A stretch of DNA of 64,000 nucleotides, taken from positions 864,001-928,000 of the forward strand of contig CM000208.1 of NCBI GenBank assembly GCA_000002445.1, in the 5' to 3' direction. Origin of the DNA: Trypanosoma brucei (taxonomy: Eukaryota). Positions 1 to 64,000 of this stretch are shown here, piece after piece; positions within the stretch are counted from its first letter, which is position 1; the number at the start of each line of letters is the position of its first letter. The notes beneath the pieces were generated by a model. It made no database searches, was not told the DNA's origin, and was given only the letters and a program-made list of their open reading frames with translations. A program made the position numbers and the translations under genes.

Positions 1-23
1 ACTCCGGTGATGGCGTCAATTCA

Positions 24-1547
24 ATGGAAACTCGAATGAAGGGAGATCCATGGCGTTTTGCTGTTGCTGCTATATTTTGCCTATTGTCCATTTCAAATGC
101 CATGCAGTGGATTGCATTTGCTTCAATATTCGATGAAACACGTACCTATTTCAATATGACTGCCGTGCAAGTGAACTACCTTGCAACAACATACGTCATC
201 GCTTACGTTGTTGCTGTGTTCCTCAGTTGTAAGTTGTTTGAGGTAACTGGACTAAAAGCGGGAATCCTTATTGCGGCGACAGCCAATGCTATTGGTGCAA
301 GTATTAAACTTGTTGCAGTGTATGCATGGCCACATATGATTCTTTTGTTTCTCGCCCAGGCCTTTAACTCTGTAACAGAAATTCTCACGATTGCAACCCC
401 GCCACTCATTGCTAATCGATGGTTTCCCGTGGAGGAACGTGTGGCCGCCAACGCTGTAATGACCATTTGTCTCAATGTAGGTTGTGGTTTGGGTGCATTA
501 ATTCCCGTTTTCTTCGTTAGTCCTGAGAAACAGGAACAGCGCCACTTTGCTGCTCTCTTTTGGTTTCAATTTGGTCTATGTGCCGGCACGTTTGCACTTA
601 CCTTTATTATTCCCCAGCTCCCACGGCAATCACCAAGCTACGCTGCTGACAGACAACAGAAAATGGAGGCGAAACGTTTGAGAACCTTACGTGAACGCCA
701 GAACCGTCAAAGTGGTGCCGGAGCTCCCGCTGAAACGCAACCACCACTTGAAGTAGTAGAGGATGATAGACTAAATATGTATGACGATGATGATGTCGAG
801 TCTGTCGCAGAACCCATCAATGTCTTCTCCACGCTGGGGGACACTTTCCGAGCGATGAGAACTAATTCCTCCTTTGTTTTTCTCTCAATTGCAAGCGCCG
901 CAGAACTCGGTCTCATTTGGTCCGTGGCGACGGTGCTTCCGCAGTGCCTTGTGCCATTTGGTGTAACTGGATCCGAATCGGGGTGGATAAGTTTCCTGAA
1001 TCTTGTACTTGGCAGTGTTATAGCCCCAATTGTCATGCATTACTTTGGCCAAAATTGGAGGCACAAGCAGTCACTGCTTGTTATCTCTATCATACTTGTT
1101 GTAAATGTTTGCGCTTTGTGCCTTTGCTACTATTTTGGTCCTTCTGGCGACGACCACCGTATTTACTATGTCGTAGTTGTATTCCTTCTTTGGGGTGGAG
1201 TAGCCGGGCTTTGCCAAAACTTCATGTTGCCCATCATGTTTGATTTCGTTGTTGAGTTAACTTTCCCTATGAGGGAGTCCACAAGCGCACCAGTACTGAC
1301 GTGGGCGGCATGTTTGTCTAATTTGGTGTTGACCGTAGTTTTTGGTGAAGTGCTTGGGGAGAATCCTACGCGAACTGATTCAGCAAAGGTGCTTCTGGGA
1401 ACCGTCATTGTGTGTATTATCGGATGCGTTGCGCTCGTGTTGGTTCGCCCTCTCAAGAGGAGGGAGGAATTTGAACATCGTATGGAAGAGTTGGATCGTG
1501 CGGCATTGCAACTTCCGCAAGATGCCTCACACGAGAGAGTCAGATGA
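24..1547 (+). CDS. Polytopic membrane transporter of the major facilitator superfamily type, about 12 predicted TM helices, C-terminal cytosolic tail.
   Basis: 507-aa ORF starting at ATG 24. Alternating hydrophobic helices with short loops and a central charged loop (QQKMEAKRLRTLRERQ...). N-terminal half resembles MFS_1/FLVCR-like carriers. A polypyrimidine region upstream is cut by the window edge. Confidence 0.55.
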   Translation: METRMKGDPWRFAVAAIFCLLSISNAMQWIAFASIFDETRTYFNMTAVQVNYLATTYVIAYVVAVFLSCKLFEVTGLKAGILIAATANAIGASIKLVAVYAWPHMILLFLAQAFNSVTEILTIATPPLIANRWFPVEERVAANAVMTICLNVGCGLGALIPVFFVSPEKQEQRHFAALFWFQFGLCAGTFALTFIIPQLPRQSPSYAADRQQKMEAKRLRTLRERQNRQSGAGAPAETQPPLEVVEDDRLNMYDDDDVESVAEPINVFSTLGDTFRAMRTNSSFVFLSIASAAELGLIWSVATVLPQCLVPFGVTGSESGWISFLNLVLGSVIAPIVMHYFGQNWRHKQSLLVISIILVVNVCALCLCYYFGPSGDDHRIYYVVVVFLLWGGVAGLCQNFMLPIMFDFVVELTFPMRESTSAPVLTWAACLSNLVLTVVFGEVLGENPTRTDSAKVLLGTVIVCIIGCVALVLVRPLKRREEFEHRMEELDRAALQLPQDASHERVR

Positions 1548-3907
1548 GACTCGCTGATGTTGTGTTTAGTGAGGTGCTCCATACATCAAATAAATGAATA
1601 TTTATTAATTTATTATTGTTTATTTACGCGTTATATAAACCGAAGTGTTTGTTTTTGTATTTGTTTAAAACCGTTTGCTTATAGGGAGCAAATGGAGCAT
1701 GATGGAAGAAAAAAATAAATAAGGACACATAGTGAGACTGATTGTGCTGTAATTGTGCGGTTGTGTGTTTTCTGTCACATCTGAAGAAAAGATAAGGTTC
1801 TTCTATTTTTTTATTTTTTCTACCGAAAGGGCGTAGTTTCCAAACAACGGCGGCGGCCTTTTGCAGTTGTGGAAGAAGGTGGGAAGGGAGTGGGAGGGGG
1901 ACGAGGTGTGTTACTGCTTTTAGTGAGAAAATATATGAGCACCGCATATATATTCTACCTTACTTTTTTTTCTATTCTTTTCTTGTTGCCACTCGCTCGT
2001 GGACTGTTGTCTAAACACACAGACAAATGTATATAATATATATATACTTATATATTTATTAATTTATTTATAATTGTGTCTGTATTTATATGTATGTTTG
2101 GTAACTGATCATGTGAAAGGAGGAAAAGGGAGATACGGCGGTGGAAGAGGAGAACGAAATAATAGAACGAAAATAAATGAAAAAGGAAAGGAAAAATGGA
2201 CATGAAGTGAGGTGAGAGGCAAATCACATTAAATCGAACACGAAATTTAGTAGAGTTTGTCATTGTTTGTGTTAGGGTGCTTGGAGGGAGAAAAGAAAGG
2301 TTTTTTTTTGTAGTGGTAGGAATGTTATAAACAGCCAAAATACATTAAGTGTGCCTTGCGTTCTCAGTTCTCAAGGGATTAGCACATTTACCTTTTTTTC
2401 TTCGTTTTATTTTGTTATTTCATGTGTGAGCACTTGTTCTCCCTTTTTTTTTCCCGCTTTTTTTTCCTGGTTCCTTAACTAACTCTCGTCGGCAATTCAG
2501 TCCTCGGTACCAGAGTATTTTTTTTTAATTTTTAGATAGGTTACTAACCCTTAATTACCCTCCTTAGTGAATTTCTACTTTTGTTTGCTTTTTTTAAATA
2601 TTATCTTTCATTTTTATTTTTATTTTTTACAATGCGGCGGGCGATGATACAAAAAAAAAAGAATTTCTCTCCCATGCTTCTTTTACTGTTTCATGTGTCA
2701 ACGCTGTGATACGTTATTATTGTTATCCGTTTATGCTCACATTTAAGCAGACGTGTGAAAGAAAGCAAAAAGGAAAAAGAAGTTTGGTAAAATGTTTGTT
2801 GAACGCATGCTACTGTATAACTTTATTTCGCATATCTGCATTTATTAACTCGTTGTTTCTTAGATTATATATTTGGTTTCCTTTTTTGTCTTTTTCTTTT
2901 ATTAAAGGGTAAAGTTGTTGTTTGCTGTTGTTTAGAATCAACATTCTCCCCCTCCTCCCCTCAATACTTGAAGCGGTAGTCACTCTTCTTCCTTTCCTTT
3001 CATGGATTCGTGACAAAAAAAAATTACCTCATGGAGGTATTAAAATGCGAAATGTTCCGTTTCACTCATTTCACTTCTCTGTGAAATTTTGTGTGGATGC
3101 AGAGATTCCTGTTCTTGCGGATGCGGGTATATATATAAATATATTTATATTACTTCTGATTATTTAGCAAATTGATGCAAGAGCATCATGGCTTGTAAGG
3201 CATGACTGTTAAGATTTCCTTTCGTTTCCTAAAGTGAAAATAATGAATATATGCGTTATTCCATCACTGAAGCATAGACATGAGCAGGTGCCACATGTTT
3301 GGACTGTGCTTCAACATATTGTTTGCGTTTGAATGTCGATTGGAGGTTTCGTTATTTGATTTAAACCTCTGTAAATTCTATAGGGTCTTCACTTTAGCTC
3401 GGGCAGAACGCAGTGAAAGTGAGGGATCTGTGGAACGAGGCAGCCGGCACTGTGTGGTTGGTGGTTTCGGTTCCTGAAACTTTGTGTATTTAAAAAAAGG
3501 AAATCACACACATAATCGTCACTATGAGCAATACATAGTGTGGCAGGTGTGTGGTTATTTATTGATTTATTTCGAATCTTCAGTATATGCAAGTTTTTTG
3601 GTACTTAAACGTCGCTACAACTGAAGTAGAGGTTCCTTCGTTTCCCCAATATTAGCTGTGTGGAAGAGGAGTTACTCCATATGTGGTGTTACGTGAGGAT
3701 TCTTCGGTTAATGAATCCATTTATATTCGAGAAAAGAAGTGATTTTTTTTCTTTGCTTCGATGTCTGATCTGCTGCGCTGGAAACTAAGGGAGTGTGGTT
3801 GTTGTCGTACTTCTCACATATACCTTCCCTTTTTCACATTGTTTGTTGTTGTCAATTATCCATATCAAAAGTTAAAGCGCAGGTAATAATTACATTAATA
3901 AAATCTC

Positions 3908-6730
3908 ATGCCGCGGTTGTTGTTACCGTGTGGTGTTGAGCTCATCAACAGCAGCACCTCACAACCTCATAATATGTTGGTGAATGAGGAACAGAGAGGA
4001 CTTGAGGAGCGATCGGTACTGAATGCCGAAATGGACTTTTTCACCGACGAGTATCTCTCCGCTCACGCAGGTGCCACCCGCCCTCACACCACCATTAGCG
4101 GGAACACAAGGGAGACATGCAATGGAGAGCAGGGATCGTGTGTTTCACAGGAAAGGACTACAGAGGGTTCAATCGCAGCTATCGATTGCGATGTTTCACT
4201 GCAACTCATTCAATCGGGCCGGGGCAGTGGCCACAGTGTTGTATACACTGTTCGTGTACCTGCGGCGGTCTCATTCTCATCCCCATCGACAGAATCGGAA
4301 TTGGCGGCTAACGGCTCTGCTACCTCTCTGCGCCTGCAACAAATTGTCAATTCAGAGTGGCGGAACAGGAAGGAGGAAATGACCAACATGGGTGGCGCAT
4401 GGGAGGGAAGGGAATCCACTCCAACTGCAGCCACCTGTTGTTGCGATGCATTTGATTGCGAAGAAGCTGCTGCTGGTCCCAACTACCCCGCTGACCGTTT
4501 TCGTGGCCGCAGGTTGGCGACGCCCAAAGCAACACCTTATGGAACGGGAGCCGATCCTTCTGCTACTCATTTCGAAGAAACTTTCCGTAACACTGCCTTC
4601 AGTATATCAGAGACTGGGATCAACCCTGTCTCACATCTGCCGCCCGTATGTGCGGTGCGGTTACCACCCGATTTTGTGTTCGGGTTACGACTTCCACCAG
4701 ATACGGAAAGGCGACTTGTTGAGCTGTACAATGGTGGATCGGTAACTCTGAGAGAGGTGAAAACACCAAAAATTCCCAAGTGGCTCACCGCTTTTTTCTA
4801 CACCTCGGGGGTGCGTTGCCAACTTTCCACACCACTTCCTTCGACTCCGGAGACCAGACTGGTCGGAGGGTTGATGAACAAGCTTTCCGCAGTTTCCGTG
4901 TTGGAAGGGTTTTGCATCGCCGCTCTCCATGTTGTTTCTCATATGGGTGAGTTACGGTTGCATAACGGGGGCCAGAAACTCCACGTGAGTGAAACGGCAG
5001 GGGTGGATGATGCACAGCGTTGCTTGCTGGATGAAGGTGGCATCTTTGCTCACACACAGGAGGAACAAATAAGGCTCTGGCTGCATCGTTATGTTCCGCA
5101 AGAGGCATACACAAATGGCAGGGATGGAGATGTTGCGCAAAGAGACGCAGATTCAACTTCCGTGTATCCATCAGCTGTGGCCGTTGTGTACTACATCGCC
5201 ATTGAACTAGCACGGGGACTGTTCCCCTGCATTCTTTCAGGGTTGGAAGCTACAATTCTTACTGCATTGCAGCCACTTGTCAGCGCACAGACTCTGATCC
5301 CAGAGGTTTCCGGATGCAGATCATCGCGTTTACCGCGGCCAGCGAGCCACAACCGTGCGATTTCGCTGCTGACACAGAGCCCTATGTCTTTATGGTGGTG
5401 GTGGCGGCAACGTGACTCCCACAGTGATGCTGTAGAGAGAGAGTGTAATGGGAAAAACAAGGCTCTTTCCTCCCTCCCAATTCGCTGTCCGAATGCAGTC
5501 GCCACTGCAAGGGGATATGGCGCGGTCCGATTTTTAAAGTTTTTTTCATTCTTCTGCGTAGAGCAAATCACGGCTGAGACACGGCACGTTGAAGAAGCGA
5601 GGGAGTTTTTCGAGGTGGCACAGTTCCTTGCTTCGTCCTCAGCACTTTTCAGTGAACTACTATTGGATCGTGAGGTAATGAGCGTCCTGGAGCGAACTAC
5701 AACAGAAGTTGGTAAACTCACTCGTAAAGAAGCAGAAGATTGCGGTCATGGTCGAGCCAATGCTGAGCCTACACAAGTAACGCGGATCCTAATGCGTTGC
5801 TTCGTTGTGCTTATCTGTTGGATGGCGTTTCGGCCCTCAGGGTACTCTCGTTCACTTGCGCGAACGTACTTTGCATATATTCTGCGCCCCGCCTCCTGCT
5901 TGTGTGAGCTGTCGATGAAAAGGGGAATGATATCCGATGCGGCTAAGAAGGATGGGGTAAATTCGGCATTAGTGGCTTGCGTGCACGATTACTTTTCAAA
6001 AATATCTTCGCTGTTGCATGCGGTTCGTGGCTTTAGCCGCCCGCAGCGCCGTCGAAGGCAGCAAGCGGATTTTCCTTCCCGAAACCCGTGGAGACCTCTT
6101 GGGTGTACTGAAGAGGTCAGTGTTCTTGGTAACGGCGATTGTGGTTGTAATGATGACCAAACAACTATTACTTCACGCAGTCATGCATCTGCAAGTTCCT
6201 TCCTCCCCACCCACTCTTCAAACGGCATTGCAACAAATCCCGCCCATCACCTGCTTACACGCGGTTTGTCTTGCGCTACTTCCGAGGATGAACTGATATT
6301 CTCGTCGCATTCGTTGCGACTTCTCCGCCACGCCATCCGCCATGCCCGTGGTGTTCTTCAGTCACTTAGAAGTGATGTGCTCGGAACCAGCGAATGCACG
6401 GCAGCTTTTGACGTGGTGACCGGTTCAAAGCGGTTCCGCGAGAGTTCGGGTACCAGTACCTTAGAAGGGGCATATGACCAATGTGCACCGCAGTGTGAGA
6501 TGAAATGCGCATGTGCCAAAACACCACAACTACATCATTTTTTGGGTGAATGCGAGGACCCTTCACTATATGTCGGAGGTGTCTTATGGAGCGTTTCAAG
6601 TGAAGATGAGGAGGATAGTGCCGGTATATTTACCACCTCCACCACAACCAACCCAACAACACCAACCACCGCGAGTGATAGTGGCACCGGCAGCGCGATT
6701 GAAGCCACATCGTGGCATTTTGTTGAATAG
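3908..6730 (+). CDS. Hypothetical protein of 940 aa with no recognisable domain. Thr/Pro-rich C-terminal tail.
   Basis: Long uninterrupted + strand ORF with an ATG start at 3908, preceded by a polypyrimidine tract at about 3815-3860. Codon usage is like the neighbouring genes. All nested and antisense ORFs inside it are short. Confidence 0.5.
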   Translation: MPRLLLPCGVELINSSTSQPHNMLVNEEQRGLEERSVLNAEMDFFTDEYLSAHAGATRPHTTISGNTRETCNGEQGSCVSQERTTEGSIAAIDCDVSLQLIQSGRGSGHSVVYTVRVPAAVSFSSPSTESELAANGSATSLRLQQIVNSEWRNRKEEMTNMGGAWEGRESTPTAATCCCDAFDCEEAAAGPNYPADRFRGRRLATPKATPYGTGADPSATHFEETFRNTAFSISETGINPVSHLPPVCAVRLPPDFVFGLRLPPDTERRLVELYNGGSVTLREVKTPKIPKWLTAFFYTSGVRCQLSTPLPSTPETRLVGGLMNKLSAVSVLEGFCIAALHVVSHMGELRLHNGGQKLHVSETAGVDDAQRCLLDEGGIFAHTQEEQIRLWLHRYVPQEAYTNGRDGDVAQRDADSTSVYPSAVAVVYYIAIELARGLFPCILSGLEATILTALQPLVSAQTLIPEVSGCRSSRLPRPASHNRAISLLTQSPMSLWWWWRQRDSHSDAVERECNGKNKALSSLPIRCPNAVATARGYGAVRFLKFFSFFCVEQITAETRHVEEAREFFEVAQFLASSSALFSELLLDREVMSVLERTTTEVGKLTRKEAEDCGHGRANAEPTQVTRILMRCFVVLICWMAFRPSGYSRSLARTYFAYILRPASCLCELSMKRGMISDAAKKDGVNSALVACVHDYFSKISSLLHAVRGFSRPQRRRRQQADFPSRNPWRPLGCTEEVSVLGNGDCGCNDDQTTITSRSHASASSFLPTHSSNGIATNPAHHLLTRGLSCATSEDELIFSSHSLRLLRHAIRHARGVLQSLRSDVLGTSECTAAFDVVTGSKRFRESSGTSTLEGAYDQCAPQCEMKCACAKTPQLHHFLGECEDPSLYVGGVLWSVSSEDEEDSAGIFTTSTTTNPTTPTTASDSGTGSAIEATSWHFVE

Positions 6731-8020
6731 TGTGGTTGGATTGTTGTTATCATTCACTTATTTTAAAGGGGGAAATATGCTCAAAACTAATCTCATTAAT
6801 ACTACCACCACTGCCTCCCTGCGGCTATAGCGTTTTAAGTGCATTGGGGGGTGGTACATAGACAAAACGTTTTCTCGTCGTTGTAGTTCGAAAATCTTCC
6901 CCCTTCTTATTTTATTTTCCCTTATCGCGCTTATCACTTCGTTCTTAACAGCGCTGATTACTTTCTCTAGCGGGTGTTGTGAAACTGCATGGAAGACTTT
7001 TCTTCTTTCTTTTTCTCCATACGATTATTTCTATCATTAAATATTTCGTTCTTTCTCTTAGTTATTTATACTGTGTTTATCTTCCCTCGTTTTCTAAAAA
7101 CAAAAATGCCTTCTCTGTGTTTAAGTTATTTTTTTTCTTTAAAAAATAAATTATTGTTATTATTATTTGTTGGTTACCGTGTATTCAGCCGTAGAGGCAC
7201 TTTAGTTCCCGCGTTTGAGAGTGAAACCAGAATATTTGTTTAATCTTCACATGCGTAACAAACAGAAACCCCTCGTTACGAGAAGGGATATGAATGCTCC
7301 ATGCGAGAAGAGTAAGCACAAGATTTTATCCCCTGCCACTTTTTTTCTTTTTACACTCCAGTTTCACAGAGTCATAGCACCTACTCCCGGAAGCGCCTCA
7401 CGTGTTCTGATATGGGAGTCACTTTTTCATTTCATTTCATTTTTAATTGCTATCTCTTTTATAAGTGATCCCTCTGTTTCATTAATTTCAAAATCGTTAT
7501 ATTAGCCTTTAAAAACTTTCAGTGTGATCTTTCCGTTGTTGTTTTACCATCCCTTATTCTTCCCACTTTTTTTTTGCTTTTTGATCATATGATCAATTTT
7601 TAAAAACAATATATTATTTCGATTCTTTACTTTATTGATTATTTTTGTTTCTTTTATTGTTTTCTTTACTGTTTGTTTGTTTGTTTTTTTCAGTTGATGA
7701 GATTGTGATTTTGACAGGTTTTGTTTTTTGTTTTGTTCCTCTCCTCCACACCAACGAAAACAGAATGGAATAAATATTCAACAAGGTGAGGAAAGGGAGA
7801 GAATGAGAGATGAGGTGAGGTGAAACGATGTGACATTGCCACTCTGCAGGAAAGATGGTAAAATAACCCATTTCTTGTAATATTATGGCGTTGCGCCTTT
7901 CACATTCGTCACAGCGAAGCCGATACATTTCTTCTTCCGCTTTCCACATACGTCAATTTCCTCTTTTTTTTTTTACCATATATTGATTAATTTTAACTAC
8001 CTAGACAATTGCCGTTTGTG

Positions 8021-8072
8021 TCAATTCACTTTCTATTACGTTCTTTTCTCTTGTGCCTCAATCTCATATTTT
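8021..8072 (+). promoter_or_regulatory. Polypyrimidine tract, putative spliced-leader trans-splice acceptor region for P1 copy 1.
   Basis: A C/T-rich run (tcaattcactttctattacgttcttttctcttgtgcctcaatctcatatttt) 37-88 nt upstream of ATG 8109, followed by AG dinucleotides. This is the typical kinetoplastid pre-mRNA processing signal. Confidence 0.4.
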
Positions 8073-8108
8073 CAAAACCTAATGTAAAGGTTCTACTGTA
8101 AAGGGAGG

Positions 8109-8453
8109 ATGGCACAATCGATAAACCCTGCAGACACGTTAGCGTGTACATACGCTTCTCTAATGCTGAGCGATGCTGGTCTCCCCATCACTGCCGAGAG
8201 CATTAACTCCGCCTGCAAGGCTGCTGGTTTGGAAGTACGTGACACACTGCCCATCCTTTTTGCTCGTTTCCTTGAGAAGAAACCGATCGAAAGCCTTTTA
8301 GCTGCCGCTGCAGCCGTTGCTCCTCAAGAAGGAGCTCTTCCTGCTGCTCCGGCCGCTGCTGCCGCTGGTGGCGCTGCTCCTGCTGCTGCTGACGACAAGA
8401 AGAAGGAGGAAGAAGAGGATGATGACGATATGGGCTTCGGTTTATTTGATTGA
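8109..8453 (+). CDS. RPLP1: 60S acidic ribosomal protein P1 (stalk protein), copy 1.
   Basis: 114 aa. N-terminal LACTYASLMLSDAG matches the P1-type motif (P1 proteins carry LACTYAALIL). Ala/Pro-rich hinge. C-terminal KKEEEEDDDDMGFGLFD is the universal P-protein tail. Confidence 0.9.
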   Translation: MAQSINPADTLACTYASLMLSDAGLPITAESINSACKAAGLEVRDTLPILFARFLEKKPIESLLAAAAAVAPQEGALPAAPAAAAAGGAAPAAADDKKKEEEEDDDDMGFGLFD

Positions 8454-8731
8454 GCACCCGTTTTGGCGGCGTCGCTTTGAGCAACCTACGACGGACCAAA
8501 GTTGTTTGATTTCATTTTCTTATTTTGTATCCCCAGAAGGCGTTGTGCACTCTTTCTTGTTTTGAATAACTTCTCCTTTGTTACTCGGTATCACGAGTCC
8601 ACACACTTTTCCAACCACACACTAGAGGCTACTCATCGCCGTAAACATTTGTGATGCACTTTGCTCCATCTCCTTTTTTCCTCGTTTGGTATTTGTATGC
8701 ACATGAATATATAGCAGTCTTGCACCCAAGG

Positions 8732-9076
8732 ATGGCACAATCGATAAACCCTGCAGACACGTTAGCGTGTACATACGCTTCTCTAATGCTGAGCGATGCT
8801 GGTCTCCCCATCACTGCCGAGAGCATTAACTCCGCCTGCAAGGCTGCTGGTTTGGAAGTACGTGACACACTGCCCATCCTTTTTGCTCGTTTCCTTGAGA
8901 AGAAACCGATCGAAAGCCTTTTAGCTGCCGCTGCAGCCGTTGCTCCTCAAGAAGGAGCTCTTCCTGCTGCTCCGGCCGCTGCTGCCGCTGGTGGCGCTGC
9001 TCCTGCTGCTGCTGACGACAAGAAGAAGGAGGAAGAAGAGGATGATGACGATATGGGCTTCGGTTTATTTGATTGA
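8732..9076 (+). CDS. RPLP1: 60S acidic ribosomal protein P1, copy 2. CDS is 100% identical to copy 1.
   Basis: Same 114-aa protein. Nucleotide identity with 8109..8453 runs from the ATG to about 17 nt past the TGA. The in-frame upstream ATG at 8654 (ORF 8651..9076) sits inside the polypyrimidine tract and is not shared with copy 1, so the start is called at 8732. Confidence 0.9.
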   Translation: MAQSINPADTLACTYASLMLSDAGLPITAESINSACKAAGLEVRDTLPILFARFLEKKPIESLLAAAAAVAPQEGALPAAPAAAAAGGAAPAAADDKKKEEEEDDDDMGFGLFD

Positions 9077-9481
9077 GCACCCGTTTTGGCGGCTTCGGTC
9101 GCCGTTGGTGTAGCTGGACACGTGGACGGCAACTTTTATTTCTTCCCCCTTTTTTCGCTTTCATCATTTTATTTACTGCATATTGTTCTTCGTCTTTGGG
9201 ACCAATGTGGTCGCGAAACGCATGCCGTCCGTACGCACTGTCAGATACTCGCTGCTCTTGTTCAACCGTATTTCATTCAATGAAATTGTTGGCACTATAC
9301 CCAATTTGTAATAATGATAATAATTATAACGACTTCATGCTATAGATTCGAGGTGGATTAGTAGTTTCATACCCTCTGTCATTTTTTGTCGTGTTGCCGG
9401 AAGGCGAGACAGGTAACTCCAATTAATACGATTGTTCCAACACAATCGGGGCGCCAAAGCATCCAGTTTCGCAGAGCCGCT

Positions 9482-12400
9482 ATGAGCGGCCGCGGAGGAT
9501 CTCGTGCACAGTCACCATGCGTGACCCCTTCGCGGTGTTTCTTAACGAACCCCTTCAAAATCTCACCTGCGCAAACACCGAAGACGACGTACCTCATGCG
9601 AATACTTGGCGAAAGTATACGGCGCTCAAGTAACGTCGTGGCAACAGTGGCAGCCACTGTCGTGTTACTTGAGGATGACGGCTTCTCCACCAATTCTGAG
9701 TTCTTGATGAAGTGGTGGCGTATGTTGGAGAGATGTCTCGGGGAGTTGGCGGGTGTCGTGAATAGCTGTGAAGAGAATATCAGGGAGAAGGACATGCGGG
9801 TTTTGCTTGCACTTTCACATGGTTTTGCTCTTGCAGCCCAATTGTCATCATTGGAACGTCGGTTCCTCGCCTGTTTACATCGTTTTGCCGAGGTTTGTGA
9901 AGGGGCTGAAACTGTTGGTGCGGGGGAGAAGCTATCTGGTGCATTGTCAGACATTACTTCCCTGCTGAAAGGGGAAGAAACGATACTGGTAGCGATTAGA
10001 AGACAGGAAGCAAATTACATCGAGAAAGCTATCGCACTCCAGGAAGAGGTATTTCGTGTGGGGGAGGAGGGTGAACCGTTTTTCGGCAAAGTGGAGGAGC
10101 CCGAGACGAGAAGGACGTACTTGGGGAGTCTGTGGCATGCTCTCACTGCGCCATTTGATGATTCGGAAGAGGTGAATAATGAACAACTAGTCGCTGCGGA
10201 CGGGGGCGATTGGAGTCAACTCATCTCCACCTTTGGCAGCGGTGGTGGGGCTTCAGTTTGCAATTGGGACGACTCAATGTTACTAAACTCAATCGTGGAA
10301 TGCGCCTTCGCGTCCGCGGAGCAGCAGCACACGCTTCTTTCGGAGCGCAATTTCGCAGTAGCGCTCTTCTTGTTTTCTACGAAATGTAACGTACTGGAGG
10401 AGTTGGTGGAAGTCTGCTTCCAGTTGAGACTCGGAAACGGTGGTCTGTTTGGATTTGAGAAACTAATGTACACCGATGTGTCATCACAGCGAGAAAGGAC
10501 GGTAGATTGGCTCTCTACCATTTTATCGCCGTTACGCGAAGATGTTTTGCATTTAGAACTTTGTGACGGCAACCCAAAACCCCCATATTTTGTGGCTGTA
10601 GTTTTCCTTACATTACTGTGGAATACAACATACTGCATGTGGAAGCGGGGGTGCATTAGGGAGGCATACGAGTGGTTGCGGGTAGTAGACTTGGGACAAC
10701 TGCGGCGGATGGCGAAGGCTGAGGATGAGAGGGGGATGAAGCGAGAGATATCTCCGGAAAGTGGAGTCAACAGTGAAGCCGAAGATGTAGGAAATGTACA
10801 AGAGGAGTTGAAGTACACTGGATCACTTTCGTGGGATTACATTGTGCACCGGGCAGCGGGGTGTCCGGGACCCGATCGGGCTAAACAAGTTCACAGACAT
10901 AGCGAAGTAGATTTTAGGCATGATAGGAGCGGACAACTAATGTGGTTCGTCCACCACATCAGTTGCCTGCGGAATGCTTGTGCTCTCGCTCTTCTTTGTA
11001 GTACCCCACATGATGTAATGTACATTATATCCAAATTTCATCACTCGCGCCGCTGGCAGTGGCGTCAATGTGTTTATTTACACGAAAGTGCGAAAGACGC
11101 CGGAGCTAACCTCTCGGCAGAGTTTGGAGTTGTAGATTCAAAGTTTGAAGTGTTATCCCTTACTAATTTTATCGTGGAGAACTATCTTGCAAGGCGTTCT
11201 GTGCGAATGTATCATTTTCGATCCCCGCCATCACCGAGGAAGGCAACGTCTTCAGACACGACTATTGAAGGGTCGGTTGTGCATGTGTGTGATGAGCTCA
11301 TTTGTAGCATGAGTTACGGCAGGTTCTCTGGAGTTAAGGAGATGGAGGAGGCGATGTTTTCTGAGTTGTTTGGTGCCTGTTGCGAGGGGGAAATCGGTGA
11401 GGAAACAGGAGGAGAAGCAACAACTGAAGGAGATGATGGTAGTCAGAGAAGACTTAATTGGTTGGAGGTGCACGTTGCCAAGGTGGCTGTCGCCTTCGCT
11501 CGGGATTTTCGCGGTAATATATATTTTCAAAACGCTTGGGTGGGAACTGAAAGAGGTGCAAGAAGTGAGAAACATTCGGGTGGTGGTGCCGAAGAGGCCA
11601 GTTGGTCCTCAGTGTTGCCGTTGGTTAAAGGTTTGCATGGTTCTGCTGCGCACCCACCGATGCCCACAGATGCTGGAGGAGGGAACCAACCCATTAACGC
11701 CTGCTCCCAGGGAACAACACACCATGAATTTGAAAAGGAGCCCCAAGGATTGTTGCGTCACGTCAGTTGTATGGTTCCAGTGCGGATGACACCTCCTCGG
11801 GTCGAGCATCAAGCAGAGAATGAGAGGTGCACCTTGTGGCTTCCTTCAAGAAAGGGCGTTGGACTACTTCTACTTCCAGAGGAAACTGATGTGAATGGAG
11901 AATACGATTCTTTCGGTGAGGTTGCGTTGCGATTGTTGGTTATTGCATGTCGATATTGTGACTCAATGAAACTACTCCCCCTGCACAGTCGTTTTTCCCA
12001 TCATGCAGTGCCAGAGGCCGGGAGAGTAGACGCTGAGAATAACGATCATTTAAGCGGATGGGACAGTTGTCATGCGTTGCTGCCCTCTGTCGTGCATGAA
12101 CTTAACGTTGGGCTTTCACTAATTACTGACGAGCTTAGGAGCAGCGCCGGGGGTGATGTTCTCTCGGTGTGGCATCAACAAAGGGACTCAAGCATTAGTC
12201 GTTTCCGTCTCAATCACTTAGTTAGCGTTACTTTGCATGGATTGTGCTCTGATGCGTTGACTTCGATAGAACTACAGATGCGGGAGGAGTCGTCTGTAAT
12301 TTCGGCTCGATGTACCATTAGCCAAGCAGTGGGTGCGGTACAGGAAAGCGATCAAGGTGAGCTTACCGTCATAGACTCATGCAGTACTCCTAGAGATCTT

Positions 12401-13300
12401 CTGTTGGATTCGTCGACAAGAAAAAGCAACGAACTGTTTATGCCCTCTCCAACAAGCCCATTTCATCTAGGGGATAAGAGGCAATCATCATCAGCGTTTG
12501 CTCCGGATCTTTCGTTTGACTTCTCTGCCTTTAATTCGGAGACATTGTACGCTACAAAGCAACTGGTGAGGGAACTTACGGAACGTGAGGAGAAATGGAG
12601 GCGAGCTACTGAGGACGATTCACTGCCTCCAAACACAGAAGAATGTGGCATTAGCGTCTTGCCTTGGGGAGCTCGAAAGTTGCTTCACGATCGGCTGCCG
12701 CTCATGTGGCAGTTTGCACCGTGGCGCCTTATATACGGTACGCGTTTCCACGGTTATAGTTACTCTAATATGATAAACGCGTGCCAGCGCGAAGTCAACA
12801 ACGCTAAGAGGGACGGGAAGCAGCCGAAAATGATATTGTTACTGGAGCTAGACATGTCAGCAGTGTGTTTGGAGGATGTCGTGACTGAAGAGGGAAACGA
12901 AAAAAAAGGAGGGTTCGTGATTGGTGTATGTATGTCACATCCTCTTTCTTTGGACAATAGGAGATTTTACGGTGGGAGCACAACGTTTGTTTTTCAAATA
13001 CGTATTCCTCCTTCTCCACAGGAACCCGCAATCCGAACCTTCCACGCCACGGGGAGGAATGAAAAGTTCATAAATTGTACTCCCCAAAGAATTGCCATAG
13101 GTGGAGGAGGTGGCTGTAGCCTTTTTCTCAGTAACTCTATTTCTAGTGGTTCCACTGCTGCATGCGTCACGTTTGACTCCCCACCACTAACGCACTGGAG
13201 AGATCCATCGTTGCCGTCGTTGAGCGCCGGTCCTTCCACCTCAGATAGCGTGAGCAGCTTTGATATTCGGACTGTTGAGGTGATTGTCGTTGGAGAGTAG
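9482..13300 (+). CDS. Large TLDc-domain-containing protein of 1272 aa from ATG 9482. The track ORF begins at a TTG at 9386.
   Basis: The C-terminal 170 aa match the TLDc fold signature (PLMWQFAPWRLIYGTRFHGYSYSNMINAC ... KMILLLELDMSAV ... GGFVIGVCMSHPLSLDNRRFYGGSTTFVFQI ... RIAIGGGGGCSLFLSNSISSGSTAACVTFDSPPL), as in OXR1, NCOA7 and TBC1D24. The long N-terminal region has no recognisable domain. Confidence 0.7.
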   Translation: MSGRGGSRAQSPCVTPSRCFLTNPFKISPAQTPKTTYLMRILGESIRRSSNVVATVAATVVLLEDDGFSTNSEFLMKWWRMLERCLGELAGVVNSCEENIREKDMRVLLALSHGFALAAQLSSLERRFLACLHRFAEVCEGAETVGAGEKLSGALSDITSLLKGEETILVAIRRQEANYIEKAIALQEEVFRVGEEGEPFFGKVEEPETRRTYLGSLWHALTAPFDDSEEVNNEQLVAADGGDWSQLISTFGSGGGASVCNWDDSMLLNSIVECAFASAEQQHTLLSERNFAVALFLFSTKCNVLEELVEVCFQLRLGNGGLFGFEKLMYTDVSSQRERTVDWLSTILSPLREDVLHLELCDGNPKPPYFVAVVFLTLLWNTTYCMWKRGCIREAYEWLRVVDLGQLRRMAKAEDERGMKREISPESGVNSEAEDVGNVQEELKYTGSLSWDYIVHRAAGCPGPDRAKQVHRHSEVDFRHDRSGQLMWFVHHISCLRNACALALLCSTPHDVMYIISKFHHSRRWQWRQCVYLHESAKDAGANLSAEFGVVDSKFEVLSLTNFIVENYLARRSVRMYHFRSPPSPRKATSSDTTIEGSVVHVCDELICSMSYGRFSGVKEMEEAMFSELFGACCEGEIGEETGGEATTEGDDGSQRRLNWLEVHVAKVAVAFARDFRGNIYFQNAWVGTERGARSEKHSGGGAEEASWSSVLPLVKGLHGSAAHPPMPTDAGGGNQPINACSQGTTHHEFEKEPQGLLRHVSCMVPVRMTPPRVEHQAENERCTLWLPSRKGVGLLLLPEETDVNGEYDSFGEVALRLLVIACRYCDSMKLLPLHSRFSHHAVPEAGRVDAENNDHLSGWDSCHALLPSVVHELNVGLSLITDELRSSAGGDVLSVWHQQRDSSISRFRLNHLVSVTLHGLCSDALTSIELQMREESSVISARCTISQAVGAVQESDQGELTVIDSCSTPRDLLLDSSTRKSNELFMPSPTSPFHLGDKRQSSSAFAPDLSFDFSAFNSETLYATKQLVRELTEREEKWRRATEDDSLPPNTEECGISVLPWGARKLLHDRLPLMWQFAPWRLIYGTRFHGYSYSNMINACQREVNNAKRDGKQPKMILLLELDMSAVCLEDVVTEEGNEKKGGFVIGVCMSHPLSLDNRRFYGGSTTFVFQIRIPPSPQEPAIRTFHATGRNEKFINCTPQRIAIGGGGGCSLFLSNSISSGSTAACVTFDSPPLTHWRDPSLPSLSAGPSTSDSVSSFDIRTVEVIVVGE
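12690..13200 (+). other. TLDc domain, nucleotide span inside CDS 9482..13300.
   Basis: Contains the TLDc core motifs W..LLY....G.S...F, GGY....W, FYG...F.F and the terminal IGGGGG....L.nGsS..c.TF segment. Confidence 0.7.
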
Positions 13301-13650
13301 CAATGTAACTCACCGCTTACTCCTGGCATCGTGTTTCTTTTTTTTTTTTTCCCTTCTCTCCCGTCTTCGTTTTTTTTCTTTTCCGTGCATATATCTTCTC
13401 TTAAGGGGGTTATGCTTATGTTTTATGGTCTCCTCTTCATTTCTTTGTGCACTGTTTGACCCTTTCAGTCTCACACATTATTCGTTTGCTTTTCATCTTT
13501 ATCGTATCATCTGATGGTCGTGTTTTTTCTTCTTCTTTTTACATCCTTTTGTTAATGGTGCCGGGTGCTATCAGTTCCCTTGTTCGTCACGGATGAGTTT
13601 TTTGCGCGCAAGGAGGAGACAAAATGCTGCAGTAACATTGTTGTTTCCCT

Positions 13651-13671
13651 TATATATATATATATATATAT
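13651..13671. repeat. (TA)10 microsatellite in an intergenic region.
   Basis: Read directly: tatatatatatatatatatat. Confidence 0.9.
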
Positions 13672-14648
13672 TTTCCTTACTGGCGCTTGTCTAAAGGCAG
13701 GCCACTACGTGCAAAGCATCATAGGAGAAGGTGTAGGGGAATGTCAGAACGAAAATGGCCACATCAACAAATAAAATATGGGCTTATAAACTTAGTGAAT
13801 TTCTTTCTTGCTGCTAATGACGCTTGTGGTGTCTTACCTCTCACCTCCCCCCTTGATTGTATTTTTTACCTTTATGGCTTGACAATCTTTTACCTCCTCT
13901 CTTTTCACTATTTATCTTTATTTTGTTATGCAGGCACTCGAAGGTGCACATTTAGACCTGTTGGACGATCGAATAAGAAAAAAAAACCGTGCGCAAACCG
14001 AGAGACAAAGCAAAATTAACTCGATTGTTTTAAGGGAAGAGGTTGTTGTACCACAAGGAAGGAAAGAAAACAAAGAGAGTGCGAGAAGCGATACTGATAT
14101 ATATATATATATATCACAAGCAAACACACACGCACCGGTATTTGAGAGGATTCGGGAACTCTTCGCGTGAGCCCAGTTGAAGCTTTCCTTTTAGCTTTAG
14201 TTTCAACACTTCGGGTAAGTGAAACTTAGCGGAGGGCACAAGTTGAGCGAAGAAAATTAAAAAAAAAAGAAGGAAGGACATCGAGGAGGAACCGCATTGA
14301 ACCTCCAAAATCGTGTGTTTATAGAAATCCCCGCACTCAGGTCCTCACTGACGTGAAGAAAAGAGAGGGGAGAGCCAACGAAACGTACACAGAAGAAAAT
14401 TTTTTGTCGCACAAATATATATATATTTAAATATTTATTTGTTTATTACATATACACATAAGAAAGGTACTTCAGATACCCAGTGAAGAAGAATCCTGGA
14501 AAAGTAAAAAAAAAAAGAAAGGAGAGAGCAAACAAAAAGAAGTTCGAAGCGTGTGCTTTAGAAGTAACCCACACCTTGAAAGAGTAAAACGTACGATACC
14601 GAAACCATTAGGTCGGATCGTTGCACACACGCGCAAAGAGAGAAACGA

Positions 14649-14666
14649 AGAGAGAGAGAGAGAGAG
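14649..14666. repeat. (GA)n microsatellite in an intergenic region.
   Basis: Read directly: gagagagagagagagagc. Confidence 0.8.
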
Positions 14667-15335
14667 CGGGAAGAAAAAACAATAACAATAAGAACCACAT
14701 TAAGAACCTTCACCAGAAGCGGTTAGAGCGCCATTGGGTTAGATACGGCAGAAGTTCCATAGTGGTGCAAAGACACTGGACAGCAGCGAAAGGCACTAGA
14801 AGGGAGTGAAACACAAAAGAAAAAGAAACCGGCTACAATTTGAAAGAAGAAGGGAAAGGAAAAGGAAGGAGGAGGAGGATTTTTTTTTTTAAAGAAGTTG
14901 TAGCTCTTCGGTTAGCAAACTGATATCACAACTTAGGATACACTCACTCCTGACTCACTTAGAAGCGTAAGCAAGGAAAAAATAAAAAGATAAGACGGAA
15001 AACAAATTTCTCTCTAAGTGTGGTAAGAAACTGAACGGAACCGAGAAAGAAAAAAAAAAGAAGTCGCAAGCACAGAAAAGCAAGCGAATTGGTTGAACAC
15101 GAAAACAAGCAGGCGAAAAGGTTAACAGCAAAAAAAAAAAGGTCCACAGACGCACTACACTTACATTGTGAGGGCTCCACAAGCGTTTAGTTTTTTGTTT
15201 ACCTGCCCGTGGCACTACCTCGCGTATTACACGTTTAGGGGGGGGTTGATTCGGATAAGAAACTAAAATAGTAACAGAAGATCGTTTAGACAGACGTTTT
15301 TGATAAAGACCGTAAAAAGGGAGACAGCAGATCAG

Positions 15336-16697
15336 ATGGAGGCATCCGTGACAACAAATGAAATTACTGCTGAACCAGCTGCAAATCAAATGCAACTTTC
15401 TAATGAGTATGCAAGCAGTCGGTTTTCCTTAGCAGTGGCTGAGAAGGTTGGAAACAGAAGTCAAGAAGGCAGTGAAAGTCGTGACGTGGTTGATCACTGG
15501 GGTCAGAGTGTTCTTCAACTTTCAATTGTAGGCCTTGGAGGGTCCCGGGGAAGTTTCGGTAATTTTTCCATTGCTTCGGAGTTACTTTCGCTTGGGGAAC
15601 GCAACGAGGAGGAGCAATCTGTGATGCAGCAACGAGCGCCTCTCACAAATCCGGTTGGTGAAGTCGTGCATGCGACGAGTGGCGCGCGGGGGTTTGCGTT
15701 TTCCCCAGTCCAACGAATTCCCTCAGGTGTTTCTCAAAGAAACGAGGCGTCAATTGGGTATAATGATGACATTAGTCGTTCTTCCTCGTGCTCGTCCGGT
15801 AGTGAAGTGATGAGACAGGAGATGCGTCGTGGTGGCGTTCAAAGAACCGAAGTGAAATTGCATCTTTCGCATTCAAATGCTGACGTTGATGCTGAGGAGG
15901 AAGATATATCGACAATCAGGGCAACACCAACAGGTGGTGCGGTAGACACATTAAATGAGTTGTATGGTATTGATAGATATTTCACTTTTCACTACAACCC
16001 TGAGAGAGTGGTTACGCCAATCGATTGTGGTGATCAATGCAGCGGTGGAGGCAGTGGTGTTTCCACAGTCGCCACCGCTGCAGGATTGGAGAGTCAACGT
16101 GAAAGTGACGATAATAGGGTCGCTATGACCCATGAAGAAGATGAGATTGTGGGCGTGACGGCGGAAGGCGAATTTATTTACCGCCGTGATATTGTTGAGG
16201 GGCCAGACCGGCAGCGATGGCAGTCATTTTACCAGCCTATAAACAGACGGTCCAGTGAGCTCGGCGTTAACGAGTGCGTGCCATCCCTCATTCCCTCTAT
16301 GACCATTAATTCTGCACCAACAAGAGTTGAGTCAGGTCCTGCAACCACTACAGAGCCTTACCCTCAGGATCAGTACAATAACCGCTTTCACCCGCTTCAA
16401 AGTTTCGAACGGGTTGCCACTCAACTTCCGCATCTTTCCCGTGAAGCACCTCACGAGGGATTTACTGAGCGTGAGAGTGAGTGGACAGAAGAAGAAAGGG
16501 AGTCTTACCGGCTACTGATGCGGTACCGCCTGTGCGAAAATGAGGAAGAATTTGAATACGAGAAACTTCTCAATTCTGTGAGCACCTTGCGTGAAACTCT
16601 CCACCGGAAACCTATCGAAATGCTGCAACGGCGCCTTGAGGAAAGGCAGCAATTCGCCCGCTCAGGACTTGGAATGCCGCTTGCGCTCCGTTGGTGA
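15336..16697 (+). CDS. Hypothetical protein of 453 aa from ATG 15336 (MEASVTTNE...). The track ORF starts at a TTG at 15300.
   Basis: Long + strand ORF, Ser/Glu-rich with an acidic C-terminal half, no recognisable domain. Preceded by about 2 kb of AT-rich, low-complexity intergenic sequence. Confidence 0.5.
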   Translation: MEASVTTNEITAEPAANQMQLSNEYASSRFSLAVAEKVGNRSQEGSESRDVVDHWGQSVLQLSIVGLGGSRGSFGNFSIASELLSLGERNEEEQSVMQQRAPLTNPVGEVVHATSGARGFAFSPVQRIPSGVSQRNEASIGYNDDISRSSSCSSGSEVMRQEMRRGGVQRTEVKLHLSHSNADVDAEEEDISTIRATPTGGAVDTLNELYGIDRYFTFHYNPERVVTPIDCGDQCSGGGSGVSTVATAAGLESQRESDDNRVAMTHEEDEIVGVTAEGEFIYRRDIVEGPDRQRWQSFYQPINRRSSELGVNECVPSLIPSMTINSAPTRVESGPATTTEPYPQDQYNNRFHPLQSFERVATQLPHLSREAPHEGFTERESEWTEEERESYRLLMRYRLCENEEEFEYEKLLNSVSTLRETLHRKPIEMLQRRLEERQQFARSGLGMPLALRW

Positions 16698-19600
16698 AGG
16701 TGTACTGGAGTCACGGAGCAAGGCGTAAAGGATCGTATATAACTATTCTCACCCCTTCGTTTCCATTAAAATAAAATGGTAATAATGGAGAAAACTGGAA
16801 AATGTGATTTTGGGGGGGGGAATTGTAAAAGAAATGAGCTGATGACGGCCTCTTCATGTTTGGCGGTGCTATCGGGTCTATTTCGTTCCACTCCTTTGCC
16901 CCTTTTCCAGTAACGTTCTCTTTATTTCTTTACGCCTTTCTTTTTTTGTTTATCATTACCAATATGATTAAACTTCTGTAATACGAAGCTTTATTCTTCA
17001 TAAAATTTTTCCTTTTATGTGGTAACTAGAATGAATCTTGCCCTTACAAGGGCACAAATTCCAGCTTAGCAAATCGTTTTTACATTTTCTTTCCCTTCCC
17101 TTCTCTTTTTTTATTGTTTGGCTACATGTTCCCCCTACCGTACCTTTACTTCCACTTGTACTCCACCTCCGTACAGAAAAAAATCGAGGAGTATAATTAA
17201 CCGACAAATAATAATTATTTATTGGTGCACTCCTTCCTTTCTTATTTTTGTCCCCTTCTCACCTCAAACCGTATTTATTGTGTAACCACATTTAACGTCG
17301 CAGTTCAGCTATCTTAAACACATTCCATATTTTGTACTTTTGTTTGTATTGTGTTACATCGGTTCATTCAAATGGCGTGCGTGTGTGTTTATCTTTATGT
17401 GGTGGGCTAATGAGATGCAAATACACATTTTCCGTTTCCCTTTCTGCGCTTCTCCCTTGTTGATGTTTTTTTTGTTTGTTTTCTCCCTTTCATCTCCTTC
17501 TCTTCCCCCTCCTCAACACATTTTGTGTATGTATTTCCCAAACAACTGCCGTTTTTCTTTCGCTCATCTCGTTCCCTTGTTTTTTTTTTAGAAGTGGGTG
17601 TCCACAGAAGTGACGGGAAAGGCGGCGGAGGTAAAACACAGTTACCGTTGAAACCCAATAGAAGATGAAGCGGATGAATACAAAAAGAAAAAAAATATAA
17701 TAGTTGTGAGGTGATAGGGAAATTGGAGAAACACATTCAGAATTGTTGTGTGGGGAAGATATAGATGGCTCTTTCTTTCTTTCTTTCTTTTTGTCGTTTG
17801 ATTTTATGCAACACTTTGTTGGTGGTACAGTAATACATGTGCTTTTCTTTAATTTTTTGCGTAAATGTTGTGCATGTACGGTGAAGGTAAGGAAGCGCAT
17901 TCAGTGTCGCATTTGCAGAAAATTAATAGCCGTAGTGTGGAGAAGAAGGAAAGAAAAAAAGATGATGATTATGATGATGGGCGATACGCTTACGCATATA
18001 TTTATTTACTTATATATTTATATACAAGCACATGGGGGGGGGGAGAAGACGAAGGAAAGGAAAATGGTGGTGTGGATTAGGAAAGTGGCGCAGCATATTG
18101 AGTTAAGTGTAAATGTATTTGCCACTTAAATATGTGATACATAGCGGTGTGACTCTTCACAGCGAAATCGGTAGCAAAGAAAAGGTGAGGAATGAATTTT
18201 TTTTTTTAAAAAAGAAAAAAATTGTTAAGGTTGCCATGTTGTTTGTCATTTCCCTCCCTCGTAATATCTCTCATTAGCTTTCAACCTGAATTTGTTGTAT
18301 ATGCCATTTTGGACACCTTCTCCTCCATTACTTCCCGTAGCGATGGCTTTGTAGGGAAAAGTGGAAGGAATTCTCATTCGTTTATTTATTTATATTATGA
18401 CAATGTTTGAGATACGTGTGTCCTGCTTTTTTTTTTTTTTTAGACATGATACAAACAAATACATCATATATTTATTTATATAATTATATGTTTGGAGGAG
18501 AATGGGTTCGGTAAGTGAGCGAGAGATATGTGAGGGAACGGTGTTGGCACTTGATTTTTTTTTTTCAATTTATGTTATTGCTTTTTTTTTGGGGGGGGAG
18601 GAGGGGGGCTTTTCATTATTAACACCCGCTGCGTTGAGTTTGCTTCGATATCCCATTTCCTTATTTATGGATGCATAAATAATAAATAATATATATATAT
18701 CTTTTAGAACCAGTGAGAGCAGATGAGGATTGGGAACGAGCAAGTGAATAGAATAAAGTGCGGGACATCGAATTTGTTTATTAATGAAAGCAAAATGTTT
18801 GATCAGTCGCCACCTCTTCGTTTGTCCTTTGTGTCTTTTATATTTTATTTCATTGCTATCCCTGTTCTTATTAACGTTATTATTCTCCTATTCGTGGTTG
18901 TTGGTATTCGTCGTACGTATTTGCGAATGCGTAATCACAAATAATAAAATTAATAACAACATTAATGAGGACAAGTAGCGATGATGGTATACGGTCATTT
19001 TATTATTTGATGATTTATCCTTTTATCTTTTTATTTATTTATTTTTCTTCCTTTCTTCTTTCCTTGTTTTGGAGCACGTCCTGTTCATATCTTTATTTAT
19101 TTATTTTTCCACCACCTCCCCCTCCCCTTCGTTCTTCCCTTTGATTTATTTTGTTGCCATCAATCATTTGCTGGTGGTAAAGTTATATTTGAAAATATAT
19201 GATATGAACTTAAATTGTGAAGGACGTGACGTGGGCAGGAATTTATTAATGGAGGGAAAGGGTAAAAAAAAAAAGATAGCACATTTATTTATTTATATTT
19301 ATTTATACATATGCGCCACAAACCGATGGGGAGAAATGAAAATATCCTTGATTTTGTTTGTGGTTTTCGTCCATTTACATTCATTTTTTTTTCTAATTTA
19401 TGGTCTCATTAACTCTTTCGTTTCTGTGACTTGTTTTTTTTTTTCAGTTGTCGTGGAAGAACCTGCATTATTTTGGTGTATTCAATTAGATATGACAATC
19501 CTCCCCTTTTATGCAATTAATTTCTTTATTATTGTTATTGTTTTGGTCCCGTTTGAAAATGTGGCACGCACCTTACTTTCGCTTCAAATTATAGCGCGAC

Positions 19601-22600
19601 TAAATACTTTTTTCTTTTTCTTTTTTTTGCTTTCCTTTTTTTTAAAAAAAAATATTTATATATATTTATAATCCTCACTAACGGCTTTGAAACCATCTTT
19701 TTATTATCATTTGAGTCGTGTCGTGTCTTTTTTTTTTCTGTTAAAAAAGTATTATTATGATTTTAATTTTTTCTGCAGCGGCATTATTTTAATTCCCTTC
19801 ATTTTTTTATTACCTTTCCGACCTGCCTTACAGGAAGGTTTTTTTTTAAAAAAAAAGAAAAACTGAAGCGGAAAATAATATAAGTAACAATAATAATGGG
19901 TTGAAGGATAATATCAATTTAAAATTATTATTGACATTATGACAGAGGAAATGAGATAAATGATTTATTTTACGTATTTGTTTTATTATCTTACTTGTAT
20001 TTGAGTGAAATTGTCAACTCTTATGTTTATAGAAACATCGCCTGATGTGACAAAGACTATTTTGAAGAAAAATGAAAGAAAAAGCAAACAAAACGTGTTG
20101 ATTTATTACTATTGTTATTATTATTATTATTATGTTGCTGCCGTTTTCATTGTGGATTATTTTCTTTTATTCCCCCTTTTGTATGGTGGTTGTTATAGAG
20201 TGCGTAAGAAAATGCACCCCTCTCTTTTTTTTTTTTAATTTCCGCCTACAGGGTTAAACATTCCTTTGAAAGTTGCGAAAAGCACAAATAAAATGATGAT
20301 AATAATAATAATAATACACCACCTTAAACTCACATATATATATATATATTTTCTCCCACCTTCCCTCCTCCCCTCGTGAATGTGTGTTTCCACACAAGTT
20401 AGCCCTCCTTATTTATTTCTTTTTTTTTTAAAAAAAAGAAATCAAAACAATACTATTTTTTTTTGTGTGTTTTATTTGTTTTATTTATAGAAGGAGGTAT
20501 TAGTGAATATCGTTCTGCATATATGATGTACTGCGGTGCATCATTTGTAGGCATGTTGATTGCTACCTATTGTGTAGTACTTTTTATTTTGATCTGAATG
20601 TTCACATGTATGCAATTCAGAAATTAAAAAAAAATAATGTATATATATATATAAGAAATAAAGGAGAAAAAAAAAGAAAAGAGGGAGGACAAAATGGAAA
20701 AGGAAATTCCGTCGTGTCAAAGTTGCGTTGTATCTCCGCCTTTGCTGCCTTTTTTCTTTCATTTCTTTTTCTTATTTTCCTTCTTTTTTTAATTTTTTTT
20801 TTTTTAAACGGGTGGTGACTTCCATCCTTTCATTTCATCACTCTTTATATTACATTTCATCTCTTCAAGAACTCATTTATTGGTGATGGTTTTGTGTTTG
20901 TTTGTTTTTTTATGCCATAATTTTTTTTTCTAAAAAAATAATAATAATTATTATTAACTATTGTTGTCATTGGGCTGCGTGTAACGCGCGTTGGAGAGTT
21001 TGTTTGAGCGGTATTCTCGACATTAAAGAAAGAAAAGGGGAAGAAAAGGCTGTGCGGACGAATAAATGACAAAACACGGAAGTAAACGAGTACGAACAAA
21101 AAGAAAAAGAAATATGTATTTATATTCATTTATATGTACCATATTTCTTTTTTTTTTTTACGTTTATTTTGTTCAACCATGCGCGTGTATTGTGTAGATG
21201 ATATTAGAAATTCTGTAAGTTTGAGTGGAGGTGACAAAAAAGCTCTTTTTTTTTTCTTGAACTTTCTTTTGGACCATATTTATTTGTTGTGAACTTATTA
21301 CTTGTTACAAAATAATAAAAAACTACCAATGCAAAAATGTTGGGGTTTGAATTATGGGGACGCACGTGTGCTCAAAAAGACAGGAGAAAATGAGGGACAT
21401 GCGGAAAAATAAAGGAGATTTTATGGGTGTTATGGTTTAGAGTTTCATTTTCTTATTGTTTAATTTTTACTTTTCATTTTTTTTTACTTTTTGTTATTAT
21501 TTGCGGTTACTTTTTTTTTTGTGTGCGAATACGCTGTGAAGGTAACTTGCAAGTGAGCCGCGTTGCCCATATTAATATGTTGTATTTTATCTTCCTTTTT
21601 GCTCCCTTTGTATATAGTTAGAGTCATGCATACCCGTATGTTTGTGTGACACTTTTTTGTTTTTTCTTCTTTTTCGATATATTTGTTCATGGGCTTTTGG
21701 CATTTTTTTTTCTGTTTTTATTTTTGTTTTTGTATGTATGTGAGGCATGACAGGCTTCTTAACTTTGTTTCTTCGTCTTCCTCCTCTCTTATCTGTCTTT
21801 TTTGTTACGAAGGAAATTTTTTAAAAAAAATTCCTTCGTTCTCTTTCCCTTTCCCTTTCTCTGTTTCTTTTTCTGTTTTTCCACATTCTATTTTTTTTAT
21901 ATGGTTTTTCATCTTATTTATTTAAGCTGCATGTTTACTTTTGTATAGATGGCGCATATCCGACTAGTTGCAGTGGTGCGAGAAAGAGAGGAAATAAAAA
22001 AAAAAAGAGAAGAAGAGAGGAAGCAAAAATAAATACAAAAGGAGAAAAAAATAAAGTGAGGGGGTTTGGGTTGGGTGGATGAAGGAGTAATCACTACTTT
22101 TTGTTTGTTTTTTTTAGCAATAATTCCGAAACGCGACGAATCAGCTTTAAGTGCTTTACGTACTGATGTTACATCTCAAAAAAAAAAAAGGAAAAAGGTG
22201 AACAAGATACACATACGCAATTTTATTGTCTTTTTTGTTGTTGTTGTTAGAGAGGGAGAGGAGTATGACTATTTGTGGACCCAGAAATAGATTGGCAATC
22301 TTTTTTTTTTTCCTATTTTGGTTGAAAAAGTTTGGCATTCTCAATGCCAAAGAGAACTGAGAAGAAGGTAACACATCATGTCATATATATTTTTTAAAAA
22401 AAGACGCATTGCTTCACTTGCTGCGGTGTATGATTTTGTGTGTATTTGTGGATGGGGATAATAGTGTTGTCACTATACTTAGTTTTGTTAAATCTCGATG
22501 TTAATGTTGTGTCTGTTATGACTATTGCCACTATTAGAAATATTTTAAGGTGATTTTGACATTTTTGTATGGCTGCGGTTTGTTTGTTTGTGTGTGTGTG

Positions 22601-23303
22601 TGTATTTGTGTGGAAGCTTGAGGCATCAGGAGGTTGTGAATCACGTGAAGAATATGCTGTTGTTTTTTTTTTCCGTTAGATGGAATAGTGATGACATCAC
22701 TATATTTCTTTACATCCTTCTTATATATTTTTCTTTTATTATTCTTTACAATACAATACAGCAAACAAATAAATATACAAACACAAACTCAAATTCCTCT
22801 GTACCACAAGGAACTTTATCTGTGAAGGATCTTGCAGTAATGAAAAGGAGGCACATATTTGTGTTTGTTTGCGTTTGAGTGTTTAAGTGGATAACACTGT
22901 TTAGACACCGCTTCAAGTGGTCCTATAGGGAGAATTGGACCATTATTTACAGATTGAAACACCATTCGTTAGGATGTGTTGCCGTCTCTTTGTTTTTTTT
23001 TCTTATCACTTTTGTTTTTATTTTTAAGTTTTCCCCCGTATACACCTATTTCGGATCTTCACGTCCATAATGAAACTCTTTGTACATACCACTCTTTTTC
23101 TTTTTGTGATGTTCGTCACTACTCTCCTGAAAATAAATGTCTCTTATTTTTCTTTTCTTGTGTAATTTAGCGTTTGCCTCCATTATATAAGGAAATACTC
23201 TCCCAAAGTAGCAATAAGTAAAGCCAATAGGGAGGGGAACTGGAAGCCACAGTATATAATACGAAACGCTTTAATATTATCCTTCTCAATATACAAGTGT
23301 CAG

Positions 23304-23318
23304 CTTTTTTTTTTCCGC
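23304..23318 (+). promoter_or_regulatory. Poly-T/pyrimidine tract, putative trans-splice acceptor signal for the gene at 23329.
   Basis: A ttttttttttccgct run sits immediately upstream of the first ATG (23329). Confidence 0.35.
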
Positions 23319-23328
23319 TGTGGAGGTA

Positions 23329-25182
23329 ATGGTAATGGCTTGCGGTGCATGGTATGTGATGCGCTTTAATCTATTTATGCAATTATTAGCAGTATGCCTG
23401 ATTACATGCGGTACCACAACTGCCGATACGACCGCCTTTTGCCATGAACTGGAACCATTTTTGGTGCAGACACTTCCTCAGGCATCGGCTCATTTGTTAG
23501 AAACAGCAATCGCTAAGGAAGCCGCAGGAGATAATGTTAATGTAACGTGTGCACTAACGCCGGGGAAAAGTGTTGTTGTACTTTTAGGTTCATCCAATGT
23601 ACATCGCTTCAGCCCACTTCGTAACCCACCACCTGTTATCAAACTGGATACTGCTGATGGCGAGTTCACACATGAAGTCCGTGGCACATTCATGTTTAGA
23701 TATTTTCGCTCGTGGGTGAATGGCTTCCGGGCATATTCATGGACTGATCCTGCTTCCGTTGAGCGGTTCTTCTTCAAGCGACACATTTTCCTTCGGTTTC
23801 GAGTTAGTGATTCGACAGGCAACCCAAATGCGGATATTCACTTGAGTGCTAGTGAAGTGCTCACTATGGCAGGACTTCACAGCATTCGAGTCACCTCCTT
23901 CGCACCAGTTGCTGTGGAAATTCGGTTACGGGGAGGGAAAGAGCCCAAGGAGTGCTCAGACGCAACCTGCAGTAAATACGTTGACGCATTTGCAGAGCAT
24001 AGTGATAAAAGCGCGGGATTAACTCGACTCGAAGTACTTCCGCAGCGCTTCACGTGTTCTCCCGGTTATGGCGCCAATGGGTGGGGGTCGGGAGTTTCAG
24101 GAGGCCCCATGGATGGTGAGGTTTATGCTTTTGAAGAAATTGGTCCATACCGCGGTAGTAACTTGTGGATACCTCAATGGTTGTCTGCATGGCTGGGGCG
24201 GCGGCCTATGATGACTGTTTCTGAGAAGGTTGTGCTTGATGGTATGGGACGCCGTAAATTCCTTTTCCACGCTGAGATCCCCGCGGTTAAACCCGTGTGC
24301 CTTCGTCTCTCTGCCGTTAAGAATGACAATTTGATCGTGGAGTTGGAAGAGTCTACGGTGTTCGATACGTTTTGGCTCAAAATAATGCTACTGTTTGTGT
24401 TGCTGGTATTCATTAAGCCGTGGGTGGAGGAAATACCAGCACTCCAGATATTCATCGCCGGTCTTGGTAGCGTGACACTGCTTTTTGTAGTCACAATACT
24501 TTACGTGCTGAAAAGGTTGCAGGGAATGACTATTGGAAAGGTTGGTCTTGTTGCAATGGCAACACTGGGGGGCACCGCTCTTCTCGCTGAGACATTCTTG
24601 AGTGCTGTAGTTGCCCTTTACTATGCCTTTGTTCATTACGACAATGAGGCAGAGATGATTTTTTATGGGAGCGCCATGCTCCTCGTCTTTGGTCTTACTT
24701 GCGGTTTGCTTTCGAGGCATTACTGCGCCACTTATCTTACGGAGCTTACACGGTGGACATTGCGGCTACTGCAGCTCGCCGTCCTTGCATGTGCAATCAT
24801 GCAGAACCGCGAGGCAACGTTCGCAAGTTTCGTCGCCGCTCTTCTCTTTCACCCACCTCGCATTTTACGGCTCATTCAGTGGTTCTCCTCTTCCAGTTCA
24901 TTGGTGAATAACGAAAATGAACCTCAGGAAACATTTCCCAGTGAGGCGTTGCGCGAGGTTACGTATGTAACACCTCTCTGTATGGAGGGACGTACTGGAA
25001 GGGTTTCCACTATGGATTCGAGGGAAAGATTAGATTTGTATCGTATCAGTGGAAATGAGTACACACATCGTGCTCTTGAGGACCTCGCCTGCCGTGTGAA
25101 CAGCAATCCTGACCGTTACGCTTCAAAAGTGAATGATGCTGGAGGCGTTTTGAATTGGGCCAAAGGCTACCAGTACTCATAG
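23329..25182 (+). CDS. Hypothetical secreted or membrane glycoprotein: N-terminal signal peptide, a luminal domain of about 330 aa, then a C-terminal polytopic region of about 6-7 TM helices.
   Basis: First ATG at 23329; the track ORF starts at a GTG at 23320. MVMACGAWYVMRFNLFMQLLAVCLITCGTTTA is a typical signal peptide. Several N-x-T/S sequons occur in the first half. The second half is a series of hydrophobic helices (FWLKIMLLFVLLVFI, IFIAGLGSVTLLFVVTILYVL, LVAMATLGGTALLAETFLSAVVALYYAFV ...). Confidence 0.55.
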   Translation: MVMACGAWYVMRFNLFMQLLAVCLITCGTTTADTTAFCHELEPFLVQTLPQASAHLLETAIAKEAAGDNVNVTCALTPGKSVVVLLGSSNVHRFSPLRNPPPVIKLDTADGEFTHEVRGTFMFRYFRSWVNGFRAYSWTDPASVERFFFKRHIFLRFRVSDSTGNPNADIHLSASEVLTMAGLHSIRVTSFAPVAVEIRLRGGKEPKECSDATCSKYVDAFAEHSDKSAGLTRLEVLPQRFTCSPGYGANGWGSGVSGGPMDGEVYAFEEIGPYRGSNLWIPQWLSAWLGRRPMMTVSEKVVLDGMGRRKFLFHAEIPAVKPVCLRLSAVKNDNLIVELEESTVFDTFWLKIMLLFVLLVFIKPWVEEIPALQIFIAGLGSVTLLFVVTILYVLKRLQGMTIGKVGLVAMATLGGTALLAETFLSAVVALYYAFVHYDNEAEMIFYGSAMLLVFGLTCGLLSRHYCATYLTELTRWTLRLLQLAVLACAIMQNREATFASFVAALLFHPPRILRLIQWFSSSSSLVNNENEPQETFPSEALREVTYVTPLCMEGRTGRVSTMDSRERLDLYRISGNEYTHRALEDLACRVNSNPDRYASKVNDAGGVLNWAKGYQYS

Positions 25183-25916
25183 GAATGGAAGAGAGAAGTA
25201 AATGAACTTCATTTCTGTGGGCACAGGTGCGTGTACATGTGGGAGAAAGAGAAATAAGTGTTATCGTTTCTGTACATTCAGTTGTTTTGTTTTTCTTTTC
25301 AGTTCTTTGCATCACTGATGCCTGTGTATGTGTATGTGTGCGGAAAGCATCTGTAACGGCCATGGGTTTTGTGTGGGGGGTGGGGGGTGGGGGAAAGCGA
25401 AGCTGGTGGATATTTCTTTTTTTTTTTCCTTCCTTTTTTGCCCACTTTAGTTTTCCCTCTCGAAAATTGCTAGACGTGCTTTCTTCACATTTCCCCTTTC
25501 TCTTTGTTTTGTTTTTGTAGTACACGTGTTCTTTCCCTCTTTTACCTTGCCTTTCGCGCGCACACATTTGTGTACTTACCTGCTTTGAGTTTCTGTAGTA
25601 TTTCCAACGCGCTAGCAAGGAGGGGGAAAATGACGGACAAAAGCATTTTTTTTTTTTACTTTCTTTAAATGATATTCCTCATCATACAATGTTGAGATCA
25701 CTTGTAATGGTTGGGAAGCGAAAGGAAACCGGAGGATATGCATATGTGTCTGTGCATACCTTTCGGTTGAGGCAGTGCCAAGGGTAAAATAAAACGTTAC
25801 TTGAACGCTTGAGGTGGGGCTCCCTTTTCATTTGTTTCATTTTATATTCTGTTAAAAGGTGAATGAGATCATTAACGTAAACACATTTTCCCTAGCATGC
25901 TTTGTGATGTGATGTT

Positions 25917-25966
25917 GTGTGTGTGTGTGTGTGTGTGTTTGTTTGTTTGTTTGTTTGTTTGTGTGA
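25917..25966. repeat. Compound microsatellite, (GT)11 followed by (TTTG)6.
   Basis: Read directly: gtgtgtgtgtgtgtgtgtgtgtttgtttgtttgtttgtttgtttgtgtg. Confidence 0.9.
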
Positions 25967-26337
25967 TCCGTTGGGTTTTGGTTCAGTTTTGTATTGTCTC
26001 CTGTTATGATTCACCGCACTGGAGTTGGTCGCACCCTGTTTGTCGGGTGTGGGCATAGACGATTAAGAAACCTTGTCAAAACACCTCGAAGCAAAGGAGA
26101 GGAGGAGGGGGGGTGGGTGGGTGAAATGTAAGCATCTAAAGTTATTGAGAGAGTGTCACTTTCCCGCAGCCACAACTCCTTCTCGTTCTATTCTCTTGTA
26201 CAAAGAAAGATACCATCAGTGTCCTCATACAGCAGTGCGGACACCGAATTGGATTAAATATACGAAACGCACCGTTCGCGTGTTATCCTTTAGAGGGGGG
26301 GAAAAGGGACAAAAGTGAGGTTAGGACCAGCAAAGAA

Positions 26338-28763
26338 ATGTTGTCACCGATTGTGGACATGAAATCCGTTGGCACGGACGATGGCTTTGATATTTACCTT
26401 CCAGGGAGTGACGCATTCTATTTTAAACGTCAGTTACACTATCAACCATACACTCCGTGTGCTTTTCCTGTGGAGTGGCTTGGGCATCAGGGTAAGATGC
26501 ACAAAACATCCGTTCATATGCGAATATCACCTTCAAACCTAGAGGAGGCTTGCGCTTCCGGTAGTTTGGGGTACGTTATCATGTTCTGGGCTCAAGGACA
26601 GAATATTAAGGGCTGCGAATCCGTAGTTGGTGGTGGCGATACACTTCTCATGACAGCGGCGTATAAGGGCCATATACATGTCGTGCGTTTTCTTGTTGAT
26701 GCGGGCGCTGATATCAACGCAACGAATAGCGCAGGGTTCAGTGCCCTGCATATGGCAGCATCAGCAATTAACTACCACATTGTGCGATTTCTCTCGACCA
26801 CGGTGCTGATCCAACAAAGAAGAACCACCAAGGGTATAGTGCGTATTGTGTTGCTGTGCAGAACGCAAGTCTTCCTCTTTTGCTCTTGTTGGCAGAACAT
26901 CGTCCCATTGATATCCATGAGAGAGATGAAATGGGCCACGCACTGCTCCATTGGGCAGCATACAACAATTCTGTTGCCATATGTCAGTACCTTGTTGAGG
27001 TGTGCAAGATGGATATAAACGTCGTCGGTAAAGATGGACGCACTGCTCTTGTGTGGGCGGCACGTGAAGGTTATGCTGACGTTGTTGAATATTTACTTTG
27101 CGCTGGAGCCGATGTAGACGTGGTCGACACGGACGGGTATACCGCACTGAATTACGCAAAGCATCGGAATCACCCGGAGGTACAATATGTACTGGAAAAT
27201 TATCCTTTAGCACAAAGGGGAGCCACCGGAATGGCAGCGGGCGACGGATTATTGGGTAATCAGTCGCTGGTTAACGGGGGTTACGTCACCGCACATAATA
27301 TGCGATGCCGCGGAACATTTTCGATGCTCTACCACGAACCGTTCTTCGCTGCCATGTCTGTTCTTGGCGCGGTGCATGTGCTTTTGGCGCACTACTCCTT
27401 GATGCTGTTACCTCCGCTTTTTAGTTATGCACCGTTTGGCATGTTTTTCTTCCGAAACACGTTATGGATGGCGGTATTTGGTTACCCCGTACAAGGCGGC
27501 AAACCGGAACTAACCATCCTCCAACAGTCAGGAATTGGTCGCTCATTTTCCGACACCATCCGCGGCACGTGGCGTTTCCGCGATCGTGATGCGGCGTCAC
27601 TCTTTGCCTTGACGACCTTTATGTTGTTGCAGCTGCGAGCGTGGGCGCTTATGGGGTTTGAACCCTTTTTGCCGTTTCTTTCCACAAGTAACTCGGTAGT
27701 AAAACTAAATGCAAGCCTGAATACCACAGATAAGGATTTACACGATGGGGGGAGTCGTGCGGTTAATTTTATGCAGCCTGTAATGTGTTTTCTCACTCTA
27801 TTCTTGCTGGTATCCGTGGTACTATGTAAGTTGCTTTCCATGCGGTCCGTGTACAAGCCCGAGTTTGGTTCGTTGGTCACTTCTCCTGTTTGGAATATCA
27901 TTAAGCACCGTGCATATAATTGGCTCCATCCAAGAATTATCTTCATGGAACGACATTTGGTACTCCCTCTTCGTGCCTTCTACTGTTATGAAAAGGACGT
28001 TGTTATGGAGCGATACGATGGCTACAGTGCGGTAATGGATTGCCCCGTTGCAGCGAGTAACCACGCTTGGTTCTTTATAGCAGTTTTTTGTTTTATGGTC
28101 CTGCAGTGGTTAATATTCATTTCTGGGTGGAGGCAGGCAAGGGTCATGCTCAAGTGTCCTCGTAGTGATTCGCTCGGGGAATATATTTCCTCATCTGCGT
28201 GGAACCTTCTCGTCCATGCCCTACCGTGTCGTGATCCCACGACCATAGATGTAACTGGAAAATCATATTTTTGGGTGTTTATGTTTCGGTACATTATTCC
28301 AACAACAACCAACCGTCTTGGTGTATGGTTGCTTCACTATAGTCTAATTGCAGCAATCATATCTACGTATTGTTTTTATCGCCAACTAGTGGCAGCGGCT
28401 ATTGGTGCGACACGCATGGAGTTGGCAAACCGAACAGCAACCAGTGGTAATGGCGGGCTTGTCTCCATATTTCCACCCTCCTTTGTTCCTTTCAAGGACA
28501 CGAATAGTGCTGCTGCCACGTGGACGCCTCCAGAGGGCCACTGTGAGGGAATGTTAACTATTGTGGACGATTTGGCTGCCGGAAACGTTGCGCACCGAAA
28601 GGTCGGGTCGCATTGCATTTACGCTGACAGCAGGTTTTCTATTCTTAACATAATCTACTTTCTGTTGGGCATTTCTGGTCGCCGCTGGAGGGGCGCGGTG
28701 GCAGTATCTTCTTTCAATTCTCCGATAAGCAGTGTATCCCTGTTGGAAGGTCCTCTTGCTTGA
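26338..28763 (+). CDS. Ankyrin-repeat-containing polytopic membrane protein, one gene of about 808 codons whose frame is broken by a 2-nt slip at CTCTC (26789..26795). Either a sequencing/assembly error or a pseudogenised allele.
   Basis: ORF 26338..27018 (frame 1) and ORF 26856..28763 (frame 3, GTG start in the track) overlap. Frame 3 is open back to 26772. Joining them at the CTCTC restores a canonical ankyrin repeat (...GFSALHMAASAINYHIVRFL|LDHGADPTKKNHQGYSAYCVAVQNASLPLLLLLAEH...). At least 5 ankyrin repeats are followed by roughly 8 TM helices. No DHHC motif is present. Confidence 0.6.
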
Positions 28764-29349
28764 TTACTTTGAAGCGGGCGGTTGCCGGGCCTTTCCCGCT
28801 GTTCCTACCTAATGTTTCACAGATGTTTGTAGTGGATCGAAAAGGTGCGATAAAGCGTTGTGTTGGAGATGGCATACCGAAAGGGGCGAGCGAAGTTGTG
28901 CGAGAGCACAAAGAGTGTGTGGGGAGAAAAAGGTGTTGTCATGCGTCGCTTTTCACGCACACTCACATACTAATTATATATATAAAATATTCGTCATCCC
29001 AACTTGATTCTTCTGCCGTTTGCCTGTTTTGTACTAAAAGGCCTGTGATATGTACCTTTTGAGAGGAGGGCAGGTGATATCACTCAAAAGGGTGATAGGG
29101 CACGATATTATACTTTTTTTTTAATGTTTTGCGCTACAGTACTTCACGTCGGTGCTGCTGTACCTTTTTAACACCTCTCGCGTGTCACCTCCGCATCTTT
29201 CTTTATTTTTCTCTTTTAACTTCCCCTTACCCCCTCTTTGCGGGTATGCAAAGCAGAGGGACAGGGAGTAAGGGACGCCATCAGGCGCAAAATCATTTGC
29301 AACGACCTCTACGAAACATAGGGATTTACCTACTCCGCGTAGTTAATCG

Positions 29350-31416
29350 ATGATCAAAGGGAGTGATCCGCTGCACCATGGCCTAAGTGAGGGGGCCGGC
29401 GGCAATAGTCGCGGCGATGAGAATGACACGGTAGTTAATAGTAATGTTGAAGTAATGTGCCTAGATATGTCGCGATCGTCGTTGCTGGCAAACAGCACGA
29501 AGCCGCCGTCATCTTCTTGCAGCGACACCCCAAGTAGTTGCAGTGACTCCAACATGAGTGGGATTGATTTTTATTGTCGACAGGTACCCATATTCTCTCA
29601 AGGAGTTGGTGTGGATTACTTTGTTAACGGTATGGGGGGATATGAAGGTCATTTGCACCAGCAACCGCAAGGAGGGGAACTGGGATTCGATCAAAGGAAT
29701 AAGCAAGGTGGAAAATCATCTTCATCACCATCAAACTTTCATCACAATGTGAATGAGGAGTGTTCAGCAACCGTAGCTACGCGTTTAGCAGGTGGGCTGA
29801 GCGATGATTGCTCGGGAAACAATACAAGACGTAGAAACTTCAACCATTCGATGTGCAATTCGCCAGAGTTGCGATCATGTGGCGACGAATACGCTGCAGA
29901 AGCTCGTCGGAATGTGCCTGGATCAAGTAGAGGTGTAATGGCGGCCGTATCGCAAACACAATCCCTTGGAAAAAGGAAAATTGCTGAAGGCAACGTTCAG
30001 GCTAACCTTCCACTTCTCCGTGTGAGTGATTGTGGCACGAAGACAGTTCATATAATCCCTCTCGGCAACACAAATGTCACAAGTCAGTTTAAGTGTTCGT
30101 GTTGTGATCATGTTTTTGAGTTATCGTTTGTTACGAATCATGCAGATAGTTCAGCAAAGGAAAAAGATCAGGAGAGAGGACGAAATACTGAGGTAGGCTT
30201 AACGTGCACATACGGTAATGGATTAGATTCTAATACTGGTGAGGCAACCGCGGTTGACAGAAGTGCTGAATTCTTGTTTCGTCAACAACCCGATCGCGAA
30301 TCAACTTCATTATCACTTCTTGGAATGAAGTTTGACAAGGGTTTCAGAGTGAGCGCTGGCTCCGTCCGTGGTAATTACGGTTCCCACCCAGTGCAAAACG
30401 AAACCAATGCATCTCAGGGAGCCGTTCGTCACTCGCTTGAAGATCGTCGACGACGGTATCAGAGTGGAAGATTTTCGCAGGGAACACCAAAGGAAATAAA
30501 AGCTAACGACTCACTTTTCCCTTCGTTACCGACATTTAGTCCAACCTCGTTTGTTCGTGCGTACGTCGGTGAGGGAAACCTGCCATGGGAAGCAACCTTG
30601 GACAACGTACCCGCCGTTACAGTTTCCTGTTGTGTCGCCGCCTTGAACCTTATCGCTGTGCAATTCCTGCGGCATCACGTTATTGATACGCGTGATCATT
30701 TTTGTCTTTTTGCCACGGGAACGTATATGATATTTGCTAGCTATTTTGTTGCCTACTACTTTCTTGGGCACTACACGGAGTCATTCCGACGCATATCCCG
30801 TGATAAACAGTTTTACATCATTGCTAACCTTATCAAGGCCGGTATTCTTGCCTCGCTTGTGCCGTTCGCAACACTGCATCTAAGTCGCATTATTTTGTTT
30901 GATGAGTGGGACACCAACACACTCCGCAATCTGGGCTGCATATACACCATACCGGATTTTGTATCTATGCTTATTGTAAAACGCATGAGTTGGTCGACGT
31001 GGACCCATCACTTATGTGTCCTGTTGTTTAACTTCTTTAGCACAATGAACGATTACACACAAGAAAACGTCTGTCGCTGCGTTGTCGTTTATGCAGCATT
31101 TTCCACGTTTGCGTACTGCGTGAATGTATTGCTTGCTTCGCGTTTTCTAGGTGTTAAACCAGGCGTTGCGCGGATACTTTCACATGTTTCAGTCGTGGCA
31201 TATTTGTTTTTCTGCGGATTGAATTGGGTTTGGCAAACATATTACATTCACCGGTTGCTGTACGGTGGCAATGGCCACTGGACCGTTTACGTGTATATCG
31301 CTCTTGTGGGACTGGTGATGTACGACGATGTAACGCTTTGCCAATGGCTGATTCACAACGCAAGGAACACAGCATTCGCGGCTGCACATCACAAAGAACA
31401 ACGACGAAGGCAATGA
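29350..31416 (+). CDS. Hypothetical protein of 688 aa with a Ser-rich soluble N-terminal region and a C-terminal multi-pass membrane domain of about 6-7 TM helices. A TLC-like fold is possible but unverified.
   Basis: ATG at 29350. The C-terminal 300 aa are hydrophobic helices with conserved aromatic and charged positions (HFCLFATGTYMIFASYFVAYYFLGHY, LIKAGILASLVPFATLHL, WTHHLCVLLFNFFSTMNDY ...). Confidence 0.55.
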   Translation: MIKGSDPLHHGLSEGAGGNSRGDENDTVVNSNVEVMCLDMSRSSLLANSTKPPSSSCSDTPSSCSDSNMSGIDFYCRQVPIFSQGVGVDYFVNGMGGYEGHLHQQPQGGELGFDQRNKQGGKSSSSPSNFHHNVNEECSATVATRLAGGLSDDCSGNNTRRRNFNHSMCNSPELRSCGDEYAAEARRNVPGSSRGVMAAVSQTQSLGKRKIAEGNVQANLPLLRVSDCGTKTVHIIPLGNTNVTSQFKCSCCDHVFELSFVTNHADSSAKEKDQERGRNTEVGLTCTYGNGLDSNTGEATAVDRSAEFLFRQQPDRESTSLSLLGMKFDKGFRVSAGSVRGNYGSHPVQNETNASQGAVRHSLEDRRRRYQSGRFSQGTPKEIKANDSLFPSLPTFSPTSFVRAYVGEGNLPWEATLDNVPAVTVSCCVAALNLIAVQFLRHHVIDTRDHFCLFATGTYMIFASYFVAYYFLGHYTESFRRISRDKQFYIIANLIKAGILASLVPFATLHLSRIILFDEWDTNTLRNLGCIYTIPDFVSMLIVKRMSWSTWTHHLCVLLFNFFSTMNDYTQENVCRCVVVYAAFSTFAYCVNVLLASRFLGVKPGVARILSHVSVVAYLFFCGLNWVWQTYYIHRLLYGGNGHWTVYVYIALVGLVMYDDVTLCQWLIHNARNTAFAAAHHKEQRRRQ

Positions 31417-32237
31417 AACTTCGTACGCGAAAGGGAAGTGCAATAGTCGGGATGTTGTTTTCACCTCTTCTCATTACATGCCGACTCAAGTAACACTTGT
31501 GACAATCACCAAAGTAGTGTAAATCATTGTTTGTGTTTCACCACGTGAACTTGCAGTGTACTTCGCGCGTCGTTTGTTTGTTAAGCTATTTATCAACTCT
31601 CGTGCCTTGCACTCCTCTTCACGAGGTTTTCTTCCATATCACCTTTGGTGTTAATTGCTGTGCTTGTTTGAACCAGCCTTAATGTCCACCCTCTCCAAGT
31701 TTTGGAGGTTGTGCTGAATTGTTTTTTTTTCTGCGTTTTCACAGGATATTGTTGTTGTTATTTGTGGAAGCAAGCCACAACCTTTCGCATTTCTCCTTTT
31801 TTAAAAAAATGCGTTTTCAACAAAACAGCGTGGAACAAGAACTGTGCCCCCTCCTCTTCCACGTGCTGCGGATACAGGTAATCACATCTCAATATAAGTA
31901 AAAGAAAAAGGATACATAAAGGATCATTACCATACATCTATATAGCATTGCCAATATTATTGTTATTACTGCTATTACTATTATTGTTGCTGTTGTTCAC
32001 GCCTTAAAGCGTGGTGGTAGAAACCCAAGGCATCCGGTACGCCTACACCACCCATCGTTGGTATCGCGAACGAAGCGCTGCAGGCGAGTCCCCGCCAGAG
32101 GCCGTAAAAGGACGCTCAACACGCGTTAATTCTTCTTCTGTTTCCAGTTCATCAGAAGAAATTATTCGGAGAAGGGGCACCGACAACGACACCATCCAAC
32201 CAACCAAAGGTGCATAGCGGATGGTAAGGTGTGGAAG

Positions 32238-34121
32238 ATGCGTATGATAGACAGTGAAGATGTGGCATTTTTTTTCGCCGTCATGACATGGAATCCCGAA
32301 CTTCTAGAGATCATGCTGGAGAAAGCACCAAACCCTCTGTATGTGGAGCGGGCAGCTGCAACTGAAGCGGCTCGCTTTGCAGCTGCATATCCCCTACCGG
32401 AGGAGACATCAAAACCGGTGGTTTCAAGATGCCGACCGTCTGCAAGGAGGCAAAGGAGGGCGCGTAAAACAAAGCGGGGCTGCGGAGTGCGATTGTCTAT
32501 TCCATGTGCGTTCTTTTGTGAATATGAAGCCCCCGATTTTGATGAAGAGGACGATTTTTACTGTGAAGATGATGAGCATGCAATGCAAGAAAAAAAAGGC
32601 GAGGGAGACCCTGATTCCTCAGTCGCGGAAGTTGAGCACGACCACGAACCGGACCCAAACTCATATTCCCCTGTTGAAGGCTGGGGGAGAAATGCTGGGA
32701 ACTGCATTGGAAGGGTTGTATCGGACTCAGTGGACAGTGGCGACAAACCCTTGGGGTACAGCATGCGTGACTTTCTGCAAATCTTCTTTCAAAGCTTTCT
32801 GATCGTTTCGTTGTCTCAAGTGCAATCTCAGCGCGTCCAAAATGAGTTTCCGCTATCGCTTTCACCTCTAGAGCGAAAGGCTTGTGAAATTGTTCATCGC
32901 TACAAAGATCCTTTCAAAGAAATTCTCCGAAAGTACGTCATAAGCGGAGATTGCGAAGTTGAGCGGCACGGGGCTCAGCCATTATTTGTGGATGGGTTTT
33001 GTATTAAAGCAGTCCAGCACGAGGAGGGTGAAAAATGGGCACCGCCACACGAGCAGCTCTTTATTGCTGGTAAGGATCCTGTCTACCAGCCGCTGTTGAT
33101 GGAAATGCTTGGTATTACACGAGTGGTTCAGTGCTATGCAGAAAAAGGGGCAAATTACCCTGCAACCCTGCATGCTTGTGCCACTGCAGTTGGTCAAGCA
33201 GCCTCCGGGAACCGCGACAGAACGGTTCACACGATGCAAAGTTGGCATCGTTTACTAACACAGCATCCCAAACTGAGTAAATCTAGTGATGGCGGCACTG
33301 ACATCGCAACTGCTAATGAAGATTTTGATCTGCCTTGTCCGTCTGAAGAAGAATGGGAGAAACTCCAAGGAGACATCTCCCGGTGCGTCACTCCACTGCA
33401 GTGGAAAACTTACACAGTGTTTGGTCCATACCTTGTTTTCTCGGCAACGTTACCATTCAGCAACGGTTGTGTGACAAAGCTTGTCGTCCCAGCAGAGGAT
33501 AAGGATACATACGACCTCTCCGTGCACTTCCAGGAAGGCGTTTTTAGGTACATCCACGGGACTCCACTCTTTCCCGTTGATGTCGGCCCAGCACTGGTGC
33601 CTAAAGAAAGAACAAGAATGGAAGATCAGAGGAGTCCCTTGTTGGCAAAGTCATGCCTGTTGCATTGTTCTGCCGGTATGCACCGTTCCAGTGCTTTAGT
33701 CATTGGCTATCTCCTATGGCTTGTGGCACTTTCTGGTGGGAAGTTGCCCATGGAGGGCAAACCAACTCTTGCGTTTGTGCCTGGACGTTATGCATCGTAT
33801 ACTCATCGTCAAGGAAGCGTATTTGCCGAATCTTACCTTACCGTCGTTCTCCGCAGCCAGCAGCGTGGATCATTTCCTACAGAGGAAGTAAGTGCCTCGC
33901 CGATGCATGCGGGCGCCGCTGTCGTATCGGTTGCACCGACGCAAGAGCCAGAGCGTGAGATACAGGAGGAGGATGTCCGTGCTAAAGCCCAGTTGAGCGA
34001 CGAGAAATCAATCTTACACTATTGTGCTGATCATGTACGACAGCAGCGTTCCATGGCAGTCCCTATTGCCACCGCTTTACAACAACTTCACCGTTATGCC
34101 CGCCATTTGCACTTAGCGTAG
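32238..34121 (+). CDS. Dual-specificity / protein-tyrosine-phosphatase-like protein, Cys-based CX5R active site.
   Basis: Catalytic P-loop LLHCSAGMHRSSALVIGYLLW at about 33655-33700 fits the HCxxGxxRS consensus of DUSP/PTP enzymes. There are long N- and C-terminal extensions and an acidic Cys-rich insert (CEYEAPDFDEEDDFYCEDDEH). First ATG is 32238; the track starts at a GTG at 32229. Confidence 0.7.
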   Translation: MRMIDSEDVAFFFAVMTWNPELLEIMLEKAPNPLYVERAAATEAARFAAAYPLPEETSKPVVSRCRPSARRQRRARKTKRGCGVRLSIPCAFFCEYEAPDFDEEDDFYCEDDEHAMQEKKGEGDPDSSVAEVEHDHEPDPNSYSPVEGWGRNAGNCIGRVVSDSVDSGDKPLGYSMRDFLQIFFQSFLIVSLSQVQSQRVQNEFPLSLSPLERKACEIVHRYKDPFKEILRKYVISGDCEVERHGAQPLFVDGFCIKAVQHEEGEKWAPPHEQLFIAGKDPVYQPLLMEMLGITRVVQCYAEKGANYPATLHACATAVGQAASGNRDRTVHTMQSWHRLLTQHPKLSKSSDGGTDIATANEDFDLPCPSEEEWEKLQGDISRCVTPLQWKTYTVFGPYLVFSATLPFSNGCVTKLVVPAEDKDTYDLSVHFQEGVFRYIHGTPLFPVDVGPALVPKERTRMEDQRSPLLAKSCLLHCSAGMHRSSALVIGYLLWLVALSGGKLPMEGKPTLAFVPGRYASYTHRQGSVFAESYLTVVLRSQQRGSFPTEEVSASPMHAGAAVVSVAPTQEPEREIQEEDVRAKAQLSDEKSILHYCADHVRQQRSMAVPIATALQQLHRYARHLHLA

Positions 34122-34805
34122 CAACTGATGTTTGGTGGCATAGAGAAATGTGATAAGGAGAAGTGTTGTGATTAGGTGATGGACGTCGCAGGACGACACT
34201 TCAGCTTTTTCGTTATGTGGTCATCCCTCCTTCCACAAAAGCTGGATGACGTTGTCTCCCCCGTTTTGCGATCAATTTTATGTTATGATGTATATGTGAA
34301 GCATTTTCTTCCGGGAGGAATGAAAGCCTCACATGCAGTTCATGTGTAGGTCAACTTTTAACGAATACATTACCTGCTTGAAAAAAAGTGGGGAAGGGTC
34401 TGCTCCACAGTAGCGGTGACCGTAAAAGGTCGATGCTGCCCACGTTTCTGCGCTGTGACTCCGAGGCAATCGGCGTCTCTACAAACGAAGGATGCTGAGA
34501 AACAAACGGCGAATGCATAACTGCGGTGGAAGTTACAAGTACAATATTCTTGGTGTTGGTGCGGATGAGGTTATCAACACTTTTACTGTTGTATACATAT
34601 TTTTCGGACGCGTGGACGTTTCATCGATTGGCTGCGAAGTTGCTTGCTGAATTATTTTAAATAATTTTGGCCCCATCTCTAGTTTTCATTTGTTTTCATC
34701 CCGTTAAAGTACTCATTAAATCAGTGAGTAACCCCTTAAGCGAGAGACTCTTCCTTTTACTTTTTGTTTTTGATTAGTTCTCGTGAATTTCACATAGCAG
34801 TTCGC

Positions 34806-37442
34806 ATGGGGCGTGATAGTCGCGGAGACCGATACGGTCGCAGGGACGATGTTGTTGACCCTCATGGCGGTTCCCGGGGCGGTGGTGAGGCGTCTTCATC
34901 TCGCTACAGTCGCTATGCAAGGACGAAACGCTCGCGATCTCCCCGTGGAGGTCGCCGGAATTCAAGTGAAGAGCGAAAACACCGACGGCGCCGCAGCGAG
35001 AGTGTCAGTCGGCAGCGCCGGCGTCGCGAGGTGAGCGGGGACAGTGGGAAGAAGGGCCACCGCCGCTCACGTTCACGCTCACGGTCGCGCTCACGGTCCA
35101 AACCGTCTTCCAGGCGAAAGGAGGGAGGGGAGCTCTCGCGTTTCAAAACGGTAGACGTAAATGAGCTTCTGCAGTCTCCCACTCCCGATCCATCTGCTGT
35201 TCCTAGCAACTCCTTACAAACTCAAATATTATTCCAGTTACTGCAGCAGCAGCAGCAGCATGCCGGTTTATTGAGTGATCCGTTACCAGCGGCAGTGGCG
35301 ATTCCTCCGGTTGAAACAACACCAATGATCAGCGTTGGCACAGTTGCCGGTGCTGTGCAGTCGGCGTATCCGTTGCAAACAGACGGGGAAGTCCCTCAGG
35401 AAACACTTATTGATCAACCGGCGCCAGCGAAAGTACTTCCATCTGTCGCGGATTTTGTCCCCGTCATCCCGAAGAGCTTAGTTGGGCTGCTGACCACCCC
35501 AGCAACCGGTAGTAACGTTGAATCCGGCGGCGCCGACGTTTCCGCGGCAAGCGGTGGAGGAGCGAATGGTGGTACGTGCGGTGTGTTGACAACGGCAACT
35601 GGGGCGCTCGCAGTCTTGCAAGCACCAAAACTTTCCCCAGAGGCGGAGCGCCGGGCACGTGAGGCAAGGCGGGCCCACATTTCGTGCTTCCCACGAGGCA
35701 CGACGCAACAGGAACTTCTGGACTACTTCAGGACCATCATACCGATAGTTCGCCGCATTCGAGTGCAGCGTGAAATGGACCGGTTAACCGAAGAAGCGCG
35801 TGCAAAGCTTGGGAACGACGCGGAGGCGGAAAATATTGAGCGTCGTGAGATACCACCCAACGCTGTGATTGATGTTGACCGTGTAATTGATCTAGCAGTA
35901 AATAGCGCAAAGTCAAAACCCTTTGGATTTTTGGAAGTCAGTCTTGCTGATCTTGTGACAGAATTGGTTGAAGAATCCGTGCGGGACCCGGATCGCTTTA
36001 CCTTTGTTGCTGCTGATGGAAAACCGTACCCTATCACCATCCGTCGTCCACGAGACTACCAGGAGCTTCCAGGAGTAGATCACCGAAAGGTTGTGATGCT
36101 TGGTTTCCCACCAACGCTCCCTCTGGAAAAATTGCGGCTCGTGTTTGAGCAGTTTGGACAACTGCTTGCGTTTGATGTGAAGGAGGGTATGGCCTATGGT
36201 GAATTCGAGAAGGAAGAAGATGCCGTTGAGTGTGTCCGTGATTTGCAAGGAGAGGTGTTGGGTAACCGAGTGGTTGTGCTAATGCCGCTTTATGATTGGC
36301 TTAAAGTTGTTTGTACTCATGCCGACATTGATGTTTCACTTGACCCCGACGACCCTGTAGCAGGGACGTCGCTTTTGGCTAAAACAAACCAAAACGATGG
36401 TGCCATCGTACCGCTGCTTGCTGAAGATGTGGAAAAGAAGGAGGAACCCGTAGACCACATGAAAGAGCTACTGGAGCTTACGGTCCACCTGCCAGACGTG
36501 ATTCTGCACTTTTCGAAGACGTTTCCACATCTTAGGTCACTGTACGGTAGCACAGTACCGATTTTCCCCACCCGTATCCTTGTGTTAATGAATCTGTTTG
36601 ATGAAGAGGAACTGGTGTTGGATGAGACGTACGAACGACTTGTGGAAGAAGTCTCCGAAGAGGTAGAAAAACACGGGCGCGTAAAATCTTTAATCATTCC
36701 TCGGAGGACACCCCCTCCACTCCCGCCCAAACTTCCAAAAAATGTTTTGGCTTCGCGAACGGGTGCTACAAAGAATTCGGAAATGGGACAACCCAAGCAC
36801 TCGCAGAACGACGATTCTGATGGTAGTAGAAAAGACTATGAATTCGCTGCTGATCCTACCGCGCCACCCATGCCTTCAAATATTTCTGTTGGGCGTGAGG
36901 ATGTCCAATCGTTTCGCGGCGATAATGACGGAATCAAACATGATCAAGGAGACGGAAGTAATTTAAATACTAACAATGACAGTATTAATGATGATGAAGA
37001 TGAGGAAGCGAAGTATGAGCGCGAGAAAGCGGAGTATCTCAAGGCGCGGGAAGCTTACACAGAGAACATACTGCACCCAATTCACGGCGGATTAGGCCGT
37101 GTTTTTGTGGAGTATGAGTCGGTGGATGAGGCAGCCATTGCTCAACGGGAGATTGCTGGTCGGTTGTTTGGAGGCCGCACCGTTGTAACGTCTTTCATGT
37201 TTGAAGATGTACTATATCCACCAACCACTGAGGAAGAGGAAGCGCGGGCTGAAGAGAAAGTACAGCTCTACTTGGAGTCAATCGGAGCGGGGGATGGTGA
37301 TGAAGGCGAAAATGTTGGCAACGGTGAGGCGCAACCGCATGGAGGTACCGAAGATGGGACGCAGACAGGTGCCTTTGAGGAGGGCCAAAACTTGCCTTTG
37401 AAAACGGAAGGTGATGACGGTATCGCAGGTATTGACGGTTAA
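34806..37442 (+). CDS. U2AF65: RS-domain plus RRM/UHM RNA-binding protein, a U2AF65-like pre-mRNA splicing factor.
   Basis: The N-terminal 110 aa are Arg/Ser-rich (RSRSPRGGRRNSSEERKHRRRRSESVSRQRRRREVSGDSGKKGHRRSRSRSRSRSRSK). An RRM-like module follows (KVVMLGFPPTLPLEKLRLVFEQFGQLLAFDVKEGMAYGEFEKEEDAVECVRDLQGEVLGNRVVVL). A C-terminal UHM-like RRM is present (GRVFVEYESVDEAAIAQREIAGRLFGGRTVVTSFMFEDV). First ATG is 34806; the track ORF starts at a TTG at 34764. The gene symbol is assigned from memory of kinetoplastid U2AF65 architecture, not from a search. Confidence 0.6.
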   Translation: MGRDSRGDRYGRRDDVVDPHGGSRGGGEASSSRYSRYARTKRSRSPRGGRRNSSEERKHRRRRSESVSRQRRRREVSGDSGKKGHRRSRSRSRSRSRSKPSSRRKEGGELSRFKTVDVNELLQSPTPDPSAVPSNSLQTQILFQLLQQQQQHAGLLSDPLPAAVAIPPVETTPMISVGTVAGAVQSAYPLQTDGEVPQETLIDQPAPAKVLPSVADFVPVIPKSLVGLLTTPATGSNVESGGADVSAASGGGANGGTCGVLTTATGALAVLQAPKLSPEAERRAREARRAHISCFPRGTTQQELLDYFRTIIPIVRRIRVQREMDRLTEEARAKLGNDAEAENIERREIPPNAVIDVDRVIDLAVNSAKSKPFGFLEVSLADLVTELVEESVRDPDRFTFVAADGKPYPITIRRPRDYQELPGVDHRKVVMLGFPPTLPLEKLRLVFEQFGQLLAFDVKEGMAYGEFEKEEDAVECVRDLQGEVLGNRVVVLMPLYDWLKVVCTHADIDVSLDPDDPVAGTSLLAKTNQNDGAIVPLLAEDVEKKEEPVDHMKELLELTVHLPDVILHFSKTFPHLRSLYGSTVPIFPTRILVLMNLFDEEELVLDETYERLVEEVSEEVEKHGRVKSLIIPRRTPPPLPPKLPKNVLASRTGATKNSEMGQPKHSQNDDSDGSRKDYEFAADPTAPPMPSNISVGREDVQSFRGDNDGIKHDQGDGSNLNTNNDSINDDEDEEAKYEREKAEYLKAREAYTENILHPIHGGLGRVFVEYESVDEAAIAQREIAGRLFGGRTVVTSFMFEDVLYPPTTEEEEARAEEKVQLYLESIGAGDGDEGENVGNGEAQPHGGTEDGTQTGAFEEGQNLPLKTEGDDGIAGIDG
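35244..35260 (+). repeat. (CAG)6 coding trinucleotide repeat (poly-Gln) inside the U2AF65-like gene.
   Basis: Read directly: cagcagcagcagcagca, encoding QQQQQ. Confidence 0.8.
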
Positions 37443-38395
37443 ATTCTTTTACTTTGAGTGCTACCAGTTCATTTATGTGGTTCTTTGTCTTGGAAGAATT
37501 ACATTTCGGCACTTCTAACCTTTGTAGTGCTCAGGGATTAGAAAAATTGAAAAAGTCACCGTAGCATTTATCTGTGCTTGTGTGCATACTGCGAATGACG
37601 TAGGGAAAACAAACGCTGCTGTGGAATCCACGTACTGCATGTAGTGCGATGGAAAGGTGGTGCTTAACGAAGTTCAGACGGTATTGAATGGGCTGAACAT
37701 TCTTCGATGTGGGGCCACTGTGGCGGCGGTGCGGAGATCATGAAGTTTTGGTGGCATAAGGGAGACTTTACACCTTTCTCGGCCGTTGATGATGGGTTAA
37801 AGCGCAACTTAGCCGGAAGCGATTGGGAAAAGGTTATTGCCGGTAGTTCCCCAAATAACCTTCTACTTGGCTGTATGCCACACACACACACCATACAAAC
37901 TTTGTGAGAACCCTTTTGACTGTCAGTACTCCTCCTCTTTCTACATGCTCTATGGGATTATTCTTCCTCTTATTTGCAGATGATCTAGCGCACTGTTTTC
38001 TGTTCTCGGTGCATCTAGGCGGGGATAATATCACAAATGCAGCTCTCTCCGTACATATGGATTACCTTGAAGTACGTACACTGTTTTAACGGGAGAGTTA
38101 GGGGCAACATCTTTCATATTTTCTTTTGTCAATAGGTAGTTGAGGGGCGTCAGTACTTTGTTGTTCCGAAGGTTAATGGTTTCTCTTTCATTCACCCCAA
38201 CCCCTCACTATTTAATATTTTTGTTTACTCTCTCTTATGTAAGGTACTTGCATTTGTTTGAATTTATGCATTACCGCTGCCGCTGCCAACTCCATTCGTT
38301 AACTTTTCTCTTTTTTTTTTTCTCTCTCTCTCTGCATTGAACCGGCACTTTTAATTTACAATGAGCAGTGAAAAAGTGACTGTTGGAGGGAGTAT

Positions 38396-41300
38396 ATGCT
38401 GTTTACTTGCAGTTCACGTCGTTTAGTCGGAAGGACTCTCACACTGTACCTTCTGCGGCGTAACTGTAGTGCATTAACCGCTTCTGTTTCCCGCACCGTT
38501 CCAAGTGATGAAAGTGTAGCCACCAGCGGAGGCCGCATCGTCAGCGCCGCACCCGCGCCAAATTTGGCGCGCAAGGAAACTCAGCGGAAACAAGTAAGGC
38601 GTTCCAAACCATCTACAGCAGCAACCGCCAAAGGGGAATCTACTGGAGAAGAAGGGACTGAGTCTGTGGAGCATATATTATCTCTAGTGTCTGCGTCGCA
38701 AGTAAGGGCTTGCATTGAAAGCCATGAACCAGAAGTATCCAGTTCTTTTGCTGCGTCGCCACAAACACCAGTAACTCAAGCGTTACAATTACATCGGCGA
38801 CTCGCCAGTGAGAAACAGCAACCACACATAGGTATCGGAGAGACTACTGTCTCAAGTTCCGCTAGCATTGCGTCTGAACGAGTGGAGCGTCGGCGGAAAA
38901 AATGGACGGTGGCAGAGTCGGAGTTTGATGCTGGGATAACGGAGCGGTTGCTTCCAGAAATACGCAGACTGGCAGCACTGCACGAATTACATTATGGAGA
39001 CGCGGTCATGCGTGAGGTGGATTCTTCCACATATTTTGCTTCGTTGGGAGGTGCCACCGCGTCCGTAGCTGATATGCGGGCAGATGACGACATCAACGAT
39101 GCCGACTTGACCGATGATGAATTCCTGAAGTTCGAGGCGGAGCAGGTAGAAGTTGCGGGTGGCCCGGTGTTGTATAACACCTCTTCAAGCGGGATTATTG
39201 AGAAGTGTCAGAAGAAGGAAGAAATAACAAATGCAGCAAACGACGAAGAAAAGGTGTGTGCTCACAGTCTTCAAACACCTTGGTTTGTTCCAGCCGGTGG
39301 TGTTGTTCGGCTGGAGCCATTACCCCCGGAAGATGTGTTGTGTCTTTTGAAGTTTCTCATGCATCTACGGCAACAAACCCTTGATCAGCTCCCCGTGCCT
39401 CTTCAGGCGAAAGTGAGCGCAACTGAGCGGGTACTTCGCTCGGTACATCAGGAAGAGAAGTCGAAGGAGATCCCAATCGTTCCGAGAGCAGTAGCAGATG
39501 GTGGTACTACGTGTATTTCCTTTGAAGATGTCATGGTTTACCTTGACAAAGCGCCATCTCCGATCCTTGGCTTCACAGAAAACCTTCCACCAGGTGAGAG
39601 CCCTGCGTTTGTGTTTGTTCTATACACAGAGAACGTCTCACTTCAAAACGCCATAGGACACATGTCAGCACTTTTTGAGATACCTCAGCGTGCCTTCCTT
39701 ACGTGCACAGCTGTGTCCAAAATGTCATGTGGTGCAGTGCTGTGTGCGGTAACCCCCAACCAAGTGCGGCGAGAGCACTTGCTTCTGCTGAACACAATGC
39801 GTCACCCTGGCTTTGTGATCCGTGTTGGTTCCATACAAGAGGTGAAGGATGCGGAACGAATAGCAAGCCTGTTTGGTGACCTTGCGCGTTGGCAGCCACT
39901 CCACGAAGTGGAAGTACTGCTTCGACGTGTGAGTTGTCGCAGTCGGCAAGAGCTTGAGCACCGCCTACGCGCCATAAAAGAGGTGGGTGCTGTGTTCTTT
40001 TGCTCCAACCGTGAGGCCTCTTTAGTACGGGCGGCGACAGATTTGCTTCATGGATTTTATAGGTCCGCTCTACTGAGTGCGCTGCACCGCCGTCACGCAC
40101 CACTAGAACTTCGGCAATTCATTAAGCGCCCAAATGTTATCACTGCAGCTCGCGCCCGTCGCGCTTCGACGGATCCAACAATTCGTCAGGCACTGAAAAA
40201 CTACGAGTTAACACAGGGGAACTGGGAACAGACAGTGGCGAGGATACCTTACGTTTGGCGTAGACGCTGGTTAAATGCTCTGCGAAGCTCTGTCTGGAAC
40301 GTTATGGCGTCTCGGCGATTGTCACTTGATGGTGCGTCACGGCGAGTCATTCCTGGGGATATCGTTTTCCGCCCGGAATATCGTGCTGATGTCCATCACC
40401 GCATGATCCCAACAGTGAAGGCAGAGCACGTGATGGTCGTTCGTGACGAAGAGGAAGCAGCACTCTGTAGTGTCGAAGATATATGTATTCCTTTCCTTAG
40501 GGGGACCTACCCACCTGAACTGTTTGCACCTGAGGAAACAAAGCATCCGATTATGACAAATACGAGCATGCTAGCAATTCTTCGGGAGTTGCATGCACCT
40601 CAACTACTTCTGGGTATGAATGATGCTTGTCGTCAGTTGATGGACATCCGTTGTGATTGTGCACCTCTCCTTTTCCGTCGCCTTATAATCAGACCCATTG
40701 CGGTGTCGTTCACAGTGCTGGAGGATAAACCTCCGGTGAAGTCCGTGCACTTCGACGCCGCTCGATTGCTGTTAAACGACAGGTTAATGCATCAGAATGC
40801 TCTTCGTCGCAACCCTTTGCAGAAATCAGATCCTTCGAAACGGTGTGGAGTCGGTGCTGACGGCGAAGCTAGTCTTCCATCCTGTTCTTCTTTAGCTAAC
40901 CAGGATGTGGTGCTGGACCAAACGACCATCGGTGCGCGTCTGATGTCGGGTGTTCTTGCCGAAGAATTCTTTACGACACCAGATCGCAGTGATTACGTGA
41001 CACTCGGCCACGTCACGCGCAAGCTGCACGGTAACTTTGTAGCTGCCGCTCCGCAAACACCCGAAGATGCGCTAGGAACTGTTGATCGCCTTTACAGTGT
41101 TCATATACATGCAGTTTTGCGCTACGGGGTGGGGGCTATGTCTCAGTTGCTTCGGGAATATTTTATTTTAGGAGGTGTTGAGGCTGAGAGCGATAGTGCG
41201 CTACAACACAAGGTGCACCGTATGCGCCGCGAACTTGACAATGAAACACAGTATTTAACTGCACCAACATTTTGCACCGCGTGCTACTCTCGCTGTCATG

Positions 41301-43804
41301 ACGCGTTGAACTCATGTGCGGAGTATCAGCACAAGCATGGAAAGCATTTGGGAAGAAAACGGCGTGAGGAAACTCTTCAGCAGCTACAGTTTATGGGGAA
41401 AACGTTGCCATCAGTTGCAGATACTTCACCCCTGTCTTCGCGTGAGGCAGCTACTGTTCCTGGAGGCGGTGAAATCAGTGCTGTTTCCGGTGTGAACGGC
41501 TCTGCAGTTGAGACCCAACAAACAACGAAGGGCGTCACTAATGCGTCGCACACTCAGCTTGAGCTAGAGTTGTTGCTCCGACGGCGAAACGGGGAACAAA
41601 AGTGGGGTGTGCACCTCACCTCATCCCTTTGCTTAGCAAACATCGATGACGTTAGTGTAGTAGCGGGTGGTAGGTTGCGTTGTGTCTGCGGAGATGTGAC
41701 TAGCGCGATTTCACCGAAACAGTTATGCAGAGTGCTGCTACAAGGGAGTGTTGAGGATATTTCTTCAACCTCAAATGAGATTAATAAACATCATATGTTG
41801 GCTCTTCGACGTTTCGTTGCTGTATCTACAGGTGAGAAGGTGGACACCATATATGAAAGCAGCAATAAAACGTGGGATAATGGTTGTGAAGCCGCGTCTA
41901 TTCTGGATGAAAATTCAGACGGTGTAAAGCTCACTAAGGTTGCCGAAGTTTTCTCCGTTTCATCACCACGACACCCGCAAACGTTAACAACTGAATCGAG
42001 GGGGGAGATCGACACGGTGGTGGGAGACTCCCGTACGTTGCTCCACAACTGTCGGTGGGCTTTGAAGGGTATCAACGATGCGGAGGTGGCTGACCGGAAG
42101 CAAGTGGCGGCAGTGTTTGTGACAATTGGAAAGCAGCGGGAAGTGCGCTTGCGCTTTCGGACCACTATTGATCTTCCTCTTTCGCACATCAACGAACATG
42201 GGAATGACAGTAATAACGCGGGTGGTACTGAGCGCTGTGAGCTTCCAGCCGTTGCTGAGCTTACGCTTTCGATAGCCGAAGGAAATGGTAGTTGCGGGAA
42301 ATCTGGGTGGGGAGTGATGATTGACAAAAGTTCGCTCGCTCTGCTGAACCTGTCTGAGCTTCTCCAGCAACGGCAAGTGGGGGTGAGCGGAAGGCTTAAC
42401 CCACCAATACCTTCTTACATAAACCCTTCCGCCGCTGATGGGATGTATGTGCTCCATGCCTTGGATGGGATTCCCGTCGCCTCTCAACAGGAGGTTAGCT
42501 TACATATGGGAAAACGAAGACAAGCTTTGAAGGGTGTATCCAATGGTAAGTGCAGTTCCCTGCGTTTGCAACTCCGACGCTTGCAAGGACATCCGCAAAA
42601 AGGTGTGGCAACAGTTGAAACCGCTAAGCTACCGGGGGCGACAATGAAAACTATTGTAGCTGCCGGTGTTGAAGCGGATGGAAAGAGGGACAAAGTGACG
42701 ACGGTGGTGAATTCAACGACCACAGTCGAGGACGTAAGCGATGCGGCGGAAAGTGAATCCGGCTTGACGCCTTTACTACCTTGCAGCCCACAATGTGTGC
42801 CTCTCACCTCAGTGCAACTTCGACGCAGTGTGTTCACCATTGCGATAAATCGCTCTGCAGGTGCCCCTCGGGGTCGTTGGGGAATTAGGGTACAGCGCGG
42901 TACTCGGCGGCTGCAGTACATTCAGCACAATCAGTACTTCACATTTCAGGTGTACACGGCGAAACAGAACCAAGCCGTTCGCATTGCCGATAACTTGCGC
43001 TTACATACACACCAGCTGAAAAGTTCTGGCACCTCGGAGCCGGACGATGGTACGGTGGCAAGCGAAACGGAAGAAAAAGAGAGAACCACCGCAGCATCCT
43101 TCTCTTATTTTATTTACATGATTGCAGGTGTTAACTACCGACATGTCGGTACCAACGAAGAGCTACGAGCATCTCTCACAGAAGCGGGGCGTTCGCATGA
43201 AGAATCTGTAATTCTACACGTCCAACAATATCGTTTGGCTTACATTGCGCTTTCTGTTAAGCGGAAAGAGGTTGCGGGAGGAGGAGCACTTGAACCCGTT
43301 GGCTTGTGTATATCAAAAGATATGGTGATCAAATCTGTTGTCGCTGGTAGCGCGGTAGCACGAGCCATCATCGCTGCTACACATGAGGACTGCTCACTAC
43401 GCGGCCTCATTGTGGAGGATCCATCCAGCAGTGGTGGGAACTTTTCCTCGCCCAACCAAACGTGGCGGTTCGATCTTGATGAAGACGAAGAAGGGCAGCA
43501 CATCCAAACTAATTCCCCAGTGGGGGATGCTGGTGCGCGTAATGTACCAGGTAATTCCAACTCTGATGCCGTATTAGGTAGACGAGTCGCTCACTGGAAC
43601 ATGGTGGACGGTGTAGCACTCTGTGCTACACATGATAAGGTGGAGTCTTCAGCTGGTGGTGAGTCAAGAAATCGTTTTGTCTGGCGAATACTATACGCTG
43701 CTCGAGCTGGCCCACTGCGCACACCCCAAGATGTGGCGCGGACCTTCGCTAGCAACATTCAAGAGGATACGATTTTTGTTCAACAATGCGTAATGGACGA
43801 CTAG
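38396..43804 (+). CDS. Large hypothetical protein of 1802 aa with a possible N-terminal mitochondrial presequence. Three repeated WG[VI]-loop modules suggest PDZ-like domains (speculative).
   Basis: ATG at 38396. N-terminus MLFTCSSRRLVGRTLTLYLLRRNCSALTAS is Arg/hydroxyl-rich, amphipathic and lacks acidic residues. Internal recurring pattern QKWGVHLTS at about 41600, SGWGVMIDK at about 42305 and GRWGIRVQR at about 42870, each followed roughly 60-70 aa later by a [YF]..L.A..G[IV] segment. Confidence 0.55.
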   Translation: MLFTCSSRRLVGRTLTLYLLRRNCSALTASVSRTVPSDESVATSGGRIVSAAPAPNLARKETQRKQVRRSKPSTAATAKGESTGEEGTESVEHILSLVSASQVRACIESHEPEVSSSFAASPQTPVTQALQLHRRLASEKQQPHIGIGETTVSSSASIASERVERRRKKWTVAESEFDAGITERLLPEIRRLAALHELHYGDAVMREVDSSTYFASLGGATASVADMRADDDINDADLTDDEFLKFEAEQVEVAGGPVLYNTSSSGIIEKCQKKEEITNAANDEEKVCAHSLQTPWFVPAGGVVRLEPLPPEDVLCLLKFLMHLRQQTLDQLPVPLQAKVSATERVLRSVHQEEKSKEIPIVPRAVADGGTTCISFEDVMVYLDKAPSPILGFTENLPPGESPAFVFVLYTENVSLQNAIGHMSALFEIPQRAFLTCTAVSKMSCGAVLCAVTPNQVRREHLLLLNTMRHPGFVIRVGSIQEVKDAERIASLFGDLARWQPLHEVEVLLRRVSCRSRQELEHRLRAIKEVGAVFFCSNREASLVRAATDLLHGFYRSALLSALHRRHAPLELRQFIKRPNVITAARARRASTDPTIRQALKNYELTQGNWEQTVARIPYVWRRRWLNALRSSVWNVMASRRLSLDGASRRVIPGDIVFRPEYRADVHHRMIPTVKAEHVMVVRDEEEAALCSVEDICIPFLRGTYPPELFAPEETKHPIMTNTSMLAILRELHAPQLLLGMNDACRQLMDIRCDCAPLLFRRLIIRPIAVSFTVLEDKPPVKSVHFDAARLLLNDRLMHQNALRRNPLQKSDPSKRCGVGADGEASLPSCSSLANQDVVLDQTTIGARLMSGVLAEEFFTTPDRSDYVTLGHVTRKLHGNFVAAAPQTPEDALGTVDRLYSVHIHAVLRYGVGAMSQLLREYFILGGVEAESDSALQHKVHRMRRELDNETQYLTAPTFCTACYSRCHDALNSCAEYQHKHGKHLGRKRREETLQQLQFMGKTLPSVADTSPLSSREAATVPGGGEISAVSGVNGSAVETQQTTKGVTNASHTQLELELLLRRRNGEQKWGVHLTSSLCLANIDDVSVVAGGRLRCVCGDVTSAISPKQLCRVLLQGSVEDISSTSNEINKHHMLALRRFVAVSTGEKVDTIYESSNKTWDNGCEAASILDENSDGVKLTKVAEVFSVSSPRHPQTLTTESRGEIDTVVGDSRTLLHNCRWALKGINDAEVADRKQVAAVFVTIGKQREVRLRFRTTIDLPLSHINEHGNDSNNAGGTERCELPAVAELTLSIAEGNGSCGKSGWGVMIDKSSLALLNLSELLQQRQVGVSGRLNPPIPSYINPSAADGMYVLHALDGIPVASQQEVSLHMGKRRQALKGVSNGKCSSLRLQLRRLQGHPQKGVATVETAKLPGATMKTIVAAGVEADGKRDKVTTVVNSTTTVEDVSDAAESESGLTPLLPCSPQCVPLTSVQLRRSVFTIAINRSAGAPRGRWGIRVQRGTRRLQYIQHNQYFTFQVYTAKQNQAVRIADNLRLHTHQLKSSGTSEPDDGTVASETEEKERTTAASFSYFIYMIAGVNYRHVGTNEELRASLTEAGRSHEESVILHVQQYRLAYIALSVKRKEVAGGGALEPVGLCISKDMVIKSVVAGSAVARAIIAATHEDCSLRGLIVEDPSSSGGNFSSPNQTWRFDLDEDEEGQHIQTNSPVGDAGARNVPGNSNSDAVLGRRVAHWNMVDGVALCATHDKVESSAGGESRNRFVWRILYAARAGPLRTPQDVARTFASNIQEDTIFVQQCVMDD

Positions 43805-45083
43805 GCGTGTTTGTGTTGCTTTTTTTGGCAACGGAGGAAAGTGCAGGCACGTTACAAATGGTTGTGGGACGCGTGGCGCGTTTTTCGTTCTCTCTCCGTC
43901 AATTTCAGTCCCGTTTCCTTTATCATTTGTTCCGCCCTTTTCACTATTTCGCATTCTTGTGGTGAGCTCTTTTTTCCTCTTTATTTGTGAAGACGAGAGA
44001 AGAGCATTCTTTTCAGTTAAATAACAGTTAAGTTAACGGGTGTACACTTCCGCGGGTGGAGCCACACTCAACTAAGAAGAAAATAGGAGCTGCCGTACGC
44101 ACACTGATAAAGGGATTTCTTTTTCTATTTACTTGTTGTGGTGTTGGGTTATTTTTGCGTGTTTTTTTGTGTGTTGTCTTTATTATTTTTTTTTTCGTTT
44201 ACTGAAGTCTACAATAACAGAAATAGTAAAGACATTACCACTTGTTTTAAGGGGAATGGGGGCGAGTATGGAAAAAAAAATGAACAAATCAAGGACTAAA
44301 CGAGCGTAGGCATTGTGTTCCTATGACACATATTCGAAAGGAAAGTGGGAGATTGTGAGGGATACATGCATGCAGCGGATTGGAAGAAGGAAAGACGATA
44401 TACATTTGTGTATCCGCATGTGTGACTTGTTACCGTTGTTATGTGGAAAAGTGGGGTAACACTACGGAAAGAGATGAGGCTCATTGTATAGTGCCAGTGG
44501 CGAGTGAAAAGACGCAGCGGAATGATAAAATATATTTTCTTTGTATTTATAAATTGTTTGCGCGTCTTATTGGTACTTTCTTGGTCTTTTTTGTTTTGTA
44601 CCCTGATGCCTCTCCGTTGCCGTGACCTCCTAAGTTCCTTCCGTAGTTACTACACATTTTCTTTTCATTTCACACATCTCTACTATTCCCTACATGGTGG
44701 GCTGGAACTTTTAGGTGCATCTTTGCTCCTCCTTTACTCCGCCTTCCAAATTCATTCGGTATGATCATGTTAATACAATCGGTATCTGCTGCTCCGTTCG
44801 TGTGCCATCTTAACGGGAAGTCAACTATTATAATCTTTATTTTTCTTTCCTTCTGTATCTTTTTGTCCAAAACAGAATATATTGTTTGGTGCGGTTTACT
44901 GTTATTGTCGTCGTGCTAAGAGTGAGTATATATTGATAAACTGCTACGTATATTTGTAAATATATTTATATCTGGATATCATTCTTGGATTATAGTCAGT
45001 GGGAGAAGGTTGAAAGCTTGTAAAAGGGAGGGGGAAGAGACGATTTGTGCGGTTGTGTACGTGATCAAAGGAGGTGGTTGACC

Positions 45084-46283
45084 ATGCAGGAACGTCAGGA
45101 GGAGTACGCCTCACTTTCTGAGCGGGAGCAGTTGCGGCAAGACGTCATTGCCAAAACTATACGGCGCAATGAATCACGGGCACGCGTCCGTGAGGTTGCA
45201 AAGGCAATGGAGGCATCGGAGAGGGAGTTGATGCGCGTGGTGGATCAACTTAGTGCTCTCATGAGCATTGGCCACTTCGTTGGTGAAATTCTTCACAAGG
45301 TGGATGAAGAGCGGTTTATCGTACAGAGCGTTTCCGGTGCCCGCCATCTCGTTGGTTACAAGAAAAGTATCAAGCCGGAGAAGCTGAAAATTGGAACTCG
45401 TGTCGCACTGGAAATTACAACGCTAACAATTGTGAAAGTGCTTCCCCGTGAGGTTGACCCACAGGTATATAACATGCAAGTTATGGAGAACGAGAAGAAT
45501 ATTTCGTTCCAGGAAATCGGTGGCTTGCAGGAGCAGATGCGGCAAATGCGAGAGGTCGTAGAACTTCCTCTGACGAATCCGGAGTTGTTTGTGCGTGTCG
45601 GTATTTCACCTCCTAAGGGCGTGCTTCTTTACGGCCCGCCGGGAACCGGCAAGACGCTACTTGCTAAAGCAATTGCGTCCAATGTTGACGCTGCTTTCCT
45701 GAAAATTGTAGCGTCCTCTATTGTAGATAAATATATTGGCGAGTCGGCACGAGTACTGCGTGAGATGTTTGCTTTTGCGCGCGATCATGAGCCATGCATT
45801 ATTTTTATTGATGAAGTGGATGCTATTGGCGGGAAGCGAATCGAGGGTAGTTCCTCCGACCGCGAGGTTCAGCGTACGCTAATGGAACTACTGCATCAGA
45901 TGGATGGCTTTGAGAAGCTAGGGAAAGTGAAAGTGATTATGGCGACCAACCGCCCCGACACGTTGGACCCCGCGCTTATGCGTCCCGGGAGGTTAGACCG
46001 TAAAATCGAAATCGGACTACCGAACGAGGCCGGTCGTCTTGACGTGCTGAAGATTCACGCATCCAAGATTACGAAACAAGGCGACATTGATTACGACTCG
46101 ATCGTCAAACTCTCTGAAGGTTTTAATGGTGCCGACTTACGCAATGTTTGTACCGAGGCCGGGATGTTTGCCCTTCGCGCGGGCAGGGATTACGTCATCA
46201 ACGAAGACTTCAACAAAGCAACCCGGAAGGTGGCAGATTCTAAGAAACTGGAGAGTGCTCCACATCAATACTCAGAGCAATAG
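45084..46283 (+). CDS. RPT4: 26S proteasome regulatory subunit ATPase RPT4 (PSMC6/S10b orthologue), AAA+ ATPase.
   Basis: Near-colinear match to the RPT4 family: [35 protein letters not shown] (Walker A), [25 protein letters not shown] (Walker B), [60 protein letters not shown]. First ATG is 45084; the track ORF starts at a TTG at 45045. Confidence 0.9.
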
Positions 46284-47903
46284 CTTCCGTTGGCGTCGTG
46301 ACAGTGTGTTCTAAAGAGGAATGGTGTGCTCAACTGTAGAGAAACGAGGTGCGGTGTCGGATGAGAAGAAACGAAAAACAAACAGGGGAACACATTAATG
46401 TGCAGTCGTTTGGAACAGGAAGGAGGAAGAGCATGTGTCGTGTGTCGTGTGTTCAATGACTGTGATGTGGGTGAAATGCAGGAAAAAACTCTGGAATTTC
46501 AATGGTGCTCCAAAGGGAAGCAAGGGAGGAAGGGGATGTGCTTGTGGTTACGTAAATCGGTGGGATATTCGCATTGAGAAAAAAATACGTTGCGAGTTGA
46601 TCTGAAACCTCCAATGACAGTGATGATGATGATGATATAAAAAATGGTACCATTGCCGGCAAGTGGAACACAGTAAGGGTTTCCCTTAGGTTCACATGGG
46701 AACGAAACCGTTGTTCTTTTGGGAAGGGCCGTTGCTTTCATCCTCTTTTTGTTTTCACGGCAGATACTGGCTTCCAATAACACGAAACACGTCAAACACA
46801 TTTTTAAAAATACTTTTGGTTGACGTATTATTTCCCCCTTCCTCTCTTTTTATTCTCCCACATCCCCCCTTCCCTTGTCGATCCGCTACTGCTAGTCTCA
46901 CCACGTTACAGAATTGTGTGACATGACACAAGAAAAAAAAAATTACCCATTCAAACCGAACACTAAACCCTAAAGGAGACGACATTAAATGAAGGGAAAC
47001 AAAAGTTTACCCTTTTTTTTGTTGTTTGAAGTACTGTTGTACCACATTAATTAACTGCGTGCACTATTGACCAACTTCTCTTTCTATTTTTTTTTTTTTG
47101 ACTTCTCTTGTTAAGGGATAAACAAAACATTCTACTAAATCAGGTAATTGATAAGTTGGCGTGTGTTGGAGGTCCGTATGTTACCGAATGGTGCAGGTTT
47201 CTCCATTTGTATGCAACCGCAGGGGAAATGCAACCCCAACGTTGCTCATAATTCCTCACCCTCTAAACGTAACGCAGCATCCTTAAGCGTTAGAAACAAT
47301 AATAATTGGGCGAGGGGAGAGCGACATCTGTTTTGCTTCGCGTTTCTCTTTTCTGTTTTATGCATCATGTGAAGAAGGAGTTGTGGAAGGCGAAATATCT
47401 TCGGGGTTTAATAATAAGGAGGAAGGTACGCGGCATTGATGGTATTGAAGCGCATTGTGAAATGTTTTTCTTCCCCCTTTTTTTCGTCAGCAGCGGTGTT
47501 GCGGGCCGACCCCCGCCATCTCATATAATTGCCGTTCTGGAAGGCATGTGGTGGAAACAAAAAGTGGAAGGTCCCCCTTTTTCTTGTTTTTTTTTTCATC
47601 TCTCTCTCTCTCTCTTCCCTTGTGGAGCGACTGTAGCGAGCATCCCATTATAATAAGGCGAGTCATTACTATGCCGAAGTGTCCGTATTGTGTAAGATTG
47701 ATCCTATACCGTTATTTGTATTGAAGATCATACGACCATGTGACACGCGGTTTCCCTTTTTGTTATAACAAATTATACTGTTACGCCTTTTTGTGTGTTC
47801 TTTGTTTTTTTTTGTTCTTTTAGTGTAGTGGTAGTGAGCATATATTTTAAACCTTGTAGGCAAAGTCTTTAAAAAAAAAAAAAAAGACCGTTAGATTCAA
47901 TAG

Positions 47904-47944
47904 TTCTTTTTTCTTTTTCTTAGCTGACTTGCCACTGTTTTTGT
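47904..47944 (+). promoter_or_regulatory. Polypyrimidine tract, putative trans-splice acceptor region for the gene at 47945.
   Basis: A agttcttttttctttttcttagctgacttgccactgtttttgt run sits directly upstream of the ATG. Confidence 0.4.
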
Positions 47945-49093
47945 ATGGATCCTTTGGACGATTGGGACGTCGTTGGGGCCGATGATTTTACACCTCGTGT
48001 TTCCAGTGGTGACAAAAATGAGGATCCGAGTACAAAGAAAGATGCCGATGATTCTTTATTAAACCATGAAGAAAATGCCGTTAGCAGTAAAGATTCCGTA
48101 AATGTTTATAACACTCCCTCTTTTGTGAAAAGTAAATGTAGAATCCCTTCCGAGCCTCAGGTCGTAAGAAATGATAGTACACCTTCCAATAATTACAATA
48201 TTGTTGCAAGTCCCGGCAATGAAGGTGAGCCTTCAGTACAGCGCCCACCGGCGCATCGTGAAATTACTGGAGCTAGTGTTCTGCAAGCACGGGGAATATT
48301 ACATGAAAGCTTTGACAACAGTAATGCGCAAGAAGTTGTTCATCGCTGTCAATATGTAAAACATGCGGTGGAACCGCAGCAAAATTCCGTGAGCGCGGTT
48401 TCCAATTCAAGATTATATAATTTGATTGGAAAGCTGTTGTGTGCGGGGCAGTTATTGGGTTTGGCGACGCCCATTAGTGACGGGGAGGAACAGAATTGTT
48501 GGGCATTATCAGTTAAGTTGTGGAGTCACACGTCGTGTATCATTAAACAGATGGGCTCTGCTGGACAACTTATGTGTTTTATGGCATTTCTTTACTTTGT
48601 TTCCGCTGCCCCAGTGGGACGGAATAAGACGGAACACTGCAGTCCCTCCATCAACTGTTGCAGTCTTTTTAAGGATGGTGTACGGTATTTTTGTTATTTG
48701 CTATTTCTAGTGGGACCACTACTTCGCATTGCGGAGTTTGCTGTCCAAAAGAGGTCCTTTGGTAAAGCGCTGCACGGCTGTGAGGTTGGAGGAAGGGCGC
48801 ATAAAATAGTGTGTAAAGCAGTTACATGGTTTGGTAAGTGCATACTAACGACTGCATTAATCGTGCCGCAAGAACCAAAGGGAGGAGCGGCGGTTAGTTA
48901 TGTGACTGCCAAAGAAACAGTGGGTAGTTGTAAAACCAAAGTTAGCGATACAACGGAGTGTTTTGCTAGAGTGAACAGCGCCTCGGAGAAGTCGGTTCTT
49001 GGAGTGAACCGTCTCTTGTTTGTCGTTGTTTGCATTTCACTAGTTTCAATTATGCGCGATGCTGAAGAGCGTTGTACCCCTTCATCCCGCTGA
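47945..49093 (+). CDS. Hypothetical protein of 382 aa with an acidic/Ser-rich N-terminus and a Cys-rich C-terminal half.
   Basis: ATG at 47945 directly after the polypyrimidine tract. Uninterrupted + strand ORF with no recognisable domain. Confidence 0.5.
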   Translation: MDPLDDWDVVGADDFTPRVSSGDKNEDPSTKKDADDSLLNHEENAVSSKDSVNVYNTPSFVKSKCRIPSEPQVVRNDSTPSNNYNIVASPGNEGEPSVQRPPAHREITGASVLQARGILHESFDNSNAQEVVHRCQYVKHAVEPQQNSVSAVSNSRLYNLIGKLLCAGQLLGLATPISDGEEQNCWALSVKLWSHTSCIIKQMGSAGQLMCFMAFLYFVSAAPVGRNKTEHCSPSINCCSLFKDGVRYFCYLLFLVGPLLRIAEFAVQKRSFGKALHGCEVGGRAHKIVCKAVTWFGKCILTTALIVPQEPKGGAAVSYVTAKETVGSCKTKVSDTTECFARVNSASEKSVLGVNRLLFVVVCISLVSIMRDAEERCTPSSR

Positions 49094-50433
49094 TACGATT
49101 TTTGGTTATGATAATCACCACAGCACACGGTGCTACCTTTATTTCAGTGAAACTGCTTAATGTTTTGTTTAAGGGACGGCTCCGCAACGGAAACGGGTGT
49201 AGAAGAAGAACAAAAAAAATGAGAGAAGAGAAGTTAATATGATTAAGTTGGAAAGAAAAAGTGGGCGTTTGCATGTGGGTATGTGTGCTTTCCAAGCATG
49301 AATACTGGATTTTGCCTTAGTTCGAACCCCTGGCTTGCGCTTGACTTCTTTTTTTTGTTTCCACATATATATATATATGTCATTGTTAGCATTTTTATGC
49401 TAGTTGCGTTATCTTTTTTTGCTTTATTGTTCGTTCACTCCCTCTTTTACCCCCCCCCCTCATCACATTATATATACGTATATGTTCACGAGTATGTATG
49501 TTTCAGTTGTGGTTTTGTGTGCTTCCTGAAAAAAACGGCTGTTCCATCCAGTGACTTCGAAATGGGAGGTGGAAGTAATAAAAAAAAAAGACGAAACAGA
49601 GGGGAAAGAAAGTTTCATATTACATTACTTATCACATTCCAACCAATTGTGGTTTCGGTAATTTTCAGGTGAACTAAGACAAATAATAGGTAAAAAAATA
49701 AATGAGAAGAAAATAACAGAAATGATGAAGCCGGGGTTGAAACTTGCTTCTGTTGGAAAAGGAAGAAATCGTGTGAGGTCATATTTTTCTCGGATTTATT
49801 CCTGTTGTTGTTTGATTAGTTTCTTTTTGGAGTTCTCTTCCTTACGTTTATCTCCTTTTTTTTTTGTTCGGTTACTTTCACGGTTCTTTCCCGCAAGCGC
49901 AAATGTATCTATCGTGGTTTTGTCAGACCATATCTATGTTTGCGTTTACATATTTAGTCTTACTTTAATGTCAACTTTGCGTCATTTATTCAGGCTCCCT
50001 TGTAATACTTTCCACTCGCCTCTCGTACGCCCAGGGAAGGGGGCAGCAGCAACGAGAAAGGAAGGGCTAACGCGAAATATATACATATATATGCCAGAAA
50101 AATATTTCAAATACGAAACAGATGGACAAAAAACATGAATTATTCAAAACAAAGCAAAAGAAGTGAGAGGAACGGAATGTGGACACTCTTTTTTTCTCTC
50201 TCTCTCTCTTACATTTCGTACCATTAGCAAGTGGTCACACAAGTGCAATTGACGCTACTGCGTGTAATTTAATGGCTCAATGGGGGTTGAAACCCGTGCA
50301 TGAAGGATTTCCATCATCTTTTAAAACCAAACATTATTTCCACTTCTCCTGCTTCTCGTCGCCCCCCCTTTTTTGTTTTCACGCCCTCGCTGCCACATCA
50401 TCTATTGTAGTATTCTGTTCCCTGAGGTGAAAG

Positions 50434-51114
50434 ATGAAGCTTCTAAAGTTCGTCAACTGTGATGCCCCAAACGTGAGCCCGGAAGCTCTTCACTTCTCAA
50501 TGTCAAGACAACGTGTTTCGCTTCACAGCGGTGACACTTCCGATAGGAGATCTGGAAGCAGAAGTTCCGCAACTGAGGGTAATGCATCTATAGGGAAAAC
50601 GTGGCGCATTGCGGAGGGAGGAACCCCAATAACTGGAGGTTATTGGTTGTTGGGCGATAACAATGAGCCAATAGGCCCTGTTCAGGAGGTTATACTTGCC
50701 GTCCCGGAGGTTAAGGAGGCTGATGTTACTCCACGAGGCATCAACGAATCTGTTGTGAAAAATGTAGAGTTTTTCAGTAAATTTGGAAGGTCCATGCAGC
50801 GAACCAGGGAAACATTTGGCGATACGTATTTGTCTGCTCCCAAAAGCGTTATTCCTCTATCGGATGCGGAGCGAACCTTTGCGAAACGGGCAGAGAGGGC
50901 GCGTATGCCTCTGAAGCGAAGAGCAGAGGCGGTAGATGCTGAAGGGGGGCCCGGCGGTGAGGTAGTGGCGGCAGCGGCAACGGCAACGGCAGCGGCAGCA
51001 AATCCAACAGCATGTGTGGAACCCAGCCCGCGTCCCGTTAAGAAAGAGAAGAAAAGCAAAAAGATCACTACCCCGACTCTTACTCCGGTGCGAAGCATTA
51101 AAAAGGAAACGTGA
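50434..51114 (+). CDS. Hypothetical small basic protein of 226 aa with a poly-Ala/Thr stretch and a Lys-rich C-terminus (KKEKKSKK), possibly nuclear.
   Basis: ATG at 50434 preceded by a polypyrimidine tract at 50370-50425. Contains a (GCN)n coding repeat at 50964..51000 giving AAATATAAAA. Confidence 0.45.
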   Translation: MKLLKFVNCDAPNVSPEALHFSMSRQRVSLHSGDTSDRRSGSRSSATEGNASIGKTWRIAEGGTPITGGYWLLGDNNEPIGPVQEVILAVPEVKEADVTPRGINESVVKNVEFFSKFGRSMQRTRETFGDTYLSAPKSVIPLSDAERTFAKRAERARMPLKRRAEAVDAEGGPGGEVVAAAATATAAAANPTACVEPSPRPVKKEKKSKKITTPTLTPVRSIKKET

Positions 51115-51472
51115 TACATCAGGGACCGAAGTATGTCGCCTCCCATCGTGACGCCGTGTGCTATGAGAGTTTGTTTTTTCTTTTTTCTTTTTCTAAGTTT
51201 GAATACTGTGTGAGTATGCTTGTGTTATGGGACATTCAGTTGAGGGTGGTGCTTGCGCATTTACTCGGTTTGTACGTTCAAAAAAAAAGGGGGTTAAATA
51301 TTGTGTGTGTTTGTGTGTGTGTTTGTGAACGTGTGGTATCGATCGTGGTGTTTACGACAGCGGATCAGCATTGAAATAAAAGAGGATTTTACGCAGCTGA
51401 GACTTCCAAAAGGGAGTGGATGAAAAATGGAGGAGGGGAAAAAATTGTAAGTAGATTGCTTTTTCTTTTCAC

Positions 51473-51476
<4 letters not shown>

Positions 51477-51526
<50 letters not shown>
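51477..51526. repeat. (AT)25 microsatellite in an intergenic region.
   Basis: Read directly: 50 nt of perfect AT dinucleotide repeat. Confidence 0.95.
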
Positions 51527-51531
<5 letters not shown>

Positions 51532-53102
51532 CTCATTTATTAGTTCTGTTTGTTTTGTGATATAAAAGAAACCGGACAAAATATCTGGCAGCTTTTTCTC
51601 CAAGAAGAAGAGAAGGAGCTGAAAAAAATATCAACATTAATAACAGGTAAAAGTGATATATTCTAAAAAATAAGTTTTTTTTAAAAAAGGAATCAGAACT
51701 TACCGACAGAAACAATAAAAACAAAGAAAAATGAAAAAAAAAGAAAAGAAAAGTATTCCACGCATTTATTTTCCACTTCCCACAGAAATCCCGAACCTTC
51801 TTTCTTTCAATAATTTACTGATTTTGGTTTCGACATACCGTTGCTGCAAGAAATCAACGCTGTTTTGTTTTAAGGGGAAAATAAATATTATATAAACAAA
51901 CGCGTAATAAACAAATGGAGGAAAGAAAGAAAAAGATGTGCCGGTTTAAGGTTGAATATAAAGCATAAAAATGTTTGGACGCGGCAACGTTAAGAGTACT
52001 GATGTGCGCGTGTACTCTTATGCGGTCGCAGAGTTAAATAATTTATAATGACTACGGTTAAACTCCTTACTGTTCCGCTCTCTTACACCTCACTGTAACC
52101 CATTTCACTAGCACTCAACTGTATGTATGTGTTTGTTTATTACACACCCACCCTCTTTTGATTCACTACCCTCCGCCTCGACGTTATCTTGTAATGTTAC
52201 TTTCCTTCTCTTCCATTTATATAGATAAATATTTAAGGAAAAAGTAAAGTTTTTCACTCTCTCCTCAAAAAAAAAAAATGCAACAATAAGATCAAATGAA
52301 GTTTACTGGGATTTGCTGTTTTGTTAACTACAGTAAAGGTGTGATCAACTTTATTTGTATGTGAAGAAAGTGTTGAGTTTGATCGATCTGACAAGTTGTG
52401 TACTGACATAGTAGAGTAAATGAGTGAATGCGTTACGACAGCTGCGGTTGATCGATGCAACTGTGCGTACTTGATTACACGACGCCACGTCAAAGGAGCG
52501 TACCCAACGGATCGATCGATGAAAATCATATTGCTGTCTTTCTTTTACGTGGTACTTTTTCGTCGTATTTGTCTTTTTTTTTTTTTTGCGATGGCTGAGG
52601 TAGGGATCTTCAAATTTTTTTTTCAGTATGTCACCGCCACTATCTTTACTCCTAGTTTTTAGTGTCAATTTTTTTTTCATACTTTGGGGAACTGACCCCT
52701 AACTATGTCGCAATTGGTGACCCCTCCCCGCGAGAATAAATGTTAATAACAAGTTGTGAAATGCAAAAAGAAAAAGTAAATCGAATGGTTGTATAGTTTT
52801 TGAACGATGCAAATAAGTCGGTACAAGTAACAAAAGAACTTTTCTAAGTAAATATGTAGTTCCTATGTAATCTCACACTTTCACTCCCTTCCTTTGCTTT
52901 GCTTTGATATTCTATTGACATATCACTTGTTCAAATGTCGCTAAGCCCCTCCAACATATCTGCCCACTCTTATTATAATACCGTACTAAACCCAGCTGAA
53001 AGGGGGCTGAGGCGGGAGTAATACGGATATACGATTTTTTTCAGGGAAAGAAAATAGTGGAGCGACGAGTTGTACACACTTTCTTTAATATCCTGCTACA
53101 TT

Positions 53103-56100
53103 ATGTATGCGGCTGGTCGCTTCACCGTCCCGTTTCCGTTCGAGCCATATCCGTTGCAACTCCACGCCATGGAAGCAATCCGGGAGGGTCTCTCAGCGGG
53201 TGATGTTGTTGTGCTCGAATCACCTACAGGAACAGGGAAAACACAAATTCTGCTCAATGGTGTACTTTCACATATGTTCGAACCTGTCGTTACTTCAGTA
53301 GAGCATGGGATTGCAGAAAGCCATGAAGTGACTGGGGAATCGCGCCCTACCGGGGAAGTGTGTGCGGATAGTGGAGATGGTTGCCCTTCTTTCGAAGAGC
53401 ATCGTAAGCATCAAAGGAAGCGGCGTAAAAGAGAACGGGAAAAGAGAAGGAAGGAGACGTTTAACTTTGGTGGCACAAGCAGCTCAAGAGATCCGTTCCT
53501 GGTGGATCAGGATGTTCGCGAGGAGGCGCAAGAACTAAGTCGTTGTGGCGCTTTAGCAGATTGTCTGTCATCTTCATCTTCATCACGCTCATCCTCAGTG
53601 TCTCATCTGGGGGGCGAGGGAGATAAATCCGATGAAGATGTTGAAGTACAGCCTCTGAGGAAACCAAAGGTGTATTTCTCTAGTCGTACTCACACACAGT
53701 TGCAACAAGTCACAGACGAGTTGCGCCGGACCGTCTTTTGTCAGAATCTTGTCCGACGGCGTTCATGCAACTCTGTTGAAAAAGATGGCCTCGCTTCAAA
53801 GGTCTTTGAGGATGCACATAAATCTCCGTTTGTGGAACCGCGGAAACTCCGTTATGTACATGTGGCCGGGAGACAGCAACTGTGTCTTAATGCGTCTCTG
53901 AAGGCCGCTGCCGGTGGGAGCAATGAACGACTCAATGAACTATGCTTGGAGGCTATGGCGTACGAATACTCGAAGGAGGGCAAGACAGCGCGGAAACAGA
54001 AACTGCAGAGGGGCTGCGCAGATTCCTCTCTACCTGACATTGAAGATAGTTTGGGTTCGAGCACCGTTAGCAGAAGGGGTTGTGGCTACTGTCAGAAGGA
54101 GAAGCTTAAAATTCTCCGCGATTACGTGAATATTGAACCTCGCGACCTATCGCAGATGCGGGAACTGGGTCAGCGAGTCGGTGCTTGTCCGTTTCTCGTT
54201 ACACGTGAGGTTCTTCGTGGGGCGGACGTTGTGTTTATCCCGTATAGTTATCTCGTTTCATCAGAGATGCGCAATGCGCTGCTTGCGGGAAATGCAACAA
54301 ACGAGCACCCTACTGATTTAACACCTCAAACACAAGTTGTATCGCAAGGACTAAGTTCCACATGCAGAGCAGGTTCAACAAGTACACATAGTAGTTACCC
54401 TACGGTGCCCTCCAAGCAACGATGGGAAATCCAAAATGGGAGACGAGTCCCGATACTACCTCCTGATTTCAGCGGTGACGTGATTGTTGTCGATGAGGCA
54501 CATAACCTTGTGGATTACTGTCGTAATGTGACGACAGCAGAGGTAACATTGCCGGAGTTACAAGTGATACGTCGGCTGCTAGACGGATACCGCCTGCGGT
54601 ACGAAAAGAGACTACTAACTAGGAACAAACAACGTCTTCGTGAAATGGTGGCATTTGTTGACAAACTTGCACAACACTTACAGGAAGCAGGGAAGAAATC
54701 CACCCCAACTGCAACGGCAAGCACCTTTATTAACTTCACATTTGATGCTGAAGTTGATACTGTGAATGTCCACCTCTTTCTTAGTTTCTTGGATGAGAGT
54801 CGATTACTACCAAAGTTGCACGGTCTCCTGGCGCAAATGGTCGCGCAAGTGGAGGCGCAGATTAGCCAACCCTCAGGGAAGACAACGAAGTGGCGCCCAA
54901 CGTCATCATATAGCGATGAGAATATTTGTTCGGATACCACAAATGAATATGCTGACCCAATTGAGGCGCTTTTGCATTCACCGGCTGAGGATCGCCGATC
55001 GATAGCAGCCACGCTGTATCGTTTTGAAACGTTTCTACGGTGGTATGGACTATCTGACGAGTACACACGCGTGATACTAAGGCGTTTGCCCTCTGAAAAC
55101 GGCAGCAGGGAAATGTGCAGGGTTACGTTAGAGTTGCTACAACTGGAATTGGGAACGCACACGATGTTCCCTGTGCTTCAGCAGGCCCACGCCGCCGTGT
55201 TGGCGGGTGGGACGATGAAACCTCTTGCTCTAACTTGTGACCTTCTACTGAAGCAATCTGCACCAACTAAGGAGTTATCGGTGCTAAAAAACATTAGTTC
55301 TCTGCCGTGTGGAACCAGGGAAGAAGAGGCTGGCGAACAAGCTAAGAAAATTCGTTTCACAGAAGAAGGACATGTAGTTCCACCATCGTCCATAGCAGTG
55401 TTTACGTTGGCAACCGGGCCGGGTGGACAGCGTTTGGAATTTCAGCATGCTCGACGGCAGTCATGGCCAAAGATTTTTGAAGGTGTTGGTACAGCGCTTC
55501 TCAACTTTTGCCGAGTAATCCCCGCGGGAATGATAGTTTTCTTTACTTCATACGAGATAGAGGAACTTTTTGTTAATACCATTCGCAGTTCCGGTATGTA
55601 CGATACGATCAACGCAGTGAAGCGAATATTTCGGGAACCCGGGTCCGCTAGGAATGCAAGTTCTACTCCCGGTTACAGCAGTGGGTGTCAAGCCGCGGCC
55701 TCCACAACTGTTGATTCGATGCTTGAAGAGTACGCCTCATGGATTCGCTCAGAACGCTCATCTGGAGCACTTCTATTCGCCGTAATTGGGGGTAAGTTAT
55801 CGGAAGGCATTAATTTCAATGATGATCTTGGACGCGCTGTTGTTGTTGTGGGTCTTCCCTACGCCAATATCAGCGAGGTGGATCTGCAACTGCACCTTCG
55901 ACATGTGGCGGACACGCGGGTGAGAACTTTATTACCATCCTCTGCTAACATTGCTACGGGGAGCATTACCACCGATAGCACTGACCAGGTTACGGTTGTA
56001 CCTGATGGAGAATTTCCGGCATCACCATCCTCTGCAATGGAGTGGGGTTTATTGACAGACTTGTGCATGCGCTCCGTCAATCAAAGTATTGGGCGTTGCA

Positions 56101-56273
56101 TCCGTCACGCCTCTGACTACGCCGCTGTCATCCTACTGGATGCACGTTACGTTGAACGGAGAGACATACGTCGTCGTATTCCTTCATGGATGCAACCATC
56201 CATCCATGTTGCCCAAAACTTTGGCGACTGCTTCCGCCGTGTTCGGGATTTTTTTATCGAGCGGCGGAAGTGA
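53103..56273 (+). CDS. ATP-dependent DNA helicase of the Rad3/XPD family, DDX11/Chl1-like (Fe-S helicase).
   Basis: N-terminal FPFEPYPLQLHAMEAI...VVVLESPTGTGKT (Walker A, DEAD_2 domain), DEAH box IVVDEAHNL, a long insert in helicase domain 1, and a C-terminal HELICc2 region (GALLFAVIGGKLSEGINFNDDLGRAVVVVGLPYANISEVDLQLHLRHV) closely matching ChlR1/DDX11. First ATG is 53103; the track ORF starts at a TTG at 53070. Confidence 0.85.
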   Translation: MYAAGRFTVPFPFEPYPLQLHAMEAIREGLSAGDVVVLESPTGTGKTQILLNGVLSHMFEPVVTSVEHGIAESHEVTGESRPTGEVCADSGDGCPSFEEHRKHQRKRRKREREKRRKETFNFGGTSSSRDPFLVDQDVREEAQELSRCGALADCLSSSSSSRSSSVSHLGGEGDKSDEDVEVQPLRKPKVYFSSRTHTQLQQVTDELRRTVFCQNLVRRRSCNSVEKDGLASKVFEDAHKSPFVEPRKLRYVHVAGRQQLCLNASLKAAAGGSNERLNELCLEAMAYEYSKEGKTARKQKLQRGCADSSLPDIEDSLGSSTVSRRGCGYCQKEKLKILRDYVNIEPRDLSQMRELGQRVGACPFLVTREVLRGADVVFIPYSYLVSSEMRNALLAGNATNEHPTDLTPQTQVVSQGLSSTCRAGSTSTHSSYPTVPSKQRWEIQNGRRVPILPPDFSGDVIVVDEAHNLVDYCRNVTTAEVTLPELQVIRRLLDGYRLRYEKRLLTRNKQRLREMVAFVDKLAQHLQEAGKKSTPTATASTFINFTFDAEVDTVNVHLFLSFLDESRLLPKLHGLLAQMVAQVEAQISQPSGKTTKWRPTSSYSDENICSDTTNEYADPIEALLHSPAEDRRSIAATLYRFETFLRWYGLSDEYTRVILRRLPSENGSREMCRVTLELLQLELGTHTMFPVLQQAHAAVLAGGTMKPLALTCDLLLKQSAPTKELSVLKNISSLPCGTREEEAGEQAKKIRFTEEGHVVPPSSIAVFTLATGPGGQRLEFQHARRQSWPKIFEGVGTALLNFCRVIPAGMIVFFTSYEIEELFVNTIRSSGMYDTINAVKRIFREPGSARNASSTPGYSSGCQAAASTTVDSMLEEYASWIRSERSSGALLFAVIGGKLSEGINFNDDLGRAVVVVGLPYANISEVDLQLHLRHVADTRVRTLLPSSANIATGSITTDSTDQVTVVPDGEFPASPSSAMEWGLLTDLCMRSVNQSIGRCIRHASDYAAVILLDARYVERRDIRRRIPSWMQPSIHVAQNFGDCFRRVRDFFIERRK

Positions 56274-57067
56274 CGAATCAATGTTGTGTTTGATGGGGAG
56301 GAGGGTTGCCTGAACCGGGTGAGGTGGATGACGTCTCTGCACATTTTTTTTTCTTACTTCTTCCTGGCGGTTTGTTGTGCTAATTTGTGCGTGCGTGTCT
56401 CCTTCACTTAAGTGTGTTTTGACGATGAATACGTTACTTTTTCCTTAAATTTTTTGCATCGAAGCGGAAGTGAATAAAGGCGTCGGGGATTTGTTGCGCA
56501 CACACATTGGTTCTCGACTTCCTTCGCCCCTCGGTTACCTGAGCGGTGTAGGTGGAGGAAGGGTACAGCGAAATGGAAATCTCTCGTAGCAGCTGTGCTA
56601 AGAGATTTGTAATAGTTTTTTTTTGTGTGTGTCATGGTTTTTCATTAGTATCTATTTCACATACCTGCTTTCGCAGGTAAACTTTTTGAAATCTGTATCA
56701 TACTTGCATCTCTTTTTTTTTTTTTGTAATCAATCAGCCACAGTTGTGTTCACCTTTTTTAATAACTACTGTGACGACATATAAGTTATCGCACCACAAC
56801 TGCATGTGCTCAGCAATGGCAGGTTCTTTTTGAGGGTGGTAAAATTTTTGGCGGTTGATTATATTTTGTTTGTTGCGAATAACGTTGTTTTTGTGAGATG
56901 CGTCGCACTCTTTGTTTTTATCTGTAAAACGTATGCAACAGTTTTTTTTTTTAACCTTGATACTTCTCAAAAAAGGGGGGGAGGACGATTACGAAGTTTA
57001 CGTGCGGTCGATTAGGACGGACGAGATATTCGGAACGAGAGCAGGATTAAAAGGTGTAAAAATTGAG

Positions 57068-58237
57068 ATGTCACCGAAGAAAAACTCGGCATCGCGACCA
57101 TCAAATAACGGTGGAGGCGGAAAAACAGGGGGAGGAAACGGCAATGTCAGTCACAGAACTGACAACGAACAGAGCGGGAATAATTTATCGGAGCGCATTA
57201 TCGCCAATGAATCCCTCCTTGCAACAGAAAGTGAGAGGCATGCCACCTCTAAAAGTCTTTATGGGGATTGCACTGCACGAATATCAGGGAATCTATCCTG
57301 TATTCACGATCGTGTCCGACTGCGAGCATACGAGTCTGTACTGAGGAGTATCAAAGGCAAATCTGTATTGCACTTGGGGTGCGGAATGGGGTTGGTTTCC
57401 ATGATTGCAGCGCGAAGCCTCGCCTCCGCTGTTGTTGCAGTGGACCGTTCCGCAATTGTAGACGCCGCGCAAGTGGTGGCGAAGAAAAATGGGTTAAACA
57501 ATATTAGTTTCTTCCGGGGTGCTCTTGTGGACGTTGTTCAAAACTTTCCCGTGCGGCAGTTTGACGTCATCATCTGTGAATGGATGGGACCATTCTTGAT
57601 CAATGACCCACTGCTAGAAGAGGCTCTTTATGCCCGTAATAATTTACTCGCGAGCAACGGTGTTATGTGTCCTGACAGTTCATCCATTCACGTTGTCGGC
57701 GTCAGTGATTATTGTTTTCACATGGATACCGTGGAATTCTGGGGTAACGTATATGGTTTCAAGATGGAACCGATGAAAGCACTTGTGCAACGGGAGGTGG
57801 AGATGTGTCGTGTCCCCACCTCTAGTATCGTTACCACTACGTGTCTTGCCCACACAGTCAATATCGCATCGATTAACAATTTGGATGATAAATCGAGTTT
57901 GAACGATTTTGTGGTGCCCTTCAGCGTGCGAGCAACCAAAGACACGACGGTTAACTTTCTCACATTTTACATAGACGCCCGTTTCACCAACCCTCACGAT
58001 CCCGGTGCTAATTTTGTGTTGGGCGTCCGTCCAGGTGGCACCAATCCGTGGACGGAAACGAGTGTTGCTCTTCATGAACCCCTTCCACTGAAGGGTGGCG
58101 AAGTGTTGAGCGGTGAGTTGAAGGTGTGTTTGTTGAACCCAACTCGGGGAATTACAACCGTAGAGGTGACCGCACGCACGTCTGGTAATGTTGTAAACAT
58201 TGAGACAAAAGGCACGTACAACTACCAAAGGTATTGA
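57068..58237 (+). CDS. Protein arginine N-methyltransferase-like class I SAM-dependent methyltransferase with degenerate double-E and THW loops, possibly a catalytically inactive PRMT prozyme-type subunit.
   Basis: Motif I VLHLGCGMGLVSMIAA, post-I VVAVDRS, double-E-loop region FDVIICEWMGPFLINDPLLEE and a PRMT-type beta-barrel C-terminus. The canonical THW is replaced by TNPW. The start is placed at ATG 57068 (MSPKKNSASRP...) after the poly-T tract at 56941-56952. The alternative ATG 56933 and the track TTG at 56912 lie inside the pyrimidine tract. Confidence 0.7.
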   Translation: MSPKKNSASRPSNNGGGGKTGGGNGNVSHRTDNEQSGNNLSERIIANESLLATESERHATSKSLYGDCTARISGNLSCIHDRVRLRAYESVLRSIKGKSVLHLGCGMGLVSMIAARSLASAVVAVDRSAIVDAAQVVAKKNGLNNISFFRGALVDVVQNFPVRQFDVIICEWMGPFLINDPLLEEALYARNNLLASNGVMCPDSSSIHVVGVSDYCFHMDTVEFWGNVYGFKMEPMKALVQREVEMCRVPTSSIVTTTCLAHTVNIASINNLDDKSSLNDFVVPFSVRATKDTTVNFLTFYIDARFTNPHDPGANFVLGVRPGGTNPWTETSVALHEPLPLKGGEVLSGELKVCLLNPTRGITTVEVTARTSGNVVNIETKGTYNYQRY

Positions 58238-59571
58238 TGTGTTGTGCGGAGCGTCGTGAAATAGGTGGATCACCTTGGCCGTTTGCACTTGCACTAAATT
58301 TCATGGAGGAGGCAAATGCAATACCCGTTTTTACGCACCGTGGTCAAGGTGTGTGGAATAACAAAACACAGGTGGAAGAGTTTTTTTTAAAAAAAGGAAT
58401 GAGTGCGTTCAGACGCACATACATGTGTCCGTGGTTGCGGGGAGCGGGTAAGAACGATGATGATGATAATAATAATAATGGTAATAATAAGTAACGGTAT
58501 CCAAACGAGGGATTACTTTCTTGTAAAAGGTGTAATCTACAACGCGTGTATGGGGGTATTTAGCCTTAACAAGGCGTGAAATGGGGGAAATTGGGCGAAG
58601 GGGGACAGGCGAGTCGTGTGCAAGAACATGTTTTTGTGAATCAAATGAGAGAAGCAATGTCCTCACAGACTGTAGATTACCAACCGGTTTGTATGTTTGC
58701 TGCGTGGCAGCGTCTGTTTGTCTGCTTCTTTTTTTTTTTGTATCACTTTCCTTCCGTGTCTTTCCCCGTGAAACGGAGCGGGTACCTATGGATGGAAGAG
58801 TGTAGGGTAAGTAAATGAACGGAAATAGTTGAACACTGCAAATAGGATCAGTAATAACAACGCGATGTGTGGTGAAAGAGAGGAGGAGCACGTGGAAAAA
58901 TAACAATAATAACACTCACAAACTTAAAAGAAGAGAAATGAGGTTACAAAGGGTCTTTTTTTTTTTTGAGGAAAGCACTCTTATAACCCACAAAGATGTC
59001 GAAATAACCGACTTACAACCAGTGATATGAGCAAAAAGAGGGATATGGGGGAAAATATGAACAAATGGGGTCTGAAAGGGAGCTGATGAGGTTGTTTCTG
59101 TGTACCCATTTGCAGTTTGTAGCTTCACCTTCTTCCTTTTGTTTGCACATATGTTGCCGTCGGTTGATGTTTGTTCAACTGCGCCGCGTTTGAAATCCGT
59201 TAACCTTGTGGAAAGGGAGGGCTAGTTTGCACTAATGTTGCTCTCTGATGTCCTCTGAAAAAAAAAAAAAGTGTAAAGAACTTGATGAGAAATCACGATC
59301 CTGGGAAAGGATTATGGGGGAGCAGGGAAGTAATTTGTTGTGTCACTCGGGGTCCTTTGGCAGTGTTGCGGTAGTGGCACATTTACTTGGTTTTACCTTT
59401 TCTGACTGTCGTACGAAGCTGTTTCTTTGGAACGGCCCCTGGTATAGCCATCACCAATTGCCAGCCAGCATAAATAAATGCTGGAAGCAACCGTCGGGAA
59501 AAAGCTAACAAACAGTTTCTCTGCTTCCTGTGCCCACATGTGTAAATACATACATATATATATGCGTATGA

Positions 59572-62358
59572 ATGCTTCTCTCCACTTGTGTGTTTTCCAC
59601 TATGACATGTAGTATACGCAAAAAAAAACCGCATATGTTGCGCCGCAGTCGCTTGCACCTGCTAGCGGACTACCGCACGTCGTCCAAGATATCAGATGAA
59701 TTTAACAACGTATTGAATCGGAGCGGATGGGGGTTTGATCATGTCGCCGTCGACGTCGGATCTCTCTCCGGCGCGGCAGGACGTTTGACACGCGACCTTA
59801 TTGGCCAGGAGCGCGATGCGGAAACGGTGAAAATTATTCACAAACAAATCACAAATGTAATTTTGCGTCGTATTCAACCGAAGAAGTCACTCGCAATTTT
59901 CATTGACGGAAGTGAGCCGTTATGGAAAGTGCGTCACATGCGGTTATATCCGGGAAAGAAATTTGAGGGAAAGTTCTACCGGAGTGCAGCGTCGCCCATG
60001 GTTTATTCGCTTGAAGACAAACTTCGTTGTGTGGGTCCGGATCTGCGGACACCACCAAAGGAGTTTATTGTAAGTGGACCGGCAGCACCGGGGCCGGTGG
60101 AGGCAAAACTCTCTGCGTGGATGCTTGACCTCGCGACCCGTGCACTTCCGGATGGAGCGGTAACGACCCCTACAGTTACCGGAGCGGCTGCGGCTGCTTC
60201 TGCCTCGGCAGGGCCACCTGAAGTAACATTCAACGACACATTTTGCCTCATTGGAGGTAATGATGCGTTTCTATCCGCCCTCGGCGCAACACCCTTTCAC
60301 AACATCACTACCGTAACACTTCAGCAAGGAGAGATGAAATCCCTTTCCTTGAGTGAGGCACTGGAGTGGTTTGCGATGGATCATCTACTGAAAGGCGAAA
60401 CATCAATCGGTTCTGGAGGGAATGAACTTCAGAAGAGGTTGGCTTCTGTACGCACAGACATTGTACTCCTGTACTTGATGGCGAATGGTATTAGCGCGAC
60501 AGATCTTCCCGGCCTGGGCGTGAACTTCAAGGATTTGATGGAAGCCTACACTGCAGAGGAGGCTAACAAACTCTACTTATTCGGGAAAACATCTGAAGAG
60601 CGATGTTTGCGGATGTGCCCCCTTAACCTTGAGCGTGTACTAACCCACGCTACTCGGAGGACATCAACACCGACTCGTTTTTGTCAGCAGTCCGCGGATT
60701 ACCTCGAGATTCTTCTACAAACCCACTCCATGATATGCGATGGAGGCATCAAGAATTTTCGGTGGACACCCAACGACAATGACGCCGTCCCGGAGAAGCA
60801 ACCTAAAATTCCCATTGAGCGCTTTATTGGTCATCTGAAACATCTGGCTGCGCAGGGCGGAGAAACCACCGCCGTCGCTGATGTCGGGAGCACTGAACCG
60901 GGTCTTGCTGCCTCCGTCGATTGGACATTTGCGCTGACAGGGATTGAGACACTGCTTTTGAGCGCCCCCAAGGCAGAAATGATCGATCAAATTATTCCCG
61001 TATTCACAAAAGGTCACACACTTCCCGATGGCGTTGCCCAGGATATCGTGGACACGAAGAACGTCGTGGAAGCTCTTCACAAAGTGCGTCGTGTGCTACA
61101 GGTTGTTGTGACAAGCGACAACAGTGGTAATGATGACGGCAGAATAGAGCACCCAGCCTTTAACCACTATCCGACTCACTACTTTGTGCGGACCCCAGGT
61201 TCCCGCGGGCCCCCTCCTGGGTGGACGTACAAAAGTGTCAATCTGGGGGTGCGAGCCGTCGCTCTTGGCGTGAGGCACCGTGTCGCTTCGGGAATGTTGA
61301 CGGCGGCTTCTCGAGTGCTTGACAGTGGTGGCGTCTCCTCCAAGAATTCTCTCTTTGTATTTCATGTGAAGGACGGTATAACAACCCCCAGTGGCGGGGG
61401 AAACGAGGATGGCTGGTTAGAGACACCGTGCCATGAGCTGGCTGGCTCCTCTGCAAACCCAGCATCCAAGGAGATTTCAACGCTTCGGGTGGTAACCTGG
61501 AACGTGCAGTTTAGTCGTCACAGTGGCGAGCGGACGCCGTTAGGGCGTGATGGAATTGATTGGTGCACTTCAACAAGGTACGTGGCACTCGCCCAAACAT
61601 TGGAGGGGCTTGACGCTGATGTTATTGGTATGCAGGAAGTAGAGCCAGCATGGTGCAAGTATCTGTCGCAACAACCGTGGGTACGGGAGAAGTATGCCAT
61701 GACTTGCTGTGAGCATAGTCACGCCATTCAACCTTGGGGAGTCATGTTACTCGTTAGACGGTCACTCTGCGTAACGTCTACACACCACGCAAATGTTCCC
61801 GCTTTTTCAGGACATACGAGTGTGATGCCGGAAGTCACAGTGGTTGTGTCTGAAGGTGTTCCGGTGACGGTGGGTTCGATGCACCTTCTTGCTCCTTATA
61901 ACCAGAACAACATCAGTAACCGCACAACTCAACTCGACAATTTAACGAAACGACTACGCACGCGACCCCCTATTAACGGTAAGCAAGCAGGATTAATTGT
62001 TATGGGTGATTTTAATGACTGCGCGAAGAATTACTTCACCTTTCCCCCGGAAATGGGCTTTAAAGACGCTTGGTTACTTCTTCACCCCGATGAAGGTGTG
62101 AGCAGCAAATCAGGCCACACCATTGATGGCGACCGAAATCCTTACGCCGCACAGATTATTGAGAAAGAATTCTATGGACGCGCGGACCGAGTATTGTTTT
62201 CCTCTCGAAACTTACAACCTATTCAAACTGAGATTATTGGGACGACCTCTGTCCGTGAGATGGGGATCACAAAACAGGTGGACATTGACAAGGACGTTCC
62301 GGAGTATTTGTACCCGTCTGACCATTTCGGTCTCCTTGTTGAGTTTCAGGTGGTTTAG
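59572..62358 (+). CDS. KREX2: Exonuclease with an N-terminal XRN-like 5'-3' exonuclease motif region and a C-terminal endonuclease/exonuclease/phosphatase (EEP) domain. Its architecture and N-terminal presequence match the kinetoplastid mitochondrial RNA-editing exonuclease KREX1/KREX2 family.
   Basis: N-terminus MLLSTCVFSTMTCSIRKKKPHMLRRSRLHLL is mitochondrial-presequence-like. FDHVAVDVGS...LAIFIDGSEPLWKVRHMRLYPGKKF resembles the XRN N-terminal motif (FDNLYLDMNGIIH...FMAVDGVAPRAKMNQQRSRRF). The C-terminus carries the EEP motifs LRVVTWNVQF, VIGMQEV, GDFND and SDHFGLLVEF. At 928 aa it is consistent with an editosome exoUase of about 100 kDa. The symbol is an inference. Confidence 0.65.
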   Translation: MLLSTCVFSTMTCSIRKKKPHMLRRSRLHLLADYRTSSKISDEFNNVLNRSGWGFDHVAVDVGSLSGAAGRLTRDLIGQERDAETVKIIHKQITNVILRRIQPKKSLAIFIDGSEPLWKVRHMRLYPGKKFEGKFYRSAASPMVYSLEDKLRCVGPDLRTPPKEFIVSGPAAPGPVEAKLSAWMLDLATRALPDGAVTTPTVTGAAAAASASAGPPEVTFNDTFCLIGGNDAFLSALGATPFHNITTVTLQQGEMKSLSLSEALEWFAMDHLLKGETSIGSGGNELQKRLASVRTDIVLLYLMANGISATDLPGLGVNFKDLMEAYTAEEANKLYLFGKTSEERCLRMCPLNLERVLTHATRRTSTPTRFCQQSADYLEILLQTHSMICDGGIKNFRWTPNDNDAVPEKQPKIPIERFIGHLKHLAAQGGETTAVADVGSTEPGLAASVDWTFALTGIETLLLSAPKAEMIDQIIPVFTKGHTLPDGVAQDIVDTKNVVEALHKVRRVLQVVVTSDNSGNDDGRIEHPAFNHYPTHYFVRTPGSRGPPPGWTYKSVNLGVRAVALGVRHRVASGMLTAASRVLDSGGVSSKNSLFVFHVKDGITTPSGGGNEDGWLETPCHELAGSSANPASKEISTLRVVTWNVQFSRHSGERTPLGRDGIDWCTSTRYVALAQTLEGLDADVIGMQEVEPAWCKYLSQQPWVREKYAMTCCEHSHAIQPWGVMLLVRRSLCVTSTHHANVPAFSGHTSVMPEVTVVVSEGVPVTVGSMHLLAPYNQNNISNRTTQLDNLTKRLRTRPPINGKQAGLIVMGDFNDCAKNYFTFPPEMGFKDAWLLLHPDEGVSSKSGHTIDGDRNPYAAQIIEKEFYGRADRVLFSSRNLQPIQTEIIGTTSVREMGITKQVDIDKDVPEYLYPSDHFGLLVEFQVV
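61480..62355 (+). other. EEP (endonuclease/exonuclease/phosphatase) catalytic domain inside the KREX2-like CDS.
   Basis: Contains the WNV...MQEV...GDFN...SDH motif series. Confidence 0.7.
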
Positions 62359-62749
62359 CCCTCGGCATCCCGCTCACTGCCATTTGTGACCTTTCCGCTC
62401 TTCACATCGAATACCGATTTGAGTCCCCCCACATAGCAAGGTTTTAGGGCGGCAAAGTTGTTCAACGGGAGGGAAAGCTGTATTGTTTGTCTAAAAGTAG
62501 TCACTGAGCGGCTACACGTGTAAAACTGTAAGGTGGTGCATGCGTCTTGGCGACTATGACTCCACACATCAGATATTAAGATCTTATCATTTCACACTCG
62601 AGTTGAGGCTCTATTTTCCCCTTTTACCCCTATGTTTGTTTCGTTCACGATACTTTGTGGTTGCTCAAAGTGGCAACTGCACACGGTCTAGGAATAAGGA
62701 AAAGCCACTTGTCCCACCCTGTTCACTTTTCTTCCTCTCGATTTGCGCC

Positions 62750-63724
62750 ATGTCGTTTCGCTATACGAACAACTTAATAGGTGCTCTGAAGCATCGGCTA
62801 CTTTTGGAGAGCTCCTACCGCGAGATTGCAAGTAGGAAGTTCATCGGTAATTGCAGGGGTGTGGAAGTTGTTTGTAGTGGCTACGGCACTGTTCTTGCTG
62901 TCCAACTAACTGACAAGGCCGTGTGGGAGCCTTTTTATCGTAAGGGTGGTCGACCCACTGTTTCGGGCGGAGGTGATGTTAGTGGCGATGCGGAGACGGG
63001 AACACAAGGATCCGCAACCACCACAGGGGCTACAGGGTCACTGGATTTGGACAAGTTAGCGGAGAGCATAAAAACCGCTTTGTGGGATGCCACGCGGAAA
63101 ATACGGTCAGCGAAGGAAGCAGCACTGCATCGAAGTCTTTCCCATAACACGCGAATGCGGGCATCGGCCGACCTGAAGCACTGGTATGAAGAGGATGCGA
63201 ACACTCTCCGTCCGTTGGCATTCGAAGCGTTGAAGCATGAAGCTGCTACCCCATGGATGCAGCTCGTTCAACACGGAAAGAAGGAGGAGGCGGCTGCGCT
63301 ACTGAAAGAATTCGAACAAAAGGGGGACGCAGCAGAAGCGACACCAACCCGAGTTAAAGACGACAGAGTTAAGGGAACCCGGACGGAATTGAGTAACCGA
63401 GAGCAACCTCCCCTCGCATCCACGTTGAAGGCTGAGGATAGCAACCCAGCGACGATACCAATTGGATCCGTTCACCCACTGTTCACTCCCGCCCTCGTTC
63501 AAATAGAAGAGGCTGGAAGCGGCTCCGTGAGCAATGAAGCCGTTTGCCGCGCGCAGTTGTGGGAGCTTTCGCGTGATGAGCAATTGTTCTGGGAACGTGT
63601 TGAGCTTATTCGCAAGGGCCAGGTCGCCTCCATTGGTAGCAGCCACAAACGCGGTTACGCGGACGAAGCGGCATTTGCCAAGGACGACACAGAAGAAAAA
63701 GTGCAACTCCGGTTTACGCAGTAG
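62750..63724 (+). CDS. Hypothetical protein of about 324 aa from ATG 62750. The ORF is open from ATG 62540.
   Basis: A + strand ORF. The stretch 62600-62745 is a polypyrimidine-rich probable 5' processing region, so the downstream ATG (MSFRYTNNLIG...) is preferred. Charged, Ala/Glu-rich protein with no recognisable domain. Confidence 0.45.
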   Translation: MSFRYTNNLIGALKHRLLLESSYREIASRKFIGNCRGVEVVCSGYGTVLAVQLTDKAVWEPFYRKGGRPTVSGGGDVSGDAETGTQGSATTTGATGSLDLDKLAESIKTALWDATRKIRSAKEAALHRSLSHNTRMRASADLKHWYEEDANTLRPLAFEALKHEAATPWMQLVQHGKKEEAAALLKEFEQKGDAAEATPTRVKDDRVKGTRTELSNREQPPLASTLKAEDSNPATIPIGSVHPLFTPALVQIEEAGSGSVSNEAVCRAQLWELSRDEQLFWERVELIRKGQVASIGSSHKRGYADEAAFAKDDTEEKVQLRFTQ

Positions 63725-64000
63725 GCCTCACGACTCCGTACATGCGCATGTTTGTCTCTTAAAGGGAAACTTTTGACTAATGACTTGCATGTTGCAATGT
63801 GAGGAAAAGGTCCCTTTCGCACACGTAAACACGTCTTTACACGACACGCGGTTCTTGTGCATTCGCGCCTGCGTTACCACAGTTGTGTCGCCAACCCACT
63901 TGTTCCGCAAATTTGCTGCGCTGCTCATTCTTTGTTGTATTTCTCCCCCGTGGTTTCTTCTTTTTTTCTTCTTTTTTCTTCGTTTATACCCCACAATCAG

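Follow-up and report, generated by a model that had tools for sequence, protein, structure and literature searches.

Two adjacent annotated CDSs on Trypanosoma brucei TREU927 chromosome 10 read as one ankyrin-repeat gene interrupted by a single missing nucleotide

Organisation of the locus and its counterparts in related strains

The window, a stretch of 64,000 nucleotides from chromosome 10 of Trypanosoma brucei brucei TREU927, carries two overlapping ORFs on the + strand, one at 26338..27018 in frame 1 (226 aa) and one at 26856..28763 in frame 3 (635 aa), which share 163 nt. The product of the first is exactly the protein deposited as EAN77767.1/XP_822595.1. A second deposited protein, EAN77768.1/XP_822596.1 (510 aa; CDS at 27231..28763, + strand), is identical to the tail of the frame 3 ORF, and both fragments are deposited as CDSs for a 'hypothetical protein, conserved'. 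Frame 3 is open from 26772, the nearest upstream stop being at 26769-26771. These ORFs, the extent of the open frame and all of their coordinates had been described in a reading made earlier from the letters and their translations (the sequence-only reading), and were confirmed on the sequence.

When frame 1 is read to 26793 and joined with frame 3 from 26793, with one C read a second time, exactly 808 codons are obtained, and the junction consists of ...AINYHIVRFL followed directly by LDHGADPTKKN.... The joined protein is 99% identical, across 100% of its length, to an 808-aa protein common to T. b. gambiense DAL972 (CBH15348.1) and T. equiperdum IVM-t1 (RHW69731.1), and the 808-aa protein of T. 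equiperdum OVI is equally close. The earlier proposals of a single gene of about 808 codons, and of a junction at RFL/LDHGAD, are borne out by this comparison, as the junction is exactly the sequence of the intact relatives.

Codons 1-152 of the single gene (26338..26793, + strand, translated in frame 1) comprise the N-terminal region, the first two ankyrin repeats and the initial 19 residues of the third, and differ from the 808-aa protein of the intact relatives by a single amino acid (C93 versus H93). Codons 153-808 and the stop (26793..28763, + strand, frame 3) encode the rest of the ankyrin domain, the membrane domain and the C-terminal tail, and are 99% identical to the protein of the intact relatives. 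What remains of EAN77767.1/XP_822595.1 after the junction is an out-of-frame tail of 74 codons and a stop (26794..27018, + strand), and its translation, STTVLIQQRR...CARWI, is without counterpart in any orthologue. The 510-aa CDS starts at Met299, an internal methionine of the full-length protein.

More distant orthologues are also encoded by single ORFs, of 766-812 aa in T. vivax (812 aa), T. grayi, T. cruzi, T. rangeli, T. theileri and T. conorhini, and of 820-1009 aa in Leishmania and Phytomonas, all of them colinear with the joined reading. The junction residues Leu152, Leu153 and Asp154 are invariant in an alignment of 13 orthologues. A single intact ORF had been anticipated in other strains and species, and this was found in every orthologue examined, with no split orthologue among them. 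On these alignments the locus reads as one gene for a predicted protein of 808 residues, and has the form of a split gene, in that adjacent CDSs on the same strand are colinear with one ORF in close strains and are separated by a single frameshifting indel.

A comparable pair in the same assembly is Tb927.2.5860/Tb927.2.5870, which was reported as 'wrongly split' in TREU927 by Cosentino et al. 2021 (PMC8445201), and in which two adjacent same-strand CDSs likewise align end to end with one ORF of another strain. That pair lies on chromosome 2 and is backed by TrypTag localisation, whereas the present pair is on chromosome 10 and was identified from sequence alone.

An exact look-up of both ORF products and of the intact protein returned only the GenBank, RefSeq and UniRef entries for the fragments, and no intact protein of the window haplotype. 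The corresponding protein cluster has three members, which are the DAL972 and T. equiperdum proteins and the TREU927 fragments. A literature search, which included the accessions, did not find a published mention of this CDS pair; the gene is not mentioned in the T. b. gambiense genome paper or in a 2026 pangenome preprint, and the run accessions ERR7929161-3 were not cited in the literature.

Four orthologues, those of T. grayi, T. cruzi, T. theileri and T. conorhini, bear the name 'putative 6-phosphofructo-2-kinase/fructose-2,6-biphosphatase', yet their listed Pfam domains are confined to ankyrin and DHHC; this name was probably transferred via the ankyrin repeats. A gene model from a more distant relative (P0127 in EukProt, 2881 aa) includes the ankyrin/DHHC-like protein. 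By eye, its C-terminus resembles the 688-aa ORF at 29350-31416 of the window and the upstream 617-aa gene (23329-25182) may be the counterpart of its N-terminal part, a layout that suggests conserved gene order together with a fused gene model.

Ankyrin repeats and a degenerate DHHC-like membrane domain

Seven ankyrin repeats span residues 68-298 of the joined protein (26539..27230, + strand), as judged from matches to the Pfam Ank families, a 33-residue register and helix pairs in the AlphaFold model. Pfam ankyrin matches lie on both sides of the junction, at residues 100-153 (frame 1) and 172-264 (frame 3), which agrees with the earlier claim that both ORFs encode such repeats, and the whole-protein match has E = 1e-35, well outside what chance would give. 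Scores were 122 bits for Ank_2 (cut-off 27.3) and 101 bits for Ank (cut-off 21.1), with E-values of 1e-35 to 1e-20 across the Ank families, and by these profiles (Ank and Ank_2-5) the predicted product is an ankyrin-repeat protein. A profile search of the PDB with the whole protein returned ankyrin proteins only. In the AlphaFold model the ankyrin domain is formed of paired helices with pLDDT values of 70-89, and the mean for the whole model is 54.6.

Within the coding sequence of this domain, at 26868-26894, a polypyrimidine tract (tcttcctcttttgctcttgtt) precedes an AG, an arrangement with the form of a kinetoplastid trans-splice acceptor. The tract encodes the conserved residues SLPLLLLLAE, so its acceptor-like form may be without meaning.

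The sequence-only reading had placed a polytopic membrane domain after the repeats. This predicted arrangement is supported, and can be refined in that the membrane domain appears to be a degenerate DHHC-like one (residues 540-698; 27954..28430, + strand), on the evidence of a weak match to PF01529 and an alignment to ZDHHC9. The T. brucei residues score 20.5 bits against PF01529, below the gathering cut-off of 28.7, and each of the 13 orthologues matches the family at E ≤ 0.01, with 2.6e-8 as the best value, which makes homology to the DHHC domain likely but not membership of the enzyme family. A profile of the C-terminal half gave one marginal match in the PDB, to human ZDHHC9 (8hf3_A, E = 0.052), with PLRAFYCYEKDVVMERYDGYSAVMDCPVAASNHAWF aligned without gaps to the ZDHHC9 sequence.

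In this alignment the tetrapeptide DGYS (residues 561-564; 28017-28028) falls on DHHC and stands in its place. Asp561 and Ser564 are invariant in the 13 trypanosomatid orthologues, and a DHHC or DHYC tetrapeptide with its catalytic cysteine is absent from the T. brucei protein in both the translation and the alignment. The zinc-binding pattern C-x2-C-x9-HC-x2-C-x4-DHHC-x5-C is also lost, as only C550 coincides with it in the alignment to 8hf3_A and the remaining ligand positions hold Y, K, V, G, Y, S and P. Among 1.84 billion proteins, 29 representative relatives of the C-terminal half were found, and D-x-(Y/W/F)-(S/A/C) takes the place of DHHC in all 20 of those inspected.

Peaks of hydropathy occur at residues 340-358, 482-500 and 577-595, and the AlphaFold model places helices at approximately 343-357, 364-381, 420-438, 467-500, 576-605 and 657-688, mostly with pLDDT below 60. 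The predicted membrane domain would have roughly six helices, with a catalytically degenerate DHHC-like loop. Replacement of Cys by Ser at the DHHC position is the standard inactive mutant of these enzymes. From its residues at this site the protein is a probable DHHC-like pseudoenzyme and not a palmitoyltransferase; that it serves as an adaptor through its ankyrin repeats is speculative.

N-terminal ankyrin repeats followed by a polytopic membrane domain, as predicted here, are also found in yeast Akr1, human zDHHC13/17 (HIP14) and T. cruzi TcPAT1/TcHIP, and here too the DHHC-type loop would follow the fourth predicted helix. Compared with these proteins, DH(H/Y)C is replaced by D-G/S-Y/H-S in 13 of the 13 trypanosomatid orthologues and most of the zinc-binding Cys and His residues are gone. 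In T. cruzi the PAT that bears ankyrin repeats is TcPAT1 (PMC5967602), of which the T. brucei protein is a paralogue and not an orthologue. Taken from these comparisons, the orthologues appear to form a conserved family of ankyrin pseudo-acyltransferases that is apparently unstudied.

The missing nucleotide and the divergence of the gene

The two frames meet at tttCTCTCgac (26788-26798), where the codons in frame 1 are ...CAC ATT GTG CGA TTT CTC TCG ACC.... The window reads TTTCTCTCGAC at this site, and TTTCTCCTCGAC is present in 5 of 5 related T. brucei-group DNA sequences, two of them chromosome assemblies and the other three contigs built from sequencing runs. In the DNA alignment with these five relatives, the CTCTC at 26791..26795 (+ strand) corresponds to CTCCTC, which encodes Leu152-Leu153. 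The lesion is thus read from the alignment as the loss of a single C, CTCCTC to CTCTC, between 26792 and 26793. An interruption at CTCTC had been proposed before as a +2/-1 indel in a run of CT dinucleotides; the position holds, and the change of a CT unit does not, as one C is lost relative to the five relatives. On the same alignment the CTCTC run is a product of the deletion, the intact sequence being without a CT microsatellite.

An extra CT or TC, the +2 form of the indel, was considered as well. The relatives differ from the window by 1 nt in the DNA alignment, and removal of two bases shortens the repeat to 32 residues, in which a single Leu replaces the invariant Leu-Leu. With one base restored, all seven ankyrin repeats at residues 68-298 stay in exact 33-residue register.

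The alignment was extended to 14.4 kb of the T. equiperdum and T. b. gambiense chromosomes, in which there are 35-37 indel events. The missing C is the only one of these in coding sequence, within 8,231 coding bases of four genes. Substitutions in the same comparison amount to 0.7% of coding and 2.1-2.3% of non-coding positions and are evenly spread. The gene itself has 24-26 substitutions, at which the window represents a haplotype distinct from the relatives (haplotype-specific SNPs flank the site at 26685, 26819 and 26915, for example), and no switching that would indicate haplotype mosaicism was seen around the site, the differences from the relatives being evenly spread.

After repair of the frame, comparison with T. 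equiperdum and T. b. gambiense gives the gene a dN/dS of 0.12-0.14. The 1,968 bases that follow the shift have a value of 0.115, based on 13 synonymous and 5 non-synonymous changes, and apart from the single 1-nt deletion no further stop or indel is found in the 2.4 kb of the gene. The three neighbouring genes have dN/dS values of 0.22, 0.69 and 0.74, all above that of the split gene. The low dN/dS and the lack of a second stop or indel therefore argue that purifying selection has acted on the downstream frame over essentially the whole of the divergence. The several disablements, and the dN/dS approaching 1, of a unitary (decayed) pseudogene were not found in the split gene. By this pattern the lesion would be either very recent, or on one allele only, or not real.

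Origin of the split and its consequences

We consider it highly probable that there is one gene here, that its split lies in the collapsed reference record and that the full-length protein is still made from at least one gene copy. The deposited haploid record of TREU927 chromosome 10 lacks one C of the CTC-CTC for Leu152-Leu153, frame 1 therefore meets a stop after 74 wrong codons, and the locus was annotated as two CDSs, one of 226 aa and one of 510 aa, while in TREU927 itself the full-length protein would still be made from at least one copy of the gene.

The sequence-only reading had offered a base-calling or assembly error on the one hand and genuine or allele-specific inactivation on the other, which was judged to be the right pair of alternatives. 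A base-calling error in the consensus, judged from base rates, has slightly less than an even chance of being the cause. The site is neither a homopolymer nor GC-rich, and is therefore not a typical context for a Sanger error. That the consensus instead carries the one defective allele of a heterozygous pair is, again as a judgement from base rates, plausible though somewhat doubtful. Such alleles have precedents in Lister 427, in which CDS length differs between alleles in 123 genes, with 1-bp indels among the causes, and in which neither mRNA decay nor re-initiation was seen after the premature stop (PMC8445201). The allele-specific premature termination codons of that strain likewise arise from 1-bp indels in one allele that truncate conserved single-copy genes with intact orthologues in other strains. 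For Lister 427 both haplotypes were phased and allele-specific Ribo-seq was available, whereas the present locus is represented by one haploid record of another strain.

It is also conceivable, if unlikely, that both TREU927 homologues lack the C, in which case the gene would be a strain-specific natural null, or very young unitary pseudogene. The deletion does stand in the deposited sequence, both loss-of-heterozygosity tracts and genuine frameshift alleles of 1 bp have been described in T. brucei (PMC8445201), and the window is a distinct haplotype at all 24-26 substitutions, so a private mutation is plausible. Against this are the presence of one disabling change only, with the dN/dS of 0.115 downstream of it, and the retention of the gene as a single ORF from T. 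vivax to Leishmania, Phytomonas and more distant relatives. Such retention argues that loss is costly, and a null could therefore only be very recent. A homozygous null allele that was young enough would look identical in all of the tests that were run. Taking the heterozygous and homozygous cases together, we give even chances to the missing C being a genuine TREU927 allele, and by judgement from base rates very little room is left for anything other than a consensus error or a heterozygous or homozygous null.

The annotation as it stands, with a 226-aa ankyrin protein and a 510-aa membrane protein from two genuine genes, has next to no chance of being correct. Both are deposited as conserved hypothetical CDSs; the last 74 residues of the first are out of frame and without a homologue, the second begins at a Met inside a protein for which every relative has a single ORF, the ORFs overlap, and four conserved ankyrin repeats in frame 3 (26772-27230) lie outside both annotated CDSs. 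In addition, ribosome occupancy in T. brucei is reported to fall after a premature stop, with no re-initiation (PMC8445201).

Programmed -1 ribosomal frameshifting, or other recoding that joins the frames during expression, is exceedingly improbable: the shift needed is indeed -1 and the frames overlap by 247 nt, from 26772 to the frame 1 stop at 27018, but there is no X_XXY_YYZ slippery heptamer at 26785-26796 (zero-frame codons CGA TTT CTC TCG), the 100 nt downstream (26796-26895) fold no better than shuffled sequence (z = +1.13), and all relatives are single-frame with the extra C, so that a two-frame arrangement is not conserved. Recoding by RNA editing is likewise opposed by the nuclear location of the split gene on chromosome 10, U-insertion editing being, to our knowledge, confined to kinetoplast transcripts.

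With one gene split in the reference record as the preferred reading, the consequences are mainly for annotation curation, in which the correction is minor but definite. Most functional genomics in T. brucei takes its annotation from TREU927, RNAi screens, tagging, proteomics and ORFeome design included, and two false gene models that hide one conserved protein would mislead tagging, the design of knock-downs and orthology tables. The records to be fixed are XP_822595.1, with its 74-residue nonsense tail, and XP_822596.1, from which the ankyrin domain is missing; they could be merged, or marked as a frameshift allele. The locus adds a further case to those already known, in which collapsed trypanosome assemblies contain split genes or allele-specific frameshifts, and involves no new mechanism.

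Should the missing C prove to be a true allele, the reference strain would carry a natural null of a conserved ankyrin protein, a catalytically dead DHHC-like pseudo-acyltransferase. Conservation of this protein extends from T. vivax to Leishmania, and to more distant relatives that are represented only by environmental assemblies, and no study of it was found. TREU927 would then be a ready dosage or knock-out background for the function of the pseudoenzyme, for example in recruiting substrates for an active acyltransferase.

Several features of the surrounding sequence were also recorded. Upstream, the 6.6 kb at 16700-23300 is without an ORF of at least 220 aa, has a G+C content of 0.30-0.39 with abundant T/C and A/G low-complexity repeats, and differs from T. 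b. gambiense and T. equiperdum far more than the genes do. An intergenic (TG)15 microsatellite lies upstream of the split gene at 25903-25965; of the 500-nt bins compared across the locus, the one that holds it is the most divergent (36-38 differences). The downstream genes at 29350-31416 (688 aa) and 32238-34121 have no Pfam match; theirs are the dN/dS values of 0.69 and 0.74, calculated against T. equiperdum from only 10 and 14 changes, where that of the split gene is 0.12. No database record was found for the 688-aa neighbour under its ORF coordinates. Further downstream, 56912-58237 is a protein arginine methyltransferase gene, with PRMT_C and methyltransferase domains.
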